A DNA stretch of 64,000 bases from Planctomycetota bacterium (GTDB lineage Bacteria; Planctomycetota; UBA8108; SXIK01), in contig CBDCXR010000004.1 of assembly GCA_965223845.1 (NCBI GenBank), positions 800,001 through 864,000 of the forward strand. The letters run 5' to 3'. Each line of letters begins with the position of its first letter. The stretch's first letter is position 1. A model generated the notes under the pieces. That model made no database searches, was not told the DNA's origin, and saw only the letters and a list, made by a program, of their open reading frames with translations. Below, in pieces: positions 1 through 64,000 of the stretch. Made by a program: the position numbers and the translations under genes.

Positions 1-251
1 CGCGTTCCTCGCGCATCGAACGATTCCGAGTGTCGGAGGAGAAGATGCTCGGCCGCGACGCGATACGGTCGCCGCGCGTTCGTCGCGCGGTCCTTCCGCC
101 TCGAATCTTCCTGCTTCGAAGCGGGACGCGGTGGATCTTCGGAGCTCGCGGCGCCGAGAGAGGCGAGCTCGCCGATCGCGATGGCGATCGATATCCCGAG
201 TCCGAAGGTGAACACCCGCGAGCGGGAACGGACGGGAGGCAAGCGGGACAT
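1..251 (-). CDS. Partial (runs off window edge) exported protein, possibly a parvulin-type peptidylprolyl isomerase
   Basis: Not in the ORF track. ATG at 251 (minus) opens MSRLPPVRSRSRVFTFGLGISIAIAIG... with a hydrophobic N-terminus, then YRVAAEHLLLRHSESFDARGT, which resembles the parvulin N-terminal V-x-A-x-H-I-L-I-x-H motif. Confidence 0.5.
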   Translation of the reverse strand, partial: MSRLPPVRSRSRVFTFGLGISIAIAIGELASLGAASSEDPPRPASKQEDSRRKDRATNARRPYRVAAEHLLLRHSESFDARGT

Positions 252-315
252 GGGCGGCGAGTCTCGTGACGGGTGGACGCAAACGGTATGAAGGAGGCGC
301 GTTCGCGCGCGGCGC

Positions 316-344
316 TCGACTTGGGACCGCACCCGAATTATACT
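316..344 (+). promoter_or_regulatory. Putative sigma70 promoter of the MntR/DtxR gene
   Basis: TCGACT(316-321)-N17-TATACT(339-344); GGAGG RBS before ATG 367. Confidence 0.45.
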
Positions 345-366
345 CCTCACATCGGCCGGAGGTCCC

Positions 367-906
367 ATGATCAACAGCGTTTGGAAAGCGTTCGCGGAAC
401 ACGAGATTTCGCACAGCGTGGCTCATTACCTGACGACGATCCACGCGCTCCGCGAGAAGCGGGGCTACGCGCGCGTGTCGGACGTTGCCGAAGAGCTTGA
501 CGTCGCGAAGGGCTCGGTGTCCGTTCAGATCAAGCATCTCCGCGAGAAGGGCTACGTCGAAGAGGACGAAAAAAAGCACCTGCAGCTCACCGAGCGAGGA
601 GAGGCGGCGGCGCTTCAGGTGCTCGAGAGTCGTCGCGTGGTGACGCAGTTCCTCGGAGACGTCCTCGGGCTCGCCCCAGACGTCGCGGAGAAGGACGCCT
701 GCAAGATCGAACATCTCCTCAGCGAGGAGTCGGCGGCCCACCTCGTCCGCCTGCTCGACCTCCTCCAGTCTAGCGATCCCGACGCGGTCGCGTTTCTCGG
801 CAAGCTTCGCGAATTCACGACGAGCTGTCCGAGCCTCGAGCACTGCGATATCTGCGAGGACGAGTGTCTGCTCGAGGTCGAGCCGCGGAACGACGCCGAG
901 GATTGA
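367..906 (+). CDS. mntR: Metal-dependent transcriptional regulator, DtxR/MntR family, with Cys-rich C-terminal tail
   Basis: HYLTTI...ARVSDVAEELDVAKGSVS wHTH; DACKIEHLLS metal-site motif; no FeoA/SH3 domain. Confidence 0.85.
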   Translation: MINSVWKAFAEHEISHSVAHYLTTIHALREKRGYARVSDVAEELDVAKGSVSVQIKHLREKGYVEEDEKKHLQLTERGEAAALQVLESRRVVTQFLGDVLGLAPDVAEKDACKIEHLLSEESAAHLVRLLDLLQSSDPDAVAFLGKLREFTTSCPSLEHCDICEDECLLEVEPRNDAED

Positions 907-1040
907 CGGAGTCGCCGAGCAATCGGTCACCAGGGGCGATCGCCGCGCCGCACTCTACCCGCGGCCGAGCGGAGCGCCCTCGCGCTGAGTCCTCGGCCGA
1001 ACGAGCTAGGCTAGCCCGCGAGCGAGTGGGGCAACGCGCT

Positions 1041-1075
1041 CCTCCACCGCCTTCCTCCACCGCCTTCCTCCACCG
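1041..1075. repeat. 13-bp tandem repeat (CCTCCACCGCCTT, about 2.7 copies)
   Basis: Copies start at 1041, 1054 and 1067 (partial), directly after the globin stop codon. Confidence 0.8.
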
Positions 1076-1076
1076 T

Positions 1077-1448
1077 TTAGCGGTCGAGGATCTCCGCCTT
1101 CGTGCTGGCGATGAATTCGAGCACTTCGGCGCGCTCGACCGCCGGGACGTCGAACTGATCGAGCGTCGCACTCAGATGGCCGAGGAACGCGTCCCAATCG
1201 GCCTCGTCGATTTTCATTCCGACGTGCGTCGTTCGCATGTCGCGACCGACGTACACCATCGGGCCGCCGGCGCTCGCGCAGAGAAAATCGACGAGGAGCT
1301 GCTTCTCCCGCTGGAGTCCGTCGTTCCCGCGGTGCGCCCAGAATCGTCCTAGCTTCGGATCTTCCATCAATCGGGGAAGAAGATCGTCGACGACGGCGGC
1401 GATCGCGTCGTATCCGCCGAGCCGCGCGTACAAGGTCTCTTCACTCAT
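1077..1448 (-). CDS. Group I truncated hemoglobin
   Basis: TLYARLGGYDAIAAVVDD, FLCASAGGP..Y.GRDM..TH.GM: 2/2 globin signature with proximal His. Confidence 0.9.
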   Translation of the reverse strand: MSEETLYARLGGYDAIAAVVDDLLPRLMEDPKLGRFWAHRGNDGLQREKQLLVDFLCASAGGPMVYVGRDMRTTHVGMKIDEADWDAFLGHLSATLDQFDVPAVERAEVLEFIASTKAEILDR

Positions 1449-1861
1449 GATCGTCCTCCCGTGGTGTGTGGAGCGGATTCCAGCGGATAGAATCGTCGAT
1501 CGCTACTTTCGCATCAAGGGCGCCGAAGAGTTTGACTGTGTAGTCGTCCACGCGTGTCGAAGCTCGGATCGTCGCCTCGCTCTCGCGGCCGGGCGAACGC
1601 AGTGCTGGAGCACACCGAGTTCGAACGGGGCGCTAGCCTTTTCCTTGGGTGAAATCGAGGCGGTCTATCATCCCACTTCGCGAGAGTTTCGAGGCCGGAG
1701 GGCGTCGTTCTTCAGTGCTCGCCGCCGCACCGCTCCGTTCGGTCGGGCTCATGTCGCTCTCGTCGAGACTCGGAGGATAGCCGCAACGGAAACGGGGCGC
1801 ACGGCGTGAATCTGCCGGGACTTGCCTCCGCTCGCGCCAAACCAAGAGTCGATCCATCCCG

Positions 1862-3709
1862 ATGAACATCCTCGGAATCTCCGCGTACTACCACGACAGC
1901 GCGGCCTGCCTCGTGAAGGACGGCACGATCGTCGCCGCGGCGCAAGAGGAGCGCTTCTCACGAGAAAAGCACGACGCGCGGTTCCCCGGACGAGCCGTCG
2001 AGTTCTGTCTCGAAGCCGGCGCCATCGGTGCCGAGGACGTGGATTTCATCGCGTTCTACGAGAAGCCGCTTCTCAAGTTCGATCGAATCCTCGAGACGTA
2101 CCTCGCCTACGCACCGCGCGGATTCGGAGTGTTCAGAAGGGGACTACCCGTTTGGCTGAAGCAGAAGCTCCACCTCCGCCGGGAGCTCGCGAGAGGGGTC
2201 GGAGGGCGCTTCGGCGGACGGCTCGTGTTTCCCGAGCACCACGAATCTCACGCGGCGAGCGCGTTCTTTCCGTCGCCGTTCGAGGAGGCGGCGATCCTCA
2301 CGCTCGACGGCGTCGGCGAGTGGGCGACGGCGACGATCGGGCGGGGAGCCGGCAACCGAATCGAGCTCATGCGCGAGATTCGATTCCCGCACTCGCTCGG
2401 GCTTCTCTATTCCGCGTTCACGTCGTTCTGCGGGTTTCGAGTGAACAGCGGCGAGTACAAGCTGATGGGACTCGCGCCGTACGGCGATCCGATCTATCGG
2501 GACGTCTTTCTCGACCGATTGATCGATCTCAAGGACGACGGGTCGTTTCGAGTGGACCCGTCGTACTTTCCGTACGGGTGGAAGTCGACCATGACGTCGA
2601 GGAAACTCGAGCGGCTCGTCGGGGGACGACCACGCCGTCCGGAATCCGAAATCACGAAGCGAGAGATGGATATCGCCGCGTCGATCCAGTCCGTCACCGA
2701 GGAGGTGATGCTGCGGTCGGCGCGGTTCGCGCACGCGCTCACGGGTTCGCTCCGATTGGTCCTCGCCGGCGGCGTCGCACTCAATTGCGTGGGGAACGGC
2801 CGGATCCGGCGCGAAGGACCGTTCGAGGAGATCTGGATCCAGCCGGCCGCGGGCGACGCGGGAGGGGCACTCGGCGCGGCGCTCTTTGTCTGGCACCAAC
2901 TTCTCGAGCGGGAGCGGAGCGTCGGCGGGCAGGATTCGCAGCGAGGCTCACTCCTCGGCCCGGAGTTCGGGCGAGACGAAGTGCGGACGACACTCGAGTC
3001 CCTCGGCGCGACTTACACCGACTTCGATGGCGACGAGCACCGCCTCGTGGGGGAGATCGTGCAGTTGATCGCCTCGGAGAACGTGGTCGGCCACTTCGCG
3101 GGGCGCATGGAGTTTGGCCCGCGTGCGCTCGGCAACCGATCCATCCTCGGCGACGCCCGCTCGCCGCGGATGCAGGGGTTGCTCAATGAAAAGATCAAGT
3201 TTCGCGAATCGTTTCGCCCGTTCGCTCCGAGCGTTCTCCGGGAAGACGCTGCATCGTACTTCGATCTTCGCGGTGGGGACGAAAGCCCGTACATGCTGGT
3301 GGTCGCACCGGTCCATGCTTCGCGCCGTCTGCCGCCCAGGGAAGGGGGCCGGTCGGTGGGCTTCGAGCGACTGCGCGAGATTCGCACCGAGATTCCGGCC
3401 GTGACTCACGTCGATGACTCGGCGCGAGTCCAGACCGTGGATCGCACTCGGAACAGCCGCTACCATCTCATTCTTCAGCGCCTCAAGCAGGTGACTGGTT
3501 GTCCCGTAGTCGTCAACACGAGCATGAACGTTCGCGGGCAGCCCATCGTATGCACGCCGGCCGAGGCGTACCGCTGCTTCATGGCCACCCAGATGGACGC
3601 GCTCGTGATCGAAGATGTCTTGCTCCTCAAGTCCGAACAAGGAGCCGAGGCGACTCGACCGCTCGAGCCGCACTCGCCATCACGGGGCAGGGGATCTCTC
3701 CGAGCGTGA
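1862..3709 (+). CDS. Carbamoyltransferase (NodU/CmcH/SxtI family)
   Basis: MNILGISAYYHDSAA, EERFSREKHD, EHHESHAASAF, GEYKLMGLAPYG, GRMEFGPRALGNRSIL, KFRESFRPFAPSV, VTHVDDSARVQTV. Confidence 0.95.
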   Translation: MNILGISAYYHDSAACLVKDGTIVAAAQEERFSREKHDARFPGRAVEFCLEAGAIGAEDVDFIAFYEKPLLKFDRILETYLAYAPRGFGVFRRGLPVWLKQKLHLRRELARGVGGRFGGRLVFPEHHESHAASAFFPSPFEEAAILTLDGVGEWATATIGRGAGNRIELMREIRFPHSLGLLYSAFTSFCGFRVNSGEYKLMGLAPYGDPIYRDVFLDRLIDLKDDGSFRVDPSYFPYGWKSTMTSRKLERLVGGRPRRPESEITKREMDIAASIQSVTEEVMLRSARFAHALTGSLRLVLAGGVALNCVGNGRIRREGPFEEIWIQPAAGDAGGALGAALFVWHQLLERERSVGGQDSQRGSLLGPEFGRDEVRTTLESLGATYTDFDGDEHRLVGEIVQLIASENVVGHFAGRMEFGPRALGNRSILGDARSPRMQGLLNEKIKFRESFRPFAPSVLREDAASYFDLRGGDESPYMLVVAPVHASRRLPPREGGRSVGFERLREIRTEIPAVTHVDDSARVQTVDRTRNSRYHLILQRLKQVTGCPVVVNTSMNVRGQPIVCTPAEAYRCFMATQMDALVIEDVLLLKSEQGAEATRPLEPHSPSRGRGSLRA

Positions 3710-4146
3710 TGTTCGACGTCAACTTGAGCCCCGACCGGTCCGAGCTTCGACAGTTCGGCTTCATCGGACTGACGGTGTTCACCGTCCTCGGCGCGTTCGT
3801 CTACTGGCGTGGCGGCGCGTTCGGTCTCGACTTCGGCGCGGCCGCGAAGCCGGTTGCCATCGGCGTCTGGGCGGTCGGTGCGACCTGGGGCATCCTCGCC
3901 GCTCTCCGGCCCGAAGCGAACCGGCCGTCGTACGTCCTTCTCACGGTCATCACGTATCCGATCGGCTTCGCCATCTCGATGGTCCTTCTCGCGGTGTTCT
4001 TTTTCGGGATTCTCACTCCCCTTGCGATCTTGTTCCGCTTCACCGGACGAGATGTGCTCGGGCGAAAGTTCGATCGAGCGGCGCAAACGTACTGGAGTCC
4101 GCGCCCGTCTGCGTCGGATCTCCGGCGCTACTATCGGCAGTACTGA
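3709..4146 (+). CDS. SxtJ-family membrane protein
   Basis: ATG overlaps the upstream TGA; ELRQFG, several TM segments, FFGILTP, GRDVL, TYW...RYYRQY C-terminus typical of SxtJ. Confidence 0.8.
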   Translation: MFDVNLSPDRSELRQFGFIGLTVFTVLGAFVYWRGGAFGLDFGAAAKPVAIGVWAVGATWGILAALRPEANRPSYVLLTVITYPIGFAISMVLLAVFFFGILTPLAILFRFTGRDVLGRKFDRAAQTYWSPRPSASDLRRYYRQY

Positions 4147-4173
4147 CGCGGCGAGGATCCGGTAGGCTTAGGA

Positions 4174-4419
4174 ATGAAGACCAGCGAATCCGGCACCGAC
4201 GACGATCTACCGCGAGCTCCTGACGCGGACCGCTCGAGCGAGTTTGAACGGCTCGGACGGAGCGAGCAGCGCGTCGGCCTCGCGGCGGAGCTTTGGGACT
4301 TCCTCCGCTACAACAAGAAGTGGTGGCTCCTTCCCATTCTCGTCCTCCTCCTCCTCCTCGCCCTCCTCGTCTCGATCGGAGGGGTCGCGGGATCGCCGTT
4401 CGTGTATCCGTTCTTCTGA
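4174..4419 (+). CDS. SxtK/DUF5989-family small membrane protein
   Basis: ELWDFLRYNKKWWLLPILVLLLLL...SPFVYPFF signature; third gene of the usual triad. Confidence 0.85.
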   Translation: MKTSESGTDDDLPRAPDADRSSEFERLGRSEQRVGLAAELWDFLRYNKKWWLLPILVLLLLLALLVSIGGVAGSPFVYPFF

Positions 4420-4462
4420 GAGACGGACGCGCCACGAACGGCCGAATCGCTCGCGGCTGTTC

Positions 4463-4496
4463 GCGAAACATTCCCCGGGGCTGGGAAATTCTTCGC
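4463..4496. promoter_or_regulatory. Putative tandem activator (bEBP) binding sites
   Basis: GCGAAACATTCCCC (4463-4476) and GGGAAATTCTTCGC (4483-4496): imperfect GnGAA-N4-TTCnC palindromes 20 bp apart, about 80-115 bp upstream of the predicted sigma54 start site. Confidence 0.4.
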
Positions 4497-4551
4497 GGAA
4501 TCGCCTCGTCGATGCGGCGGACGTGCCCGATTCTTCCGGGACCTCGCTCGT

Positions 4552-4566
4552 TGGCTCGTACTTTGC
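4552..4566 (+). promoter_or_regulatory. Sigma54 (-24/-12) promoter
   Basis: TGGCTCG-TACT-TTGC; exact GG-N10-GC spacing, one mismatch to TGGCACG-N4-TTGC; intergenic, upstream of ATG 4674. Confidence 0.65.
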
Positions 4567-4673
4567 GGAAAGTCTGGGCTGTGAGGTCCGGTTCAGCGAC
4601 CCGGCGTGAGCGCATGGTGCTCCCCTCGGCTCTGAGTTCGCGCCCCCGACCTCGACGGGCGAAGGAGAATTCC

Positions 4674-5243
4674 ATGTCTCGATCTCAAACGGAACCTTGT
4701 TCACGAACGAAGGCGGGGTGGAGGGTGAGCGCGCCGGCGGGCTTCATCGTGCTCGCGAGTCTCGGCGTGGTGACGCTCGGGGGGCTGACCACGCTCGCGG
4801 ATTCGAAAGAGGACGCGGCGCTCGAGCGCACGCGAAAGCAGGTCCGCATGCTGGACGATCTCTACAAGACCGCAGTGGTCCTCATTACGGATAAGTACGT
4901 CCATTCCGAAAAGGACTTCCCCGCGGGAAGTGCCGCGGTCGCGCTCTTCGACGCGATGAAGAAGAAGGGGTGGCACGAAGTGCGACTCCTCGACGCGACG
5001 GGGGAGCCGATTCGGCGGAAGAACTCGCCGAAGGCCGGATTCGAACGGGACGCGGTCGCCGCCCTCAAGGCGGGAAAGGGCTACTTCGAGGCGATCGTCG
5101 AAGTCGACGGAAAGCGCCGTCTGCGTGCCGCAACGCCGATCCCCGTGGTGAGCAAGAAGTGTGTGCTCTGTCACGAGCACTACGCGGAGGCCCCCAAGGG
5201 AGCGCCGATCGGCGCGCTCAGTTACACGCTAAGCGTCGAGTGA
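4674..5243 (+). CDS. DUF3365/Tll0287-like c-type cytochrome
   Basis: AAGGAG RBS then ATG 4674; N-terminal TM/signal; LERTRKQVRMLDDLYKTAVVLIT, LRAATPIPVV..KCVLCH (single CxxCH). Confidence 0.85.
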   Translation: MSRSQTEPCSRTKAGWRVSAPAGFIVLASLGVVTLGGLTTLADSKEDAALERTRKQVRMLDDLYKTAVVLITDKYVHSEKDFPAGSAAVALFDAMKKKGWHEVRLLDATGEPIRRKNSPKAGFERDAVAALKAGKGYFEAIVEVDGKRRLRAATPIPVVSKKCVLCHEHYAEAPKGAPIGALSYTLSVE

Positions 5244-5250
5244 ACGCTCG

Positions 5251-6195
5251 ATGGCCTCGACCTCTCCGAGTCTCCGCTCGAAGCTTCTGCGAAAGTTTCA
5301 GCGCCGACCGCACCGTTACTCGATCATACGTTTTGCCACCCAAGCGACGACGCTCGCGATCCTCTACCTCGTTCCGCTGACGGGCCTCGCGCGCTTCGAT
5401 CTCTGGGGAGCAGAGCACCGCGCCCTCTTTCGCCCCGCGAACGCCGTTGACGGATTCGTCGCGGTCGCGGTCGGAGTCACGTCGCTCTACGTCATCACGT
5501 TCCTCGCCAACGTGGTCTGCGGCCGGCTCTTCTGCGGTTGGGGATGCCCGGTGGCGCAGCTCTCGCGATTCGGGGAGCTGATCGAGGGAGGAGGGTGGCG
5601 AGCCGCTCTGCGCGGAGGAAGCTTCGGCGCTCTACTGGTTCTCGGCGTGATGCTTTGGTGGACGAGTCCTCGCATCGTCGTGGACGGCAGCGCGACGGCA
5701 CGCGCGGTCGGAGCGGCGGTGTTTCTCGGGCTGTTGGCGCTCACGTACGTCCACGGCAAGGTGTTTCGCTGGGAGTTTTGCAAGAAAGCCTGTCCGATCG
5801 GACTCTACTACTCGGTAGTCGCAACCGAGACCTCGCACGGAATCGTCTTCGAACGCGATCTCGAGACCTGCAAGGCCTGCAATGTCTGCGACCGAGTTTG
5901 TCCCGTCGATCTGCATCCTCGAGCGCTGTCTTCGCCGCGCGTCGGAATCGGTGGGCTCGGGATCGACGGCCTTCCTGAAGACAACCACTGCCTCCGCTGC
6001 GGTGACTGCGTGACGGCCTGCGAGTTCGTCTTCGCGCGCGAAGAGCTCGACCGGGTTCCTCTTCGTTTCGGGTTTGGGCGGAACGGCGAACCTCTCGTCC
6101 CCCGTCCACGGTTCGCGGTGGAGGACGCATCGCCGCGGAGCACTCTCGCCAGGACCGGTCCGGTGAGCGCGTCGAAAGTGCCGTGCCCGCGCTGA
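5251..6195 (+). CDS. Membrane 4Fe-4S binding protein (CcoG/NapH-like polyferredoxin)
   Basis: GRLFCGWGCP, FCKKACPIG, CKACNVCDRVCP, CLRCGDCVTAC plus TM helices. Confidence 0.85.
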   Translation: MASTSPSLRSKLLRKFQRRPHRYSIIRFATQATTLAILYLVPLTGLARFDLWGAEHRALFRPANAVDGFVAVAVGVTSLYVITFLANVVCGRLFCGWGCPVAQLSRFGELIEGGGWRAALRGGSFGALLVLGVMLWWTSPRIVVDGSATARAVGAAVFLGLLALTYVHGKVFRWEFCKKACPIGLYYSVVATETSHGIVFERDLETCKACNVCDRVCPVDLHPRALSSPRVGIGGLGIDGLPEDNHCLRCGDCVTACEFVFAREELDRVPLRFGFGRNGEPLVPRPRFAVEDASPRSTLARTGPVSASKVPCPR

Positions 6196-6220
6196 GAGCC
6201 TCATGCGGGGGCGTGCCTAG

Positions 6221-6281
6221 TTGATGCGGCCTCGCGAAGGGGTATACAGAGGGGAGACTCCCGTCGACAACGTCTCCCCTC
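6221..6281 (+). promoter_or_regulatory. Putative sigma70 promoter followed by a 10-bp perfect inverted repeat
   Basis: TTGATG(6221-6226)-N16-TATACA(6243-6248); GAGGGGAGAC(6249-6258)/GTCTCCCCTC(6272-6281). Confidence 0.4.
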
Positions 6282-6295
6282 ACTCCGGAACCGCC

Positions 6296-9200
6296 GTGCC
6301 GTTTTCTCTCCGACCGATCGTCTGCGTTCTCGGCGCCTTTTCCGCGATCTTGAGCTCAGTCGAAGCGGAAGAGCGCCCGAACATCATCGTGATCTTCACG
6401 GATGATCACGGCTACGCGGATCTCTCTTGCCAAGAGATACTCGACGACGTGAGAACGCCACACATCGACGCGCTCGCTGCCGGCGGTGTGCGGATGAAGT
6501 CCGGCTATGTGACCGCACCGCAGTGCGTGCCTTCGCGCGCCGGCCTCTTGACGGGTCGGTATCAGAATCGATTCGGCGTCGAGAGCAATCGAAAGCCGCT
6601 CGACGGTTTTCGCGCCGAGCGAACCGTCGCCGAGCGTTTGAAGGCTGCGGGCTACGCGACGGGGATGGTCGGCAAGTGGCATCTCGGACGGCCGCAGGAG
6701 ATCGTCGAGCACGGTTTCGATGACGTGTTCTACCAGGGCGGCTCGTGGACGAACTTCGATCTCGACGGCGCGTCGGTCGAGCCCGGGACTCGCGTGAACG
6801 GCCCTTATCACCTCGACGCGAAGAGTGCGGCGGCGCGCGCCTTCATCGCGCGACATCACGACGAGCCGTTTTTTCTCTACGTCGCTTACCGAGCGCCGCA
6901 CGTACCGCTCGACGCACCGAAGAAGTACCTCGATCGATTTCCGGGCGAGATGCCCGAGCGGCGTCGTCAGGCTCTCGCGATGCTCTCGGCGGTGGACGAC
7001 GGCGTCGGCGGGATCGTCGCGTCCATCCGGAAGTTCGGGGTCGAAGAGAGAACACTCATCTTTTTCATCGGCGACAACGGCGCTCCGCTCAAGATCCACC
7101 GGGTCGATGCACCGGGAGGCGGACCCGGCTGGGACGGCTCGCGGAACGATCCGCTGAACGGAGAGAAGGGGATGCTCTCCGAAGGCGGAATTCGCGTGCC
7201 GTTTGTCGTTTCTTGGAAGGGACAGATTCCTCCGGGTCAGATCTACGACCATCCCGTGATCTCGCTCGACGTCGCGGCGACCGCGATTGCGCAGGCCGGT
7301 CTCCCACGTGATCCCGCGCTCGACGGCGTCGATCTCGTTCCGTTTCTCGACGGAACTCGTTCGAGCGCGCCGCACGCGACGATCTACTGGCGCTGGATTT
7401 CGCAGGCCGCAATCCGCGAGGGACGCTGGAAGTTCCTCCGCGCCGGAGCGCGCGAGTATCTGTTCGATCTCGAGGCGGATCGCGGAGAGAAGACGAATCG
7501 TGCGAAGGCTCATCCGGAAATCGCTCGCCGGATGCGGACGAAGCTCGAGGCGTGGTCCTCCGAGCTCAAGCCGCCCGGACTCGCCACCGCGGCACTGGCG
7601 AGCACGTGGGAGCAGTACTTCGACCACTACCTAGACGGAAAGCCGGCGCCGAGACCACGTCCTCGTCCGCGGAGCGAACGAGCGCGGAAGTTTCCGCGCT
7701 CGCGAGACGCGGAGATCGGCGGGTGGATCGCGCGCAACACTATCGCCAGGCTCGTCGATGGTGCGCTTCGAACCCGTGCGCGCCTGGGCCCGGGCGGGCG
7801 TACGCCCTTCGTGACGAGAGCGGGACTCGATTTGCCGGCGGCGGTCACCGTCCGCGTTCGCTTGCGCACTGCGAAGGGCGGCGCGTTCGCGCTAGCGTGG
7901 CGTGAGCAGGGGCAGCGAGACTTCCCGTCTGGCCAGCGCGCTTCGGTCGAATGCGAAGCATCCGACGAGTTCGTGACCCACAGCGTTTCGCTCGCCGGAG
8001 AGAAGAAGATCATCCACTTACGCCTTTTCCTTCCGGTGGGGGGCGCCGATATCCGAACCATCGAAGTCCTCGACCCGGGGGGCGAGCGACTCGAGTCATG
8101 GCGATTCGCAGAGGCGAGTGTGCAGGTCCGCGATCCGCGCCTCGAGCTCCGCGTATTCGCGGAGGACCCGGAAATCGTGACGCCGATCGGACTCACTGTC
8201 GACGATCGTGATCGCGTCTTCGTCATCGAATCTCACACGCATCTTCGTCCTCCCGATTACGCCGGCCCGGAGGCCGATCGCGTCAAGATTCTGGTGGATC
8301 GAGATCGCGACGGCCGCGCGGACGAGGTGAGCGTTTTCGCTCGCGGTCTCCGCGAGGCGATGAATCTCTCGTTCTCGCCCGAGGGCGTTCTCTACGTCGT
8401 TTGCGCGCGTGAGGTGATTGCGCTCTACGATCGCGACGGTGATAGCGTCTCCGACGACCGCGAGCGCATCCTCAGCCTCGAGACGACGATGCGCTATCCC
8501 CACAACAGTCTTCTCAGCCTGGCGTTTTCAAACGATGGCTGGCTTTACGTCGGACGCGGCAACGTCGGCGGGAGAAGATTCAGCTATCGCGGAACGGACG
8601 GTACATCGATCGATGGCTACGGTGACGGCGGCGATGTTATCCGCTGCCGTCCCGATGGCACGAAGCTCGAGAGATTCGCGACCGGGTTTTGGAATCCGTT
8701 CGATCTCACGTTCGATCACACGGGGCGACTGCTCCTCGTCGACAACGACCCCGACGCGCGCGGACCGAATCGTCTCCTCCACGTCGTTCAAAACGGGGAC
8801 TACGGGTACAAGTCACTCTACGGTGGCGGGGGAAACCACCCATTCCAGGGTTGGGACGGTTCGCTCCCGGGAACTCTACCCATGATCGCAGGAACGGGCG
8901 AAGCTCCGTCCGGAGTCCTGAATGGGCGTCGAGCCGCGCTCCCCCCGGATCTCGCGGACGATGTTCTCGTCACGATTTGGAACGAGTACACGATCGAGCG
9001 ATTCGAGACGAAGACCTCCGGAGCATCGATCGCGGCGCAGTCGTCGATTCTCGTCTCGGGCGGGACGGACTTCCGTCCGGTGGCGCTGGACGCAGACCGC
9101 CGAGGCGACGTTTTCATTTCCGATTGGGTGAACGTCGACTATCCGAACCACGGGCGCGGACGCGTTTGGCGGCTCTCGGTGAAGGACGGCGAAGAACGAA

Positions 9201-10660
9201 GCCGGCCGCGCGCGCCGTACTCGCCGTACGAAGTCGACCCCGGGATCGAGAAGCTCGAGGCACTCCGAGAACTCGCCGACGGGCGCGGTGAGCGTCTCGT
9301 CGCGGCTCTCGCGAGCGACGATCCGTTCGAGCGTCAAGCCGCGGGTGTCGCGCTCGCGCGTCCTGAGTTCCGAGCGATTCGCACCGCGGCGCTCCGCGAC
9401 TCGAGCGCGCGAGTTCGGCTCGGCGCACTTCTCGCGGCGCGTCGCTCGGTCGCCGAAGACCGCACCGACGCGCTGAAGGACGCGCTCCGAGATCCCGATG
9501 TCGACGTGCGCCGCGCGGCGCTCATGTGGGCCGGAGAGGAGACTCGCGCCGACCTTCGCGGCGAGCTCGCGTCTGCGATCGCACGTCCGGACGTGACGCC
9601 GGATCTCTTCGCATGCTATCTCGCCGCGGTCGAAAGCCTCGATCCGGAGTTTGTCGCCGCGTATCGGAGCCAGTCGACGGACTCGGCGATGTCTCTCGAG
9701 AGGCGACTCGACCCGAATCTCGTTGAGGACTTGGTGCGCGACGTCGATCGATCCGATGCGGTCCGGGCGCTCGCGATTCGGCATCTCGGAAACGAGTCGC
9801 GTGATTTCACTGTCCTCTTCGAGCTCGCGACGGTAGCTCCTCCCGCCGTCCGGCTCTCGGCGATCGAGAAGCTGCGATGGGTGGCAAACGAGAATGCGAA
9901 GGATTTGCTCCTTCTCGTCGCCGAGGACGAACAATCTCCGACTGACCTTCGCGTCGCGGCGATCTCGTCGCTTTCGTGGCACCCTCCGCTCGATTCGACG
10001 TCGATGCTTCCGCTCGCGGACAGTCGCGACCCCGCGATCGCGCTCGCGGTGGTCCGCGCTCTCGCATCTAGTGCGGACGTAGATTCTGTCCGCGCGGCTT
10101 TGCGGGGGTTTCGCTCGCGCGAGTCGCAGGCGGACGGCGGGCGCATAGCGGAATTGATCGACCTCGTTCTCGGAGAGCCGAGAGGCGCCTCGCGTCGTCC
10201 GTCGACCGTCGAAGAATGGAACGGCGTCCTCGCGGAGGGAGGAAGCCCCGAGATCGGTCGGCGAGTCTTTCATTCGCCGCAGGCGAGTTGCGCGCGTTGC
10301 CATTCGACGGACGGTACGAGAGACCAGCTGGGTCCGAGCCTCGAGAATCTCGGACGAACGATGCGCCGCGAGCGCATGATTCAGTCGATCCTCGAGCCTT
10401 CCCGGGAGTTCGCTCCGCAGTACATGGCCTGGACCGTGGTCACCGTCGACGGTCGCGTCGCGAGCGGCGTCCAGCTCGATCACAAGGCCGGCGGAGCGAT
10501 CGAGATGTTCACCGTCGACGGCAAGACGGTGCGGTTCGAAGCAGACGAGATCCTTCGGTACGAAGTGTCGCGCCGCTCGCTCATGCCCGATGACCTGGAG
10601 AGCACGCTCACTGTGAGCGATCTTCGCGACCTCGTCGCCTATCTGGAGTCCCTCCGATGA
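6296..10660 (+). CDS. Fusion of a formylglycine-dependent sulfatase and a PVC-type heme-binding (membrane-bound dehydrogenase-like propeller/HEAT/CxxCH) protein
   Basis: Signal peptide after GTG 6296 (frame open from 6221); PNIIVIFTDDHGY, CVPSRAGLLTGRY, GKWHLG; then LRVFAEDPEIVTP propeller, GFWNPF, HEAT repeats, CARCH...GPSL...SILEPS...SLMP. Confidence 0.85.
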   Translation: MPFSLRPIVCVLGAFSAILSSVEAEERPNIIVIFTDDHGYADLSCQEILDDVRTPHIDALAAGGVRMKSGYVTAPQCVPSRAGLLTGRYQNRFGVESNRKPLDGFRAERTVAERLKAAGYATGMVGKWHLGRPQEIVEHGFDDVFYQGGSWTNFDLDGASVEPGTRVNGPYHLDAKSAAARAFIARHHDEPFFLYVAYRAPHVPLDAPKKYLDRFPGEMPERRRQALAMLSAVDDGVGGIVASIRKFGVEERTLIFFIGDNGAPLKIHRVDAPGGGPGWDGSRNDPLNGEKGMLSEGGIRVPFVVSWKGQIPPGQIYDHPVISLDVAATAIAQAGLPRDPALDGVDLVPFLDGTRSSAPHATIYWRWISQAAIREGRWKFLRAGAREYLFDLEADRGEKTNRAKAHPEIARRMRTKLEAWSSELKPPGLATAALASTWEQYFDHYLDGKPAPRPRPRPRSERARKFPRSRDAEIGGWIARNTIARLVDGALRTRARLGPGGRTPFVTRAGLDLPAAVTVRVRLRTAKGGAFALAWREQGQRDFPSGQRASVECEASDEFVTHSVSLAGEKKIIHLRLFLPVGGADIRTIEVLDPGGERLESWRFAEASVQVRDPRLELRVFAEDPEIVTPIGLTVDDRDRVFVIESHTHLRPPDYAGPEADRVKILVDRDRDGRADEVSVFARGLREAMNLSFSPEGVLYVVCAREVIALYDRDGDSVSDDRERILSLETTMRYPHNSLLSLAFSNDGWLYVGRGNVGGRRFSYRGTDGTSIDGYGDGGDVIRCRPDGTKLERFATGFWNPFDLTFDHTGRLLLVDNDPDARGPNRLLHVVQNGDYGYKSLYGGGGNHPFQGWDGSLPGTLPMIAGTGEAPSGVLNGRRAALPPDLADDVLVTIWNEYTIERFETKTSGASIAAQSSILVSGGTDFRPVALDADRRGDVFISDWVNVDYPNHGRGRVWRLSVKDGEERSRPRAPYSPYEVDPGIEKLEALRELADGRGERLVAALASDDPFERQAAGVALARPEFRAIRTAALRDSSARVRLGALLAARRSVAEDRTDALKDALRDPDVDVRRAALMWAGEETRADLRGELASAIARPDVTPDLFACYLAAVESLDPEFVAAYRSQSTDSAMSLERRLDPNLVEDLVRDVDRSDAVRALAIRHLGNESRDFTVLFELATVAPPAVRLSAIEKLRWVANENAKDLLLLVAEDEQSPTDLRVAAISSLSWHPPLDSTSMLPLADSRDPAIALAVVRALASSADVDSVRAALRGFRSRESQADGGRIAELIDLVLGEPRGASRRPSTVEEWNGVLAEGGSPEIGRRVFHSPQASCARCHSTDGTRDQLGPSLENLGRTMRRERMIQSILEPSREFAPQYMAWTVVTVDGRVASGVQLDHKAGGAIEMFTVDGKTVRFEADEILRYEVSRRSLMPDDLESTLTVSDLRDLVAYLESLR

Positions 10661-12783
10661 CTGGGTTTCCCAAGCGAATCGTGTCGTCCGTAGTCGCGGT
10701 GATCGTACTCTTCTCGCTCCCGATTCTGCGCGGGGACGAGTCGACGCGCAGTTCGAGTGCCCTTGGCGCGCGCTACGACGTCGTCGTTTACGGCGGCACT
10801 TCGGCAGCGATCGCCGCGGCGGTTCAAGCGAAGCGGATGGGAAAGTCCGTCGCCGTGGTGAGCCCGGATCGACATCTCGGTGGGCTGTCTTCCGGCGGGC
10901 TCGGATTCACGGACACCGGCGACAAATCGGTCATCGGCGGAATCGCCCGCGAGTTTTACCACCGCGTGTGGCGGCACTACCGGCAGCCGAGCGCGTGGAA
11001 GTGGGAAAAGCGGTCGGAGTACGGGAACCGTGGGCAAGGGACGCCGGCGATCGATGGTCGCGAGCGAACGATGTGGATCTTCGAGCCGCACGTGGCGGAG
11101 TCGGTGTTCGAAGCGCTCGTCACGGCGCACCAGATCGAGGTCTTTCGCGACGAATGGCTCGATCGCGAGGGCGGCGTCGCAAAGCGTGGAACTCGCATCG
11201 AGCAGATTACGACGCTGAGCGGCAAGACCTTCGCCGGAGCGATGTTCATCGATGCGACGTACGAGGGCGATCTACTCGCTGCGGCGGGCGTGAGCTACTT
11301 TGTGGGTCGCGAGTCCAACGACAAGTACGGGGAAACTCTCAACGGGGTCCAAATCGAGAACGCCCGGAAGCATCAATTCACGGCGCCGATCGACCCCTAC
11401 GTCGTTCCTGGCGATCCGTCATCGGGGCTTCTGCCGCGTGTCCACGGCGATGATCCGGGTCGGCAGGGTGAGGGCGATCGCCGCATCCAGGCGTACAACT
11501 ATCGCGTTTGTCTGACCAAGGTTCCGGCGAACCGCGTCCCGTTCGCGAAGCCTGACGGTTACGAACCGAGGGAATACGAGATTCTCTTGCGTACGCTGGA
11601 AGCGGGGTCGTGGCACATCGCCGGCAAGTTCGATGCCATCCCGAACAAGAAGACCGACACGAACAATCACGGATCGTTCTCGACGGACAACATCGGGATG
11701 AACTACGACTACCCAGAAGCGAGCTACGCGCGCCGGCGCGAGATTCTTCGAGAGCACGAAGCTTACCAGCGGGGTTATTTCTACTTTATCGCGAACGATC
11801 CTCGCGTTCCCGACGACAAGCGAAAGTGGATGGCGCAGTGGGGGCTCGCTCGCGACGAGTTTCGCGACAACGATCACTGGCCGCACCAGATCTACGTCCG
11901 CGAGGCGAGGCGGATGGTGAGCGACTTTGTCGTCACGGAAAATCACCTCCGTGGGACGATCGCAACTCCTCGCCCCGTGGGCATGGGGTCCTACAACATG
12001 GATTCCCACAATACACAGCGCTACGTCGACGCCTCCGGGCACGTTCGCAACGAAGGCGACGTTCAGGTGAGCCCGGGCGGTCCCTACCCGATCGACTACG
12101 GCGCGATCGTTCCGCGTGCGGGCGAGTGCACGAACCTCCTCGTCCCGGTCTGCGTTTCGGCGTCGCACATCGCGTTCGGTTCGATTCGCATGGAGCCCGT
12201 GTTCATGATTCTCGGGCAATCGGCGGCAACCGCCGCGTCGCTCGCGATCGATGGAAGATCCTCCGTACAGAACGTCTCCTATGAAGCTTTGCGCGAACGA
12301 CTCACTCGCGATGGTCAAGTGCTCGTCTCGGGACGAACGCGGGCGACGATCGTGCGCATCGCTACGCTCAAAGGCGTCGTGATCGACGACGCGCAACTCG
12401 GGACCAAGAACGAATGGGTGATGAGCACGTCGGTGAGTCCGTTCGTCGAGTACGGGTACCGCCACGACGGGAACGCGCGAAAGGGGGAGCTTGCCGCGCG
12501 ATTCGCCGCGCGCGGGATCGAGTCGGGTGAGTACGACGTGCGGATCAGCTACACCGCCCACTCGAATCGAGCGACGAACGTTCCGGTCGTGATCTCACAC
12601 GCGGGGGGATCGACGAGTGTTCGTGTGAATCAGAAGCGACGACCTTCCGTCGACGGCGTGTTTCACTCGCTGGGAAGATTCCGCGTCGAAGAGGGAGGCG
12701 CCGCGTTCGTCGAGATCGGCAACGCGGGCACGGACGGCTACGTCGTGATCGACGCCGTTCAGTGGCTTCCCCTTGACGACTGA
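10657..12783 (+). CDS. FAD-dependent oxidoreductase (often annotated xanthan lyase-like) with C-terminal golvesin/CBM-like domain
   Basis: DVVVYGGTSAAIAAAVQA, FIDATYEGDL, YVREARRM, SASHIAFGSIRMEPVFM; C-terminal NRATNVPV...VNQK...YVVIDAVQW; ATGA overlap with the upstream gene. Confidence 0.85.
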   Translation: MTGFPKRIVSSVVAVIVLFSLPILRGDESTRSSSALGARYDVVVYGGTSAAIAAAVQAKRMGKSVAVVSPDRHLGGLSSGGLGFTDTGDKSVIGGIAREFYHRVWRHYRQPSAWKWEKRSEYGNRGQGTPAIDGRERTMWIFEPHVAESVFEALVTAHQIEVFRDEWLDREGGVAKRGTRIEQITTLSGKTFAGAMFIDATYEGDLLAAAGVSYFVGRESNDKYGETLNGVQIENARKHQFTAPIDPYVVPGDPSSGLLPRVHGDDPGRQGEGDRRIQAYNYRVCLTKVPANRVPFAKPDGYEPREYEILLRTLEAGSWHIAGKFDAIPNKKTDTNNHGSFSTDNIGMNYDYPEASYARRREILREHEAYQRGYFYFIANDPRVPDDKRKWMAQWGLARDEFRDNDHWPHQIYVREARRMVSDFVVTENHLRGTIATPRPVGMGSYNMDSHNTQRYVDASGHVRNEGDVQVSPGGPYPIDYGAIVPRAGECTNLLVPVCVSASHIAFGSIRMEPVFMILGQSAATAASLAIDGRSSVQNVSYEALRERLTRDGQVLVSGRTRATIVRIATLKGVVIDDAQLGTKNEWVMSTSVSPFVEYGYRHDGNARKGELAARFAARGIESGEYDVRISYTAHSNRATNVPVVISHAGGSTSVRVNQKRRPSVDGVFHSLGRFRVEEGGAAFVEIGNAGTDGYVVIDAVQWLPLDD

Positions 12784-12803
12784 TTCTTTCGTCGAGAAAG
12801 CAC

Positions 12804-14867
12804 TCAGTCGGGCGGCAGCTCGCCAGCGTCTAGGAGTGGGAGGCCGTCCCACACGCGAAATCGGTTTGCACCCCTTGCCGCCGATTGAAACGGGCCCGGA
12901 GTCGCCTTGCCGTCTCGAGGAACCGGCTGGCCGCTGAAGTCCCGATCGATTCGAGGGTGGCTCGTCGAGCCGACGGCGCGCGGGTCGAAGGGTAGATTCA
13001 CGGTCAGCTCGAGCGTCGCCGGTTCGTACGTCACGGTCATGCCCTTGAGAGCAATGCTGCCGCGGTCGTTCGTCTCTCCGTGCTTCGACCAAAAGTTGCG
13101 CCACTCGTCAAGCGTCAGCGCGACCTTTCTCCCACCGGAGAGTGGACTCGGACCTTCGTGGCCGACGTCGCGCTGTACGAGGGTGAGAAATTCTTCCGGC
13201 TCCCACGGGGATGGCTTGTCGGACGCGCTGTTCACGACGAACGATCGCTCGCCGTCCGCGGCGTCGTAGACGTTGTGGTCGAGGCGCTGCGGTCCGCTCC
13301 GATGCGCCGGATAGTTGATGTCGAGCATCACCTTGTGGCGTACGAACAGGTTGTTGTAGAGCGAGTGGTGCCCGGTTCTTGTCCGAGCCGACACTTGATA
13401 GATGTAGACCCCCTGGCCGTATTTCGCGTCCGCCGGGCTGTTCGCGAACAGATTGTGCATCACGGTCGCACCGGACGCGTCGTGGACGTAGAACTGCGCG
13501 CCGCGATTCCCGATGGATAGATTGTGATCGATGAGCGCAGCGTCGAATTTGTAGTCGCTCATCTCGAGAAAGATCCCGCGTGCGCCGTTGTTTACGACGA
13601 CGTTTCGCGTTACGCGAGTGCCCGGAAATTGATTGTCCAGCCAGATTCCGTCGGAACCGGGGTTGTCGGCGACGTAGTTTTGCTCGATCAGTCCATCCCG
13701 AACTCCGTGGCATTTGATGCCGGCGTGCTCCCAGCGTTTCGGGCCACCGAAGCGGAGAGTGTTGTTTCGCAGGATCACGTTCTTTCGGACGATCAGGCTG
13801 GAGCTCTCAGCGCCGACGATTCCGGCCGAGCCGTTGTCGACGATGTAGTTCTGCTCGATCACGTTGCTCCGGCCTAGGTGTCCGCCGCTTTCTCGACGGC
13901 TTTCGCGCTCGTTGTCGCCGCCGCCTGCTCCCATGTCGAGCGCAACCGTGTTCGCGTATCGGATGACGTTCTGACGCACGATCCAGTGGTGTCCACCGCG
14001 GAGACCGAGCGCTCCCGCCTGCGCCCACTCCGGTGTCCGCCAGAAATTCGTCGGGTACTGATTCCCGCAGTGCTCGAGCACGAAGCCTTCGATGACGATG
14101 TGCCCCAAGCCGAGGACATGAGGTGCGAACACGCGCCGGCGCGTGGTGATTTCAATCGCGCTTCGCGTGGGATCGCGCCCGCCGAAGTTGGCGTAGATAC
14201 GATCGGACCCACCATCGCTCCTCGAGACGAAGGCCCAAGTTTCCGGCTCGCTCTCGACTTCGCTCAGGAACGGCCGCTGAGTCCACGGCTCGCCGTCGAC
14301 GATCAGCTGACCACAAGTGAACGACAAACTCGGATCGCCGCGGTCGAATCGTTCCACCTCGGGTTTGCCGTCGCGACCGTACGGTGTCGAGGCCAACTCG
14401 ACGTGAAACGGATTCGCGCTGTCTCGATAGACGTCGTCGACGAACTTGGCGTCGTCGAGCGGTGCGACGAACACTGTCCTCGCGTGACGATTCCAATCGG
14501 GTCGCCACTCGTCCGATCCGCGGATGAAGACCGTTCCGAGCTTCTCCCCGCGGTACGTGATGGGCATCCCCGGTTGGCCGCCGCGCGGCGGGGCGACCCG
14601 CTCGCGATAGATCCCCGCGCGCACGAGAACAACGTCTCCCGGCATGGCTCGTTCCGCGGCGCGCGAGATCGTGCGAAGGGGGCGCCCGGCCGTTCCCGGC
14701 GCGTCGTCACTGCCGTCCGGCGAAACGAAGATCGTCCGGCCGAGCGAAGTCGCGGGGAAGAAGAGGCTCAAGGCGATTGCGGCGGCCTCCACCGCCGCAA
14801 TCGCCTTGAGCGCCACGCGATCTCTCGTTCGAACGAGCGCGAAACGCTCGAGGAGGACGCGAGCCAC
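12804..14867 (-). CDS. Secreted right-handed beta-helix protein (DUF1565 / GH120-like)
   Basis: IFVSPDGSDDAPGT..RPLRTISRAA...PGDVVLVRAGIYRERV; WEHAGIKCH, GIWLDN, GIFLEMS; GTG start overlaps the upstream TAG. Confidence 0.75.
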   Translation of the reverse strand: MARVLLERFALVRTRDRVALKAIAAVEAAAIALSLFFPATSLGRTIFVSPDGSDDAPGTAGRPLRTISRAAERAMPGDVVLVRAGIYRERVAPPRGGQPGMPITYRGEKLGTVFIRGSDEWRPDWNRHARTVFVAPLDDAKFVDDVYRDSANPFHVELASTPYGRDGKPEVERFDRGDPSLSFTCGQLIVDGEPWTQRPFLSEVESEPETWAFVSRSDGGSDRIYANFGGRDPTRSAIEITTRRRVFAPHVLGLGHIVIEGFVLEHCGNQYPTNFWRTPEWAQAGALGLRGGHHWIVRQNVIRYANTVALDMGAGGGDNERESRRESGGHLGRSNVIEQNYIVDNGSAGIVGAESSSLIVRKNVILRNNTLRFGGPKRWEHAGIKCHGVRDGLIEQNYVADNPGSDGIWLDNQFPGTRVTRNVVVNNGARGIFLEMSDYKFDAALIDHNLSIGNRGAQFYVHDASGATVMHNLFANSPADAKYGQGVYIYQVSARTRTGHHSLYNNLFVRHKVMLDINYPAHRSGPQRLDHNVYDAADGERSFVVNSASDKPSPWEPEEFLTLVQRDVGHEGPSPLSGGRKVALTLDEWRNFWSKHGETNDRGSIALKGMTVTYEPATLELTVNLPFDPRAVGSTSHPRIDRDFSGQPVPRDGKATPGPFQSAARGANRFRVWDGLPLLDAGELPPD

Positions 14868-16243
14868 TAAAACCGCGCCACCTTCCGATTCAGTCCATCG
14901 AACGTCCGCCGGCCCTTCTTGAGCGCGGCCGTAAACGCTACGACGAACTTGTCGTAGCGCTTTGCCGATTCACGGGAGATCCCGAGATCATCGGCTTCCT
15001 CTCGCCACTTCGCCATCCGCTCTAGAAACTTGCGGTCCTCGCACTCGTGGTGAAGGAACCCCTTCTCGATCGCGGAGATACCCTCGTCGAACGCCTTTCT
15101 CTCGTCGCCGGATCGGTTCGCGTCGTAGTGGGCTCTCAAATGAGCGATCGCGTCCTTCTTGTGACGTTCGAGCACTTTCGAGAGCTTCTTTGCGAACTCG
15201 TCGGCGCGCGGCGTTCCGCTGAAGGCGCGGAGGAAAAGGGGAAGATGACCGGCCCATTCCTTGCCGTCGAACGCGCCGCGCCGATTCTTCCCGATCGATT
15301 TCTTGAGCGCCGAGACGTGCGCGGACACGAGCTTGTCGATCGCCTGGATCGCCTTTGCAGCGCGTTTTCGCAGCTTCGCCGGCGCGCCTTCGGTTTTCGC
15401 GATCCTCTGTGCGAGCGTGTGCGTGGCTTCGAAATCGTGCTTGGTCTTGTCCTTGACCGCTAGGAGCACGCTGAAGCTCGCGCCGAGACGCTCGAGATCC
15501 GTCGTGGTCATTCCCTCGCACCACGCGAGCTGCTGCGAGGTGTGGGGGACCGGACCGTTGTGCTCCGCGGGCCAATGATTCCAGCCCTCGAGGCTCCGGA
15601 GCCGCACGACGGGGTAGCCGGCGTCTCGAAACGACGTGTAGCCGCCGACGCTTTGAAAGTAGGGGATCACGGGATCCTGAGTCCCGTGAAGAAGTACGAT
15701 GGCTTGCTTGCGCGCCTCGTTCGGCTGCTTCGTCCAGTTCCACACGCCGCTCGCGTGCCCGACGATCCCTTGGACCTCCTCGGGATACGCCCCGGCGTAA
15801 TGGAAGGCGAAGAACGACCCTTGGCTGTGCCCGTAGATCAGCGTCGCCCGAATCTTGAGCGCGGCCTTGAGCTCTCCGTGAAGAGCGTGAAGGCGCTCGA
15901 GGTCGGCCGGCTTCCCGAGAAAGTTGAACCCGCCCCGGCCGTTCGGCGTCGTCCCGTCGGGACTGACCACGATGTCGTCGGGGCGAAACGAATTCGGGCG
16001 GTGGTTCGCGAACCCCCAATGCCGGCTGAGATTCGATCCGTGAAGAACGAACGTGAGCGTGGCGCCGGTCTTCGGGTTGTACCGCTTTGGAAGCCGGTAG
16101 ACGTAGTCGAGTCCGTTCCCGGCGGTCCATTCGTACGGACCGCCTTTCGCTTTTCCGAACTCTTTCCTCGGAAACTTCGCCTCGGCGACCGTCGCGATAC
16201 CGCCGACGACGCACATCGTCGCGATCAGAATCCTTCTCGTCAT
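14867..16243 (-). CDS. Secreted alpha/beta-hydrolase (esterase-like) with helical C-terminal extension
   Basis: GGAGG RBS and ATG 16243; signal peptide; VLHGS, GHSQGS nucleophile elbow, HGTQDPVIP, WNHW. Confidence 0.7.
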   Translation of the reverse strand: MTRRILIATMCVVGGIATVAEAKFPRKEFGKAKGGPYEWTAGNGLDYVYRLPKRYNPKTGATLTFVLHGSNLSRHWGFANHRPNSFRPDDIVVSPDGTTPNGRGGFNFLGKPADLERLHALHGELKAALKIRATLIYGHSQGSFFAFHYAGAYPEEVQGIVGHASGVWNWTKQPNEARKQAIVLLHGTQDPVIPYFQSVGGYTSFRDAGYPVVRLRSLEGWNHWPAEHNGPVPHTSQQLAWCEGMTTTDLERLGASFSVLLAVKDKTKHDFEATHTLAQRIAKTEGAPAKLRKRAAKAIQAIDKLVSAHVSALKKSIGKNRRGAFDGKEWAGHLPLFLRAFSGTPRADEFAKKLSKVLERHKKDAIAHLRAHYDANRSGDERKAFDEGISAIEKGFLHHECEDRKFLERMAKWREEADDLGISRESAKRYDKFVVAFTAALKKGRRTFDGLNRKVARF

Positions 16244-16512
16244 GAAGCCTCCGAAACTGCGGCGCAGCTGACCTCGTTCTCTCAATCGCTTGGTCATTCT
16301 CGACGGGGAATGAGGCGAGCGCAACTTGCGGATCGGGGACGAATCGGCGGATTCCGATTTTTCTCCTAATCTACCGCGTCGTGCGTGCGTCCAGGCTGGG
16401 GAGCGGTCTTCGACGGACGGCACCATCGACGATGGTTCGAACGCCATGGTCCTCGAGGTGCGCCGAGCGGTGCGAGAGTGCTTTTCTCGAACGAGTGCAA
16501 TGAGAGGTCAAG

Positions 16513-17571
16513 ATGTTCAATGTCGATCGGTTTCTGTTCGCAGGCGGGGCACTCGTATTCGGCGTCTGCACGCTCGGGGCGCAGACCACCGAGCCCACGT
16601 CCCTCGAGGCGGCGATTCGCGCGGTGAATCGCGAGGCTCGAGCCCACACGCGCGGGCGCAGGGAGGCACCGATCACGGTGAAGGAAGTCCTCGACCGCGT
16701 TCGCGATCAGATCGCTGCGCGAAAGCCGACCGGCGGAGATCGAGCCCTCCTCCGGCAAATCGAGACCGCGCAGCAGCTTCCGCCTCGCGCCAGCTTCCGT
16801 ATCGTCACGCGTTTCGACGACGGCGAGAAGCTGAACGAGGTGTGGTGGGTGCGCATCGTTCTCGAGCGCGAAGGCGGTGGCGTTCAGACCGTCCCGATTC
16901 GCCAGAAGACGCTCTACTCTCGACCCTATACGCAACTCGAGCGCGCCTTCAAAAAGCGCTGGGGAGAGCGGATGCCGGTCCTCAATCGACTCTCCGCGTA
17001 CTTCGGCGACGAGCCGGGCTTCGGTGCCGAGACGAAGATCGACGAAGCCGCGGCGAGAGAGCTCGTCGGAGCTGTTCGCTCTGCGGTCGCGAGCGGTGAC
17101 CTCGGCGCGCTCGTCGCACTCCATCGGTGGGGGAGAGCGACGAAGGAGCTGCAGACGTTCGCCGTCAGTGAGATGCGTGAGCTGATCGAGACGAAGATCG
17201 CCTCGCTTCGGGTCGTACCGCGTCGCCACCGCGGAGACCTCGAGCACTTTCAAGCATTCAAGACGTTCGAGACGACCTTACCGCACGTGGGATACCTCGA
17301 AGTCTCAGTCGCGCCGACGGCCGGCTCCGACCGCGGGCGATCGCTTTTCTTCGAGATCGGCGCCGAAGAAGGAACGCTTCGCCTACTTTCCTATACTGAA
17401 CATTCCTCCGAACGTGTTCGCGAGCTCGCCCCCGTAGCGACCGAATCTCACCTGGAGCCGCTCGACGGTGGGTTCTACAATGTGTGGTCGACGACTCGTC
17501 CACGGCGAACGCCCCTTCTGTCGGCGCGCTTGGCGCATGAGGAAGTGCGCCGCATCGCCGTGAAAAACTAG
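16513..17571 (+). CDS. Hypothetical exported protein
   Basis: 352-aa ORF, GAGG RBS, signal-like N-terminus, host-like codon usage; no motif recognised. Confidence 0.6.
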   Translation: MFNVDRFLFAGGALVFGVCTLGAQTTEPTSLEAAIRAVNREARAHTRGRREAPITVKEVLDRVRDQIAARKPTGGDRALLRQIETAQQLPPRASFRIVTRFDDGEKLNEVWWVRIVLEREGGGVQTVPIRQKTLYSRPYTQLERAFKKRWGERMPVLNRLSAYFGDEPGFGAETKIDEAAARELVGAVRSAVASGDLGALVALHRWGRATKELQTFAVSEMRELIETKIASLRVVPRRHRGDLEHFQAFKTFETTLPHVGYLEVSVAPTAGSDRGRSLFFEIGAEEGTLRLLSYTEHSSERVRELAPVATESHLEPLDGGFYNVWSTTRPRRTPLLSARLAHEEVRRIAVKN

Positions 17572-17610
17572 GCCTCCGGCGGCCTCGGAATTGTTCGGAG
17601 AGGTTCCATC

Positions 17611-17991
17611 ATGGCACGAGCCGAAGCGAGACGATGGGTGTTCGTGACGGCGGGTCTCGTCGCCATTCTCGTGCTCGTCGGGTTCGGATCCGCGCTCTTT
17701 CAGCAGCGAACCGCCCCGGAGACTCCGGCGCCCGTCGAGTCGACCCGCGACGTGAAGGTGGTCCATATCGTCCCGATCCACTTCGCTTCGGCGGACTCCA
17801 TCGCGCGCGCCGTGCGCGACGAGTTCTTGCGCTCAAGCGGAGACGAGGCCAGAACGCCGTCGAGCGAGCTGACGATCGAGTCGGATCCGAAGACGAATAC
17901 CCTCCTTCTTCAGGCGAGCGCCGATGAGATCGACTCGATCCTCCAGCGGATCGAGACGCTCGACGCGCTCGAGCGGGTAGATCGCGGTTGA
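17611..17991 (+). CDS. Small membrane-anchored protein with one secretin N-terminal (NolW-like) domain
   Basis: N-terminal TM helix; IVPIHFASADSIARAV...LTIESDPKTNTLLLQASADEIDSILQRIETLD. Confidence 0.7.
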   Translation: MARAEARRWVFVTAGLVAILVLVGFGSALFQQRTAPETPAPVESTRDVKVVHIVPIHFASADSIARAVRDEFLRSSGDEARTPSSELTIESDPKTNTLLLQASADEIDSILQRIETLDALERVDRG

Positions 17992-18039
17992 GCGACGCGC
18001 CCTCTCTTTCTTTATGGGGGAAGCGAGACAGGACTCGGA

Positions 18040-19614
18040 GTGAACGCCATGCCCGCCGCCATCAAAGGTATCGTTTCTGGGTTCTGTTTCGTGCTGCTGG
18101 GGGCGGCTGCCGTCGCGGAGAACCCGCAGTACTCCGCTCTCTGGGGCCGCAACGGCGAACGCTGGGAGGCGGCGGGTCGACTTCCCGATTTTTCGTACGC
18201 GGGCTACCACCGTGGCGAGCGCCCTCTGCCGGACTTGAGTACGAGGGAGCGAGTCAGCGTCAAGCAGTTCGGCGCCAAAGGAGATGGAACGACGGACGAC
18301 ACGGAGGCGTTTCGACGGGCGCTCGACGATGCCCGAGGGAGAGTTGTTTTCGTTCCCTCCGGGCGATACCGGATCACCGACATCCTCCGCCTCGACACGA
18401 GCGGTACTGTTCTCAAGGGCGAAGGGGCTGACTCTTCGATCCTCTTCTTCCCGAAACCGCTCAACGAAATCCGGCCGAACTGGAGTGCGACGACGACGGG
18501 ACGGCGGACGTCGAACTACTCGTGGTCCGGAGGATTCATACACGTAGCCGGCTCTTTTTCGCGTCGTGAGCTCGCCGAGGTGACGCGAGAGGCGCGGCGT
18601 GGTGATCGCTCTCTCGTCGTCTCGGACGGCAGCGGGCTCAAGGTCGGCGATTTCGTCCGCCTCGTCCTAAAGGAGAGTCCGAGCGGTTCCCTCGTCCGCG
18701 AACTGTATGCCGGCGACCCTGGGCGCGTCGACAATCTGAAGGGTCGCACGCGCGAGTCATTCGTTTTCCGCGTCGCGAAGATCGAAGCCAGTGAAGGGCG
18801 CATTCACTCCGATCGTCCTCTGCGCACAGACGTCCGGCTCGAGTGGAAACCCACTCTGTTTCCCGCGCAGAGCAGCACGGAGGAGGTCGGTGTCGAGCAC
18901 CTCGGATTCGAGTTTCCCGCGACTCCGTATCGGGGTCATTTCACGGAAGTAGGATTCAATGCGCTCGCCATGAGCGGTGTCCGCAACTGTTGGGCGCGCG
19001 ATCTCAGGATCCTCAACTCCGACAGCGGCCTCTTCATCGGAGGCGTGAACGTCACGCTGCACGGCATCCGACTCGAATCAGAGCGTAAGAATGAACCTTC
19101 CCGCCGCGCGACGGGGCACCACGGCATTACGCTGGGAGGCCAAGACAATCTTCTGACGCGGTTCGACATCCGGACGCGGTTCATGCACGACATCACCGTG
19201 ACTCGCGGCTCGGCTGGCAACGTCGCATCGGGCGGCCGCGGCGTCGATCTGGCCCTCGATCATCACCGCTACGGCCCTCACTCGAACCTCTTCACGGACA
19301 TCGATCTCGGCGCGGGCACACGAATGTTCCAATCGGGCGGCGGCGCAAAGCTCGGTCGTCACAGTGCGGCCCACGAGACCTTCTGGTGCGTCCGCGCGCG
19401 CCGGTCGCAGGTGTGGCCGCAGGGTTGGGGACCGGATCGAATGAATTTCGTCGGTGTCGAGAGCGGCGATAAGTCCGTCACCGATGTCGATGGTCGCTGG
19501 TTCGAAGCCATCGCTCCCGGCTCCCTTCGGCCTCGCGATCTCCATCGGGCGCAGCTGAAGCTTCGGCTGAAAAACCGTGCTTCGGCTCCCGCGGGAGGGG
19601 GCAAGGGCCCCTGA
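18040..19614 (+). CDS. Secreted pectate-lyase-superfamily beta-helix protein
   Basis: LPDFSYAGY, SVKQFGAKGDGTTDDTEAFRRAL, VFVPSGRYRI, VLKGEG. Confidence 0.8.
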   Translation: MNAMPAAIKGIVSGFCFVLLGAAAVAENPQYSALWGRNGERWEAAGRLPDFSYAGYHRGERPLPDLSTRERVSVKQFGAKGDGTTDDTEAFRRALDDARGRVVFVPSGRYRITDILRLDTSGTVLKGEGADSSILFFPKPLNEIRPNWSATTTGRRTSNYSWSGGFIHVAGSFSRRELAEVTREARRGDRSLVVSDGSGLKVGDFVRLVLKESPSGSLVRELYAGDPGRVDNLKGRTRESFVFRVAKIEASEGRIHSDRPLRTDVRLEWKPTLFPAQSSTEEVGVEHLGFEFPATPYRGHFTEVGFNALAMSGVRNCWARDLRILNSDSGLFIGGVNVTLHGIRLESERKNEPSRRATGHHGITLGGQDNLLTRFDIRTRFMHDITVTRGSAGNVASGGRGVDLALDHHRYGPHSNLFTDIDLGAGTRMFQSGGGAKLGRHSAAHETFWCVRARRSQVWPQGWGPDRMNFVGVESGDKSVTDVDGRWFEAIAPGSLRPRDLHRAQLKLRLKNRASAPAGGGKGP

Positions 19615-19807
19615 GTCGCGGAGACACAGTGCCGACGGGCGTCGTGATCGCGGCCGGCGCTTCGGTGCCGACGCTCGCCTCCCTCGGCGAGATCCGGTTC
19701 GGCAGGCCAGGATCGTTCGAGGGTCCGCCTCGGCTGCCGGTGCTCATCCAGTCCTTCGAATCGGAGAAGGAGCATTTGTTCCGCACGCCGGTCGGCGGTT
19801 CGGCAGA

Positions 19808-21202
19808 TCACACGGTGCGCGAAAAGCGTGTCTCTTTCCCCGGGCGTTCGAGATACGCGTCGAACGCCATGGCGATGTTGCGCACGAGAAGCCGGCCGAG
19901 CGGGAGAACTTCGATGCGGTCGGGTCGAAGCGAGACGAGCCCATCCTCCCCCATGGGGGCGAGTTTCTCGAGCGCGCTCGCAAAGTGGTCGTCGAAGGCG
20001 ATGCCGTGGATCTCTTCGAACTCCGCCTTGTGAACGACGAAATGACACATGAGGCGTGTGATCACGTCGCGGCGCCGGAGATCGTCGTCGGTGAGCAGCA
20101 CTCCTTTGAAAGCGGCGAGGCCGGCAGTGCTCACCGCCGCCTGGTAGTCGTCGACGCTCTTTAGGTTTTGCACGTACGACCGCCCGACCTGACCGATACT
20201 CGTCGCGCCGAGCCCGTAGAGGTCACAGTCGGCATGGGTCGTGTAGCCTTGAAAGTTGCGGTGGAGCGTGCGGTTCTTCATGGCCACCGTCAGTTCGTCT
20301 TCGGGGCGGGCGAAGTGGTCCATGCCGATGAAGACGTAGCCGCTCTCGGTCAGGCCTCGCACCACCATTTCGAGGATCGCGAGCTTGTCGGTCGGGCTAG
20401 GCAGCGCTGCGGCCGGGATCGCGCGCTGGTGCGAAATCACCTCGGGTAGATAGGCAAAGTTGAAGAGTGCGATTCGGTCCGGTCCGATCTCGCGGACGGT
20501 ATCCACGGTCTCCCGGAAGCTCTCGACCGTCTGATGCGGCAGGCCGTAGAGAAGGTCCACGTTGATCGACGCGAAGCCGAGCTCCCGGCAGCGGTCGAAG
20601 ACGCGGCGGGTGAGGTCCTCCGGCTGGATGCGGTGGACCGCCTTCTGAACTTCCGGGTCGAAGTCCTGGATCCCCATCGATAGACGATTGAACCCGGCTT
20701 CGGCGAGCGTCGCGAGGTGCTCGTCGGTCACCTCCCGCGGATCGATTTCGACCCCGATCTCGGCGTGTCGGTCGAGGTCGAAGTGCTCGACGATTCCGCC
20801 CCAGAGTCGAGCCAGGGTCGCGGGCCGTAGAAACGTCGGCGTGCCGCCACCCCAGTGGATCTGGACGACTTTCCGTCTGGGCGCGAGAAGCGGCCTCAGC
20901 GCGGCGATCTCGCGAAGCACGTGGTCGACGTAGAGATCGCCCTGGCTGCGGTTCTTCGTGAAGTGCACGTTGCAGCCGCAGAAGTAACAGACCGACTTGC
21001 AAAAGGGGAAGTGGAAGTACAGCGAGAGCGGCGTCTCGGCGCCGGGCGCGTTGGTGCGCGCGATCTCCGCTCGGTAGGCGTCCAGCCCGAAGTCGGCAGA
21101 GAAGTGGGGAACCGTCGGGTACGAGGTGTAACGCGGCCCGGGACGGTCGTAGCGAAGGATCAGATCGGCGTCGAACTCGGGCGAATCCCAGCGGCTGGCC
21201 AT
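19808..21202 (-). CDS. hemN: Oxygen-independent coproporphyrinogen III oxidase (radical SAM)
   Basis: GPRYTSYPT, LSLYFHFPFCKSVCYFCGC, HWGGGTP, IGMDHFA, LHRNFQGY, FSRTV C-terminus. Confidence 0.95.
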   Translation of the reverse strand: MASRWDSPEFDADLILRYDRPGPRYTSYPTVPHFSADFGLDAYRAEIARTNAPGAETPLSLYFHFPFCKSVCYFCGCNVHFTKNRSQGDLYVDHVLREIAALRPLLAPRRKVVQIHWGGGTPTFLRPATLARLWGGIVEHFDLDRHAEIGVEIDPREVTDEHLATLAEAGFNRLSMGIQDFDPEVQKAVHRIQPEDLTRRVFDRCRELGFASINVDLLYGLPHQTVESFRETVDTVREIGPDRIALFNFAYLPEVISHQRAIPAAALPSPTDKLAILEMVVRGLTESGYVFIGMDHFARPEDELTVAMKNRTLHRNFQGYTTHADCDLYGLGATSIGQVGRSYVQNLKSVDDYQAAVSTAGLAAFKGVLLTDDDLRRRDVITRLMCHFVVHKAEFEEIHGIAFDDHFASALEKLAPMGEDGLVSLRPDRIEVLPLGRLLVRNIAMAFDAYLERPGKETRFSRTV

Positions 21203-21455
21203 AGCGCTCTCTTTCCAGAAGTCACGACAGACTTAGATTCTACACCGCGAGGAGGACGAAGTCGGGAGGCTGGACTTCTCGCCGGATCGCGGGGCGATCC
21301 GATTCCGCCGCCTCGTATCTACGCCGATCTCTGCGGGCGAATCAATCGGTCGATCCTCGCGCGCGATCGACGGTTCCGCGCCCGTTCGGGGTGAACGGAA
21401 CCCTCCGGATCGAGCGGTCGGCCACCGGTCGAGCTGGTCACGGGAAGAGGAGCAC

Positions 21456-24400
21456 TTAGTTGCATTCGGGTCCGGTCTCGCAGTCGACGATCAACACGCA
21501 CGCCTGCGGCGAGCCCACGACGGACAGCGGGTGCGCCGACCCGTCTCCGAAGAGGAATAGGAGCAGGCCCACCGCGTCAGAAATATCGACGCGGCCGTCC
21601 GGCTGCCAATCGAGGAGCGCGACGTTGCCCGGCGACCGATGGTCCGGCCCACAGGGCAACTCCTCGGGTTGCCCGGTAAAGAGGGAGCCGAGCACGCAGA
21701 CGCCATCGGCCAGATTGAGCGATCCGTCTTGGTTACAGTCTCCCGGCACGCGGCCTCCGCCCGGCGGCGGCGTGCCGATCGTGACGTCGACGGACGCGCG
21801 CGCGCGTTGGCCGGCCGAATCGATCGCCGACAGCTCGATGCGATGCCGCCCCTCACGGAGCGGTCGGCTCGCGTCGATTCGAAGGACGCGCCCGGTCGCG
21901 AGCAGCCCGTCGAGATTCGAGCGCCACTCGACGTTCTCGTCGGGGATCGCACCGTCCTCGAGATCTTCGGCCGATCCGCGGAGTTCGAACTCCTGGCCTA
22001 GCTCGAAGGCGGCTCCGTCGAGAGATGAGAGAATCACGACCAGTGGTTCTCGATCGTCCACTTCGAACGGCGCCGACTCCGCGAACCCCGTCAAGACGCC
22101 GTCGCTCGCTCGCACGAGGACTTGGACCTCCGTACCGCCCGCGACGACCCCGCCCGGGATGGAGAACGATGTCTCCTTCCAGTCCATGACGACGACTTCC
22201 CACACCCCGCCGGCTTCGGATCGAACCTCGACGGTGTACTTTAGATCGTCGCCGTCGGCGTCGTTCGTCGTCCACTCGACCTCGATGTCCTCACTCGCGG
22301 CATGCTGATCGCCGGCGCGCGGACGGAGGATCGAAACGGTCGGGACGCTTTGGGACACGTCCCGCGTGAGGATGCGACTCGATTCGATCTCCTCGAGCAC
22401 GATCACTCGAGCGGTCGCTTCCGGAAGGTCGAGCCAGCCCTCGATCGTGAATGGATGGTCATGCCCGTCCTCGTGGACCGAGTATTCGGCCGTCTCGAGC
22501 CGTCTCGTCGCGAGCGATTGATCCGACGCGTCGAGCGCCACCGCCACGTAGCCCGTCTGCCCGTCCCTCGGCTCCGGGTCGGCCTCGTGAACCACCGTGT
22601 AGAAGGGCTCGAACTGGAATCCATCGCGGCCGTCAAAGCGACCCCGGATGAGCGTCCGACGGACCGGTTGGGCGATGCCCTTCGCGCCCGCTCGTTTCCG
22701 CGCCTTCACGGGCCCGGAGAGCCCTGTGCGGCGGAGCGCGTTCCAGGTGTAATCCGAAATCCAACGCGGGTTTCCTCCGTACGACATGAAATCGTGCGTG
22801 TGGCTGTCCTCGACAGCCTGCATCGTCTCCGGATCGAACGCGTGCCCTCCGATCCGACCGTGGTCGTACGGGTAGTCCGAGTCGAAACCTCCTCCCGAGT
22901 CCTCCCCGTGCGAGTTTCCGGCGTGCCGCCGGCCGTAGTTGTGGCCGACTTCCTGAGCCGCCGTCCAGATGTTGAGGCTCGAGACCGAGCCCGGCTTGCC
23001 GACGCGCGCAAGTCCGGAAGCTCGACCGAAGTCGGGGTGCGGCGCGAGCTCCGCTGGATCCACGAACGCGATGTGAATCGTGTCGCTACAGAAGAACGAA
23101 AAGATCGCGCACGCGCGGTCGATCATGTCGCCGACGACGTCGCCCATGTGGTCGTTGGCATCGTAGCGGGCGTCCTTGATCGGAAGGATGCGCAGCTCGC
23201 CGTAGGGGTAGGTTTTTCGAATTCCGTCGAAAGCCGCGAGGATCTGTTGATCCGTGAAAGCGAACTCGGTTCCGTCGGCGCGGCGCACACGCGCGCGAAA
23301 AGGCTGGATGCGAAGTTCTCGGCCCGGGTGGAGGACGAACTCCCGAGCGAGCACGTTGTTCGCGCGACACGTCGACGCGCACTCGTCGAGGTCGTTGTTC
23401 GGATCGATTTCGGCCTCGACGAGAATCGTGCCGGACGTGTTGACCCAAGTCGCAGGCAGGATGAAGTTCCACGTTTTGGTCTCGTCGGCGAAGCGCTCGT
23501 CGATGGACTCCCGTCGATCGATCGAGATCGATTCGATGTGCGGCGAGAGCGGGGAGTCGGGAAGCTCACGCCCCTCCCGATCGAATCCACGAAGAATCGC
23601 GCTCACGTTCGGCCGCACCAAATCTCCGCGCGGAAACGTCCCGGGCGTGACCCGCGCCACCGTGCGGCGTCCGGTCACGAGCTCCCCGCGATCGCCGGCC
23701 GTGGCTTGCGTGAGGAAGAGACGTCGGACACGCACAAAGTCGCGGCACTGTTCCGGGTCGTCGACGAGGTCGAGAGACACCGAGTGAGTATTCGAGTTGA
23801 GGTTGAGCGACTCGGTCGCGAGCTCGACGTCCTCCCCGGGCAGCGTCACGAGAAGCGACGCGAAGACGTCGGACGTCCACTTCGTGTTGTTGCGTGGATC
23901 CGGAAGCTTCGGGGAAAGATCCTCGCACCAGTCGAACTCGAGAGAGAAGCGACCCTCGCCGTCGGTGCGCACCGTACGGACGATCGACTCGACCGTCTCG
24001 ACGCGGGCCGGGCTGACGAAGCTCTGACGCATGATCGCCACGAGGGAGACGTCGTACGGCGCGTCGCAGCCGTTGACGGATCCCTCCACGCGGTAGTCGG
24101 CGGAACTCGTCGGGCCGACGTTGCCGTCCGCACAGGTCACCTTCGGAGGCGGTGGGCAGTCGATCGTCCCGTTGATCGCGACGGATGCTCCCGTGACTCT
24201 TCGCAGCGAGCTCCGCAAGACGAGACGACCGGGGCCATCGCGCACCTCGATGAACACTCCACGGAAGTCGAACTCGCAGGTCCCCCCTGGGTCTCGAGGT
24301 GCGGTGAATGAGATGCGATAAGCCCCGCTCGCATCGGTGGTGGACTGTCCGAGATTCGGGTTCGAGGTCGAGACCTGGCATCCGCTACCCGGGATGAAGA

Positions 24401-24563
24401 GGCCGACGCGGAGGGAGCCGACGAGCGTCACCGAGAGACCGCGCACTCCCTCGTCACACCGCGTGATCCTGCCCGTCGCGGTCTCCGCCGAGAGCGCGCC
24501 GGGGAGGGCGACGGACACGAGGATCCACAAGAACGCGGGACATCCGAATCTGCGGGCGAACAT
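21456..24563 (-). CDS. Large secreted protein: metzincin-like domain with a variant QExxH site, Ig-like domains and C-terminal dockerin-like domain
   Basis: AGGAGG RBS and ATG 24563; signal peptide; AAQEVGHNYGRRH and HDFMSY Met-turn; C-terminal PGDCNQDGSLNLADG...DGRVDISDAV. Confidence 0.7.
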   Translation of the reverse strand: MFARRFGCPAFLWILVSVALPGALSAETATGRITRCDEGVRGLSVTLVGSLRVGLFIPGSGCQVSTSNPNLGQSTTDASGAYRISFTAPRDPGGTCEFDFRGVFIEVRDGPGRLVLRSSLRRVTGASVAINGTIDCPPPPKVTCADGNVGPTSSADYRVEGSVNGCDAPYDVSLVAIMRQSFVSPARVETVESIVRTVRTDGEGRFSLEFDWCEDLSPKLPDPRNNTKWTSDVFASLLVTLPGEDVELATESLNLNSNTHSVSLDLVDDPEQCRDFVRVRRLFLTQATAGDRGELVTGRRTVARVTPGTFPRGDLVRPNVSAILRGFDREGRELPDSPLSPHIESISIDRRESIDERFADETKTWNFILPATWVNTSGTILVEAEIDPNNDLDECASTCRANNVLAREFVLHPGRELRIQPFRARVRRADGTEFAFTDQQILAAFDGIRKTYPYGELRILPIKDARYDANDHMGDVVGDMIDRACAIFSFFCSDTIHIAFVDPAELAPHPDFGRASGLARVGKPGSVSSLNIWTAAQEVGHNYGRRHAGNSHGEDSGGGFDSDYPYDHGRIGGHAFDPETMQAVEDSHTHDFMSYGGNPRWISDYTWNALRRTGLSGPVKARKRAGAKGIAQPVRRTLIRGRFDGRDGFQFEPFYTVVHEADPEPRDGQTGYVAVALDASDQSLATRRLETAEYSVHEDGHDHPFTIEGWLDLPEATARVIVLEEIESSRILTRDVSQSVPTVSILRPRAGDQHAASEDIEVEWTTNDADGDDLKYTVEVRSEAGGVWEVVVMDWKETSFSIPGGVVAGGTEVQVLVRASDGVLTGFAESAPFEVDDREPLVVILSSLDGAAFELGQEFELRGSAEDLEDGAIPDENVEWRSNLDGLLATGRVLRIDASRPLREGRHRIELSAIDSAGQRARASVDVTIGTPPPGGGRVPGDCNQDGSLNLADGVCVLGSLFTGQPEELPCGPDHRSPGNVALLDWQPDGRVDISDAVGLLLFLFGDGSAHPLSVVGSPQACVLIVDCETGPECN

Positions 24564-24912
24564 CGCTATTCCTCCTGGACAGTGATTCCAAAGGAGGAAC
24601 TGCGAACTCGCGCGCCGTCGACTCAAGTTTTCTCGAGATTCGTCTTCGTCCGGGTCGATGATTCTCGTTCTCGCGAGCGGTGCTTTCGCCGTGGAAGAGA
24701 CGGCGCGCTCGGGGAGCTCAGCCCGAAAGTGGAGATCGATTCCGCCGAGAACGGCCTGGAGGCCAGAGGCGAGCCGTGGAGCTCGATCATCGCTCGCTGG
24801 AAGGACAAGTACGGCTCACGGCTGGGCTCATGTTATTGAGACGTGTCCGCGCGGTGAGTATCGTGGACCCGTTCCACGGAGAGCTGGCAACGGCGGATTC
24901 ACGGAGAGCGGC

Positions 24913-27900
24913 GTGAGGCGATCACTCTGGTTTCGCTATTTGTTCGCGGAAGCGAGTGATTCTTCGTGCCGCTCCTCTCGTTCACGACCGGCCTTCTTCG
25001 TGCTGGCTTGGCTCGTGTTCGGAAGTATCGTTCCGCGCCTGGCTTGGCCCGGCCCGGAGCCGTCCTCGCCGATCATCATCAGTGAGATCGTCGCGTCGAA
25101 CGACGGGCGGTTTCTCGATGAGAACCGCGAGGCCAGCGATTGGCTCGAGCTGCTCGCCGTCGTCGCGGTCGATCTCGACGGCTGGTTTCTGACCGACGAT
25201 CGGGATCAGCTCACGCGCTGGCGGATTCCGCGCGTCGTCCTCGAGCCCGGCGAGCGCTTGGTTGTCTTCGCGTCGGGAAAGGACCGCGCCGATCCTGACG
25301 CCGAGCTCCACACCGATTTCCAGCTCGACGCTGACGGCGAGTTCCTCGCGATCGTCGAGCCGGATGGCGCGACGATCGCGGACGCGTGGAGTCCCAGCTT
25401 TCCGCCGCAGCGGACGGGCGTTTCGTTCGGAGTCGGGGAAGGCGGCGGAGTCGATCGTTCCGTGCTCGCGGTGGGAGCGGCGTGCCGGTGGTTCGTCCCC
25501 GAGAATGATGCGCTGTCGCCCGCCTGGATCGATCCCGCGTTCGATGATGCGACCTGGAACGAAGGAGCGACCGGCGTCGGTTTCGATCGATCGGGCGGTG
25601 CGCTTCCGGCTCCCGACGAGCGCGTCAACGTCGCGCTCGCAGGAACGTCCGAGCAGAGCTCTGACTTCGCCGCCAACTTCGGCGCGGATCGAGGCAACGA
25701 CGGCAACTTCGGAAACTTCACCGCGACGGCGTCCTCGGATGCGGACGCTTGGTGGCGCGTCGACCTCGGGGCGTCGGAGTCCATCGCCCTCATCGTCGTG
25801 CACAATCGCGGCGACGGGTGCTGCCAGTCGCGGCTGCGAGACATCACGGTCGAGATCCTCGATGACGACGCGTCGATCGTGTTTGAGACGGAGCTCCTCA
25901 ATCGAGAGAACGTCCTCGGTGGGCAGACCACCGACGGGCCCGGCGAGCTTGTCGTCGACGTCATCGAGCGCGTCGGAGCGCCTGTCGAGGGGCGATTCGT
26001 TCGCGTGCGCCGTGCGCCCGATCCGGATCTCTCGGGGACGAGCGGAGCTGGGAACGCCGATGAACCGAACGTGCTTTCGGTCGGCGAGGTCGAGGTCTTC
26101 GCCGGCGGCTCGGCTCTCGCCGGGGCCATCGCGACGGACGTCGGGGACGCCATGCGATCGGTGAGCCCATCTCTCCTCGTCCGGGTGCCGTTCGACGTTG
26201 TCGAGCCGCTGGCCCCCGAATCGAGCCTCTCGCTCCGCATTCGATTCGACGACGGCTTCGTCGCGTACGTGGACGGCGTCGAGATCGCGCGGAGCAGCGC
26301 GCCCGGCGCCGTCGGAGACTTACTCCGGTGGAACGACACCGCGATCGCGGAGAACCCGGACCCGCTCACGGCGATCGAGATCGATCTCTCGGCGGCTCGA
26401 GCCCTGTTTGCCCCCGGACCCCACGTGCTCGCCGTCCACCTACTCAACGTGTCGGTGGACGACGCGGACGCGTTCGTCGAGCCGCAGATCGTCGAGCGTC
26501 GATCGGCACTCGGTGAACTCGGATACTTTTCCCGGCCGACCCCGGGAGAACCGAACGGCGCTCCCGACTTCTCGGGCTGGGTCGCGGATCCGGTGGTCGA
26601 CGTCGACCGCGGCTTCTACGACGCTCCGTTCTTCGTCGAGCTTACGACGGCGACCGAGGATGCCACGATTCGGTACACGCTCGACGGCTCGCCGCCGTCA
26701 TCCAGGCGAGGCTCGGATTTCGACGGACCGATCGAGATCGCCGGAACCTCCGTCTTGAGGGCGGTGGCGCTTCGCGACGACCTCGCTCCGTCGCGCGTCG
26801 TGACGAAAACCTACATCTTCGTTGCCGACGTCCCGTCGCAGCGCGCGATGGTTCGTTCGATCACCGAGCACGACGTCTACGGCCCCCTCCTCGAAGACTC
26901 GCTACTTGCGCAGCCGTCGGTTTCGATCGCCACGGTTCCTTCGATTCCCACGACGTCGGAGGTGCTGGCGTCGGTCGAGCTGATCTTTCCCGACGGCACC
27001 GAAGGGTTTCAAATCGACGCGGGAATCAAGCGCGTTGGCGGGCACAGTCTGGGCGCGTACCCAAAGAACAACATGCGGCTCTACTTCCGGCGCGAATACG
27101 GTCCATCGAAGCTGCGCTATCCGCTGTTTGCGGGAACCGTGTACGAGGACGGCGCGCGCGAGAGCTTCGATCGACTGACGCTTCGATCCGGCTCCCACGA
27201 TTCCGTGTTCTACCTCGGAGACGGGCAGCAGCCCCCGTCGAATGCGCAGTACCTTCGCAATCGGTTCATGAACGACCTTCAGTACGAGATGGGTCGCCCG
27301 TCGCTGAACGGGCGATTCGCGCATCTCTACATCAACGGCCGGTACCACGGACACTACCAGCTTCTCGAACGGCCGGCTCCCGATCACATGGCCGAGGAGA
27401 TGGGCGGAGACAAGGACGACTTCGAAGCAGTCAATCGGAATGTACCCGTCGGCGGCGCGGCGCCCGCGTGGAGCCGAATCCGCACCATTCGTGGCAACTA
27501 CGACGAGGTGCTCCGGTACGTCGACACGCCGAATCTCGTCGACTACATGCTGCTCAATTACTGGGCCGGGAACGCGTGGGACTGGCGTCCGGGGCAGAAC
27601 TGGATGGCCGGTGGGCCGAGCGACCCCGATCGGGGAGGGTACAAGTTCTACTGTTGGGACTCCGACATCGTTCTGCGGAACCTCAACGACAACAATCTCG
27701 GCATCGGCGGACCCGACAACCTCTTTCGCGATCTCTTGCGTCACGAGGACTTTCGCGTACTCGTCGCCGATCGTATCTACGCTCTCTTCTCTGAAGGTGG
27801 TGTGCTCACACCGGAGCGTCTTCAGGAGATCTACGCACGTCGCGCCGAGGAGATCCGCCTGTCGATCGTCGCGGAGACCGCTCGCTGGCAGTGGCGAGGC

Positions 27901-29631
27901 TCGTGGACTCGCGATGTTCAGTGGGAGCGTGAGCGTAAGCGCATCATGGAATCGTTTCTCCCTCGTCGGACGGACGTGACGCTCGCGCAGTTAGCTTCCC
28001 GGCGATGGCTGTCTCCCGTCGATGTGCCGGCCGTTTCGCGCCCGCCCGGATACGTCGACGCCGGCGCGTCGGTGGCGCTTCGAGCCCTCTTCGGAGAGAT
28101 CTGGTACACGAGAGATGGATCGGACCCGCGAGCCCTCGGCGGAGCTCCGTCGCCCGCGGCGGAGATCGCCGGAGTCGAGGCCGAGCTCGCTGTTCGAGTG
28201 CTCGAGGAAGGGGCGCCCGCGCGAGCGTTCGTCCCGGCGGACGATGCACTCGGCCTCGAGTGGACCGCGCTCGAATTCAACGATGCGGAATGGTTGTCCG
28301 GAACCACGGGAGTCGGGTTCGATCGAGGAGACGACTTCGACGAATTCATCGGAACGGATATCGAGCTCGCGATGTTTCAGCAATCGACGAGTTTCTACGC
28401 GCGCGTACCGTTCACGCTCGAGTCGACGGAGAATCTGGATTCGAAGGTCTTATCGCTCTTCGTTCAGTACGACGACGGCTTCATCGCGTACGTGAACGGC
28501 GAGCGAGTCGCGTCGGCCAACGCGCCGGACGATCCGGCCGCTGACTCGCGTGCCACGGCGACGCACGCCGACTCGTCGGCGGTCGTGTTCGAGCGCTTCG
28601 ACATCTCGGAGTTTTGGCCCCTCTTCCGTCGCGGAGAGAACTTGCTCGCGATTCACGGCCTCAATCGAACGGCGAACTCGGGAGACGTGCTCGTCGTGCC
28701 GGTGATCGAGATCGCGGACGCGAGCGGGGGTGAGCTCACGATCGAGCACACCACGACCCTCACCGCTCGCGTGCGATCGGGCGATGATTGGAGTCCGCCC
28801 GTGGAGGCCCTCTACGCGGTCGACGCGAGCGATCTGCGTGTGACCGAGCTTCAGTATCACCCTGCTGCGCCCCTCGAGGATTCCGAATACTCGGACGATG
28901 ACTTCGAGTTCGTCGAGCTGACCAACACCGGGCCGGTTTCTTTGTCGGTAGCCGGCCTTTCGTTCGAGGGTGGCGTGCGGTTCCGCTTCCAATTCGACCG
29001 CGGCGACGCAAACCTGATCCCGCCGGGCGCGTCGATCGTCGTCGTGCGGAATCTCGAGGCGTTCCTCTCGCGTTACGGAGACGACGCGGAGGCGTTCGTC
29101 GCCGGCGAGTACGAAGGGCGTCTCGACAACAGCAGCGATACGCTCCGGCTCACGGACGCGCTCGGCGCGACGCTGGTCGAGTTCGCCTATGACGATGCCT
29201 GGTGGCCCGTTACCGATGGGAAGGGGCCGTCGCTCGAGATTCGCGACGCGCGGGCGGATCCCTCGCGGTGGGGCGTGCGGGACGCGTGGCAGCCGAGCGA
29301 AGCCGAGCTGGGCTCACCCGGATTCCATGCGGGGGGCGGCGGCGACGGAGGCTTGCAGCGGATCGGCGATACGAATCAGGACGGATCGCTCAACATCGCG
29401 GATCCGATCGCTCTCCTCGAGTTCCTGTTTGTCGATCCTCAAAGGAAGCTCCCGTGCGCGGGTGACGTCGCGTCGCCTGCCAATCGCCGCGTACTCGACG
29501 GGAACAGGGATGGCTTCGTCAACATCGCCGACGCCGTCTTCGTGCTCGAGTACCTCTTCAGCGGAGGTCCGGCGCCGGAGGGCGGTCTCGGCTGCGTCCG
29601 AGTCGAAGGGTGCGATAGCGTTTGCGAATGA
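24913..29631 (+). CDS. Lamin-tail / F-type-lectin-like / CotH kinase / Fn3-associated surface protein with dockerin-like tail
   Basis: Start uncertain (frame open from 24658). IIISEIVASN..SDWLEL (LTD); IRYTLDGSPP; HLYINGRYHGHY, WDSD (CotH); LRVTELQYHP (LTD); GDTNQDGSLNIAD. Confidence 0.8.
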   Translation: MRRSLWFRYLFAEASDSSCRSSRSRPAFFVLAWLVFGSIVPRLAWPGPEPSSPIIISEIVASNDGRFLDENREASDWLELLAVVAVDLDGWFLTDDRDQLTRWRIPRVVLEPGERLVVFASGKDRADPDAELHTDFQLDADGEFLAIVEPDGATIADAWSPSFPPQRTGVSFGVGEGGGVDRSVLAVGAACRWFVPENDALSPAWIDPAFDDATWNEGATGVGFDRSGGALPAPDERVNVALAGTSEQSSDFAANFGADRGNDGNFGNFTATASSDADAWWRVDLGASESIALIVVHNRGDGCCQSRLRDITVEILDDDASIVFETELLNRENVLGGQTTDGPGELVVDVIERVGAPVEGRFVRVRRAPDPDLSGTSGAGNADEPNVLSVGEVEVFAGGSALAGAIATDVGDAMRSVSPSLLVRVPFDVVEPLAPESSLSLRIRFDDGFVAYVDGVEIARSSAPGAVGDLLRWNDTAIAENPDPLTAIEIDLSAARALFAPGPHVLAVHLLNVSVDDADAFVEPQIVERRSALGELGYFSRPTPGEPNGAPDFSGWVADPVVDVDRGFYDAPFFVELTTATEDATIRYTLDGSPPSSRRGSDFDGPIEIAGTSVLRAVALRDDLAPSRVVTKTYIFVADVPSQRAMVRSITEHDVYGPLLEDSLLAQPSVSIATVPSIPTTSEVLASVELIFPDGTEGFQIDAGIKRVGGHSLGAYPKNNMRLYFRREYGPSKLRYPLFAGTVYEDGARESFDRLTLRSGSHDSVFYLGDGQQPPSNAQYLRNRFMNDLQYEMGRPSLNGRFAHLYINGRYHGHYQLLERPAPDHMAEEMGGDKDDFEAVNRNVPVGGAAPAWSRIRTIRGNYDEVLRYVDTPNLVDYMLLNYWAGNAWDWRPGQNWMAGGPSDPDRGGYKFYCWDSDIVLRNLNDNNLGIGGPDNLFRDLLRHEDFRVLVADRIYALFSEGGVLTPERLQEIYARRAEEIRLSIVAETARWQWRGSWTRDVQWERERKRIMESFLPRRTDVTLAQLASRRWLSPVDVPAVSRPPGYVDAGASVALRALFGEIWYTRDGSDPRALGGAPSPAAEIAGVEAELAVRVLEEGAPARAFVPADDALGLEWTALEFNDAEWLSGTTGVGFDRGDDFDEFIGTDIELAMFQQSTSFYARVPFTLESTENLDSKVLSLFVQYDDGFIAYVNGERVASANAPDDPAADSRATATHADSSAVVFERFDISEFWPLFRRGENLLAIHGLNRTANSGDVLVVPVIEIADASGGELTIEHTTTLTARVRSGDDWSPPVEALYAVDASDLRVTELQYHPAAPLEDSEYSDDDFEFVELTNTGPVSLSVAGLSFEGGVRFRFQFDRGDANLIPPGASIVVVRNLEAFLSRYGDDAEAFVAGEYEGRLDNSSDTLRLTDALGATLVEFAYDDAWWPVTDGKGPSLEIRDARADPSRWGVRDAWQPSEAELGSPGFHAGGGGDGGLQRIGDTNQDGSLNIADPIALLEFLFVDPQRKLPCAGDVASPANRRVLDGNRDGFVNIADAVFVLEYLFSGGPAPEGGLGCVRVEGCDSVCE

Positions 29632-31844
29632 CTTGCGCGATGACAACGAAGGAGAACGCCATGAAGAATCAAAAACCGCTCGCCATCGTTTGTAGTCTAT
29701 TCGTGTCGATCGCGAGCTCAGTGACCGCGCAGGAGAACATCGCTCTGACGGGGACGGCTCGCCAGTCGAGCGATTTCGCGCCCAACTTCGGTGCGGAACG
29801 CGCCATCGACGGCAACTTCGGAAACTTCACGGCAACAGCCACGGCGGATACGCCGGCGATCTGGGAAGTCGATCTCGGTGCGGGCGCCGAGATCGAGCGC
29901 ATCGTCGTCCACAATCGGGGCGACGGCTGTTGTCAGTCGCGGCTCCGCGACATCACCGTCGCGATTTACGATCTGTCATTCCTCGACGATCCCTTCGGCG
30001 ATGAGGAGCCGCTGTGGGAGTCCGAGCTTCTCAACGAGCAGAACGAACTCGGTGGCATGACGACCGACGGACCCCCGGAACTCACCGTCGAGCTGGGTGA
30101 AATCATCAGCGGACAGTTCGTGCGAGTCACTCGGCTCGGTGATCCCGATCTCATCGGAACCGGCGGCGCGGGCAACGCCGACGAAGCCAATGTGATGTCG
30201 CTCGGGGAGGTCGAGGTCTTCGGGACGATTGTCGCGGAGTGCCCGGCCGAGGGCGACGCGGAGTTCGGGGACACGGAGTGCAGTCAGTTCACGGCGAGCG
30301 GCCCGGCGGACGGAGGCCCGGGCCTCTATCTTCTCTCGGCCGTCGGGGACGATGCGGGCGGCGATGAGGTCCTCTACACGTTCGTCGCCGAGGAGGAGGG
30401 CGGGACGCGATTCGTGCGCGAGGCTGCTCCGACCGAAACCGCAGAGTTCGATCTCGGAGTGGGTGAATGGACGCTGTCGGTGACCGTCGACGACGATCGA
30501 CTCTGCGACGACACCTCCGAGAACGCGGTCTGTTCCGTGGATGTTTCCATCGGAGCGCCGGACGGCCCCAACAAGGCACTCCTTCGCCCGTCGCGACAGT
30601 CATCGGACTTCAATGCGAACCTCGGTGCGGCCCGAGGCAACGACGGCGACTTCGGAAACTTCACGGCGACCGCATCGGCCGACGACTCGCCGTGGTGGGA
30701 GGTCGATCTGCAAGAAGACATCGCGATCACTTCGATCGTCGTATCGAACCGCGGAGACGGCTGCTGTCAGTCGAGGCTGCGCGACATCACGGTGACGGTG
30801 CTTGACGGGGCTGAGGAGGACGCTGCGGTCGTCTTCGAATCGGAGCTCCTCAACGAGGAGAACGAGCTCGGAGGCGGCGGGCTGGACGGGCCGCCCGTTC
30901 TCTCTCTCGATCTCGTCGCGATCACGGGTGGGGCGGTGACGGGGCGGGTTGTTCGCGTGAGTCGCCTGCCCGATCCGGATCTCTCGGGAACGGGAGGAGC
31001 CGGAAACGTCGACGAGCCGAACGTGCTCTCCTTGGGTGAAGTCGAGGTGTTCGACGACGTGTGCGAAGAGAGCGTCGCTGCGTGCGATGGACTCGAGATC
31101 CTCGGACCGGACGACGGCGGTCCCGGTGCTTACACGGCGATCGCTACGGGTAGCGGAGCTCCCGAGCTCTTCTATACGTTCACCGCGGACAACGGGGTCG
31201 ATCCCGCTTCCGTCATCGGGCCGCAGACTCTCGACTCCGCGACACTCGCCCTCGGCGCCGGGAGCTGGACGATCACCGCGACCGTCACGGATTCGCGGCG
31301 GTGTTTTGAGCCCGGCCCGGATGGAAGCTGCACCGAGCTGGTGGAGGTCACTCCGCTCGGACTCGGCGAGAACGTCGCCCTCGGAAAGCCGGCGACGCAG
31401 TCGACCGATTTCACTCCGGCCTTAGGCGCGGGGCTCGGCGTCGACGGAATCCTCGGCAACTTCACCGCGACGGCCGGCGACGACATCGAGCCGTGGTGGG
31501 AAGTCGACCTCGAAGGCGAGTTTCCGATCAACGCTATCGTCCTTCACAATCGCGGCGATGGTTGCTGCCAGTCGCGCCTGCGCGACATCACGGTCTCGAT
31601 TCTCGACGCGGCGGGAGAATCGGTCTGGGAGTCTGAGCTTCTCAACGAGGAGAACGAGCTCGGGGGCGGGACGACCGACGGTCCTTCCCGACTCGTGGTC
31701 GATCTTCGCGGCGTCGAGGGAAGCGACATCGCGGGGAGTCGAGTCCGGGTGAGCCGGCTCGTCGACGAAGATCTATCCGGTTCGGGCGGAGTGGGTGGCG
31801 TCGACGAGGCCAACGTCCTCTCGCTCGGCGAGGTCGAGGTGTTC
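25627..31844 (+). repeat. Four homologous ~480-bp F-type-lectin-like domain repeats spread over two genes
   Basis: Copies at about 25627-26100, 29736-30221, 30570-31052 and 31371-31844; shared GNFTATA, NRGDGCCQSRLRDITV and NVLSxGEVEVF with near-identical DNA in the core. Confidence 0.85.
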
Positions 31845-32156
31845 TCGACCGAAGACGAACCGCCCGGCACTTCGTTCCGTCGCGGCGACGCCAACAACGA
31901 CGGCAGCGTCAACATCGCGGACGCGATCTACGAGCTGAACAACCTCTTCGGTGACGGCGCCGTTCCCAGTTGCCTCGAATCGGCGGACGTCAACAGCGAC
32001 GAGGCTTTCAACATCGCGGACGCGATCTTCCTCCTCAACAACCTGTTCGGCGACGGCCCACCTCCGCTCGAGGGCGTGGGCGAGGACGGATTTGGCTGCG
32101 GACCGGACCTGGAACCGGCGACCTCGATCGGTTGCGAGCTCTACGACAAGTGCTGA
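29661..32156 (+). CDS. Secreted protein with three F-type-lectin/F5-8-like domains and dockerin-like tail
   Basis: AAGGAG RBS and ATG 29661; signal peptide; 3x N.AL...A.QSS...DG...WEVDL...NRGDGCCQSRL...EVEVF; FRRGDANNDGSVNIADAI. Confidence 0.85.
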   Translation: MKNQKPLAIVCSLFVSIASSVTAQENIALTGTARQSSDFAPNFGAERAIDGNFGNFTATATADTPAIWEVDLGAGAEIERIVVHNRGDGCCQSRLRDITVAIYDLSFLDDPFGDEEPLWESELLNEQNELGGMTTDGPPELTVELGEIISGQFVRVTRLGDPDLIGTGGAGNADEANVMSLGEVEVFGTIVAECPAEGDAEFGDTECSQFTASGPADGGPGLYLLSAVGDDAGGDEVLYTFVAEEEGGTRFVREAAPTETAEFDLGVGEWTLSVTVDDDRLCDDTSENAVCSVDVSIGAPDGPNKALLRPSRQSSDFNANLGAARGNDGDFGNFTATASADDSPWWEVDLQEDIAITSIVVSNRGDGCCQSRLRDITVTVLDGAEEDAAVVFESELLNEENELGGGGLDGPPVLSLDLVAITGGAVTGRVVRVSRLPDPDLSGTGGAGNVDEPNVLSLGEVEVFDDVCEESVAACDGLEILGPDDGGPGAYTAIATGSGAPELFYTFTADNGVDPASVIGPQTLDSATLALGAGSWTITATVTDSRRCFEPGPDGSCTELVEVTPLGLGENVALGKPATQSTDFTPALGAGLGVDGILGNFTATAGDDIEPWWEVDLEGEFPINAIVLHNRGDGCCQSRLRDITVSILDAAGESVWESELLNEENELGGGTTDGPSRLVVDLRGVEGSDIAGSRVRVSRLVDEDLSGSGGVGGVDEANVLSLGEVEVFSTEDEPPGTSFRRGDANNDGSVNIADAIYELNNLFGDGAVPSCLESADVNSDEAFNIADAIFLLNNLFGDGPPPLEGVGEDGFGCGPDLEPATSIGCELYDKC

Positions 32157-32271
32157 GACGATCGATCGTTCATTCGGCGTAGCGCGGGGGAAAGACGAGA
32201 GACAACTCGCGATCGAGAGGTGATCGTGGGGCGAGGGCGATCCGCGATCGCTTTCCTTCCGTGGAGCCCCG

Positions 32272-32610
32272 CACGTTCTCTACCTGATGGGGCTCGGGAT
32301 CCTTTCGAGTGTCATTCGACACGCGATCACGAGCGACCTCGACATGCTCGACTTTCGCGTACTCGCCGTGGCGGGAACGACTCTGGTCTATCTGGGAAAG
32401 CAAATCAGCTACTTCGTCGCGTTTCCGCCCTACCTCTTCAATATCCTGGTGAACTCCACCGTCTGCATCGGAGTGACGACGGCCTCGACGTTTCTCCCGC
32501 GCCCAGAGTACATGTTGATCGGAATTACGCTCGCCTTGGTCTTCTACTCGTACTCGAACTTCCGCTGGACTCTCCCGAAGAACGTGGAGGCGTACCTGAC
32601 GGAAGAATAG
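32272..32610 (+). pseudogene. Probable 5'-truncated remnant of a membrane-protein gene (resembles the C-terminus of low-temperature-requirement protein A, LtrA)
   Basis: HVLYLMGLGILSSVIRHAI...GKQISYFVAFPP...YSYSNFRWTL: several TM segments; the frame is closed upstream at 32221 and the upstream codons do not look protein-like. Family assignment is from memory. Confidence 0.4.
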
Positions 32611-32678
32611 AGTCGATCGATCAGGGCAAGCCCCCGAATCTCCGCCACCCGTCGCCGCGCCGTTGCGAGCGACGACTC

Positions 32679-33515
32679 CTACGCGGAGTTCACGCGTTTG
32701 CTTTTCGCCCAACTCATTCGCAGCAATCCAGGACGGATGGTCAAGACCGTGCCTAGCGCGATGGTCGCGGACCAACCCGCTACGAAATAGGCGTTGCTCA
32801 TGCTGTGATCCGTCGCGCCGTACCAGCGCGGAGCGAGATTCATGAGCATGTGCGCCGTGATCGGTACATACAGGTTGCGCGACCACTGGTGCGCCAGCCA
32901 AGCGAACCAAACGCCACCGGCGCCGGTCGTGAGCAACGCAGGCCACCCGTTCGCAATGCCGTCCGCGGTCCAGCGCACGTGTACGAGGCCGAAAAACACC
33001 GCGCTGACGATCGTCGCCGTCCAGAACTTGACGCCGACCAACTGCACCAACGCCAGCACGAGCACGCCCCGGAAAAACCACTCCTCGGCGATCGGCGCCG
33101 AGAAGCCGATACGGATCATCTTGGGTGGGAAGGACGCGGCGTCATCGAGCACGAGACCACGGACGATGCCGACGGCGATGATCGGGATGCAGATGACTCC
33201 TCCCACCGCGATCCCTTTCAGCGCGCCGTGGCGTAAGCCGAGGTCGCGGAGCAGGCCCTGCGATTCGCCCGGGCCGACGAAACGCATTATCCTCCACAGG
33301 CCCACGCCGAGGACGATCCACAGTATCTCCGTATCCGAGGCCCTCACCCAATCGGGTACGCCGAGTTCTGCCAGCCAGACGTGGAACGACTTGTACACGC
33401 CAAGTTCACCGCGGTAACGGACCACGGCGAGCAGCGCCATCGCGAGGAGCCAGACGACGAGGGCGCCGCTGCGGTTCTTCCTGGGTGCGTGCTCGGGGGT
33501 GTCGTCTTCAGTCAT
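32679..33515 (-). CDS. CPBP-family (Abi/CAAX) intramembrane glutamic endopeptidase
   Basis: APIAEEWFFRG, SAVFFGLVH, NLYVPITAHMLMN motifs. Confidence 0.9.
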   Translation of the reverse strand: MTEDDTPEHAPRKNRSGALVVWLLAMALLAVVRYRGELGVYKSFHVWLAELGVPDWVRASDTEILWIVLGVGLWRIMRFVGPGESQGLLRDLGLRHGALKGIAVGGVICIPIIAVGIVRGLVLDDAASFPPKMIRIGFSAPIAEEWFFRGVLVLALVQLVGVKFWTATIVSAVFFGLVHVRWTADGIANGWPALLTTGAGGVWFAWLAHQWSRNLYVPITAHMLMNLAPRWYGATDHSMSNAYFVAGWSATIALGTVLTIRPGLLRMSWAKSKRVNSA

Positions 33516-33607
33516 GCCCGCAGCGCGAGGGTAGCGCGTTTAAGCTCGGATGCGATCGACCTGAGCGCGTACTTCGTGACGCGCGGCTCCCTCCGGAACC
33601 CGGTGAA

Positions 33608-33681
33608 TGGGCGTGCCCAGACTCGAACTGGGAACTTCCACCTTGTAAGGGTGGCACTCTAGCCGATTGAGTTACACGCCC
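33608..33681 (-). tRNA. tRNA-Val (anticodon TAC); CCA not encoded
   Basis: GGGCGTG/CACGCCC acceptor stem, ACTC/GAGT D stem, CCACC-CTTACAA-GGTGG anticodon arm, CCCAG-TTCGAGT-CTGGG T arm. Confidence 0.95.
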
Positions 33682-33911
33682 ATCGATCGTCGATCTGGTG
33701 CCGCAAGGTAGCCCGAACGACGGAGAGGATCAACTCCTCGCGCCTTCGATCTCGTGTCCAGTCTTCCCGAGGTCCTCGGTACCCGGCCGACCGCGCCGGC
33801 TGTCGAATCCATCGCTTCCTTGCGGTAGAGTTTCCGGCGAGCGCGGAGCGATGTCGTGCGACCTCGCCTCGGCGCCGCGCTCCATCCGTCCTCCGAGAGT
33901 GCACTGAAACG

Positions 33912-34940
33912 ATGAGCGAACGTCGCAATCGCCAGTGGCGCGTGAAGAGCCTTCCCCACGGGAGAATACGTCCAGAGGATTTCGAGTTCGTCGAAGACGC
34001 CGTGCCTGAAATCAGGGACGGTGAGATGCTCCTTCGCAGTATCTACCTCTCCCTCGACCCCGCGAATCGAGGGTGGCTCTCCGGGCGCCGAACCTACGTC
34101 GCTCCCGTACAGGCCGGCGACGTGATGCGCGGTGCAACGGTCGGTGTCGTCGAAGACTCGCGGCTCGAGGGGTACTCCGCGGGTGACCTCGTTCTCTGCG
34201 CGATCGGGTGGCAGGACTATGCAGTGAGCGACGGGAAGGGCGTGACGAAGATCCCCTCGGGTCCGCTTCCGCTCACCGCGCATCTCGGTCTTCTCGGCCA
34301 CATCGGTCTCACGGCGTACTTCGGCCTTCTCGACGTCGGGAAGCCAAAGGCGGGTGAAACGCTGGTGGTCTCCACGGCCGCGGGAGCCGTCGGTTCGCTC
34401 GTCAGCCAGATCGGGAAGATCAAAGGCTGCCGTGTCGTCGGGATTGCGGGCGGCGAGGAGAAGTGCTCGTGGCTCACCGGGGAGCTCGGGCTCGACGCCG
34501 CGATCGATTACAAGAACGAGAATGTCGCCAAAGCTCTCCGTGCGGCGTGCCCGGACGGCATCGACATCTACTTCGACAACGTCGGCGGCGAGATCCTCGA
34601 AGCGGCGCTCTCGCTCATTCGCGAACGGGCGCGCGTCGTGATCTGCGGAATGATCTCGCAGTACAACGCGACCGAGCCCGTTCCCGGGCCGAAGAATCTC
34701 ATTCAACTCCTCGCTCAGCGGGCGCGCATGGAGGGATTCATCGTCCTCGATTATCTCTCTCGCGCTTCGGAGGCGGTCGGTGAGCTCGTCCGCTGGCACC
34801 TCGAAGGGAAGCTCAAGTATCGAGTCGACGTCATCGACGGGCTCGAGCAGGCGCCGGTCGCCATCAACCGTCTCTTCGACGGAACGAACCGGGGAAAGCT
34901 CGCGGTGAGGGTCTCGGAGGAGCCGAGTCCGTCCGCGTAA
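33912..34940 (+). CDS. NADP-dependent oxidoreductase (MDR family, prostaglandin reductase/CurA-like)
   Basis: YLSLDP, GLTAYFGLLDVG, VVSTAAGAVGS, GIDIYFDNVGG, CGMISQYN, GTNRGK. Confidence 0.92.
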   Translation: MSERRNRQWRVKSLPHGRIRPEDFEFVEDAVPEIRDGEMLLRSIYLSLDPANRGWLSGRRTYVAPVQAGDVMRGATVGVVEDSRLEGYSAGDLVLCAIGWQDYAVSDGKGVTKIPSGPLPLTAHLGLLGHIGLTAYFGLLDVGKPKAGETLVVSTAAGAVGSLVSQIGKIKGCRVVGIAGGEEKCSWLTGELGLDAAIDYKNENVAKALRAACPDGIDIYFDNVGGEILEAALSLIRERARVVICGMISQYNATEPVPGPKNLIQLLAQRARMEGFIVLDYLSRASEAVGELVRWHLEGKLKYRVDVIDGLEQAPVAINRLFDGTNRGKLAVRVSEEPSPSA

Positions 34941-35073
34941 GATCGCCCGCGATGATCGGGTCGGCGATCTCGTCGAACGAGACTGGTCGGCGCTCTTCAC
35001 TTCGCGATACCATCGCCGCTCGCGAATCTCTCGATTCACTTCTTCTCCTTGCCCTCCCGAAAGCTCAAGCTCG

Positions 35074-38000
35074 ATGCATCGCTCACGCCGCCGGACCCTT
35101 CTCGCCGCCGTATCGACGTTCTGTTTGCTCCTCCCTCCCGTGAGTGCGTTCAGCTCTCCTACATTCGACGACACGGACGACAGCGAGCAGGCGCCGGTCC
35201 GCATTCTGCGAGTTTCCTCCGGCCGATCCTATACGCTCGACCGGGCGGTGCTCGGCCGGGTCGCGTACGTCGATCGTCGCTACCGCCTCACCGCCCTCCC
35301 CGAGCGGCTCGGCGGCAAGATCCTCGTCCGCACGTCGAATGAGGATGATCAGGTCGACGCAGCCGAGCACGTCGTTCTCGAGCTCGCGTCTCCCTCTGCC
35401 GTCTACGTTGCCTTCGACGAACGAGCGCGCGCGCGTGCGGACTGGCTCGCCGAGTGGGCGGATACCGGCTGGTGGGTCGGGACGGACGACACGAACTTCG
35501 TCGTCTACCAACGCGTGTTCCCGGCGGGGCGAGTTCAGCTCGGCGGAAACGCACGTGCGGGCACTGGCGCCGCGAGTCACTATCTGGTGTTTGTCGAGCC
35601 GGGAGGAGCTGCGGTCGAGGGGAAGACTCAGATGCGGCAACTCCTCGCGAACGAGCTTCCCGCCACCTCGCCTCGCGAGATTACGTCCCCGCTTCCGGCG
35701 TTGCCGCCCGGATTCTCCGCGTCGCTTTTCGCTACGGAGCCGCTCGTCCGCAATCCCGCTTCGCTTTGCTTCGACGCGCGCGGTCGTTTGTTCGTGAGCC
35801 ACGGACCGCAGTTTCGAAAACCGCGTCCGGATACGCCTGGCGACACGATCTCGATCCTCTTGGACGACGACGGCGACGGCGTCGCCGACCGCACGAAGAC
35901 GTTCGCCACCGGATTCAATTCCGTTCAGGGTATGGCCTGGAAGGGACGCGATCTCTGGGTCGCCAACGCGCCGGAGCTCACGATCGTTCGCGACCTCGAC
36001 GGCGACGACGAAGCCGACGAGTACGTGCTCGTCTACGCCGACCTCGGGAATCTCGAGCACGGTATTCACGGCCTCAACTGGGCTCCCGACGGCAGGCTCT
36101 ACATGTCGAAGGGAAACTCGAAGGGGAAGAACGAAGACGGTCGCCACGCACCGAAACCCTTTCGCGATCTTTGGGGCGCGGACGAGCCGGAGGGGATCCC
36201 CGAGTTTCCGGCGCCGCAGATCTTCAAGAAGGGCGAGTACCGAAAGGGCTACCACGACCCGAGTGATGACTGGGGGCGCGAAGGCGGAGTCCTCCGATGC
36301 GAAGACGGCGGTGCGAACCTCGAGATCATCTCGCGCGGCTTTCGCAATCCGTGGGACATCGCGTTCGACGACGGCTTCGACTGGATCGGCACCGACAACG
36401 ATCAAAACGACGGCGATCGCGTCTTCATGCCATTCTTTGGAGCCCACTTCGGGTGGGGACACCTCTGGAGCTACAACTGGACCGGCGAAGACCACGCGCC
36501 GACCGTTCCCATCAGCGCGCCCGTGTTTCACGGCTCGGGAACGGGAGTCGTGTTCTCGGCGTCGCCTCGGTTTCCGCTCGCATATCGCCACGTGTTTTTG
36601 ATCAACGACTGGGGGCGGAAAGTGACCTACGTCTTCCGGCCGTCCTGGCACGGATCCCTCATGACCGAGGAGTCGGGCGAGCTCGAAGAGTTCGCGCGCG
36701 AGCAGCCGGGAGGTCTCTATCGGCCTTCCGACATTGAGGTCGGTCCCGACGGAGCGCTCTACGTCGGCGGGTGGGGGAGCGGCTACGGCGTGGAGTGGAC
36801 GAAGCTGAACACCGAGATGCGAAACGAAGGAAGGATCTTCAAGATTCGCTACGACGGGATTCCGCTCGCGACTCGGGACGAATGGTGGACCGAGAAACGA
36901 GCGAAGCCGCTCGCCGAGTGGTCGACGGCCGAGCTGATCGAGGATCTGTCGCAAGAAGCACTCCCCGTGTGGCGAGTCGACGCGCAGGAAGAGCTCGTCC
37001 GCCGCGGTCCCGCCGGACGCGACGATCTCATCCGCGCGATCGAGGCGCGTGAGCTCACGAAAGCACAAGAAACTTGGGCCGTCTGGGCGCTCGCCCGGAT
37101 CGACCCGGAAGACGCAGCGATCGATTTCATCTTGGCGCGCTTCTACCTCGACGGCGGCGCGTCGATCAACCTGAAGGTTCAAGCCATCCGAACGCTCGGA
37201 TTCCGCGTGAGAGCACGGCTCCCGCGTGGCCGTCTGCCGACGTTGATCTCGAGCGCACTCCGACATGCCGACCCGCGCGTTCGCCACGCCGCCGTCGACG
37301 CGATTTGGCAGGCGCGACAGTCGTTTCTCGCAGATCGACTTCTTCAGGTCGCGGCGTCGGACCCTGACCGGCTGACGCGTTACTCCGCGTGGAATGCCGT
37401 TGCCGAGTTCATGGACGTCGCTAGCCGTAAGCGTCGCCTTCGCGATCCGAATCCTCGCGTCCGCCTCGCCATCCTGCTCGGACTTCTGGCGCGCGTGGAG
37501 CTCGAAGCGGACGAAGTCGCGGAGTTCGCGAATGGGGAGTCCGACCCGGACGTCCTCGAGTGGGCGCTCCGTTGGCTCGTCCAGACGAAACCGACGCACT
37601 GGCGCGGGAAGAAGCCCGCTCTCGGCGGCTTGGCATCATCGCGTGCGATCGTGGATCGAATCGAACGAACGAGCGAGTCGCGCGTGCGGAAACGTCTTCT
37701 CGAGCTCCTCGCGTCTCTCGGCGCCGGCGGCGACGAGTGGGAGCGAGTCACCTCACTCTACCGGGAGAGTTCAGGCGACCTCGAGAGCAGAACACTCCTT
37801 CTCCGCGCGCTCGCGGCTGATCGACGGAGCTTCTCGCTTCTCTGGGAAGCGCTCGGCACCGAGTCGACGCGGCTTCGTGAAGCAGCGGTCGACGGGTTCG
37901 TCCGGCACGGGCGCGTCGCGCGCGATTCGCTGCTCGAGCTCTTTGCCCGACCGGGGGCCTCGGCCCCGTTGCCGCCGGGCGCCGTGTCGGCCCTGGCTCG

Positions 38001-39639
38001 TCTTCACGGAGCGAACGAGCCGTGGACCGCCTCGGGAGCGATCGTCGAACGCCTTGCTTTGTTTTATCGAGAGAGCGACTCACCGATCGACCGCGCCAAC
38101 GTCGTCAGGATACTTGCCGACGCGAGCGCGAACTCGTGGCGAGTCGAAACTCGCGAACGAGAACAAGCACGCGCCGTCCTCTCGAGCGCCGCGGAAGACG
38201 CGGATCCGCGAGTCCAAGACGCCGCTCTCGTGCTCGCGGCGAAGCTCGGAACGAACGTCTCGATCACGCCCCGCGAAGCTTCCTCGGTCGCGAAGATCGT
38301 CGAGTTGACACCCGAGGCGGACGTCGCGCTCGGAGAGTCGATCTTCTTCGACGCGAACCGGGCGAACTGCGTCGGGTGCCACCGGATCGACGGACGCGGC
38401 GCAGCGTTCGCGCCAGATCTTTCCGACGTCGGGCTCCGGGCCGACCGCGAGACCCTCGCGCGCGCGATCGTCGAACCGAGCGCGGTGATCACCGAAGGCT
38501 TCCGTGCTTACGATGTCGTCACCGACGACGGGACCGCGTACTCGGGTCTCGTCCTCGAGGAGACGAGCTCGACTCTGCGTCTCGTTCTCTCGGACGGCCG
38601 GGACGTCGCGATCGAGAAGGAACGAATCGCCGAGCGGCAGACGACGGAGCGTTCGGCCATGCCGGACAATTTCGGCGTCCTTCTCGCCGACACCGAGCTC
38701 GCTGCACTCGTCGCCTATCTCGAAGAGCGAACGAACCGATCCGCGGGGCGCGAGCAGTCGTCGGTAGCACGGTCAGGGAACCTCGTCAGCTTCGAGCGCG
38801 TACGGGGAGCGCTCCGCATCTTCGTCGGCGGCGCGGAGCTCGCGACCTACGTGTACGAGGACCCAAAGGTCGCGCGACCGTTTCTCGCCAACGTCAAAGT
38901 CTCGGGCGGCGTCGCCGTAACGCGTCCGCATCCGCCGGTCGAAGGCGTCGACGCAAGCGATCATGCCGCGATGCACCCCGGCGTTTGGCTGGCCTTCGGC
39001 GATCTCGCCGGCGCGGACTTTTGGCGCAACCGCGGCCGTGTCGAGCACGTCCGGTTCACGAGCTCGCCGCGCGGCGGCCGAGGTCGAGGGTCGTTCGCGG
39101 TCGAGAACCGTTACGTAGCGAACGGCCGCGAGATTTGCCGGCAAACGTGCCGGTACACGATCGAAGGGCGGCCCGAGGGCGCGCTCATCCGCATCGAGAC
39201 GACGTTCCGAAGCGACACGGCAGAGTTCGATTTCGGCGAACAGGAAGAGATGGGGCTCGGCGTTCGCCTCGCGACCGGGCTCACGGTGAAGACCGGAGGG
39301 CGCATTCTCAACTCGAGCGGCCTCGTGAACGAGAGCAACGTCTGGGGGAAGCAGGCCGATTGGTGCGACTACAGCGGCGTCGTGGGTGCCCGGCGGATCG
39401 GCCTCACGCTCTTCGCGCATCCCGAGAATCCCCACCGACCGTGGTTCCACGCGCGCGACTACGGAGCTCTCGTCGCGAATCCGTTTGGTCGGCGAGCCGG
39501 AGCAAGGGAGCGAACTTCCGTGACGCAGGGGCAGCCGTATCGACTGCGGTTCGGCGTTCTCGTCTACGCGGCGAATGCGGCCGCCCCGATCGACTTCGCG
39601 AAGGTATTCGCGAATTACGTCTCAGGCTCGAAAGACTGA
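35074..39639 (+). CDS. PVC-type heme-binding (dehydrogenase-like propeller/HEAT/CxxCH) protein with C-terminal DUF6807 ('PmoA-family') domain
   Basis: LPPGFSASLFATEPLVRNP, GFRNPWD, HEAT repeats, NCVGCH...APDLS..SAMP; C-terminal DHAAMHPGVWLAFGD, QEEMGLGVR, QADWCDYSG, WFHARDYG. Confidence 0.85.
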   Translation: MHRSRRRTLLAAVSTFCLLLPPVSAFSSPTFDDTDDSEQAPVRILRVSSGRSYTLDRAVLGRVAYVDRRYRLTALPERLGGKILVRTSNEDDQVDAAEHVVLELASPSAVYVAFDERARARADWLAEWADTGWWVGTDDTNFVVYQRVFPAGRVQLGGNARAGTGAASHYLVFVEPGGAAVEGKTQMRQLLANELPATSPREITSPLPALPPGFSASLFATEPLVRNPASLCFDARGRLFVSHGPQFRKPRPDTPGDTISILLDDDGDGVADRTKTFATGFNSVQGMAWKGRDLWVANAPELTIVRDLDGDDEADEYVLVYADLGNLEHGIHGLNWAPDGRLYMSKGNSKGKNEDGRHAPKPFRDLWGADEPEGIPEFPAPQIFKKGEYRKGYHDPSDDWGREGGVLRCEDGGANLEIISRGFRNPWDIAFDDGFDWIGTDNDQNDGDRVFMPFFGAHFGWGHLWSYNWTGEDHAPTVPISAPVFHGSGTGVVFSASPRFPLAYRHVFLINDWGRKVTYVFRPSWHGSLMTEESGELEEFAREQPGGLYRPSDIEVGPDGALYVGGWGSGYGVEWTKLNTEMRNEGRIFKIRYDGIPLATRDEWWTEKRAKPLAEWSTAELIEDLSQEALPVWRVDAQEELVRRGPAGRDDLIRAIEARELTKAQETWAVWALARIDPEDAAIDFILARFYLDGGASINLKVQAIRTLGFRVRARLPRGRLPTLISSALRHADPRVRHAAVDAIWQARQSFLADRLLQVAASDPDRLTRYSAWNAVAEFMDVASRKRRLRDPNPRVRLAILLGLLARVELEADEVAEFANGESDPDVLEWALRWLVQTKPTHWRGKKPALGGLASSRAIVDRIERTSESRVRKRLLELLASLGAGGDEWERVTSLYRESSGDLESRTLLLRALAADRRSFSLLWEALGTESTRLREAAVDGFVRHGRVARDSLLELFARPGASAPLPPGAVSALARLHGANEPWTASGAIVERLALFYRESDSPIDRANVVRILADASANSWRVETREREQARAVLSSAAEDADPRVQDAALVLAAKLGTNVSITPREASSVAKIVELTPEADVALGESIFFDANRANCVGCHRIDGRGAAFAPDLSDVGLRADRETLARAIVEPSAVITEGFRAYDVVTDDGTAYSGLVLEETSSTLRLVLSDGRDVAIEKERIAERQTTERSAMPDNFGVLLADTELAALVAYLEERTNRSAGREQSSVARSGNLVSFERVRGALRIFVGGAELATYVYEDPKVARPFLANVKVSGGVAVTRPHPPVEGVDASDHAAMHPGVWLAFGDLAGADFWRNRGRVEHVRFTSSPRGGRGRGSFAVENRYVANGREICRQTCRYTIEGRPEGALIRIETTFRSDTAEFDFGEQEEMGLGVRLATGLTVKTGGRILNSSGLVNESNVWGKQADWCDYSGVVGARRIGLTLFAHPENPHRPWFHARDYGALVANPFGRRAGARERTSVTQGQPYRLRFGVLVYAANAAAPIDFAKVFANYVSGSKD

Positions 39640-39662
39640 GGTTCCCGCCTGAACAGAGCCGG

Positions 39663-41078
39663 CTAACGCCTACGCCGTATCGCCGCGGCTTCAGCCGCTG
39701 CGTCGAATCTCGGGTTTCGTTTGGACGGCACGGGAGCACCTACCGCTTCGCGCCACGCCTTGAGTCGGCGGTGGAGCTCGTCGCGACGCTTCGGTTCCGC
39801 CTCGGCGAGGTTGTGTCGTTCGCGGACGTCCCGGCGGAGATCATAGAGCTCGAGCCCACCGTCCTCGAAGTACTCGTGGAGCTTGTAGTCCCCGAGTCGG
39901 ATCACGGAGCAGGGCCGCGTGCGGAAGAGCGGATCGCGCTGCTCGTCGATCACGCGGTAGCTCTCGAGGTACGCCGGGAAGTGCCAGAAGAGTGGGCGGT
40001 CGCCGAAGGTCACGAGCTCCTTCTTGAGAAGTGGGACGAGACTTCGACCGTCGAGCCGGCTCGAGTTTCTCTCGACGTTCGCGATCTCGAGGAGTGTCGG
40101 ATAGAGATCGACGCCGATCACTGGTTCATGGCACGTCGATCCGGGCGAGACGACCTCCGGCCAGTGAACGAAGAGCGGAACGCGGATCCCACCTTCGTAG
40201 TACGTCCCCTTGTACCCCCACAGCGGATCCATGTCCGTCGCCGGACCGTAGCCGCCGTTGTCCGAAAAGAAGATGGTGACGGTGTTCTTCACGAGGTTTT
40301 CGTCCGCGAGCGCGCGGACGATGCGTCCGACGCCGTCGTCGACCGCCTGGATCATCGTGGCCATCTCCGTGTGGCGGTGGAGCGTTCCCGGTTTTTTCTT
40401 CCGGTATTTTTCGAGGAGATCGTTCTTCGCCTGGATCGGAGTGTGAACGGCAAAGTGCGAGAGGTAGACGCACCAAGACTTCTCCTTGCTCGACCGGATG
40501 AACTCGATGGTTCGGTCGGTGAGGACGTCCGTCAGGTACGTCCCGTTGGGACCGAGATGACCACGGAATCCCGGCAGCTTCTGGTGGTCCACCGCAACGT
40601 CGAATCCTTGGGCTTTCGGGTCACCGCCCAGATGCCATTTGCCGAACATCCCCGTTCGGTAGCCCGCGTCTTGCAGCCGCTCCGCCCACGTGACGATGTC
40701 CGGCCGGAGATCCGTCGTCCCTGCGATGTGCTCGAGCCGCCGCCACTTCGCTTTTCCTCGTGGTCGCGTGCCGACGTTGAACACACGGTGCCGCGGAGTG
40801 TACTGACCGGAAAGGAGAGACGCCCGGGCCGGCGCGCAGTTGGCCGCACACGAGTAGGCGTCGGTGAAGACCATTCCGTTCTTTGCGAGGGCGTCGAGGT
40901 GCGGCGTCTCGTAGAAGTCGGAACCCATGTAGCTTGTGTCTTTCCAGCCGAAGTCGTCGAGGTAGATGAAGAGAACGTTCGGCGGGTCGGCCGCGACGGC
41001 TGAGCCCGTCGCGAGCGCTGCGGTGACGACGAGGACGACGATAAGCGGGCGCCGCATGAGCGAGTGACTCCGAATCAT
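39663..41078 (-). CDS. Sulfatase (formylglycine-dependent)
   Basis: PNVLFIYLDDFGW, CAPARASLLSGQY, GKWHLG, FSDNGG, KGTYYEGGIRVP. Confidence 0.92.
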   Translation of the reverse strand: MIRSHSLMRRPLIVVLVVTAALATGSAVAADPPNVLFIYLDDFGWKDTSYMGSDFYETPHLDALAKNGMVFTDAYSCAANCAPARASLLSGQYTPRHRVFNVGTRPRGKAKWRRLEHIAGTTDLRPDIVTWAERLQDAGYRTGMFGKWHLGGDPKAQGFDVAVDHQKLPGFRGHLGPNGTYLTDVLTDRTIEFIRSSKEKSWCVYLSHFAVHTPIQAKNDLLEKYRKKKPGTLHRHTEMATMIQAVDDGVGRIVRALADENLVKNTVTIFFSDNGGYGPATDMDPLWGYKGTYYEGGIRVPLFVHWPEVVSPGSTCHEPVIGVDLYPTLLEIANVERNSSRLDGRSLVPLLKKELVTFGDRPLFWHFPAYLESYRVIDEQRDPLFRTRPCSVIRLGDYKLHEYFEDGGLELYDLRRDVRERHNLAEAEPKRRDELHRRLKAWREAVGAPVPSKRNPRFDAAAEAAAIRRRR

Positions 41079-41153
41079 GACTTGGATGTGCCTGCGCTGG
41101 ATGTATCGTCAGAGTACCGCACCGCAGTCGGATGGCACAGCACGGTTCGATGC

Positions 41154-42863
41154 TCAGCGGCGTCGAATGCGGTGGAGATCTTCGCGCGCCGACCGGAGGT
41201 GAGGGTCGTTCGGACGCGCGGCTTCCCAGCGATCGAGAACGGTCTCGGCGGCGGCGAAGTCTCCCGCTTCGGCGTGAAGTCGAGCGAGATCGCGGTACGC
41301 GTAGTTGTTGCGCGGCTCGGCTTCGATCGCACCCTCGAGGATGCGGCGAGCCGCCTCGGCGTCGCCCGATCTTCGGTGCAGCTCCGCGGCGAGGAGGCGG
41401 TCCTTGTAGAGCGGCGAGTGAGTCAGCGCATCGCGTAGCCACCGCAGACCGCCGGTCGTTCTACCGGTCGAGCAGAGTAGCTTCCCGAGCCGAACGCGAA
41501 GCTTCGATTTTTTCTCGGGACGGACGTTCGGCTCGTCGATCGCGGCGAGGTATTCGCGCTCGAGGAATTCTGTGTACGCCGCGGCGTCGGCGCTTCGACC
41601 CGGCGGAGGACGTTGGGCGACTCGAATCCAGTGACTCCGAAACTCGAGACCCGCGAGGGCACGTCGTTCGACCGGCATGTGGCAGTTCACGCAGCCCGAA
41701 TCCGCGCTGCGGGCGACATCTTCGTGCGCGGTCTCGACGTCCGTATGACAACGCTGACAACTCCGGTCAGGGTCGATCGAAGTTTCGCCGACGTTTCGGT
41801 GCGGATCGTGACAGTCGAGGCAGGAGATGGTCCGCTCCGGTGGGGACTTCCGGAAGCACGCGCTCAGCATCAAGCTCGCTCCGGCGTGACGCGCGAGTGT
41901 GGGGCGAGCCTCCATGACGCGCTCGGGTTCCATGTCCGCCGGACGGCGATGGCAGCCGGCGCAGAATCGCGTCGAGTCGGCCGGCGTGAGATGACCGGGA
42001 TTGAAGATTCCCCAATCGGCAGCGCCGCCCGCCACGGCGGCGAGGTGAACGCTCCCCGGGCCGTGACAGCGTTCGCATTCGACGCCGAATGCCGACGAAG
42101 CCGGGTCGAAACGATCACCGCTGACGGTGAGTACGGTCGAGTGGCACTCCAAACAGTCGCGAGAAAACTCCGGCGAGCGCGCGTAGCCGAGCGGGTGGGG
42201 GTCGCCGCCCGAGCCGGGCGTCATGATCCACTCCCCTCGCTCCGTGAGATGCGTGAGTCGCAGCTCGCGAATGCTGGGGCCCGGTTCGAAGCTCACGGGC
42301 GTGACGGCGCGAGTTCCCGATCCGAGAACGACCGCGACGTCTGCTCGTCGCGCGGGCGACGGGCCGGGCGTGGATTCGAACACGACTCGGTCGCCCTCGA
42401 GGAGGATCCTCGGCGGAGGGCCTTCGCTCTTCGGCCACCGGACCGGATCTGCGAGTTGCGCGCCGTTCGGTTCTACCGAGCGAAACCAGCCGTCACGATG
42501 CGAAGCGGAGAGGCGCCGAGCACTTTGTGCCATGTGATTGTGCGCGCTGAGTTCCACGTGCTCGGAGTGGCAGGCACGGCATGCTTCGGCGCCGACGTAC
42601 GTCGCGCCGCTTCGTGTCCGAGCGTCGTCCGCACCGAATCCGACGACGGGGGAGTTCGGAGGAACGGCATTCGAAACTCCCGCGGGAATCGCCGGAGGGC
42701 CTCCCCGATAGCACCCGGCGAGCGTCACCGCGATCAAGATGAGCCCGCCGGGCACGGCGAAGGACGCGGGTGAGTGCGGCTCGGTGCGCCGTCGAAGCGT
42801 CGCGAAGCCGATCTCGACCACGTAGGAGAATCTCGCGCGAGTCGGGAAGCGTCGATCGACCAT
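41154..42863 (-). CDS. Multiheme (7 CxxCH) c-type cytochrome with C-terminal TPRs
   Basis: CRACH, CLECH, CERCHGPG, CAGCH, CLDCHDPH, CQRCH, CVNCHMP; possible LAGC lipobox; start uncertain (frame open to 42971). Confidence 0.85.
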   Translation of the reverse strand: MVDRRFPTRARFSYVVEIGFATLRRRTEPHSPASFAVPGGLILIAVTLAGCYRGGPPAIPAGVSNAVPPNSPVVGFGADDARTRSGATYVGAEACRACHSEHVELSAHNHMAQSARRLSASHRDGWFRSVEPNGAQLADPVRWPKSEGPPPRILLEGDRVVFESTPGPSPARRADVAVVLGSGTRAVTPVSFEPGPSIRELRLTHLTERGEWIMTPGSGGDPHPLGYARSPEFSRDCLECHSTVLTVSGDRFDPASSAFGVECERCHGPGSVHLAAVAGGAADWGIFNPGHLTPADSTRFCAGCHRRPADMEPERVMEARPTLARHAGASLMLSACFRKSPPERTISCLDCHDPHRNVGETSIDPDRSCQRCHTDVETAHEDVARSADSGCVNCHMPVERRALAGLEFRSHWIRVAQRPPPGRSADAAAYTEFLEREYLAAIDEPNVRPEKKSKLRVRLGKLLCSTGRTTGGLRWLRDALTHSPLYKDRLLAAELHRRSGDAEAARRILEGAIEAEPRNNYAYRDLARLHAEAGDFAAAETVLDRWEAARPNDPHLRSAREDLHRIRRR

Positions 42864-43032
42864 CACACCGGCCATCCTCCCGCGACTGGCGCCGAACGCA
42901 ATCGAGAAACGATCCCGTCGCCGTCGAACGCCAAGACCGACCGCGCGGATTCGCGTAGAATCGAGATTCACTGCGGCCAGGACCCGACGCCCCGACGGGC
43001 GGCGGATCCACTTCGAGGGTATAGAGAGCGCG

Positions 43033-45408
43033 ATGAAACGACCCGAGGAGAACGGTTCGATTCCGAACCCGTCCGATTCTCCTCGGGTGAGGGCGCGAAA
43101 TTTACCGCGCTGGAAGAAGATCGTCTTTTCCCTCGTCGTCGTCGGTTCGGTTCTGTTCCTGATGGAGGCCGCTCTGTGGATCGCCGGAGTGCGTCCGATC
43201 GCGTACGACGAAGATCCCTACGTCGGCTTCGCATCGTATCTGCCGCTCTTCGTCGAGGACGTCCGTGGTGGCGAGACGACGCTCTCGACGGCGCCGGGAA
43301 AGATCGCGCTCTTCAATCCGCAGGCCTTCACACGCGAGAAGCCTTCGGACACCTTCCGCATCTTCTGCGTCGGCGGGTCGACGACGTACGGACGACCCTA
43401 CACCGACGCGACGTCGTTCGCCGGTTGGCTGCGCCGAATGCTTCCGCTGGCCGACTCGTCGCGCAACTGGGAAGTGATCAACGCCGGTGGCATCAGCTAC
43501 GCGAGCTATCGCGTCGCGCGCCTGATGGATGAGCTCGTAGGCTACGATCCAGACCTGTTCATCGTCTACACCGGTCACAACGAGTTTCTCGAGAAGCGAA
43601 CGTACGCCGACCTCGGAGAGACGTCGGAGCTCTTCCTCGCGATCGCGGGGTTCTTTAGTCACACGCGAATCTACTCTCTCGCTCGTCGTGCGCTGCGCGG
43701 ACCACCGGAATCGCGGGCCGCGGTCGACTCGCGCCCGGTTCTTGCCGAGGAGGTGGACGCGATCCTCGATGAAACGGTCGGTCCGTCGACGTACACGCGG
43801 AACGACGCTCTTCGCGACGTAGTTCTCCAGCACTTTCGCTTCAATCTCGTTCGCATCGTCGAGCTCGCCCGATCGGCGGGCGCCAGCGTTCTGTTCGTCA
43901 CACCCGTTTCGAACCTCGAAGACTGTACGCCGTTCAAGAGCTCCTACTCGGACACTTTGCCAGAGGAGACGCGACTCGAGTGCGAGCGACTGATCTCTCG
44001 CGCCGCCGCGACCGGAGCACGGGACGCGATCGAGCTTCTCGATCGGGTCCTCGCGCTGGATCCCCGACACGCCGGCGCACAGTTTCGACGCGCGAGGGCC
44101 CTCGCCGAGCTCGGGCGGGAAGCAGACGCCGAATCCGGTTACCGCCGGGCACGCGACGAAGATGTCTGTTCTCTTCGGGCCCTTTCGAGCATCGTCGATT
44201 CCGTACGCTCCGTGGCGGCGGAGCGGGGCGTCGCGCTCGTCGACTTCGAAGCGATCGTCGCGCGAGACCCGGCGCTTCGCTTCGACCGGGAACTTTTCCT
44301 CGACCACGTACACTTGACCGTCGACGCGCACGGACGCCTAGCCGAGGAGATCGTGAGGGAGCTCGCGCGAGACGAGATCGTTCGACCGGAAGAGGGCTGG
44401 GAGGAGGCAGCGGTCGCCACTGTCGAGCGTGAGATCGAACAGAACATCGACAGAGCGGAGCACGCCGAAGCACTGAAGAACGTCGCCAAGGTCTTCGCGT
44501 GGGCCGGCAAGTTCGACGATGCGTCTCGCATCGCTCAACGCGCCGTCGGTCTCGACGCGGAAGATGCGGAGACCCACTTCGTGCTCGGAGTCACGGCGGA
44601 GAGAGCCGGCGCGCTCGATCGGGCGCAGTCGAGCTACGAGCGGGCCGTTGAGATCGATCCCGAGTACGCGGAGGCGCACAAGAATCTCGGCCGAGTCGCG
44701 GGAATCGCCGGGCGCTGGGGCGACGCCCGCGCCGCCTACGAGCGTGCGCTTTCCTTGCGCGCCGAGTACGTCGACGCGCTCGAAGGATTGGCTCATGCGC
44801 TCGACCGTCTCGGAGCCGGGGACGAGGCGCTGGCGAAGCTGCGTGAGGCGCTTCGAATCGATCCGGGACGGAGCGACGTGCACGCACGGCTCGGACTTCT
44901 CCTGCGAAAGCGAGGTGAGCTTCCAGCCGCGGAACATCATCTTCGTGAAGCGGCGCGCATCTCACCGGACGATGCCCGAGCGCACTCCAATCTCGCGATC
45001 GTGCTCGACGAGCGCGGCAACGCATCGAAAGCCCGCGAGCACTACCAGGCGGCGCTCCGCCTTCGGCCTGACTACGTCGTCGCCCTCGATAACTACGCCA
45101 ATCTATTCGCACGTGAAGGAAACTTGTCCGGGGCTATCGATCAGTTCGCCGCGGCATTGCGCTACGATCCGGAGCACGCGGGAATTCGGCAGAAGCTCGA
45201 CGTGATCGCGTCGCGGCTGCGACGGGTCCTCGCCGTGAAGCCGGCGGACGCGGAAGCGAGCTTCTATCTCGGCCTCGCCGAGCGTGCGCTCGGAGACGAT
45301 GCCGGCGGGCTCGAGCGGCTACGGCAGGCGGAGGAACTCGCGCGAGCGGCGGGTGACGCTCGACTCGCGAACGAGATCGCCGCGCGGGTGCGGAGTACGA
45401 CCCGGTGA
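43033..45408 (+). CDS. SGNH/GDSL hydrolase-like protein with C-terminal TPR array
   Basis: N-terminal TM; RIFCVGGSTTYG, EVINAGGISYAS, YTGHNEF, FLDHVH; many TPRs. Confidence 0.85.
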   Translation: MKRPEENGSIPNPSDSPRVRARNLPRWKKIVFSLVVVGSVLFLMEAALWIAGVRPIAYDEDPYVGFASYLPLFVEDVRGGETTLSTAPGKIALFNPQAFTREKPSDTFRIFCVGGSTTYGRPYTDATSFAGWLRRMLPLADSSRNWEVINAGGISYASYRVARLMDELVGYDPDLFIVYTGHNEFLEKRTYADLGETSELFLAIAGFFSHTRIYSLARRALRGPPESRAAVDSRPVLAEEVDAILDETVGPSTYTRNDALRDVVLQHFRFNLVRIVELARSAGASVLFVTPVSNLEDCTPFKSSYSDTLPEETRLECERLISRAAATGARDAIELLDRVLALDPRHAGAQFRRARALAELGREADAESGYRRARDEDVCSLRALSSIVDSVRSVAAERGVALVDFEAIVARDPALRFDRELFLDHVHLTVDAHGRLAEEIVRELARDEIVRPEEGWEEAAVATVEREIEQNIDRAEHAEALKNVAKVFAWAGKFDDASRIAQRAVGLDAEDAETHFVLGVTAERAGALDRAQSSYERAVEIDPEYAEAHKNLGRVAGIAGRWGDARAAYERALSLRAEYVDALEGLAHALDRLGAGDEALAKLREALRIDPGRSDVHARLGLLLRKRGELPAAEHHLREAARISPDDARAHSNLAIVLDERGNASKAREHYQAALRLRPDYVVALDNYANLFAREGNLSGAIDQFAAALRYDPEHAGIRQKLDVIASRLRRVLAVKPADAEASFYLGLAERALGDDAGGLERLRQAEELARAAGDARLANEIAARVRSTTR

Positions 45409-47120
45409 GATCGCCCGCCCTTCGCGCAGTTCTCTCCGTACGACGACCGGCTCTCGCCGTCGCGGCGGTGCTCTCGATCGTCGCGTGCGGCGACTCGGGT
45501 GCACGTCGCCCGGAGGTGTCGCCGAGCTTTGCCGCCGAGCTCGAACCCGCCGTTCGCCGGCAGTTCGAAGAGACGCTCGAGCGAGCGCAAACGCATCCGG
45601 ACGACGGCGACGCCCTCGGATCCATCGCGCAGTGGTTCGACGCCTACGGCTATCCGGAGCGAGCGGCGCTCTGGTATCGACGGGCACGGGAGATCGCTCC
45701 GGAGGATCCGAGGTGGCCCCGGCACCGCGCGCGGCTCGCGGCCGCCGCCGGCGATACCGCCGAAGCGATCGCTCATGCCCGCGCCGCGACGGAGCTCGAA
45801 TGGGATGCTTGGACGTCCCTCCTCCTCGTGCGACTCCTTCGCGAGACGAGAAACCTCATCGAAGCGGAGCGCGAAGCTAGGCGAATCCTCTCGGCTGCTC
45901 CCGATGACCCGGGTGCGCTCAGCGAGCTCGCCCGGATCGCGATCGAGAGGGGTGAACTCGACGCGGCGCAGGCCCTGGCCGAACGCGCGCGAGCGGCCGC
46001 ACCCGACGGCGCGGCGAGCCTCCACCTGCTCGTCGCGATCGCGACTCGCCGCGGCGACAAAGCTACGGCGCGTCGGTACTCAGCCGAGCTCGCAAAGCTC
46101 TCGAGTCGACCGGCGCCCGACCCGATCGAGCTCGCGCTGTCCGAGCTTCGGCTCGACACCGAGTCGCTGCTTCGCCGCGCCGCGGCTCGATTCAAAGCCG
46201 GTGAGTTCACCGCGGCCCTCGCGCTCTACGAGCGCTGCGAATCGAGTCGAGACGATCTCACGATGCTCGACTACAACATCGGCTTCTGCCTCCAGCGGCT
46301 CGGACGGACGAACGACGCGCGCGCTCGGTATCGACGGTTTTTGAGCCATCGCCCCGAGAGCGTCGACGGCTGGAACCATCTCGGACTCTGCGATCTCGAA
46401 ACGGGAGATCTCGCCGCGGCCGGGGCGGCGTTTGATCGCGCGCTGGCGCTCGATCCAAATCGTCCGAGCACGCTTCGGAATCGCGCCGGCGTAGCGATCC
46501 GTCAGCGCGATTTCGCTCGTGCGTCTGAATTGCTCTCGCGCGCGATGGCCCAGGGCGGAGGCACAGCAGACGAGCGTGTCGAACTCGCTGCGCTTCTCCA
46601 TGGTCAGGGGGATTTCGACCGAGCGCTCGCACAGCTCGCGGCGGCACTCGCTGCACATCCGGGCCACACCGCGGCGCGCGAGGCCGTCGCCCGGGGCGCG
46701 GGACGCGTCGACCTCGCGACGGACGATCGTGGACTAGCCGCGTTTCTCGCGCGGCGGGAGTTTCACGCCGCAGCGATTTCGCTACTCCGGCAGAGCGTCG
46801 AACGCGGGGAGTGGAAGAGCGCGGTGGCGCTCGCTTGGCTGCTCGCGACTTGTCCCGAAGTCTCTCTTCGTTCACCCCTCGAGGCGATTGCGATCGTCGA
46901 ACCGCTCTGCCGCGGCCCGGCCGCTTCCGATCCCGTCGCGCTCGACACGCTCGCGGCTGCGTACGGCGCCGCAAAGCGCTGGTCGGACGCCGTGGAAACC
47001 GCCGAGCGGGCGGTCGAGCTCGCTCGCTCACGCGCCGCGTCAGCGTCGTCCGCGGTCCGCGTGGAAGCGATGGAAGCCCGTCTGAGCATGTACCGTAAGC
47101 AGATCCGGGAGGCCGAGTGA
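45405..47120 (+). CDS. TPR-repeat lipoprotein
   Basis: IVACG lipobox; TPR-like helices; LAWLLATCP...LDTLAAAY motif; GTGA overlap with the upstream gene. Confidence 0.8.
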   Translation: MRSPALRAVLSVRRPALAVAAVLSIVACGDSGARRPEVSPSFAAELEPAVRRQFEETLERAQTHPDDGDALGSIAQWFDAYGYPERAALWYRRAREIAPEDPRWPRHRARLAAAAGDTAEAIAHARAATELEWDAWTSLLLVRLLRETRNLIEAEREARRILSAAPDDPGALSELARIAIERGELDAAQALAERARAAAPDGAASLHLLVAIATRRGDKATARRYSAELAKLSSRPAPDPIELALSELRLDTESLLRRAAARFKAGEFTAALALYERCESSRDDLTMLDYNIGFCLQRLGRTNDARARYRRFLSHRPESVDGWNHLGLCDLETGDLAAAGAAFDRALALDPNRPSTLRNRAGVAIRQRDFARASELLSRAMAQGGGTADERVELAALLHGQGDFDRALAQLAAALAAHPGHTAAREAVARGAGRVDLATDDRGLAAFLARREFHAAAISLLRQSVERGEWKSAVALAWLLATCPEVSLRSPLEAIAIVEPLCRGPAASDPVALDTLAAAYGAAKRWSDAVETAERAVELARSRAASASSAVRVEAMEARLSMYRKQIREAE

Positions 47121-47130
47121 CGGAACGGGG

Positions 47131-49086
47131 ATGGCGAGGATCTTCAGCAAGGATTTGAGCTCGGTGGCAGAGCGATCCATTCGGTCGCGCTCCTCGCCGA
47201 GCTTCCGCGACGATTCCTCCGGATTCGCTCGTGGCTCGTTTCGCGTCGCGGATCGGGAAGCTTCGCGTTTCGACTTCGGACGCGTTTTCTCCGAAATGCG
47301 CAGGCGAAACCCATCGCCCATTCACGGTTCTCGTCCGCGAGATCGATTCTTCGCGCGCGCGCGCGGGCCGTGGAGCGCGCTCGCTCGTACGCTCACGGTC
47401 GTCGCGACGACCATGAGCGTGCTCGCGTGCTCGGGTGAGCGGCCGAACGAGGTGCGATCGTCGACCCCGATGCCTTCGCCGCCTCGATTCGTCGACGGCA
47501 CAGCGTCCGCAGGAATCGAATTCGCGCACGAGAGCGGTGCGCGGGGTCGATACTTCCTCCCGGAGATCATCGGTTCGGGGTGTGCCGTGTTCGACTACGA
47601 CGGGGACGGTGATCTCGATCTCTTCTTCGTCCAGGGCTCGCTCATCGATGGAGCCGCAGGGGAAGAGAAGGCGGGGCCGACGCATCGATTGTTTCGAAGC
47701 GAGCTCGCCGGCGGAACATCGCTTCGCTTCATCGACGTGACGACGGACGCCGGAGTTGGCTTTCGCGACTGCGGAATGGGCTGCGCAGTGGGAGATGTCG
47801 ACGGCGACGGCCACCGAGATCTCTACATCACCGCCTTCGGGCCGAATCGACTCCTCCGAAATCGAGGGGACGGTAAGTTCGGCGACGTGACGGACGCAGC
47901 TGGTTTGGGAGACTCCGGGTTTTCGACCAGCGCGTCGTTTCTCGACTACGATCGGGACGGCGATCTCGATCTTTTCGTCGCTCGCTACGTCGACTACGCG
48001 CCCGCGGAAGACCGCGAATGCACTCGGCTCGGCGGGCGGCGCGACTACTGCGGGCCGCTCAGCTACGCACCGATTTCGGATCGACTCTTTCGCAATGAAG
48101 GCGACGGAACGTTTACGGATGTTTCGGTTGAGACGGGAATCGCAGGAGCCTCGGGGTACGGACTGGGTCTCGTCTCCCGCGACTTCGATGGCGACGGCTG
48201 GGTGGACGTGTTCGTTGCCAACGACGCGTCGCCAAATCACTTCTGGCGAAATCGCGGCGGCCGACGTTTCGAGAACGTCGCGCTAGAGCTCGGTGTCTCG
48301 GTCAACGGTGAGGGGCGAAACGAGGCCGGGATGGGCGTTGCGGCGGCGGATTTCGACCGCGACGGTCAGCTCGACCTCTTCTTGACTCACGAACGCGGAG
48401 AGTCGAATACTCTCTATGAGATGCGAGACGGCTACTACGTCGACGCGACGACGCAGCGCGCTCTGGGAGCCGTGAGTCGTCCCTTCGTGGGTTTTGGAAC
48501 CGTCCCCATCGACTTCGACCGAGACGGGTGGCTCGACATCTTCGTCGCGAACGGAGCGGTGAGAAAGCTCCCGAATCGATTGGACGCGGCGAATCCCTAC
48601 GTCCAGCCAGACCGACTCTACCGTCGCGGCGCCGAGCGATTCACCGAGGTGAGCGCGGAAGATTCCGGAGCGATCGCTGAGCTGCACGCAAGTCGTGGCG
48701 CCGCGACCGGCGATCTCGATCAAGACGGCGACGTCGATATCGTCGTCACCTCAAATCGAGGGCAGGCCCGAATCCTGCTAGACGATTCGAAGAGAGACTC
48801 GAATTGGGTCTCGCTAGAACTCGTTGGCCGGCCTTCGAATCGCGACGCGTACGGCGCGCGTGTGCGGATCGATCTCGCCAGTGGAGGCACCGTCCTGCGC
48901 TGGGCGGGAACGGACGGCAGCTACCTGAGCGCGAGCTCTCCCCGACTCGTCGTCGGGCTCGGAAAGGGCGTCGCCGAGAGGATCACCGTTGCCTGGCTGT
49001 CGGGAGCCGTCGAGACGTGGACCGCGATCCCGTCGCGATCTCGATTCGTCTTGCGCGAAGGGAGCGGGAGCCGTCCGCCCGAGTGA
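47131..49086 (+). CDS. CRTAC1/ASPIC-UnbV FG-GAP repeat protein
   Basis: Repeated DxDxDGxxD motifs; AGMGV; SNRDAYGARV, GSYLSAS..RLVVGLG. The true start is probably downstream (VLAC lipobox). Confidence 0.9.
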   Translation: MARIFSKDLSSVAERSIRSRSSPSFRDDSSGFARGSFRVADREASRFDFGRVFSEMRRRNPSPIHGSRPRDRFFARARGPWSALARTLTVVATTMSVLACSGERPNEVRSSTPMPSPPRFVDGTASAGIEFAHESGARGRYFLPEIIGSGCAVFDYDGDGDLDLFFVQGSLIDGAAGEEKAGPTHRLFRSELAGGTSLRFIDVTTDAGVGFRDCGMGCAVGDVDGDGHRDLYITAFGPNRLLRNRGDGKFGDVTDAAGLGDSGFSTSASFLDYDRDGDLDLFVARYVDYAPAEDRECTRLGGRRDYCGPLSYAPISDRLFRNEGDGTFTDVSVETGIAGASGYGLGLVSRDFDGDGWVDVFVANDASPNHFWRNRGGRRFENVALELGVSVNGEGRNEAGMGVAAADFDRDGQLDLFLTHERGESNTLYEMRDGYYVDATTQRALGAVSRPFVGFGTVPIDFDRDGWLDIFVANGAVRKLPNRLDAANPYVQPDRLYRRGAERFTEVSAEDSGAIAELHASRGAATGDLDQDGDVDIVVTSNRGQARILLDDSKRDSNWVSLELVGRPSNRDAYGARVRIDLASGGTVLRWAGTDGSYLSASSPRLVVGLGKGVAERITVAWLSGAVETWTAIPSRSRFVLREGSGSRPPE

Positions 49087-49242
49087 TCTGCGAGTGAGGC
49101 CCGGAGAACGATCTTCGCACTCAGCGCGTGTCGAGGCACAATCGAGACGATCGAAGACTCCGGTGAGCGCGACCGATCGCGCTGCGGGCGCGCTCGTCCG
49201 GGTCCTCGACCGACGATCTGCGGCTCGCACGAGAGAGATGTC

Positions 49243-52200
49243 ATGACGATGGCAACGACGGCTCGGGTTTTCGCGTGGACCGCAGCCGTCATCGTGCTCT
49301 CGCGGGTTGATTTGTCTCTCGCGAGCGATCTCGTCCCGAGTGGCGATATCGTCATCAGCGAAATCTCGTACAACCCGCCGCCCGAGCTGGGTCCCGACTC
49401 GGCGCTCGAGTTCGTCGAGATTCACAACCGGAGCGACGCGCCGGTCGATCTCTCGGGCTGGCGTCTCAAGGATGCCGACGATGCGCACGAGTATCGGATT
49501 CCCGGCGGCGTCGAGTTGCCGCCGGGTGGAGATCTCGTTATCGCGCGCGACCCCGCGAGTCTACGGGCGGTGTACGGCGATGACGTCGAGGCCGTCGGGC
49601 CGTTCGACTTTGGACTCGGGAACGGCGGCGATACCGTTCGTCTCTTCGACACCGCCGGACTGCTGGTAGATCGCGTCGAGTACGAAGACGACGGCGCGTG
49701 GCCGGTCGAGGCCGATGCGAACGGTGCCACCCTCGAGCGGATCTCGCTCTCGTCCGACCGCACCGATTTCGCAAATTTCGCGGCGAGCGACGACGACGGC
49801 TTGCCGGGGACGCCCGGGGCGGTGAATTCGCGCTCCGGCGAGATACCGTCCCGCCACGCCGTCGTGATTAGCGAGGTGCAGTATCATCCGGTCGTCCTGC
49901 CGGGTGCGAGTCCGCTGCTTCACTGCAGCGACGACGAGTTTATCGAGATCTACAACGGAGGTTCGACCGCGATCGACATTTCGGGTTGGCGCTTTGCGGA
50001 CGGAATTCGCTACGAGTTTCCCGCGGGGACGGAGATCGGTCCCGGCGAACACCTCGCACTCTTTCGCGACCGAGAGGCATTCGAGTCCAAGTACGGGAGC
50101 GACGTTCCCGCGCTCGGGCCGTACGCCGGTGCTCTCGACAACGGGGGAGAACGAGTCCTTCTCGTCGACGCGGAGAGCCGACCCGTCGACGTCATCGACT
50201 ACGACGACACGTTTCCGTGGCCCGTCAATCCGGATGGAATCCGCGGATCGATCGAGCTCGTCGACACGGACCGCGACAACGACCGCGGCGGCGCATGGCG
50301 CGCGAGCCGCGACCCCTTCGGCTCTCCCGGCCGCACGAACTCCGTTCGCCGCGAGTTTCTCGACACGGGATCCCACAGCGGACCGCAGGTCACGAAGATC
50401 CGTGCCGTCGCCGCGAGCGATCGCGACCGGCGAGAGCTCACGTCGCGGGATCGGGTGATCGTCGAGGCTCGGATTCTCGATCGGGACGGCGTCAGCGACG
50501 TCGCTCTCGAGTGGCAGGTGTGCTCGCCCGGCGACTACATACCGCGCACGGATGAGCGTTTTGACACCGAGTGGAATTCGATGCGTATGCGCTACGACGT
50601 CGACTCGACGGTGTTCACCGCCGTTCTGGAGCCGTTTCCGCACCGCACGCTCGTCCGGTATCGCATCCGAGCGACGGACGCGGGCGAATCTCCCGTCTCA
50701 ACGGACGCTCCAACGCGCGAGGATCCCGAGCCAAACCTCGCGTTCTTCGTTTACGACGGCGTTCCCGATTACATCGCGTCCGAGCGGAGCGCATTCGGGG
50801 ATCCCGGATACGTTCACACCGGGCTCGATCGAGTTCCGGTCTACCACGTGATCGGACGCGCAGCGGATATCGAGTCACTCCTCTACGAGAGATTCCCCCT
50901 CGATGACGTCTACCGCTGGCACGTCACCTTCGTCCACGAAGGGCGCGTGCACGACCATTGTCGTATCCGCCTGCGGACCGGGCACCGCTACAGTTGGCCC
51001 AAACGCGCGCTCAAGATTCGGTTCAACAAAGGCAATCTCTTTCGCGGCAGATTCAACGACGGTGAGCGTTATCCGAGTGCTCGGCGCACCTTGAACCTGA
51101 ACACGGCCCAGCACGACCCGGGAAAGCCGCGCGGCGAGTCCGGTGTGTTCGAGACGCTCGCCTGGAAGCTCTTTCGGGATGCTGGCGTCTTTGCGGCGAC
51201 GACGACCTTGATCCAGCTCCGGATCGTCCGTTCTCCAGACGAGCACGCGCAATTCGACGGAGACTTCTTCGGCGTCTATCTCGAGGTTCAGTCGCTCGAT
51301 GAGCAAGCTCTCAAGGAGCAGGGGCGTCCCGCCGGCGAGGCTGATCGACTGTACAAAATGGCGGGAGCTCCCGAAAAGAGGCATCCCGATTGCGATCTCT
51401 CGACGGACGACGTCGACGCATTTATGGCCGGCTACGAAACGAACCCCGGGAGAGAGTGGTACGACGAGCACCTCCATCTCGAGCGGTACTTCGCGTTTCG
51501 GAGCGTCGTGGAGCTCGCCGACAACCACGACATGGATTCGCTGAAAAACTTTTACTACTACTTCGACAGCGAATCGCGGCGCTGGGAGGTCGTTCCGTGG
51601 GACCTCGACAACACGTTCGGCGCGCAGGCGAGCGGAGACGAACCGCTCAGCAACCGCGTCCTCCCGCTCTACCCGGCAGAATCGCGAAACCATCTTCGCC
51701 ACGCGTGGCAGCTGCTCTACGACGAGCGGAGGATGTTCTCGATGATCGATGAACTCCGCGAGTTGATCGGTCCTCTCGCCGATGCCGACCAGGACCGCTG
51801 GGACACCGAACCGCGCGTCGCCTGTCCGACCTGGCCATCGCGTCCCGAGGGAAACTGTCTTCAGTATCGCTCGTTCGAAGTGCGAATGCGGGAACTCAAG
51901 CGGTGGATCCGCAGTCGGTCGAAGTTCGTCCGCGCTCTCTTCGTGGATCCTGCCGCGCCGCGTGCGCCGTCGAGCGCGCTCGCGTGGGAAGACGGGCCGC
52001 TGGCGCGCCCGATCGTCCTTCGCTCGAGCGAGTTCGACGATCCCGATCCCGGCGATCTCCATTCCGCGTCGCGCTGGCTCGTCATCGAGCGCGGCGGAGA
52101 TTGGGCTGAGCCCCTCTGGGAGTGGACGTCGACGGTCGATCTTTCGCGGACGAGTGTGCCCGACGAAGCTTTACCCGATGGCGGCGAGTTCCTCTTCCGC

Positions 52201-53619
52201 GTCGCTCACCGCGACACGAGCGGACGCTGGAGCCTCTACTCGGAACCCTCGGGTTTTTCCGCTGGGGTGCAGGCCGCAGCGCCGGGGCGACCTCGCTCTC
52301 TCCGCGCGGAGTCGGTCGGCGCCGGCCTCGCGGTCATCGCGTGGTCCGCCAGCGAAGGCGACGACCCGGGGGTTGGGTATCGTCTCTTTCGGGATAACGT
52401 CTCGGTGACGTCGAAGCTGCTCCGGACGACGCGGTACGCCGACTTCGAAGTAGTCCCCGGCTCGGCTCCGCGATATCACGTGACCGCTGTGAGCGAATCG
52501 GGCCTCGAGTCCGAGCCTTCTGAAGCACTCGTTCTTTCCGTCCCTCTCCACCGTGCGTTCGGCCCGTGGCGAGTGCCTCCGGACGGATTCGACTTCGTCT
52601 ACGACGCGCGTCCGGGCGAGGACGTCTACGATGCCGAGGGACGCGCGCACCTCGACGGTCACTGGGCGAGTGCGAGCGTCGACGCCTGGGACGGCAGTGC
52701 GCCGGGCGAGCCGTTCTCGGCTCCTGGAGGCGCCGGCGTCGTCGTTCTCGATCATGCCGGCGTCGACGGACAACCGGCGTCGGTGCTCACGATCGAAGAC
52801 CCGGGTCCGGCGTCGACGGTCTTCCCGACGCCGAGCAACGAGCGCATCTACCTGCTCCGGGATCTCGGGGCGGTGAATCCGTTCGTAGACGGGTTCACCG
52901 TCGTCGCGCGGTTTCGCGTCCATCCCGCGCCGGTCGATGTCGATCCCGAAGCGGTCGCATTCGACGACGCTGGTGGTCGTGGGCACGTGGGCATCGTCCA
53001 CCGCGGTCGCAGCACGCGAGCGAACCTTTCTCTGTGGCTCGACCGCGATCGACTGCGCATCGGGGAGCGTGGTGACGTGAGCGTGAGACCGTCGGAATTC
53101 GTCTGTGTGTGGCTCACCGCGCGCGAAGAAGGTGACGGTCACCGGGTGCAGGTATTCGTCGACGGACGCACCGTTCCCGCCTTCGATGAGCGAATCTCGC
53201 TTCCGACTCGAGGGACGGAGCGGGCGTTCGACGGCAACTATCTTCAGCTCGGGCTCGCGGGAAACTCGTCGGCGGGTGCGCTTCAAGTCGACGCGATTGG
53301 ATTCGCCGATGGGGTTCACTCGCCGATTCGTGCGCCCGACCAAGTCGATCCGTATCGGCGAGGCGATCTCGACGCCGACCGTGCTCTCGGACTCGACGAT
53401 GTGCTCTTGATCCTCGACTATCTCTTCTCGGCTCCCACCGTCCTTCCGTGTCCCGACGCCGCAGACGTCGACGATTCCGGTCGCATCGACCTCGTCGACG
53501 CTATGCATCTCGTTCACCATCTCTTTACGGGTGGGCCGGCTCCCGCCCCCCCGCGTTTCGAGTGTGGACTCGATCCCACTCCCGATCGCTTGAACGAGTG
53601 CGCAGCCGAGTGTCGCTGA
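49243..53619 (+). CDS. Two lamin-tail domains, CotH kinase, Fn3 and dockerin-like tail
   Basis: IVISEISYNP..EFVEIHN; VVISEVQYHP; KIRFNKG, FFGVYLEV, NHD...KNFYYY, PWDLDNTFG; YRRGDLDAD..CPDAADVDDSG. Confidence 0.85.
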   Translation: MTMATTARVFAWTAAVIVLSRVDLSLASDLVPSGDIVISEISYNPPPELGPDSALEFVEIHNRSDAPVDLSGWRLKDADDAHEYRIPGGVELPPGGDLVIARDPASLRAVYGDDVEAVGPFDFGLGNGGDTVRLFDTAGLLVDRVEYEDDGAWPVEADANGATLERISLSSDRTDFANFAASDDDGLPGTPGAVNSRSGEIPSRHAVVISEVQYHPVVLPGASPLLHCSDDEFIEIYNGGSTAIDISGWRFADGIRYEFPAGTEIGPGEHLALFRDREAFESKYGSDVPALGPYAGALDNGGERVLLVDAESRPVDVIDYDDTFPWPVNPDGIRGSIELVDTDRDNDRGGAWRASRDPFGSPGRTNSVRREFLDTGSHSGPQVTKIRAVAASDRDRRELTSRDRVIVEARILDRDGVSDVALEWQVCSPGDYIPRTDERFDTEWNSMRMRYDVDSTVFTAVLEPFPHRTLVRYRIRATDAGESPVSTDAPTREDPEPNLAFFVYDGVPDYIASERSAFGDPGYVHTGLDRVPVYHVIGRAADIESLLYERFPLDDVYRWHVTFVHEGRVHDHCRIRLRTGHRYSWPKRALKIRFNKGNLFRGRFNDGERYPSARRTLNLNTAQHDPGKPRGESGVFETLAWKLFRDAGVFAATTTLIQLRIVRSPDEHAQFDGDFFGVYLEVQSLDEQALKEQGRPAGEADRLYKMAGAPEKRHPDCDLSTDDVDAFMAGYETNPGREWYDEHLHLERYFAFRSVVELADNHDMDSLKNFYYYFDSESRRWEVVPWDLDNTFGAQASGDEPLSNRVLPLYPAESRNHLRHAWQLLYDERRMFSMIDELRELIGPLADADQDRWDTEPRVACPTWPSRPEGNCLQYRSFEVRMRELKRWIRSRSKFVRALFVDPAAPRAPSSALAWEDGPLARPIVLRSSEFDDPDPGDLHSASRWLVIERGGDWAEPLWEWTSTVDLSRTSVPDEALPDGGEFLFRVAHRDTSGRWSLYSEPSGFSAGVQAAAPGRPRSLRAESVGAGLAVIAWSASEGDDPGVGYRLFRDNVSVTSKLLRTTRYADFEVVPGSAPRYHVTAVSESGLESEPSEALVLSVPLHRAFGPWRVPPDGFDFVYDARPGEDVYDAEGRAHLDGHWASASVDAWDGSAPGEPFSAPGGAGVVVLDHAGVDGQPASVLTIEDPGPASTVFPTPSNERIYLLRDLGAVNPFVDGFTVVARFRVHPAPVDVDPEAVAFDDAGGRGHVGIVHRGRSTRANLSLWLDRDRLRIGERGDVSVRPSEFVCVWLTAREEGDGHRVQVFVDGRTVPAFDERISLPTRGTERAFDGNYLQLGLAGNSSAGALQVDAIGFADGVHSPIRAPDQVDPYRRGDLDADRALGLDDVLLILDYLFSAPTVLPCPDAADVDDSGRIDLVDAMHLVHHLFTGGPAPAPPRFECGLDPTPDRLNECAAECR

Positions 53620-53920
53620 GTGGTCGGCGACTCGCGAACCATTCGGCGTAGCGGAATCTCGCGTGATTCCGTGCCACGGGAAGTTCGACGCATCGGGACT
53701 TTTCGTTTGGGGCGCTCTTCGGAGACGGTTAGTTTGGAGTTCGGAGAGAATCACCTGGCACGTAGACACGATGAGGGCGTTCTACAGGAGTGCTGCGGTA
53801 TTCACAGTGCACGCTTCGGCTCAAAGGAGGTGGAGCCGCGAATCCGTTGGGTCTGACGAGATGGACGATCGAGTCTCGTTTGCGAGGTGGGTGGGTTCAC
53901 CTCGCGGAGAAGGAGGGTCT

Positions 53921-56062
53921 ATGCTCAAGACGTATACGGGCGCAGTCACCGCATTGATGTTGTTCGGAGGGGCGGTCCCGATCGTGCATGCGGATGCACC
54001 ATCGGTCCTCTACTCGTTCAACGTACTCAGTATCGGGGGCGAATCGGACGAGAGCTTCGTCGGCAGATTCCCCGGAGACGATCTGCTTCCCTACACGGAG
54101 GATGACTACGACCTCCCCGAGGGCAGCAATGCGGGCGGGACTTGGGGCGTCGCCCATATGGACATCGACAGCGACGGCGTCATCGATGAGGACGATCCGA
54201 TTTTCGTGTCGGTGAGAAACAACGATGACGATTCGACGCTCTACTCTGCGCTCAGCCGACCCGAGTACGGCGTGATCTACGAGTCGGAAGACTGGGTCGA
54301 GTACTGGGAAGCACGCCAGCAGGGACCGAACGGTGCGTTCGACAACACGGACGATACCGACTTCGAAATCAACGACTGGAACGGCTGGACGGACGAGTCG
54401 AACGCGTACGTTTACAACAATCTCGGCGCGAATCAGCACGGCCTCGGGTTCTCGAAGTACCGCGTGGACTACCGCGGCACTGCGCAGGAAGGCGACCCGT
54501 ACCTCTTCGACGAGATCGAAGGGTTCAAAAAGACGTTCGGTTTCCGAAACACGGCGGACGATCCGGACACGCCCTTCAACGAGCGGGGAGATTGCCGTCG
54601 CTTCTACCGTCCTAGGGGAGAGATCCAATCCCGCGGTTACCTCATTCCGGTGGAGGATCTCGCGGAGCTCGAAGAGGGAAGTCTGCCGACGCTATTCGGC
54701 TGGGAGCAAGTCGATCTCGCGACCTACTTCCGCGACACCATCGCGCCGCTCCTCGAGCACGAAGACCTGTTCATATTCTCTGAGACGGGTCTGCCGATCG
54801 AAGAGCTGCTTCCACTCACGCATCTCTATCTTTTCCAGTCGTCGATCCCGATTACGATCGACAACGGCGAAGTGATTTGCGGCGAGACGAGCGAACCGCT
54901 CTGCATGGATGATCCGGATCCAGCCGCGTGTCAGGTGGCCCAGCACGCCGCGTACTGGGGACTCCCCGCGGAGGGTGCGACGTATCGCTCGTCCCATCTC
55001 ATGGGTTCCAACGCGGATCTGACCGAGCTCGTTTTCGGCGATGTCCATCCGTTCGTTACGCAAACGGAGGACGATTCGGAGCTCAATTTGTGGCTTCAGG
55101 ATCACTTCTGGCGTGACGATCCGACGCACTTCGGAAACTACGAGCTCATTCCGCCCGTCGCCCCGGAAGATCCCGAGCCCGCGTGGGAGATCGTACAAGA
55201 AGCGGCGTTCGCGAATTTCGACAACACGAACGACCAGGTTCTCGTCGCCCGTCAGCCGGGCTCCGTGATCGCCCCGCTTCCGAAGCCGCTCGGCCCGGCC
55301 GAGAGGCCGCTTTTGGTGGTCGCGGATCTGGCCGTCGACGTCGAGATGGGGGCGTCCGAAGGCGAGTTCCAACTGATCGCACGGTCCGGCGACTCGGTCG
55401 TCGCGTACGCGGACATCGGGCGCGACGCAACGCGCGTCCATCTGGGCGGAGCCTTCGATGCCGAATCGGGGACGGCCTCTACTCCGGCGACGAGCGGCGA
55501 TCCCGGGGCGGGGGCGGAAATCGGCGATTTCAACTTCACCGACGGCTTCGCGGAGTACACGCGGTTCGCGCTGATCGTAACGAACGAGGGCGCGAGCCTG
55601 CGTGAGATCCCGACCGGGGACTACGAGACCAATCGCTTTCTCGACATCGCCGCCGACGGCTCCGAGCTCGCGACGGTGAGCGCGGAGGAGGGAGTTCCGG
55701 TGGACGGCGTGGATTCTGTCGTCGTGAGCGGCACGGGTCGTACGGTCGTCAATACGCTCCTCGTCTTCGCGTCACCGGGGGTCGGTCCGTTCCTCCGCGG
55801 GGATTGCAATCAAGATTCCGAGGTGAACATCGCCGACGGAATCGCCCTTCTCAATCACCTGTTCGGAGATGCCCCGGATCCCGACTGTCGTGCAGCCTGT
55901 TCGGCGAACGGGTCGACACTCGTCGACATCAGCTCGGCGATCTACATCTTCAACTTTCTCTTCTCCGAAAACGGGATTCCGATCCCGCCCCCGGCGGAGC
56001 GTGCGGAGTACTCGCAGCGAGACAATGACGCGATCGTCGGGTGTGTCGACTACAGCCCCTAG
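53921..56062 (+). CDS. Acidic secreted hypothetical protein with dockerin-like tail
   Basis: AAGGAGG RBS and ATG 53921; signal peptide ending VHA; FLRGDCNQDSEVNIADGI. Confidence 0.75.
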   Translation: MLKTYTGAVTALMLFGGAVPIVHADAPSVLYSFNVLSIGGESDESFVGRFPGDDLLPYTEDDYDLPEGSNAGGTWGVAHMDIDSDGVIDEDDPIFVSVRNNDDDSTLYSALSRPEYGVIYESEDWVEYWEARQQGPNGAFDNTDDTDFEINDWNGWTDESNAYVYNNLGANQHGLGFSKYRVDYRGTAQEGDPYLFDEIEGFKKTFGFRNTADDPDTPFNERGDCRRFYRPRGEIQSRGYLIPVEDLAELEEGSLPTLFGWEQVDLATYFRDTIAPLLEHEDLFIFSETGLPIEELLPLTHLYLFQSSIPITIDNGEVICGETSEPLCMDDPDPAACQVAQHAAYWGLPAEGATYRSSHLMGSNADLTELVFGDVHPFVTQTEDDSELNLWLQDHFWRDDPTHFGNYELIPPVAPEDPEPAWEIVQEAAFANFDNTNDQVLVARQPGSVIAPLPKPLGPAERPLLVVADLAVDVEMGASEGEFQLIARSGDSVVAYADIGRDATRVHLGGAFDAESGTASTPATSGDPGAGAEIGDFNFTDGFAEYTRFALIVTNEGASLREIPTGDYETNRFLDIAADGSELATVSAEEGVPVDGVDSVVVSGTGRTVVNTLLVFASPGVGPFLRGDCNQDSEVNIADGIALLNHLFGDAPDPDCRAACSANGSTLVDISSAIYIFNFLFSENGIPIPPPAERAEYSQRDNDAIVGCVDYSP

Positions 56063-56072
56063 TCGAACCTAG

Positions 56073-57776
56073 ATGCTCGGTCGGCCTGGGACGGAGCGGC
56101 GAAGGCGCCGCTCCGTCCCGGTTCGTCTATCGGTAGGAGTGCGTGTCTACCCCGTGACTCGTCGATCGGTCCTCCTACTCCTCGCCGCGCTCTCCCTTGC
56201 GTGTTGGGCCGTATCGCGGAGCGCGACAGGCAACGCACGCGCGTTGGAGGTGCAGGAGGCGAGTGCGAGCCCCGAACCTGAAGATCCGCGTCTTCCCGAT
56301 CCAGCCAAGTTCGACTCACCGCTCCGCGAAAAGGTCGACGAACTGGTTCGTGGCATCGAGGCGCATCCGACGCGCGCACAGGCATGGGGGGATTTCGCCA
56401 TGCTCTGTCACGCTCACGAGAGATACCGATACGCGCGCATTGCCTATCGCGAAGCAGAGCGACTCGATGCGACCGACTCGCTTTGGCCGCACCTCCTCGG
56501 GGTGGCGAGTCTTGCGGCTGGCGACGACGACGAAGCGGCGCGCGCATTCCGCGCGTCCGCCGAGCTCGAGCCGCACGATGTCGTCGCGCGGTGTCAGCTC
56601 GGTGCGATCTCCATGCGGCACGGCGAGCCCGAAGCGGCGCGGCGCTACTTTCTCGATGCCGTCAAGATCGATTCGCGAAACGTGATCGCCCGCGTGGGCC
56701 TGGGCGAGCTGGCGCTCGGCTCCGGCGCGCGCGACGTCGCAGCGAGGAGCGCTCGTCTCGTGCTCGAGGTTTCGCCGCGATCGGCCCCGGCTCACGCCCT
56801 CCTCGCTCGCGTGCTTTCGATGGAAGGCGAGACCGACGCGGCGTCCTTCCATCGGCGATGGGGTGAGTCGGGAGAAGTCGCGCGACAGATCGATCCTTAT
56901 GTCGAGCGAGTTTTCGCCAAAGGAATCGACCACGCAGCACTCGTTCGCCGCGCGGAACGCGCGGCTCGCCGCGGAGACTGGCCGACGGCGAAGATTCGAT
57001 TCGAACAGGCGAGGAAACTCCGACCGGATCGAATCGAGATCCTCTATCGACTTGGAATCAGTTGCCTTCGCGCGGAGGCGCGCGCAGCCGGGATCAAATG
57101 GCTCGAGCAAATCCGCCGAGCGCACGAGCGATACCATGAGGCGCGCCTCGAAATTGCGCGAGCATGTCTCGGGGCGGGAGAGCTTTCGCGGGCGAACGAC
57201 TCCATCGAGCGTGCGGAATCGGTCCGTCGTTCGCCGGCGTCCGTCGTCGCGCGCGCAGAATGGTTCGCCGCGTCGGGAATGAAGAGGCGGGCGATCTCGC
57301 TGCTCGAGGACGCGGCTGCGGACTATCCGAGAGAGGCCGTCGTCCAGCTCGAGCTGGGAAAGATGCTGCTTGAACGCGGTCGCGAGGAACAGGGTGGGGG
57401 GGAAAGCCAAGCGACGAGAACGCTCGAGAGAACTCGAGCGATCCGCGCGGCTCGCGCATTCGAGGCTGCGCTCCTTGTGGCTGTGGATCTGGAGGACGCC
57501 TACCTAGGCGCGGGGAGCGCGCGAATGCAGGTGTGGGAGCTTTCCGTCGACGCGGATGAACGCGCATCGCAACTCGCCGCGGCGATCGTACACTTCGAGC
57601 GCGGCGTTCGTTTGTACCCCGAAAAGAAGCGAGTCCACGTGGCTTATCTGCGCGCTCTTCACACGGCGGGTCGACTGGACGAGTTTAGGCAAGCGGTGGT
57701 GCGAGCTCGTGAGCGCTGGCCCGCCGATCCGCTCTTTCGGCGCCGCCGCGCGAACTCGGGGGCGGGCGGTCGCTAG
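56073..57776 (+). CDS. TPR-repeat protein
   Basis: N-terminal TM; HPTRAQAWGDFAMLCHAH, WPHLLG and further TPR-like helices; similar in layout to 45405..47120. Confidence 0.75.
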   Translation: MLGRPGTERRRRRSVPVRLSVGVRVYPVTRRSVLLLLAALSLACWAVSRSATGNARALEVQEASASPEPEDPRLPDPAKFDSPLREKVDELVRGIEAHPTRAQAWGDFAMLCHAHERYRYARIAYREAERLDATDSLWPHLLGVASLAAGDDDEAARAFRASAELEPHDVVARCQLGAISMRHGEPEAARRYFLDAVKIDSRNVIARVGLGELALGSGARDVAARSARLVLEVSPRSAPAHALLARVLSMEGETDAASFHRRWGESGEVARQIDPYVERVFAKGIDHAALVRRAERAARRGDWPTAKIRFEQARKLRPDRIEILYRLGISCLRAEARAAGIKWLEQIRRAHERYHEARLEIARACLGAGELSRANDSIERAESVRRSPASVVARAEWFAASGMKRRAISLLEDAAADYPREAVVQLELGKMLLERGREEQGGGESQATRTLERTRAIRAARAFEAALLVAVDLEDAYLGAGSARMQVWELSVDADERASQLAAAIVHFERGVRLYPEKKRVHVAYLRALHTAGRLDEFRQAVVRARERWPADPLFRRRRANSGAGGR

Positions 57777-57894
57777 CGGATGTCGCGTCGAACTCGAAGC
57801 TGGGAGCCTCGCGCGAATTCCTAGAAGATAGATCTAAGCCGATGGTCGCCGTCTCCGCGACTTGGCCATCGTTCCAAACGGGGAGTAGACCCGC

Positions 57895-58983
57895 ATGCGA
57901 CTCCGATCGATCAGCGTTCTTCTCGTCTCTGCCGCGAGTTTCTGGAGCGGAGATGCGCTCCGGGCTAAAGACTACGTTTACGTCTCCGCCGCCGCCCAAG
58001 AACGGATTTCGGTCTACGAGCTCGAACCGAAATCGGGAGCGATGGCGCACCGCACGTTCCAGCGGACGGATGGCGAGCCCGGCGCCTTGTGCGTAGGGCC
58101 CGGACGGCGCTACCTCTTCGCGTCGATTCGCTCGAAGGGTCGGCTCGCTTCCTTCGCGGTGGACCCGATCCGCGGAGATCTACGTCCGGTGAGCGACATC
58201 GCCGCGGATGCCGATCCGGCGTACGTGACCACCGACGCCAAGGGGCGGTATCTGCTGTCGGCGTACTACCGAGCGGGAAAAGTCGCCGTCCACCCCATCG
58301 GTCCGGAAGGCGCGCTCGAGGAAAAGACCGCACGCTGGATCGACACCGCCGAGAAGGCCCACGCGGTAGTCCTCGATACCCCCAATCGTTTCGTGTTCGT
58401 GCCCCACACCGGCCCCAACCGGATCTACCGGTTTCGATTCGATGCGCGAACGGGTGCGCTCGAGGCGATGGATCCGCCCTTCGTTTCGACTCCGGAGCGT
58501 TCGGGGCCGCGCCAGGGCTGGATCCATCCCTCTGAACCGTTCGCGTTCTTCGCCAACGAGCAGGGAAGCAGCGTCACCTCCTACGCGTTCGATCGCGAAT
58601 CCGGACGGCTCACCGCGAAAGAGACGTTGTCCACGCTACCGCGAGGATTCTCGGAGCCGAACTCTTGCGCGCGACTCGTGGCCCATCCTACGGGGCGATT
58701 CATTTACGTCGCGAATCGAGGTCACGACAGCATCGCCGCGTTCGCCGTTCATCCGGAGAGCGGAGAGATGCGATTTCTCGGTGCGTTTCCGACGGAGAAG
58801 ACTCCGCGCGGATTCGATCTTGCGGGCGATGGGAGATTCCTGATCGCCGCCGGTCAGAGTTCCCACCGCCTAGCCGTCTATCGGATCCAAGCGACGGGCA
58901 AGCTGGAGCGAACGGGCACGGTCGCCGCGGGACTCAAGCCCTGGTGGGTCCTCGCGGTTCGATTTCCGAACGCGCAGCGTTGA
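57895..58983 (+). CDS. Lactonase family 7-bladed propeller (6-phosphogluconolactonase-like), exported
   Basis: AHAV, VPHTG, SGPRQ, FANEQGSSV, YVANRGHDSIA, KTPRGF. Confidence 0.88.
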   Translation: MRLRSISVLLVSAASFWSGDALRAKDYVYVSAAAQERISVYELEPKSGAMAHRTFQRTDGEPGALCVGPGRRYLFASIRSKGRLASFAVDPIRGDLRPVSDIAADADPAYVTTDAKGRYLLSAYYRAGKVAVHPIGPEGALEEKTARWIDTAEKAHAVVLDTPNRFVFVPHTGPNRIYRFRFDARTGALEAMDPPFVSTPERSGPRQGWIHPSEPFAFFANEQGSSVTSYAFDRESGRLTAKETLSTLPRGFSEPNSCARLVAHPTGRFIYVANRGHDSIAAFAVHPESGEMRFLGAFPTEKTPRGFDLAGDGRFLIAAGQSSHRLAVYRIQATGKLERTGTVAAGLKPWWVLAVRFPNAQR

Positions 58984-59067
58984 CCCGAACGTTCAACCGT
59001 GACGGAAAAGGCAGTCGCTCGGAATACGCTAGGGCTCCAGCGGAGCCGTTCCGCTGCACCGAGCGGG

Positions 59068-59733
59068 TCAGAGCCGGAACGAAACTCCGAAGAGGATGTG
59101 GTGCGTGCCGAAGTCGGCTTCGACGCGGTCGTCGCTCGGAAAGATGATCGCGGCGTCGTCCTCGTACCGACTGTCGAAGTAGGTGTATCGGTATTCGACG
59201 AACAGCGCAAACTTCGGCTGAACGGGGATCGCGATCCCGAGACGCGCGTCGAGCCCAACGTCGAGATTGAGGTCGTCGATGCTGCTCTCCTCGCCGCTCG
59301 GCTCGATGGATTTGCCGTCGAAGAACGAGAGGAAAAAGCCGGGGCCGATCCCGACGTAGGGCTGCACCCGCCCGAGCGGGTACTGAGGCGACGCACCGAC
59401 GGGTACGGAAAACATCACGAGCGGCGTGAACGCGAGCACCGAGTTGTTTTCGACGAAATCGTCGCCGTTGATGTGAAACGCGGAAAGATCGCCCCCGATT
59501 CCGAGCCACGGAGTGAACCACGCCGTGCCGCGGAGACCCCAAGATAACGACGGGGAGTAGTCCTCGACGGCGGAGGTCCGCATGCTCGTGCTCGGATCGA
59601 CTCCCTTCAGACGGTCGGATTCGGTCACGGCGATGCCGAAGGCGAGATCGAGCGAGGTCTGAATCGGCCCCGCTTGGGCCCAGAGTGGGTCGAAAGCGAT
59701 CAGAACGACGGCCGGCACCACGAATCGTTTCAT
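59068..59733 (-). CDS. Outer-membrane beta-barrel protein (OmpA-like/porin family)
   Basis: Signal peptide; alternating strands QPYVGIGPG, LFVEYRYTYF, terminal FGVSFRL. Confidence 0.75.
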   Translation of the reverse strand: MKRFVVPAVVLIAFDPLWAQAGPIQTSLDLAFGIAVTESDRLKGVDPSTSMRTSAVEDYSPSLSWGLRGTAWFTPWLGIGGDLSAFHINGDDFVENNSVLAFTPLVMFSVPVGASPQYPLGRVQPYVGIGPGFFLSFFDGKSIEPSGEESSIDDLNLDVGLDARLGIAIPVQPKFALFVEYRYTYFDSRYEDDAAIIFPSDDRVEADFGTHHILFGVSFRL

Positions 59734-59776
59734 CGTACGTTTCCCTCCGACGAACGCGACCTCGTCGCGAGCTCTC

Positions 59777-61222
59777 TCAATCGTTCGGTGACAGCACTGG
59801 TAGGGACTTTCTCCACGACAAAACTCGCTCCCGCAGCCGATCGGTCAGCGCCGGATGGTCTCCGGCTACATTCACTCGTTCCGCCGTGGACGCCGCGAAA
59901 TCGTAGAGCTCGACGCGTGAGCCGTCCGCGTTGACGAGAAGCTTCCAGCGGCCGTCGCGGATCGCGAGATTGGGACTCTGGTCGGCGTCTAGACCGGGTC
60001 TCAGGTACGTCGAGTCGCGTCCGTATTCCCAGAGAATCGGACGCCGTCGCGGTGCGGAGCGACCGAGAAACGCTGCGCTTCGGTCTTCCCCGTCGAACGC
60101 GACTCCGTCGGGCGGCGGGACCCCTGCGAGCCGGCAGAATGTGGGGAAGAGATCGATGGCCCCGATGATCGAGCTCTCGTCGACGCGTCCGGCGGGGATC
60201 CGTGCCGGCCAGCGGACGATCAGCGGCATCCGAATTCCGCCTTCGTAGAGACTCCACTTGCGCCCGCGAAAGCCGGCCGTGCTCCCGGGTGGATCGAGTC
60301 CCTCGCGGTAGTACTTCTTCCACGCGGTCGGTCCGTTGTCGCTCGTGAGAACGACCATCGTATCCGCGCCGATCCCGAGCTCGTCGATGCGCCTCACGAG
60401 CCGTCCGATCTCGCGGTCCATGTCAGCGAGGACTGCGTAGAGCTTTCGCTCGTAATGATTCGCGGAGTACCGTTCGAAGCGCGCCAGCGACTCGTCGGTC
60501 GGCCGATGGGCATCGTGAACGTCGTTCAGCCAGAGATGGAGATAAACGGGCTTAGCTCGGTTTTGTTCGATGAACTGAATCGCACGATCGACGTAGATTC
60601 CCGTCAAGCGATGCTTCGGCTCGTAGCGCACGTCTCCGCGTCCGATCTTTCGGTGCTCGGCGGCGAGCTTTTCCGAGAAGATGACGCGATCGCCGAGACC
60701 TTCGAAGCACACGAGCGATTCATCGAAGCCGTACGCTTGCGGAAGAGGGGCTTCGACGACGTCGCGGCCTCCGCCCATGTGCCACTTCCCGAAGTGTGCC
60801 GTCGCGTAGCCGGCCGCCTGGAACGATCGCGCGATCGCCGGAGCGGCCGGGTCGAGAAAATCGCGCATTCCACGCGCGCGATTCCGCTTCTTCGTCGCGA
60901 GGTAGGAGTGGATCAGGTGGCGCGCGGGGAATTGTCCGGTCGTGATCCCGACGCGAGACGGCGAGCAGATCGGGGACGCGACGTAGAACTGTGTGAAGCG
61001 GGTCCCTTCCGCAGCGAGTCGATCGATCGCTGGCGTTCGCACGACCCGGTTTCCCGTGCAGCTCAGATCGCCGTACCCCATGTCGTCGATGAGGATGACG
61101 ACGATATTCGGCTTTTCGCGCGCGGCGACAAGCCTCGGCGAAAGGGTCGAGACGGCGACGTACAAGAGGAGCGCGAGAGCGAAGCAACGGACGCGGCCGA
61201 CCACGCGGAAGGACGGAGTCAT
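59777..61222 (-). CDS. Sulfatase (formylglycine-dependent)
   Basis: PNIVVILIDDMGYGD, CSPSRVGITTG, GKWHMG, TSDNGP, KWSLYEGGIRMP. Confidence 0.92.
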   Translation of the reverse strand: MTPSFRVVGRVRCFALALLLYVAVSTLSPRLVAAREKPNIVVILIDDMGYGDLSCTGNRVVRTPAIDRLAAEGTRFTQFYVASPICSPSRVGITTGQFPARHLIHSYLATKKRNRARGMRDFLDPAAPAIARSFQAAGYATAHFGKWHMGGGRDVVEAPLPQAYGFDESLVCFEGLGDRVIFSEKLAAEHRKIGRGDVRYEPKHRLTGIYVDRAIQFIEQNRAKPVYLHLWLNDVHDAHRPTDESLARFERYSANHYERKLYAVLADMDREIGRLVRRIDELGIGADTMVVLTSDNGPTAWKKYYREGLDPPGSTAGFRGRKWSLYEGGIRMPLIVRWPARIPAGRVDESSIIGAIDLFPTFCRLAGVPPPDGVAFDGEDRSAAFLGRSAPRRRPILWEYGRDSTYLRPGLDADQSPNLAIRDGRWKLLVNADGSRVELYDFAASTAERVNVAGDHPALTDRLRERVLSWRKSLPVLSPND

Positions 61223-61252
61223 CGAGCTTTCCTCGGGAGAACTGAAGGTCGA

Positions 61253-61909
61253 CTATTCGGTGCCAAACATCCGGTCGCCGGCGTCGCCGAGACCGGGGAG
61301 GATGTAGCCGGCGGAGCTGAGCTTTCGGTCGAGCGCCGCGCAGAACACGCGGACTCCTGGATGGTCATTCGCCATGCGCCGAACACCTTCGGGGGCGGCG
61401 ATCACGGTCATGAAGCGGATTTCGCGAGCACCGCGTTCGACGAGCTCGCGGACCGCGGCGCTCGCGGATCCACCTGTAGCGAGCATGGGATCGACTACGA
61501 TGAAGACGCGTGACGACGGTTCCGGCGGCAGGTTGAGATAGTAGAGATTTGGGGCGAGCGTCGCCTCGTCGCGTTTGATACCGATCGACCCAACCGCCAT
61601 GTTCGGGATCAGACGGAGCATTCCTTCGACGAGGCCGAGTCCTGCCCGCAGGATCGGTACGACCGCGACGTTCTCCTCCCGCACGTGATCACCCGACGTC
61701 TCTTCGAGGGGCGTTTCGATCGCGCGGTCTTCCACGGGAAGATCGCGCGTCACCTCGTAGGCCATCAAGGTCGCGATGTCTCCCAGCAGAGACCGAAACT
61801 GCGGCGTCGGCGTCGAAGCGGCGCGAAGGAGAGAGACCTTGTGCCGGAGAAGCGGGTGATCGAGGAGAACGAGATTCGGCAACTCAGCCGGTGTCGTGTG
61901 AGTCATCAC
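61253..61909 (-). CDS. upp: Uracil phosphoribosyltransferase
   Basis: HPLLRHK, VVPILRAGLG, DPMLATGGS, YILPGLGDAGDRMFGT. Confidence 0.97.
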   Translation of the reverse strand: MMTHTTPAELPNLVLLDHPLLRHKVSLLRAASTPTPQFRSLLGDIATLMAYEVTRDLPVEDRAIETPLEETSGDHVREENVAVVPILRAGLGLVEGMLRLIPNMAVGSIGIKRDEATLAPNLYYLNLPPEPSSRVFIVVDPMLATGGSASAAVRELVERGAREIRFMTVIAAPEGVRRMANDHPGVRVFCAALDRKLSSAGYILPGLGDAGDRMFGTE

Positions 61910-61942
61910 GGAAAGCAGCGGACGTCCTTTCGAAGGAGCGAC

Positions 61943-63265
61943 TCATCGGAGTGGGAAATCGAACTTCACGCGTTTCGCGTCACGGACGACGACGACCTGG
62001 AGCCGATCTCCGCGTTTCCGAGTCTGCATCGCGTGGGCGAAGATTGCCGACTCCGTGACGAGATCGGAGCGTCCGTCGACTTCGACGAGAATGTCGCCCT
62101 TGCGGAGCCCGGCGTCCTTTGCGGTGCGGTGCTCGCCGTATTGTCCGACGTGCTCGACGCGGAGCGCGAGCTGCGACGGCTCGACCTTGGCCCGCGCGCG
62201 CTCTTCGCTCGACGCCGGCTTGAGAAGCATGCCGCCGAGGGCCATCCGCCTCAGATCCCAGCTCGTCGTTCGCCACGAGAGATCCCCCGAACGGCGCCAG
62301 CCGGGCGGAAGGTCGAGAGAGAGCTCGACGGCCCGCTCACCTCGGGTCACGACAGCGTCCAGACTAGCCGGCGACCCTGCGCAGTGGAGAACCCACTGGA
62401 CATCCGCTATCGAGATCAACGGCTGGCCGTCGAGGCGGCGGAGACGATCGCCGGGGCGAAAGCCCGCTCTCGCCGCCGGCGAGTCGGCGGTGACCGCGCT
62501 CACGCGCGCTTTCTCCTTGGGATCGAACGCGAGACCGACCACGTTCGGATGCGGCCACGGGAAGAGGATCTCATCCGGAATCTCCTGGGCGGATTCGCGG
62601 CGAAGTCGTCGCTCGGCGTTTCCGATCATGTGGCAGTGGATGCACTGGCGCGCGACGCCCTTCCCAAAGGTGAGCGTGGACGAGAACTTCTTGAGCGATG
62701 GATACGATTCCGGAGTGCGGTGGGGCGATGAGCGAGGGCGAGATTTCCCCGCGAGGTGCTCGCGATCGCGCGGGTAGCTCGCGTGGAGCTCGAGAGCTCC
62801 GGCGAGGGCCTGAGCGAAGCCGGCCAGCGAAATGTCCCGCGTCGCCTCTTTCTGACTCGAACGCGTTCCGTAACGACCGTAGATCGTACCGTCGGAGTTC
62901 AAGAAGAACGCGGCGAACGTGAGGTCGTAGTCGAACTCGAACCGCTCGAGATCGAGTCCGTTCCCCTGGATCACGCGGACGCGTACGAACTGGCGGAGCA
63001 ACTCGTCGATCGTCTTATCGTGACGAGCAACCTGCTCGTCGAAGCCTTGGCAGGCGTGTCACGGGATTCACCGAAAGACGAGGAGGAGCGGTTTTCCACT
63101 CGCCTTCGCTTCGCGAAAACCGGCGTCGACGTCGTTGTAGATCCAGCGACCGTCCGACTCGATTGCGGTCTTGTCGCGCTGGACGAGCGTGTCGCGATCT
63201 TGAGCGATCGCCGGCGCCGCGAACGCCGCGGCCGCCAAGACGATCCTCGTGAACTTCGATCTCAT
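61943..63265 (-). CDS. Thioredoxin-like/PDZ-domain selenoprotein with two in-frame UGA (Sec) codons, 440 aa
   Basis: AAGGAG RBS and ATG 63265; signal peptide; WIYND..AGF.EAK.SGKPLLLVFR-TGA(63070-68)-IP-TGA(63061-59)-HACQGFDEQV continues in frame into ORF 61943..63001 (FEFDYDLTFAAFFLNSDGTIYGRYG, CIHCH, two PDZ domains); SECIS-like hairpin downstream. Confidence 0.85.
63022..63040 (-). promoter_or_regulatory. Putative bacterial SECIS element
   Basis: Minus-strand GACGAGCA-GGT-TGCTCGTC: perfect 8-bp stem with a G-rich apical loop, starting 18 nt after the second UGA. Confidence 0.75.
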
Positions 63266-63410
63266 GGGGAGTCTCCTTCTGGGATCAGGTTTCTCGGCCG
63301 ATACCCTTCCGTCGCATTCGGATTCGGGCATCGGGCGGGAATTCCCAGTGCCGATTGTCGCCGAAGCCCCGACGATCGCCAAGCGTCGACGAGACGCTGC
63401 ATGGGCCAGC

Positions 63411-64000
63411 TCACCTCGGGAAGGAGGCGAGCACGTCGCTGAACACTCCGCTCAGTTCGCGGGCATCGTCGAGCGAAAACACCATCGGTGGCTTGATCTT
63501 GATCACGTTGTGAAGTGGTCCGTCGACGCTGAGGAGGATGCCGCGCTCACGCATCGCCTCGACGATGGCGGCCGCCTCGCGATCGGCGGGTTCGAGAGTC
63601 GCACGATCGCGAACCAGCTCGATGCCGATGAAGAGTCCTCGTCCTCGGACGTCGCCGACGATCTCGTAGCGAGTGCCGAGCTCACGGAGGTCGTGGAGGA
63701 GAGCGGCGCCGACGCGATCCGCGTGCGCGCGCAGAGATTCTCCCTCGAGAACGTCGAGTACCGCGTTACCGGCCGCGCAGGATACGGGATTGCCACCGAA
63801 GGTGTTGAAGTACTCCATGCCGTTGTCGAACGCCGCGGAAATCTCCGAAGTCGTGACGACCGCCGCCAGCGGATGTCCGTTCCCGATCGGTTTCCCGAGG
63901 ACAACGAGATCAGGGACGACGCCCTGGAGCTCGAACGCCCACCAGTGCGCACCGCAGCGGCCGAATCCGACCTGGACCTCGTCCGCGATCGCGACTCCCC
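63411..64000 (-). CDS. Class III aminotransferase, C-terminal part (runs off window edge)
   Basis: Frame open to the window end: [26 protein letters not shown] (PLP lysine), [34 protein letters not shown]. Confidence 0.9.

What the first reader, a model, noticed from the sequence alone, without database searches (positions are those of the whole stretch)
61943..63265. Hidden double-selenocysteine (UxxUxxC) thioredoxin/PDZ protein split by ORF callers
Seen: the minus strand reads ...GTC TTT CGG TGA ATC CCG TGA CAC GCC TGC CAA... ORFs 63068..63382 and 61943..63001 are in the same frame, and the 19 codons after the second TGA look like ordinary protein (HACQGFDEQVARHDKTIDE). Both TGAs sit where a thioredoxin fold has its CxxC, right after the KPLLLVF beta-strand. 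TGA is a normal stop elsewhere in the window (e.g. 906, 3709, 4146), so any recoding is site-specific. Established: Sec replaces redox-active Cys; UxxU diselenide sites are rare (eukaryotic selenoprotein L is the classic case) and most bacterial selenoproteins carry one Sec. From memory, unverified: homologs read R-C-I/V-P-C-x-x-C and a Trx7/PDZ (seleno)protein family has been named. Inference: one 440-aa protein with U66, U69 and C72, possibly a diselenide redox switch.
Basis: partly seen in the sequence, partly recalled or inferred. Interest (0 to 1): 0.92.

Follow-up and report, generated by a model that had tools for sequence, protein, structure and literature searches.

The report
Two-selenocysteine exported thioredoxin-PDZ protein gene
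This is one intact gene for an exported thioredoxin-like protein whose two active-site cysteines are both replaced by selenocysteine, a form that proves common in its bacterial phylum and carries an extra RNA hairpin seen mainly when the first selenocysteine codon is present.

Summary

- **The gene.** Window 63265..61943 (minus strand) is one 440-codon gene. It has in-frame TGA at codons 66 and 69 and Cys at codon 72.
- **Family.** The read-through protein scores 410.7 bits against NCBIfam NF041199, Trx7/PDZ (seleno)protein (cut-off 300).
- **Sec machinery.** The genome holds selA, selB, selD and one tRNA-Sec (UCA).
- **Paralogs.** A Cys paralog reads C-x-x-C-x-x-C at these positions. A second paralog also carries two TGAs.
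- **Wider sample.** In 149 family loci from 401 genomes of the phylum, 73 are UxxU, 44 CxxU, 32 CxxC and 0 UxxC.
- **SECIS hairpin.** A SECIS-type hairpin (B, window 63040..63022) lies downstream in the TGA forms only. It shows compensatory changes and constraint at synonymous sites.
- **New here: a second hairpin.** Hairpin A (63055..63044) lies directly after the second TGA. It is enriched in the UxxU forms and is supported by synonymous-codon shuffles and paired tree comparisons. A stricter binary test was not significant.
- **Literature.** Two reviews list this family as CxxU with one Sec, so the UxxU form is a new variant of a known kind.
- **Limits.** Selenium insertion, a diselenide bond and the role of hairpin A remain untested.

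The parts
61943..63265 (-). Whole gene: 440 codons plus the terminal TGA. Exported Trx7/PDZ selenoprotein with U66, U69 and C72.
   Evidence: translation. NF041199 at 410.7 bits, cut-off 300, residues 41-438 on profile positions 2-389 of 390. Thioredoxin_7 plus PDZ.
63273..63278 (-). Shine-Dalgarno-like AAGGAG, 7 nt before the ATG at 63265.
   Evidence: Read directly. No tool test was run.
63203..63265 (-). Probable Sec-type signal peptide (residues 1-21, ending AIA before QD).
   Evidence: By inspection of the translation: basic N-end, hydrophobic core, A-x-A. The family consensus also has ...AQD after a variable N-end. No signal-peptide predictor was available.
63068..63070 (-). UGA1, codon 66. 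Proposed Sec, at the first position of the redox motif.
   Evidence: It aligns with Cys in the Cys paralog. Across the family this position is TGA in 73 of 149 loci and a Cys codon in 76 of 149.
63059..63061 (-). UGA2, codon 69. Proposed Sec, at the second position of the redox motif.
   Evidence: Across the family this position is TGA in 117 of 149 loci and a Cys codon in 32 of 149.
63050..63052 (-). Cys72 codon (UGC), the third position of the U-x-x-U-x-x-C motif. Its G and C lie in the loop of hairpin A.
   Evidence: Cys in 136 of 149 loci. It is replaced by A/S/G/N/F in 13 of 117 TGA forms and in 0 of 32 Cys forms. One search gives the loops GCA/GCAA.
63044..63055 (-). Hairpin A: a 4-bp stem (GCCU/AGGC) with loop GCCA, nt 16-27 counted from the U of UGA1. 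It lies just after UGA2. Proposed accessory element for decoding UGA1.
   Evidence: fold.: -6.1 kcal/mol against -1.63 for synonymous shuffles, with 1 of 200 shuffles as stable. Searches show enrichment in UxxU forms.
63022..63040 (-). Hairpin B: 8-bp stem with loop GGU, nt 31-49 from the U of UGA1. Proposed SECIS element.
   Evidence: -12.6 against -4.16 kcal/mol, with 0 of 200 shuffles as stable; 86.6% of cells paired, and 6 of 8 pairs show changes on both sides; the covariance model built on both hairpins scores 64.4 bits here.
62897..63145 (-). Thioredoxin-like domain (Pfam Thioredoxin_7, residues 41-123). The fold extends to about residue 165.
   Evidence: E 2.5e-13; the fold is nearest to Thioredox_DsbH (7tkv), 3f9u, 3fk8 and ERp18/AGR2.
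62630..62644 (-). C-x-H-C-H motif (C208, H210, C211, H212), a family signature of unknown role.
   Evidence: these columns are invariant. C-x-x-C-H is present in 149 of 149 loci, 148 of them as C-x-H-C-H.
62324..62518 (-). First PDZ domain (residues about 250-314).
   Evidence: PDZ_2 at 250-314, PDZ_6 at 254-302; similar to the PDZ1 of DegP/DegQ.
61952..62146 (-). Second PDZ domain (residues about 374-438).
   Evidence: two stretches each for PDZ_6 and PDZ_2; residues 378-436 match HtrA/DegS models; residues 374-441 match the DegS PDZ. One search gives the strands and helices.

Best explanation
The stretch is one functional gene for an exported (periplasmic) oxidoreductase. From the N-terminus it has a signal peptide, then a thioredoxin-fold domain whose redox motif reads U66-x-x-U69-x-x-C72, then a linker with an invariant C-x-H-C-H, then a DegP/DegQ-like pair of PDZ domains. 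Both in-frame UGAs are read as selenocysteine by the genome's SelA/SelB/SelD/tRNA-Sec system. They are directed by an mRNA hairpin inside the coding region (B, 63040..63022). Hairpin B fits the published bacterial SECIS consensus for both UGAs: it has a G-G/U loop, its loop starts 25-26 nt after UGA2 and 34-35 nt after UGA1, and its mean energy is about -11 kcal/mol. A second, weaker hairpin (A, 63055..63044) begins right after UGA2, and across the family it occurs mainly where UGA1 is present. I infer that it helps decode the first UGA. The most likely way is by slowing the ribosome over the three codons between the two UGAs so that a second SelB-Sec-tRNA complex can load on B. Alternatively it is a second, atypical SelB site, or it shortens the distance from UGA1 to B. 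The two selenols probably cycle between a diselenide and selenols, with C72 able to form a selenenylsulfide, and act on exported proteins or peptides held by the PDZ domains. What is shown: gene integrity, family membership, Cys/TGA correspondence, the machinery, and conservation and covariation of B and A. What is inferred: actual Sec insertion, the diselenide, the substrate, and the role of A. The confidence given is for the core claim, one intact gene with Sec at both UGAs. For a functional role of hairpin A in decoding UGA1 I put the odds at about 0.45-0.5.
For: The gene is a full-length member of the family: NF041199 scores 410.7 bits against a cut-off of 300, plus Thioredoxin_7 and PDZ domains. 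The AlphaFold model has pLDDT 90.2 and pTM 0.87. Its C-terminal half resembles the DegQ/DegP PDZ tandem and its N-terminal part resembles thioredoxin-fold proteins.

Sec machinery is present in the genome. ARAGORN finds one tRNA-SeC(tca) and one ordinary tRNA-Cys.

The genome holds three paralogs: one C-x-x-C-x-x-C and two with TGA at both positions.

In the phylum sample, the family is found in 136 of 401 genomes. Of the 150 matches listed (out of 180), 73 have 2 TGAs, 44 have 1 and 33 have none. In the 149 loci examined the forms are UxxU 73, CxxU 44, CxxC 32 and UxxC 0, and every locus has TGA or a Cys codon at both sites.

SelA is found in 90 of 93 genomes with a TGA form and in 9 of 25 Cys-only genomes. 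The base rate in the sample is 290 of 401.

Hairpin B: mean energy is -11.6 kcal/mol in UxxU, -10.3 in CxxU and -4.8 in CxxC forms. Against synonymous-codon shuffles the mean z is -2.72, -2.28 and -0.28. In UxxU forms 86.6% of cells are paired and 6 of 8 pairs show double changes. Over the whole two-hairpin structure the covariation score is 0.238 against 0.135 for shuffles, reached by 0 of 500 shuffles. G occupies loop position 1 or 2 in 72 of the 72 UxxU and 41 of the 41 CxxU B hairpins scored. The consensus criteria come from the Fig. 2 legend of PMC13188914.

Hairpin A: mean energy is -5.6, -1.9 and -1.1 to -1.4 kcal/mol in UxxU, CxxU and CxxC forms. Against synonymous shuffles z is -1.99 in UxxU and +0.10 in CxxU. 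Of seven 18-nt windows tested, only nt 13-30 shows a large excess of stability in UxxU. In phylogenetically separate UxxU/CxxU pairs, A is more stable in the UxxU member in 16.8 of 21 pairs (FastTree, Wilcoxon median p 0.0026) and in 20.7 of 24 pairs (IQ-TREE quick, median p 0.0005). The same pattern appears in named Planctomycetota and Verrucomicrobiota MAGs. A covariance model built on both hairpins finds only the two UxxU paralogs in this genome, at 68.2 and 64.4 bits. Contigs of 4 runs show 0 differences over the gene.
Against: There is no experimental evidence of selenium in this protein or in any family member. No paper passage I read reports any.

Hairpin A does not meet the published SECIS consensus. 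Its loops are mostly GCA/GCAA rather than G-G/U. Its mean energy of -5.6 is weaker than the -7.5 required. Its loop starts only 15-16 nt after UGA1.

RNAalifold on the 71 UxxU sequences recovers only 3 pairs, the core of B, and none of A. With a fixed register only 63.1% of A cells pair.

The stricter treekit test, which uses a binary trait and only the 12 pairs on supported branches, is not significant. A goes the same way in about 5-7 pairs and the other way in about 1.3-2.0, with median p 0.11-0.375.

The association has exceptions: 8 of 73 UxxU loci lack an A hairpin at -3 kcal/mol or better, and 11 of 44 CxxU loci have one. In the second UxxU paralog of this genome A is weak: -3.9 kcal/mol, with 18% of synonymous shuffles as stable.

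Three of the 93 genomes with a TGA form showed no SelA, two of them clearly incomplete: G336 is 67% complete, G246 84% and G148 92% in 340 contigs.

The runs laid may be the assembly's own source, so they are not independent support.
Confidence: 0.85

Rival explanations
1. Only one of the two UGAs (or neither) is read as Sec. The other is read as Cys, either by a SECIS-dependent tRNA of the tRNA-ReC (SelC*) type or by near-cognate read-through, so the mature protein would be CxxU or UxxC.
For: PMC13582414 (passages read) reports tRNA-ReC-like genes in about 56% of genomes with UXXU-type hydrogenases and raises this possibility for them. Nothing here measures which residue is inserted.
Against: ARAGORN finds one tRNA-SeC(tca), one ordinary 77-nt tRNA-Cys(gca) and no further long Sec-like tRNA in this genome. 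The sub-threshold RF01852 hits checked (4 of 6) are tRNA-Ser and tRNA-Leu. The genome is 91.7% complete, so a missing gene cannot be excluded. UGA1 has arisen or been lost many times within the family, at least 24-27 changes on the trees. That is hard to explain if it merely re-encodes Cys at a cost.
Confidence: 0.07
2. UGA1 works mainly as a selenium-dependent gate. When selenium is scarce, translation ends at codon 66. Hairpin A would tune this termination/read-through balance and would not aid Sec insertion as such.
For: Hairpin A is UGA1-specific and does not look like a SECIS. Hairpin B already meets the consensus distance for UGA1, so A is not obviously needed for insertion.
Against: UGA2 alone would already give a selenium-dependent gate in the CxxU forms. 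UGA1 sits exactly on the first redox Cys in 73 of 73 cases, which points to chemistry rather than to a gate placed anywhere upstream.
Confidence: 0.05
3. The gene is broken (a pseudogene), or it is really two genes: a short N-terminal ORF and the 352-aa ORF that gene callers report.
For: Under table 11 the frame is split into 63068..63382 and 61943..63001. The public protein collection holds only the 352-aa product for this locus (P0002).
Against: Both stops are TGA and sit on the two redox Cys positions in 73 loci from 62 genomes. There are no other stops or frameshifts. The 352-aa ORF would lack the signal peptide and half of the thioredoxin fold. The downstream hairpins are under synonymous-site constraint.
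Confidence: 0.01
4. Sequencing or assembly error, or a genome-wide reassignment of TGA.
For: None was found.
Against: Contigs of 4 runs show 0 differences, though they may be the source. The same pattern holds in a diverged paralog and in 72 other loci. TGA ends this gene, its upstream neighbour and 61 of 149 homologs.
Confidence: 0.01

Closest known systems
Trx7/PDZ domain-containing (seleno)protein, NCBIfam NF041199. It was first reported from the GOS metagenome as 'putative secreted serine protease MucD' selenoprotein (PMC2398784). Reviews PMC9312934 (2022) and PMC13188914 (2026) list it as CxxU, the latter with 1 Sec.
   Same: The window's protein is a member. It scores 410.7 bits against a cut-off of 300 and has the same Thioredoxin_7 plus PDZ architecture, with Sec in the redox motif. 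The CxxU form is also frequent in my sample, 44 of 149 loci.
   Different: The passages and tables I read give one Sec (CxxU) for the family. Here both positions are TGA, and that form is the commonest in the sample (73 of 149). I could not see NCBI's own text for NF041199, nucleotide records with transl_except, or the papers' supplements. Any of these may already show two U.
Selenoprotein L (SelL), a eukaryotic Prx-like selenoprotein with a UxxU motif and a diselenide bond. I know it from Shchedrina et al. 2007, which I saw only as reference 40 of PMC2398784. Its content is recalled; the paper is not held.
   Same: A UxxU motif at the CxxC position of a thioredoxin-fold domain. The chemistry is expected to be the same (a diselenide).
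   Different: It belongs to a different family, and SelL is read through a eukaryotic 3'-UTR SECIS. The window's protein has no Pfam match to AhpC-TSA or Redoxin at E 0.1 or better, is bacterial and exported, carries PDZ domains, and has its recoding signals inside the coding region.
UXXU-type group 4 [NiFeSe] hydrogenases (PMC13582414, 2026, passages read). Other bacterial UxxU families are listed in the reviews: Prx-like thiol:disulfide oxidoreductase, NF041115 UxxU metal-binding protein, and the FmdB family.
   Same: Two UGAs 9 nt apart in a bacterial gene, with CxxU and UxxU relatives and a SECIS-like hairpin downstream. The same open question applies: how are both UGAs decoded?
   Different: That paper reports the same SECIS architecture in its CXXU and UXXU types and proposes a single SECIS. 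Here the UxxU forms carry an additional hairpin between UGA2 and the SECIS. The hydrogenase set also contains UXXC forms, and none was found here (0 of 149). NF041115 was not found in this genome.
HtrA-family proteases DegP/DegQ
   Same: The C-terminal half resembles their PDZ1-PDZ2 tandem in sequence (E 7.9e-14) and in fold (Foldseek E 1.7e-10). Both are exported proteins. JGI names some family members 'serine protease Do'.
   Different: There is no protease domain. TIGR02037 scores 44.2 bits against a cut-off of 416.2 and matches only residues 248-434. A thioredoxin-fold domain stands in its place.

Membership tests
NCBIfam NF041199, Trx7/PDZ domain-containing (seleno)protein | Whole-protein HMM score above the curated cut-off (300 bits), over the full profile length. 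| tested here: met
   410.7 bits, residues 41-438 on profile positions 2-389 of 390. One search gives 394.3 bits on the DNA.
NCBIfam NF041199, Trx7/PDZ domain-containing (seleno)protein | Architecture: an N-terminal Thioredoxin_7 domain with a C/U-x-x-C/U motif, followed by PDZ domains. | tested here: met
   PF13899 at residues 41-123; PDZ_6 and PDZ_2 with two stretches each. Searches support this by fold.
Bacterial SelB/SECIS-dependent selenoprotein | In-frame UGA aligned with Cys in homologs, with the coding frame conserved beyond it. | tested here: met
   both positions are TGA or a Cys codon in 149 of 149 loci, and at least 349 codons stay open after the motif in all.
Bacterial SelB/SECIS-dependent selenoprotein | A hairpin downstream of the UGA meeting the bSECIS consensus: loop of 3-9 nt, stem of 4-16 bp, G in the first two loop positions, 16-37 nt from UGA to loop, and MFE of -7.5 kcal/mol or lower (PMC13188914, Fig. 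2 legend). | tested here: met
   Hairpin B in the window has an 8-bp stem, loop GGU and -12.6 kcal/mol. Its loop starts 26 nt after UGA2 and 35 nt after UGA1. Hairpin A does not meet the consensus.
Bacterial SelB/SECIS-dependent selenoprotein | selA, selB, selC (tRNA-Sec) and selD present in the genome. | tested here: met
   All four score over their curated cut-offs, and the tRNA anticodon is tca.
Bacterial SelB/SECIS-dependent selenoprotein | Selenium actually incorporated at the UGA positions. | not testable with these tools
   This needs 75Se labelling or mass spectrometry.
Diselenide (UxxU) oxidoreductases of the SelL type | Membership of the Prx-like/AhpC-TSA sequence family. | tested here: not met
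   no AhpC-TSA or Redoxin match at E 0.1 or better. The domain is Thioredoxin_7. The resemblance is in the motif and the expected chemistry only.
Diselenide (UxxU) oxidoreductases of the SelL type | A diselenide bond between the two Sec residues. | not testable with these tools
   Inferred from the U-x-x-U spacing at the CxxC position of a thioredoxin fold.
HtrA/DegP serine proteases | A trypsin-like protease domain with a catalytic triad. | tested here: not met
   TIGR02037 scores 44.2 bits against a cut-off of 416.2 and matches only the PDZ region 248-434. One search finds no protease domain.
c-type cytochromes | A C-x-x-C-H haem attachment motif within a recognisable cytochrome c domain. 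| tested here: inconclusive
   The motif is present and conserved in 149 of 149 loci, in an exported protein. No cytochrome family is matched in Pfam at E 0.1 or better. Haem attachment cannot be tested here.

The most novel reading that the evidence does not exclude
Bacteria that place two Sec codons 9 nt apart in this family have repeatedly evolved a two-part recoding signal. It consists of an ordinary SECIS hairpin (B) plus a UGA1-specific hairpin (A). Hairpin A sits exactly where the ribosome must unwind it during the three translocations between UGA1 and UGA2. It would act as a timed pause that lets a second SelB-Sec-tRNA load on the single SECIS, or as a minimal second SelB site. If so, closely spaced double Sec insertion in bacteria needs its own cis element, and hairpin A is the first example. 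The trees need at least 24-27 changes between the UxxU state and the other forms, which gives many natural replicates.
Probability: 0.45. Interest if true: 0.8.

Novelty: new variant of a known kind. Interest (0 to 1): 0.6.

Why it matters
Bacterial selenoproteins with two Sec residues are treated as a small minority: the 2026 review PMC13188914 says the vast majority have a single Sec and a small subset has 2-3. That review lists this family with one Sec. Here the two-Sec form is the commonest form of a family found in about a third of the sampled genomes of a phylum (136 of 401). Automatic gene callers truncate it. It is therefore a sizeable, systematically mis-annotated group of periplasmic redox proteins.

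The family also offers a natural series, CxxC to CxxU to UxxU with no UxxC, and many switches between CxxU and UxxU. That makes two questions directly testable. First, what does a diselenide active site do in an oxidising compartment? Second, how does the bacterial SelB/SECIS system decode two UGAs three codons apart? PMC13582414 raises this second question and leaves it open. The UGA1-associated hairpin A is a concrete candidate element for that second question.

Tried and rejected
- **RNAalifold** on the 71 UxxU sequences gave only 3 consensus pairs, the core of hairpin B. It did not recover hairpin A, whose register shifts by one between clades. I therefore relied on per-sequence folding, synonymous shuffles and paired comparisons.
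- **The treekit binary independent-pairs test** was not significant. It used 12 supported pairs, with median p 0.11-0.375.
- **Rfam** (4227 families) gave no match on window 62850-63200 at E 10 or better.
- **The whole-region fold** was not unusual for its composition (z -0.67). The signal lies in two local hairpins, not in global stability.
- **The search for homologous proteins** returned Cys forms and the truncated 352-aa product. The collection bears no U, so it cannot show whether public records annotate two Sec.
- **RNA evidence.** No RNA holder was listed by the look-up of sequencing runs, so nothing can be said on expression.
- **NF041115** (UxxU metal-binding) was sought in the genome as a second UxxU case and was not found.
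- **Gene neighbourhood** gave no functional lead. The neighbours are Aminotran_3, UPRTase and Sulfatase. ORF lists around the two paralogs were too noisy in this GC-rich DNA to use. The promoter/terminator scan gave nothing above the shuffles.
- **Steps not attempted.** I did not try complex prediction or the protein-atlas search. I had no binding claim to test, and the family is known.
- **Literature not reached.** The SelL paper is not held. Supplements of all papers are closed, so sequence tables that might show UxxU members of this family could not be seen.
- **Literature searches.** The searches behind the statement that the two-Sec form is not in the texts I read were made, and the passages are.
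- **Loci not examined.** One listed Cys-form locus (G240) and the 30 unlisted matches were not examined.
Full report
**Observation.** An ATG at 63265 follows AAGGAG. TGA is at codon 66 (63070..63068) and at codon 69 (63061..63059). TGC is at codon 72, and the frame then runs open to a terminal TGA at 61945..61943. Under table 11 this splits into two same-frame ORFs, 63068..63382 and 61943..63001. Reading TGA as U gives one 440-residue protein.

**What the protein is.**
- The read-through protein matches NCBIfam NF041199, 'Trx7/PDZ domain-containing (seleno)protein'. The score is 410.7 bits against a cut-off of 300, over profile positions 2-389 of 390.
- Pfam finds Thioredoxin_7 at residues 41-123 and PDZ domains, with two stretches each for PDZ_6 and PDZ_2.
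- An AlphaFold2 model built on 47 aligned sequences is confident (pLDDT 90.2, pTM 0.87).
- The C-terminal half resembles the PDZ tandem of DegQ/DegP, both in fold (Foldseek E 1.7e-10) and in sequence (E 7.9e-14).
- The N-terminal part was modelled alone (pLDDT 82.1). It resembles thioredoxin-fold proteins: a Thioredox_DsbH domain (7tkv), the C-terminal domain of an exported cytochrome c biogenesis-related protein (3f9u), a disulphide isomerase (3fk8) and ERp18/AGR2.
- There is no protease domain: TIGR02037 scores 44.2 bits against 416.2.
- By inspection, the first 21 residues look like a Sec-type signal peptide. No predictor was available to test this.
- The protein is therefore built like DegP/DegQ, with a thioredoxin-fold domain in place of the protease.

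**Are the TGAs selenocysteine codons?**
- The genome is 7.93 Mb in 4 contigs and 91.7% complete. It has SelA (453 bits), SelB (320 bits; 352.7 with neighbouring pieces), SelD (308 bits) and a tRNA-Sec (68 bits) with anticodon tca.
- It holds three family members. One has no stop and reads FR-C-VP-C-DA-C. A second, diverged copy has TGA at both positions, as does the window's copy.
- In a sample of 401 genomes of the phylum, the family is found in 136 genomes at E 1e-40 or better, and in 118 over the cut-off. Of the 150 matches listed (out of 180), 73 carry 2 TGAs, 44 carry 1 and 33 carry none.
- I fetched 149 of those 150 loci and mapped the motif. The forms are UxxU 73, CxxU 44, CxxC 32 and UxxC 0.
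- Every locus has TGA or a Cys codon at both positions, and the frame stays open for at least 349 codons after the motif.
- TGA also ends 61 of the 149 genes, so it is not reassigned.
- SelA is found in 90 of 93 genomes with a TGA form and in 9 of 25 genomes with only the Cys form. The base rate is 290 of 401. The three exceptions are fragmented draft genomes, 67%, 84% and 92% complete.
- Contigs of four public runs cover the gene with no difference. They come from two samples of one study and may be the assembly's source.
- Named relatives are Planctomycetota and Verrucomicrobiota MAGs, and all three forms occur among them.

**The recoding signal.** Positions are counted from the U of UGA1, so UGA2 is nt 10-12. 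All TGA forms carry a hairpin B at about nt 31-49. In the window this is 63040..63022, with an 8-bp stem and loop GGU.
- Its mean energy is -11.6 kcal/mol in UxxU, -10.3 in CxxU and -4.8 in CxxC forms.
- Against synonymous-codon shuffles of the same protein sequence it is far too stable in the TGA forms: mean z is -2.72 and -2.28. In 86% and 64% of sequences, at most 5% of shuffles are as stable. This does not hold in the Cys forms (z -0.28).
- In the window itself the energy is -12.6 against -4.16 kcal/mol, and 0 of 200 shuffles are as stable.
- On the gapless alignment of 71 UxxU sequences, 86.6% of cells pair and 6 of 8 pairs show changes on both sides. The covariation score is computed over both hairpins together. 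It is 0.238 against 0.135 for shuffles (reached by 0 of 500) and at most 0.135 for slid partners.
- All 72 UxxU and 41 CxxU B hairpins scored have G at loop position 1 or 2.
- B meets the published bacterial SECIS consensus for both UGAs. The criteria are in the Fig. 2 legend of PMC13188914. The loop starts 25-26 nt after UGA2 and 34-35 nt after UGA1.

**A second hairpin tied to the first UGA.** Between UGA2 and B lies a shorter hairpin A, at nt 13-30. In the window it is 63055..63044, GCCU-GCCA-AGGC, and its loop holds the Cys72 codon.
- Its mean energy is -5.6 kcal/mol in UxxU forms, -1.9 in CxxU and -1.1 to -1.4 in CxxC.
- Synonymous shuffles give z -1.99 in UxxU, with 33% of sequences having at most 5% of shuffles as stable. 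They give z +0.10 in CxxU (0%) and -0.43 in CxxC.
- In the window, 1 of 200 shuffles is as stable.
- Of seven 18-nt windows tested around the motif, only this one shows a large excess of stability in UxxU over CxxU.
- The family has switched between UxxU and the other forms at least 24 times on a FastTree tree and at least 27 times on an IQ-TREE quick tree, so natural replicates exist. The motif and hairpin columns were left out of these trees.
- In phylogenetically separate UxxU/CxxU pairs, A is more stable in the UxxU member in 16.8 of 21 pairs (median difference -3.5 kcal/mol, Wilcoxon median p 0.0026). On the second tree it is 20.7 of 24 pairs (-3.25 kcal/mol, median p 0.0005). B differs little between the members (-0.95 kcal/mol, p 0.095).
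- A covariance model of both hairpins finds only the two UxxU paralogs in this genome (68.2 and 64.4 bits).

**Evidence against a role for hairpin A.**
- RNAalifold does not recover A.
- With a fixed register only 63.1% of its cells pair.
- The treekit binary test on the 12 supported pairs is not significant.
- 8 of 73 UxxU loci lack A and 11 of 44 CxxU loci have such a hairpin.
- In this genome's other UxxU paralog A is weak (-3.9 kcal/mol).
- A does not meet the SECIS consensus. Its loops are GCA/GCAA, its energy is weaker, and its loop starts 15-16 nt from UGA1.

**Mechanism.**
- Shown: an intact, conserved gene; TGA exactly at two redox Cys positions; the Sec machinery; and a SECIS-type hairpin under selection.
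- Inferred: both UGAs are read as Sec, directed by hairpin B.
- Inferred: hairpin A starts 9 nt after UGA1. This is about where the mRNA enters the ribosome when UGA1 is in the A site; that geometry is from established knowledge and was not tested here. The ribosome must therefore unwind A during the three steps to UGA2.
- I consider a pause that allows a second SelB complex to load on B the most likely role. A second, atypical SelB site or a spacer that folds away are alternatives.
- In the protein, a U-x-x-U motif at the CxxC position of a thioredoxin fold is expected to form a diselenide. SelL is the precedent; its content is recalled, and I saw only its title in a reference list.
- C72 is kept in 104 of 117 TGA forms. 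It could resolve the diselenide as a selenenylsulfide.
- The PDZ pair suggests capture of C-termini or unfolded exported proteins, as in DegP/DegQ.
- The invariant C-x-H-C-H, present in 149 of 149 loci, is unexplained. It could be a haem c attachment site or a metal site.

**Comparison with what is known.** The family was first reported from the GOS metagenome as 'putative secreted serine protease MucD', with 2 Sec sequences, 12 Cys homologs and a CxxU motif (PMC2398784, passages). Two reviews list it as CxxU, the 2026 one with one Sec (PMC9312934 and PMC13188914, table passages). Those reviews list UxxU for other bacterial families. A 2026 paper describes UXXU hydrogenases and proposes a single SECIS for both UGAs, with tRNA-ReC as a possible complication (PMC13582414, passages). 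In this genome I found no tRNA-ReC-like gene. My searches and the deep-Sep paper (no hit for the terms) gave no text on a two-Sec form of this family or on a UGA1-specific hairpin. Supplements, NCBI's family text and nucleotide annotations could not be checked. The public protein collection holds only the truncated 352-aa product for this locus.

**Verdict.** This is a new variant (UxxU, two hairpins) of a known selenoprotein family, not a new kind of system. Interest is moderate to high for specialists. The double Sec itself has precedents. What is new is how common it is in this family, the ordered series CxxC, CxxU, UxxU without UxxC, and the UGA1-associated hairpin, which together make the decoding question experimentally approachable.

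Noticed in passing
window 62630-62644 (-), residues 208-212: The motif C-x-H-C-H fits the haem c attachment pattern C-x-x-C-H. It is present in all 149 family loci examined, 148 of them as C-x-H-C-H, in an exported protein. No cytochrome domain is recognised. It could be a haem or a metal site close to the Sec motif.
   Followed up: partly
own genome C4:324650-325825 (-) = L020, and C4:5875545-5876708 (-) = L021: There are two further paralogs of the gene in the same genome. One is an all-Cys form (C-x-x-C-x-x-C, 422.7 bits). The other is a second UxxU form (398.3 bits) with a strong hairpin B and a weak hairpin A.
   Followed up: yes
family loci L020-L175: No UxxC form occurs among 149 loci. 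Sec at the first motif position occurs only together with Sec at the second. This suggests an order CxxC, then CxxU, then UxxU, or a constraint against UxxC. The trees are unrooted, so the direction is not shown.
   Followed up: partly
family loci: The third Cys of the motif is replaced by A, S, G, N or F in 13 of 117 TGA forms but in 0 of 32 Cys forms.
   Followed up: no
other genomes: G305:C9:126526-129073, G229:C242:15269-17875, G104:C255:25973-31806: Several genomes carry two family genes side by side or a few kb apart on one contig. Some are two UxxU copies and some are a UxxU copy next to a CxxU copy.
   Followed up: no
window 61943-63001 (-), protein P0002: The public protein collection holds this locus only as the 352-aa ORF that starts after the second TGA. 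Automatic gene calling has therefore truncated the selenoprotein. JGI names several Cys-form relatives 'serine protease Do' although they have no protease domain.
   Followed up: partly
own genome C4:1643846-1643919 (-) and C4:6791124-6791203 (+) = L198, L199: ARAGORN calls two 'tRNA-Pyl' genes with anticodon cta. Neither matches any Rfam family at E 0.1 or better, and no PylS scores over its cut-off in the genome. They are probably false calls.
   Followed up: yes
window 59777-61909 and 63411-63998 (-): The gene sits in a same-strand run with unrelated neighbours: a class-III aminotransferase upstream, and uracil phosphoribosyltransferase and a sulfatase downstream. No redox partner lies next to it.
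   Followed up: partly
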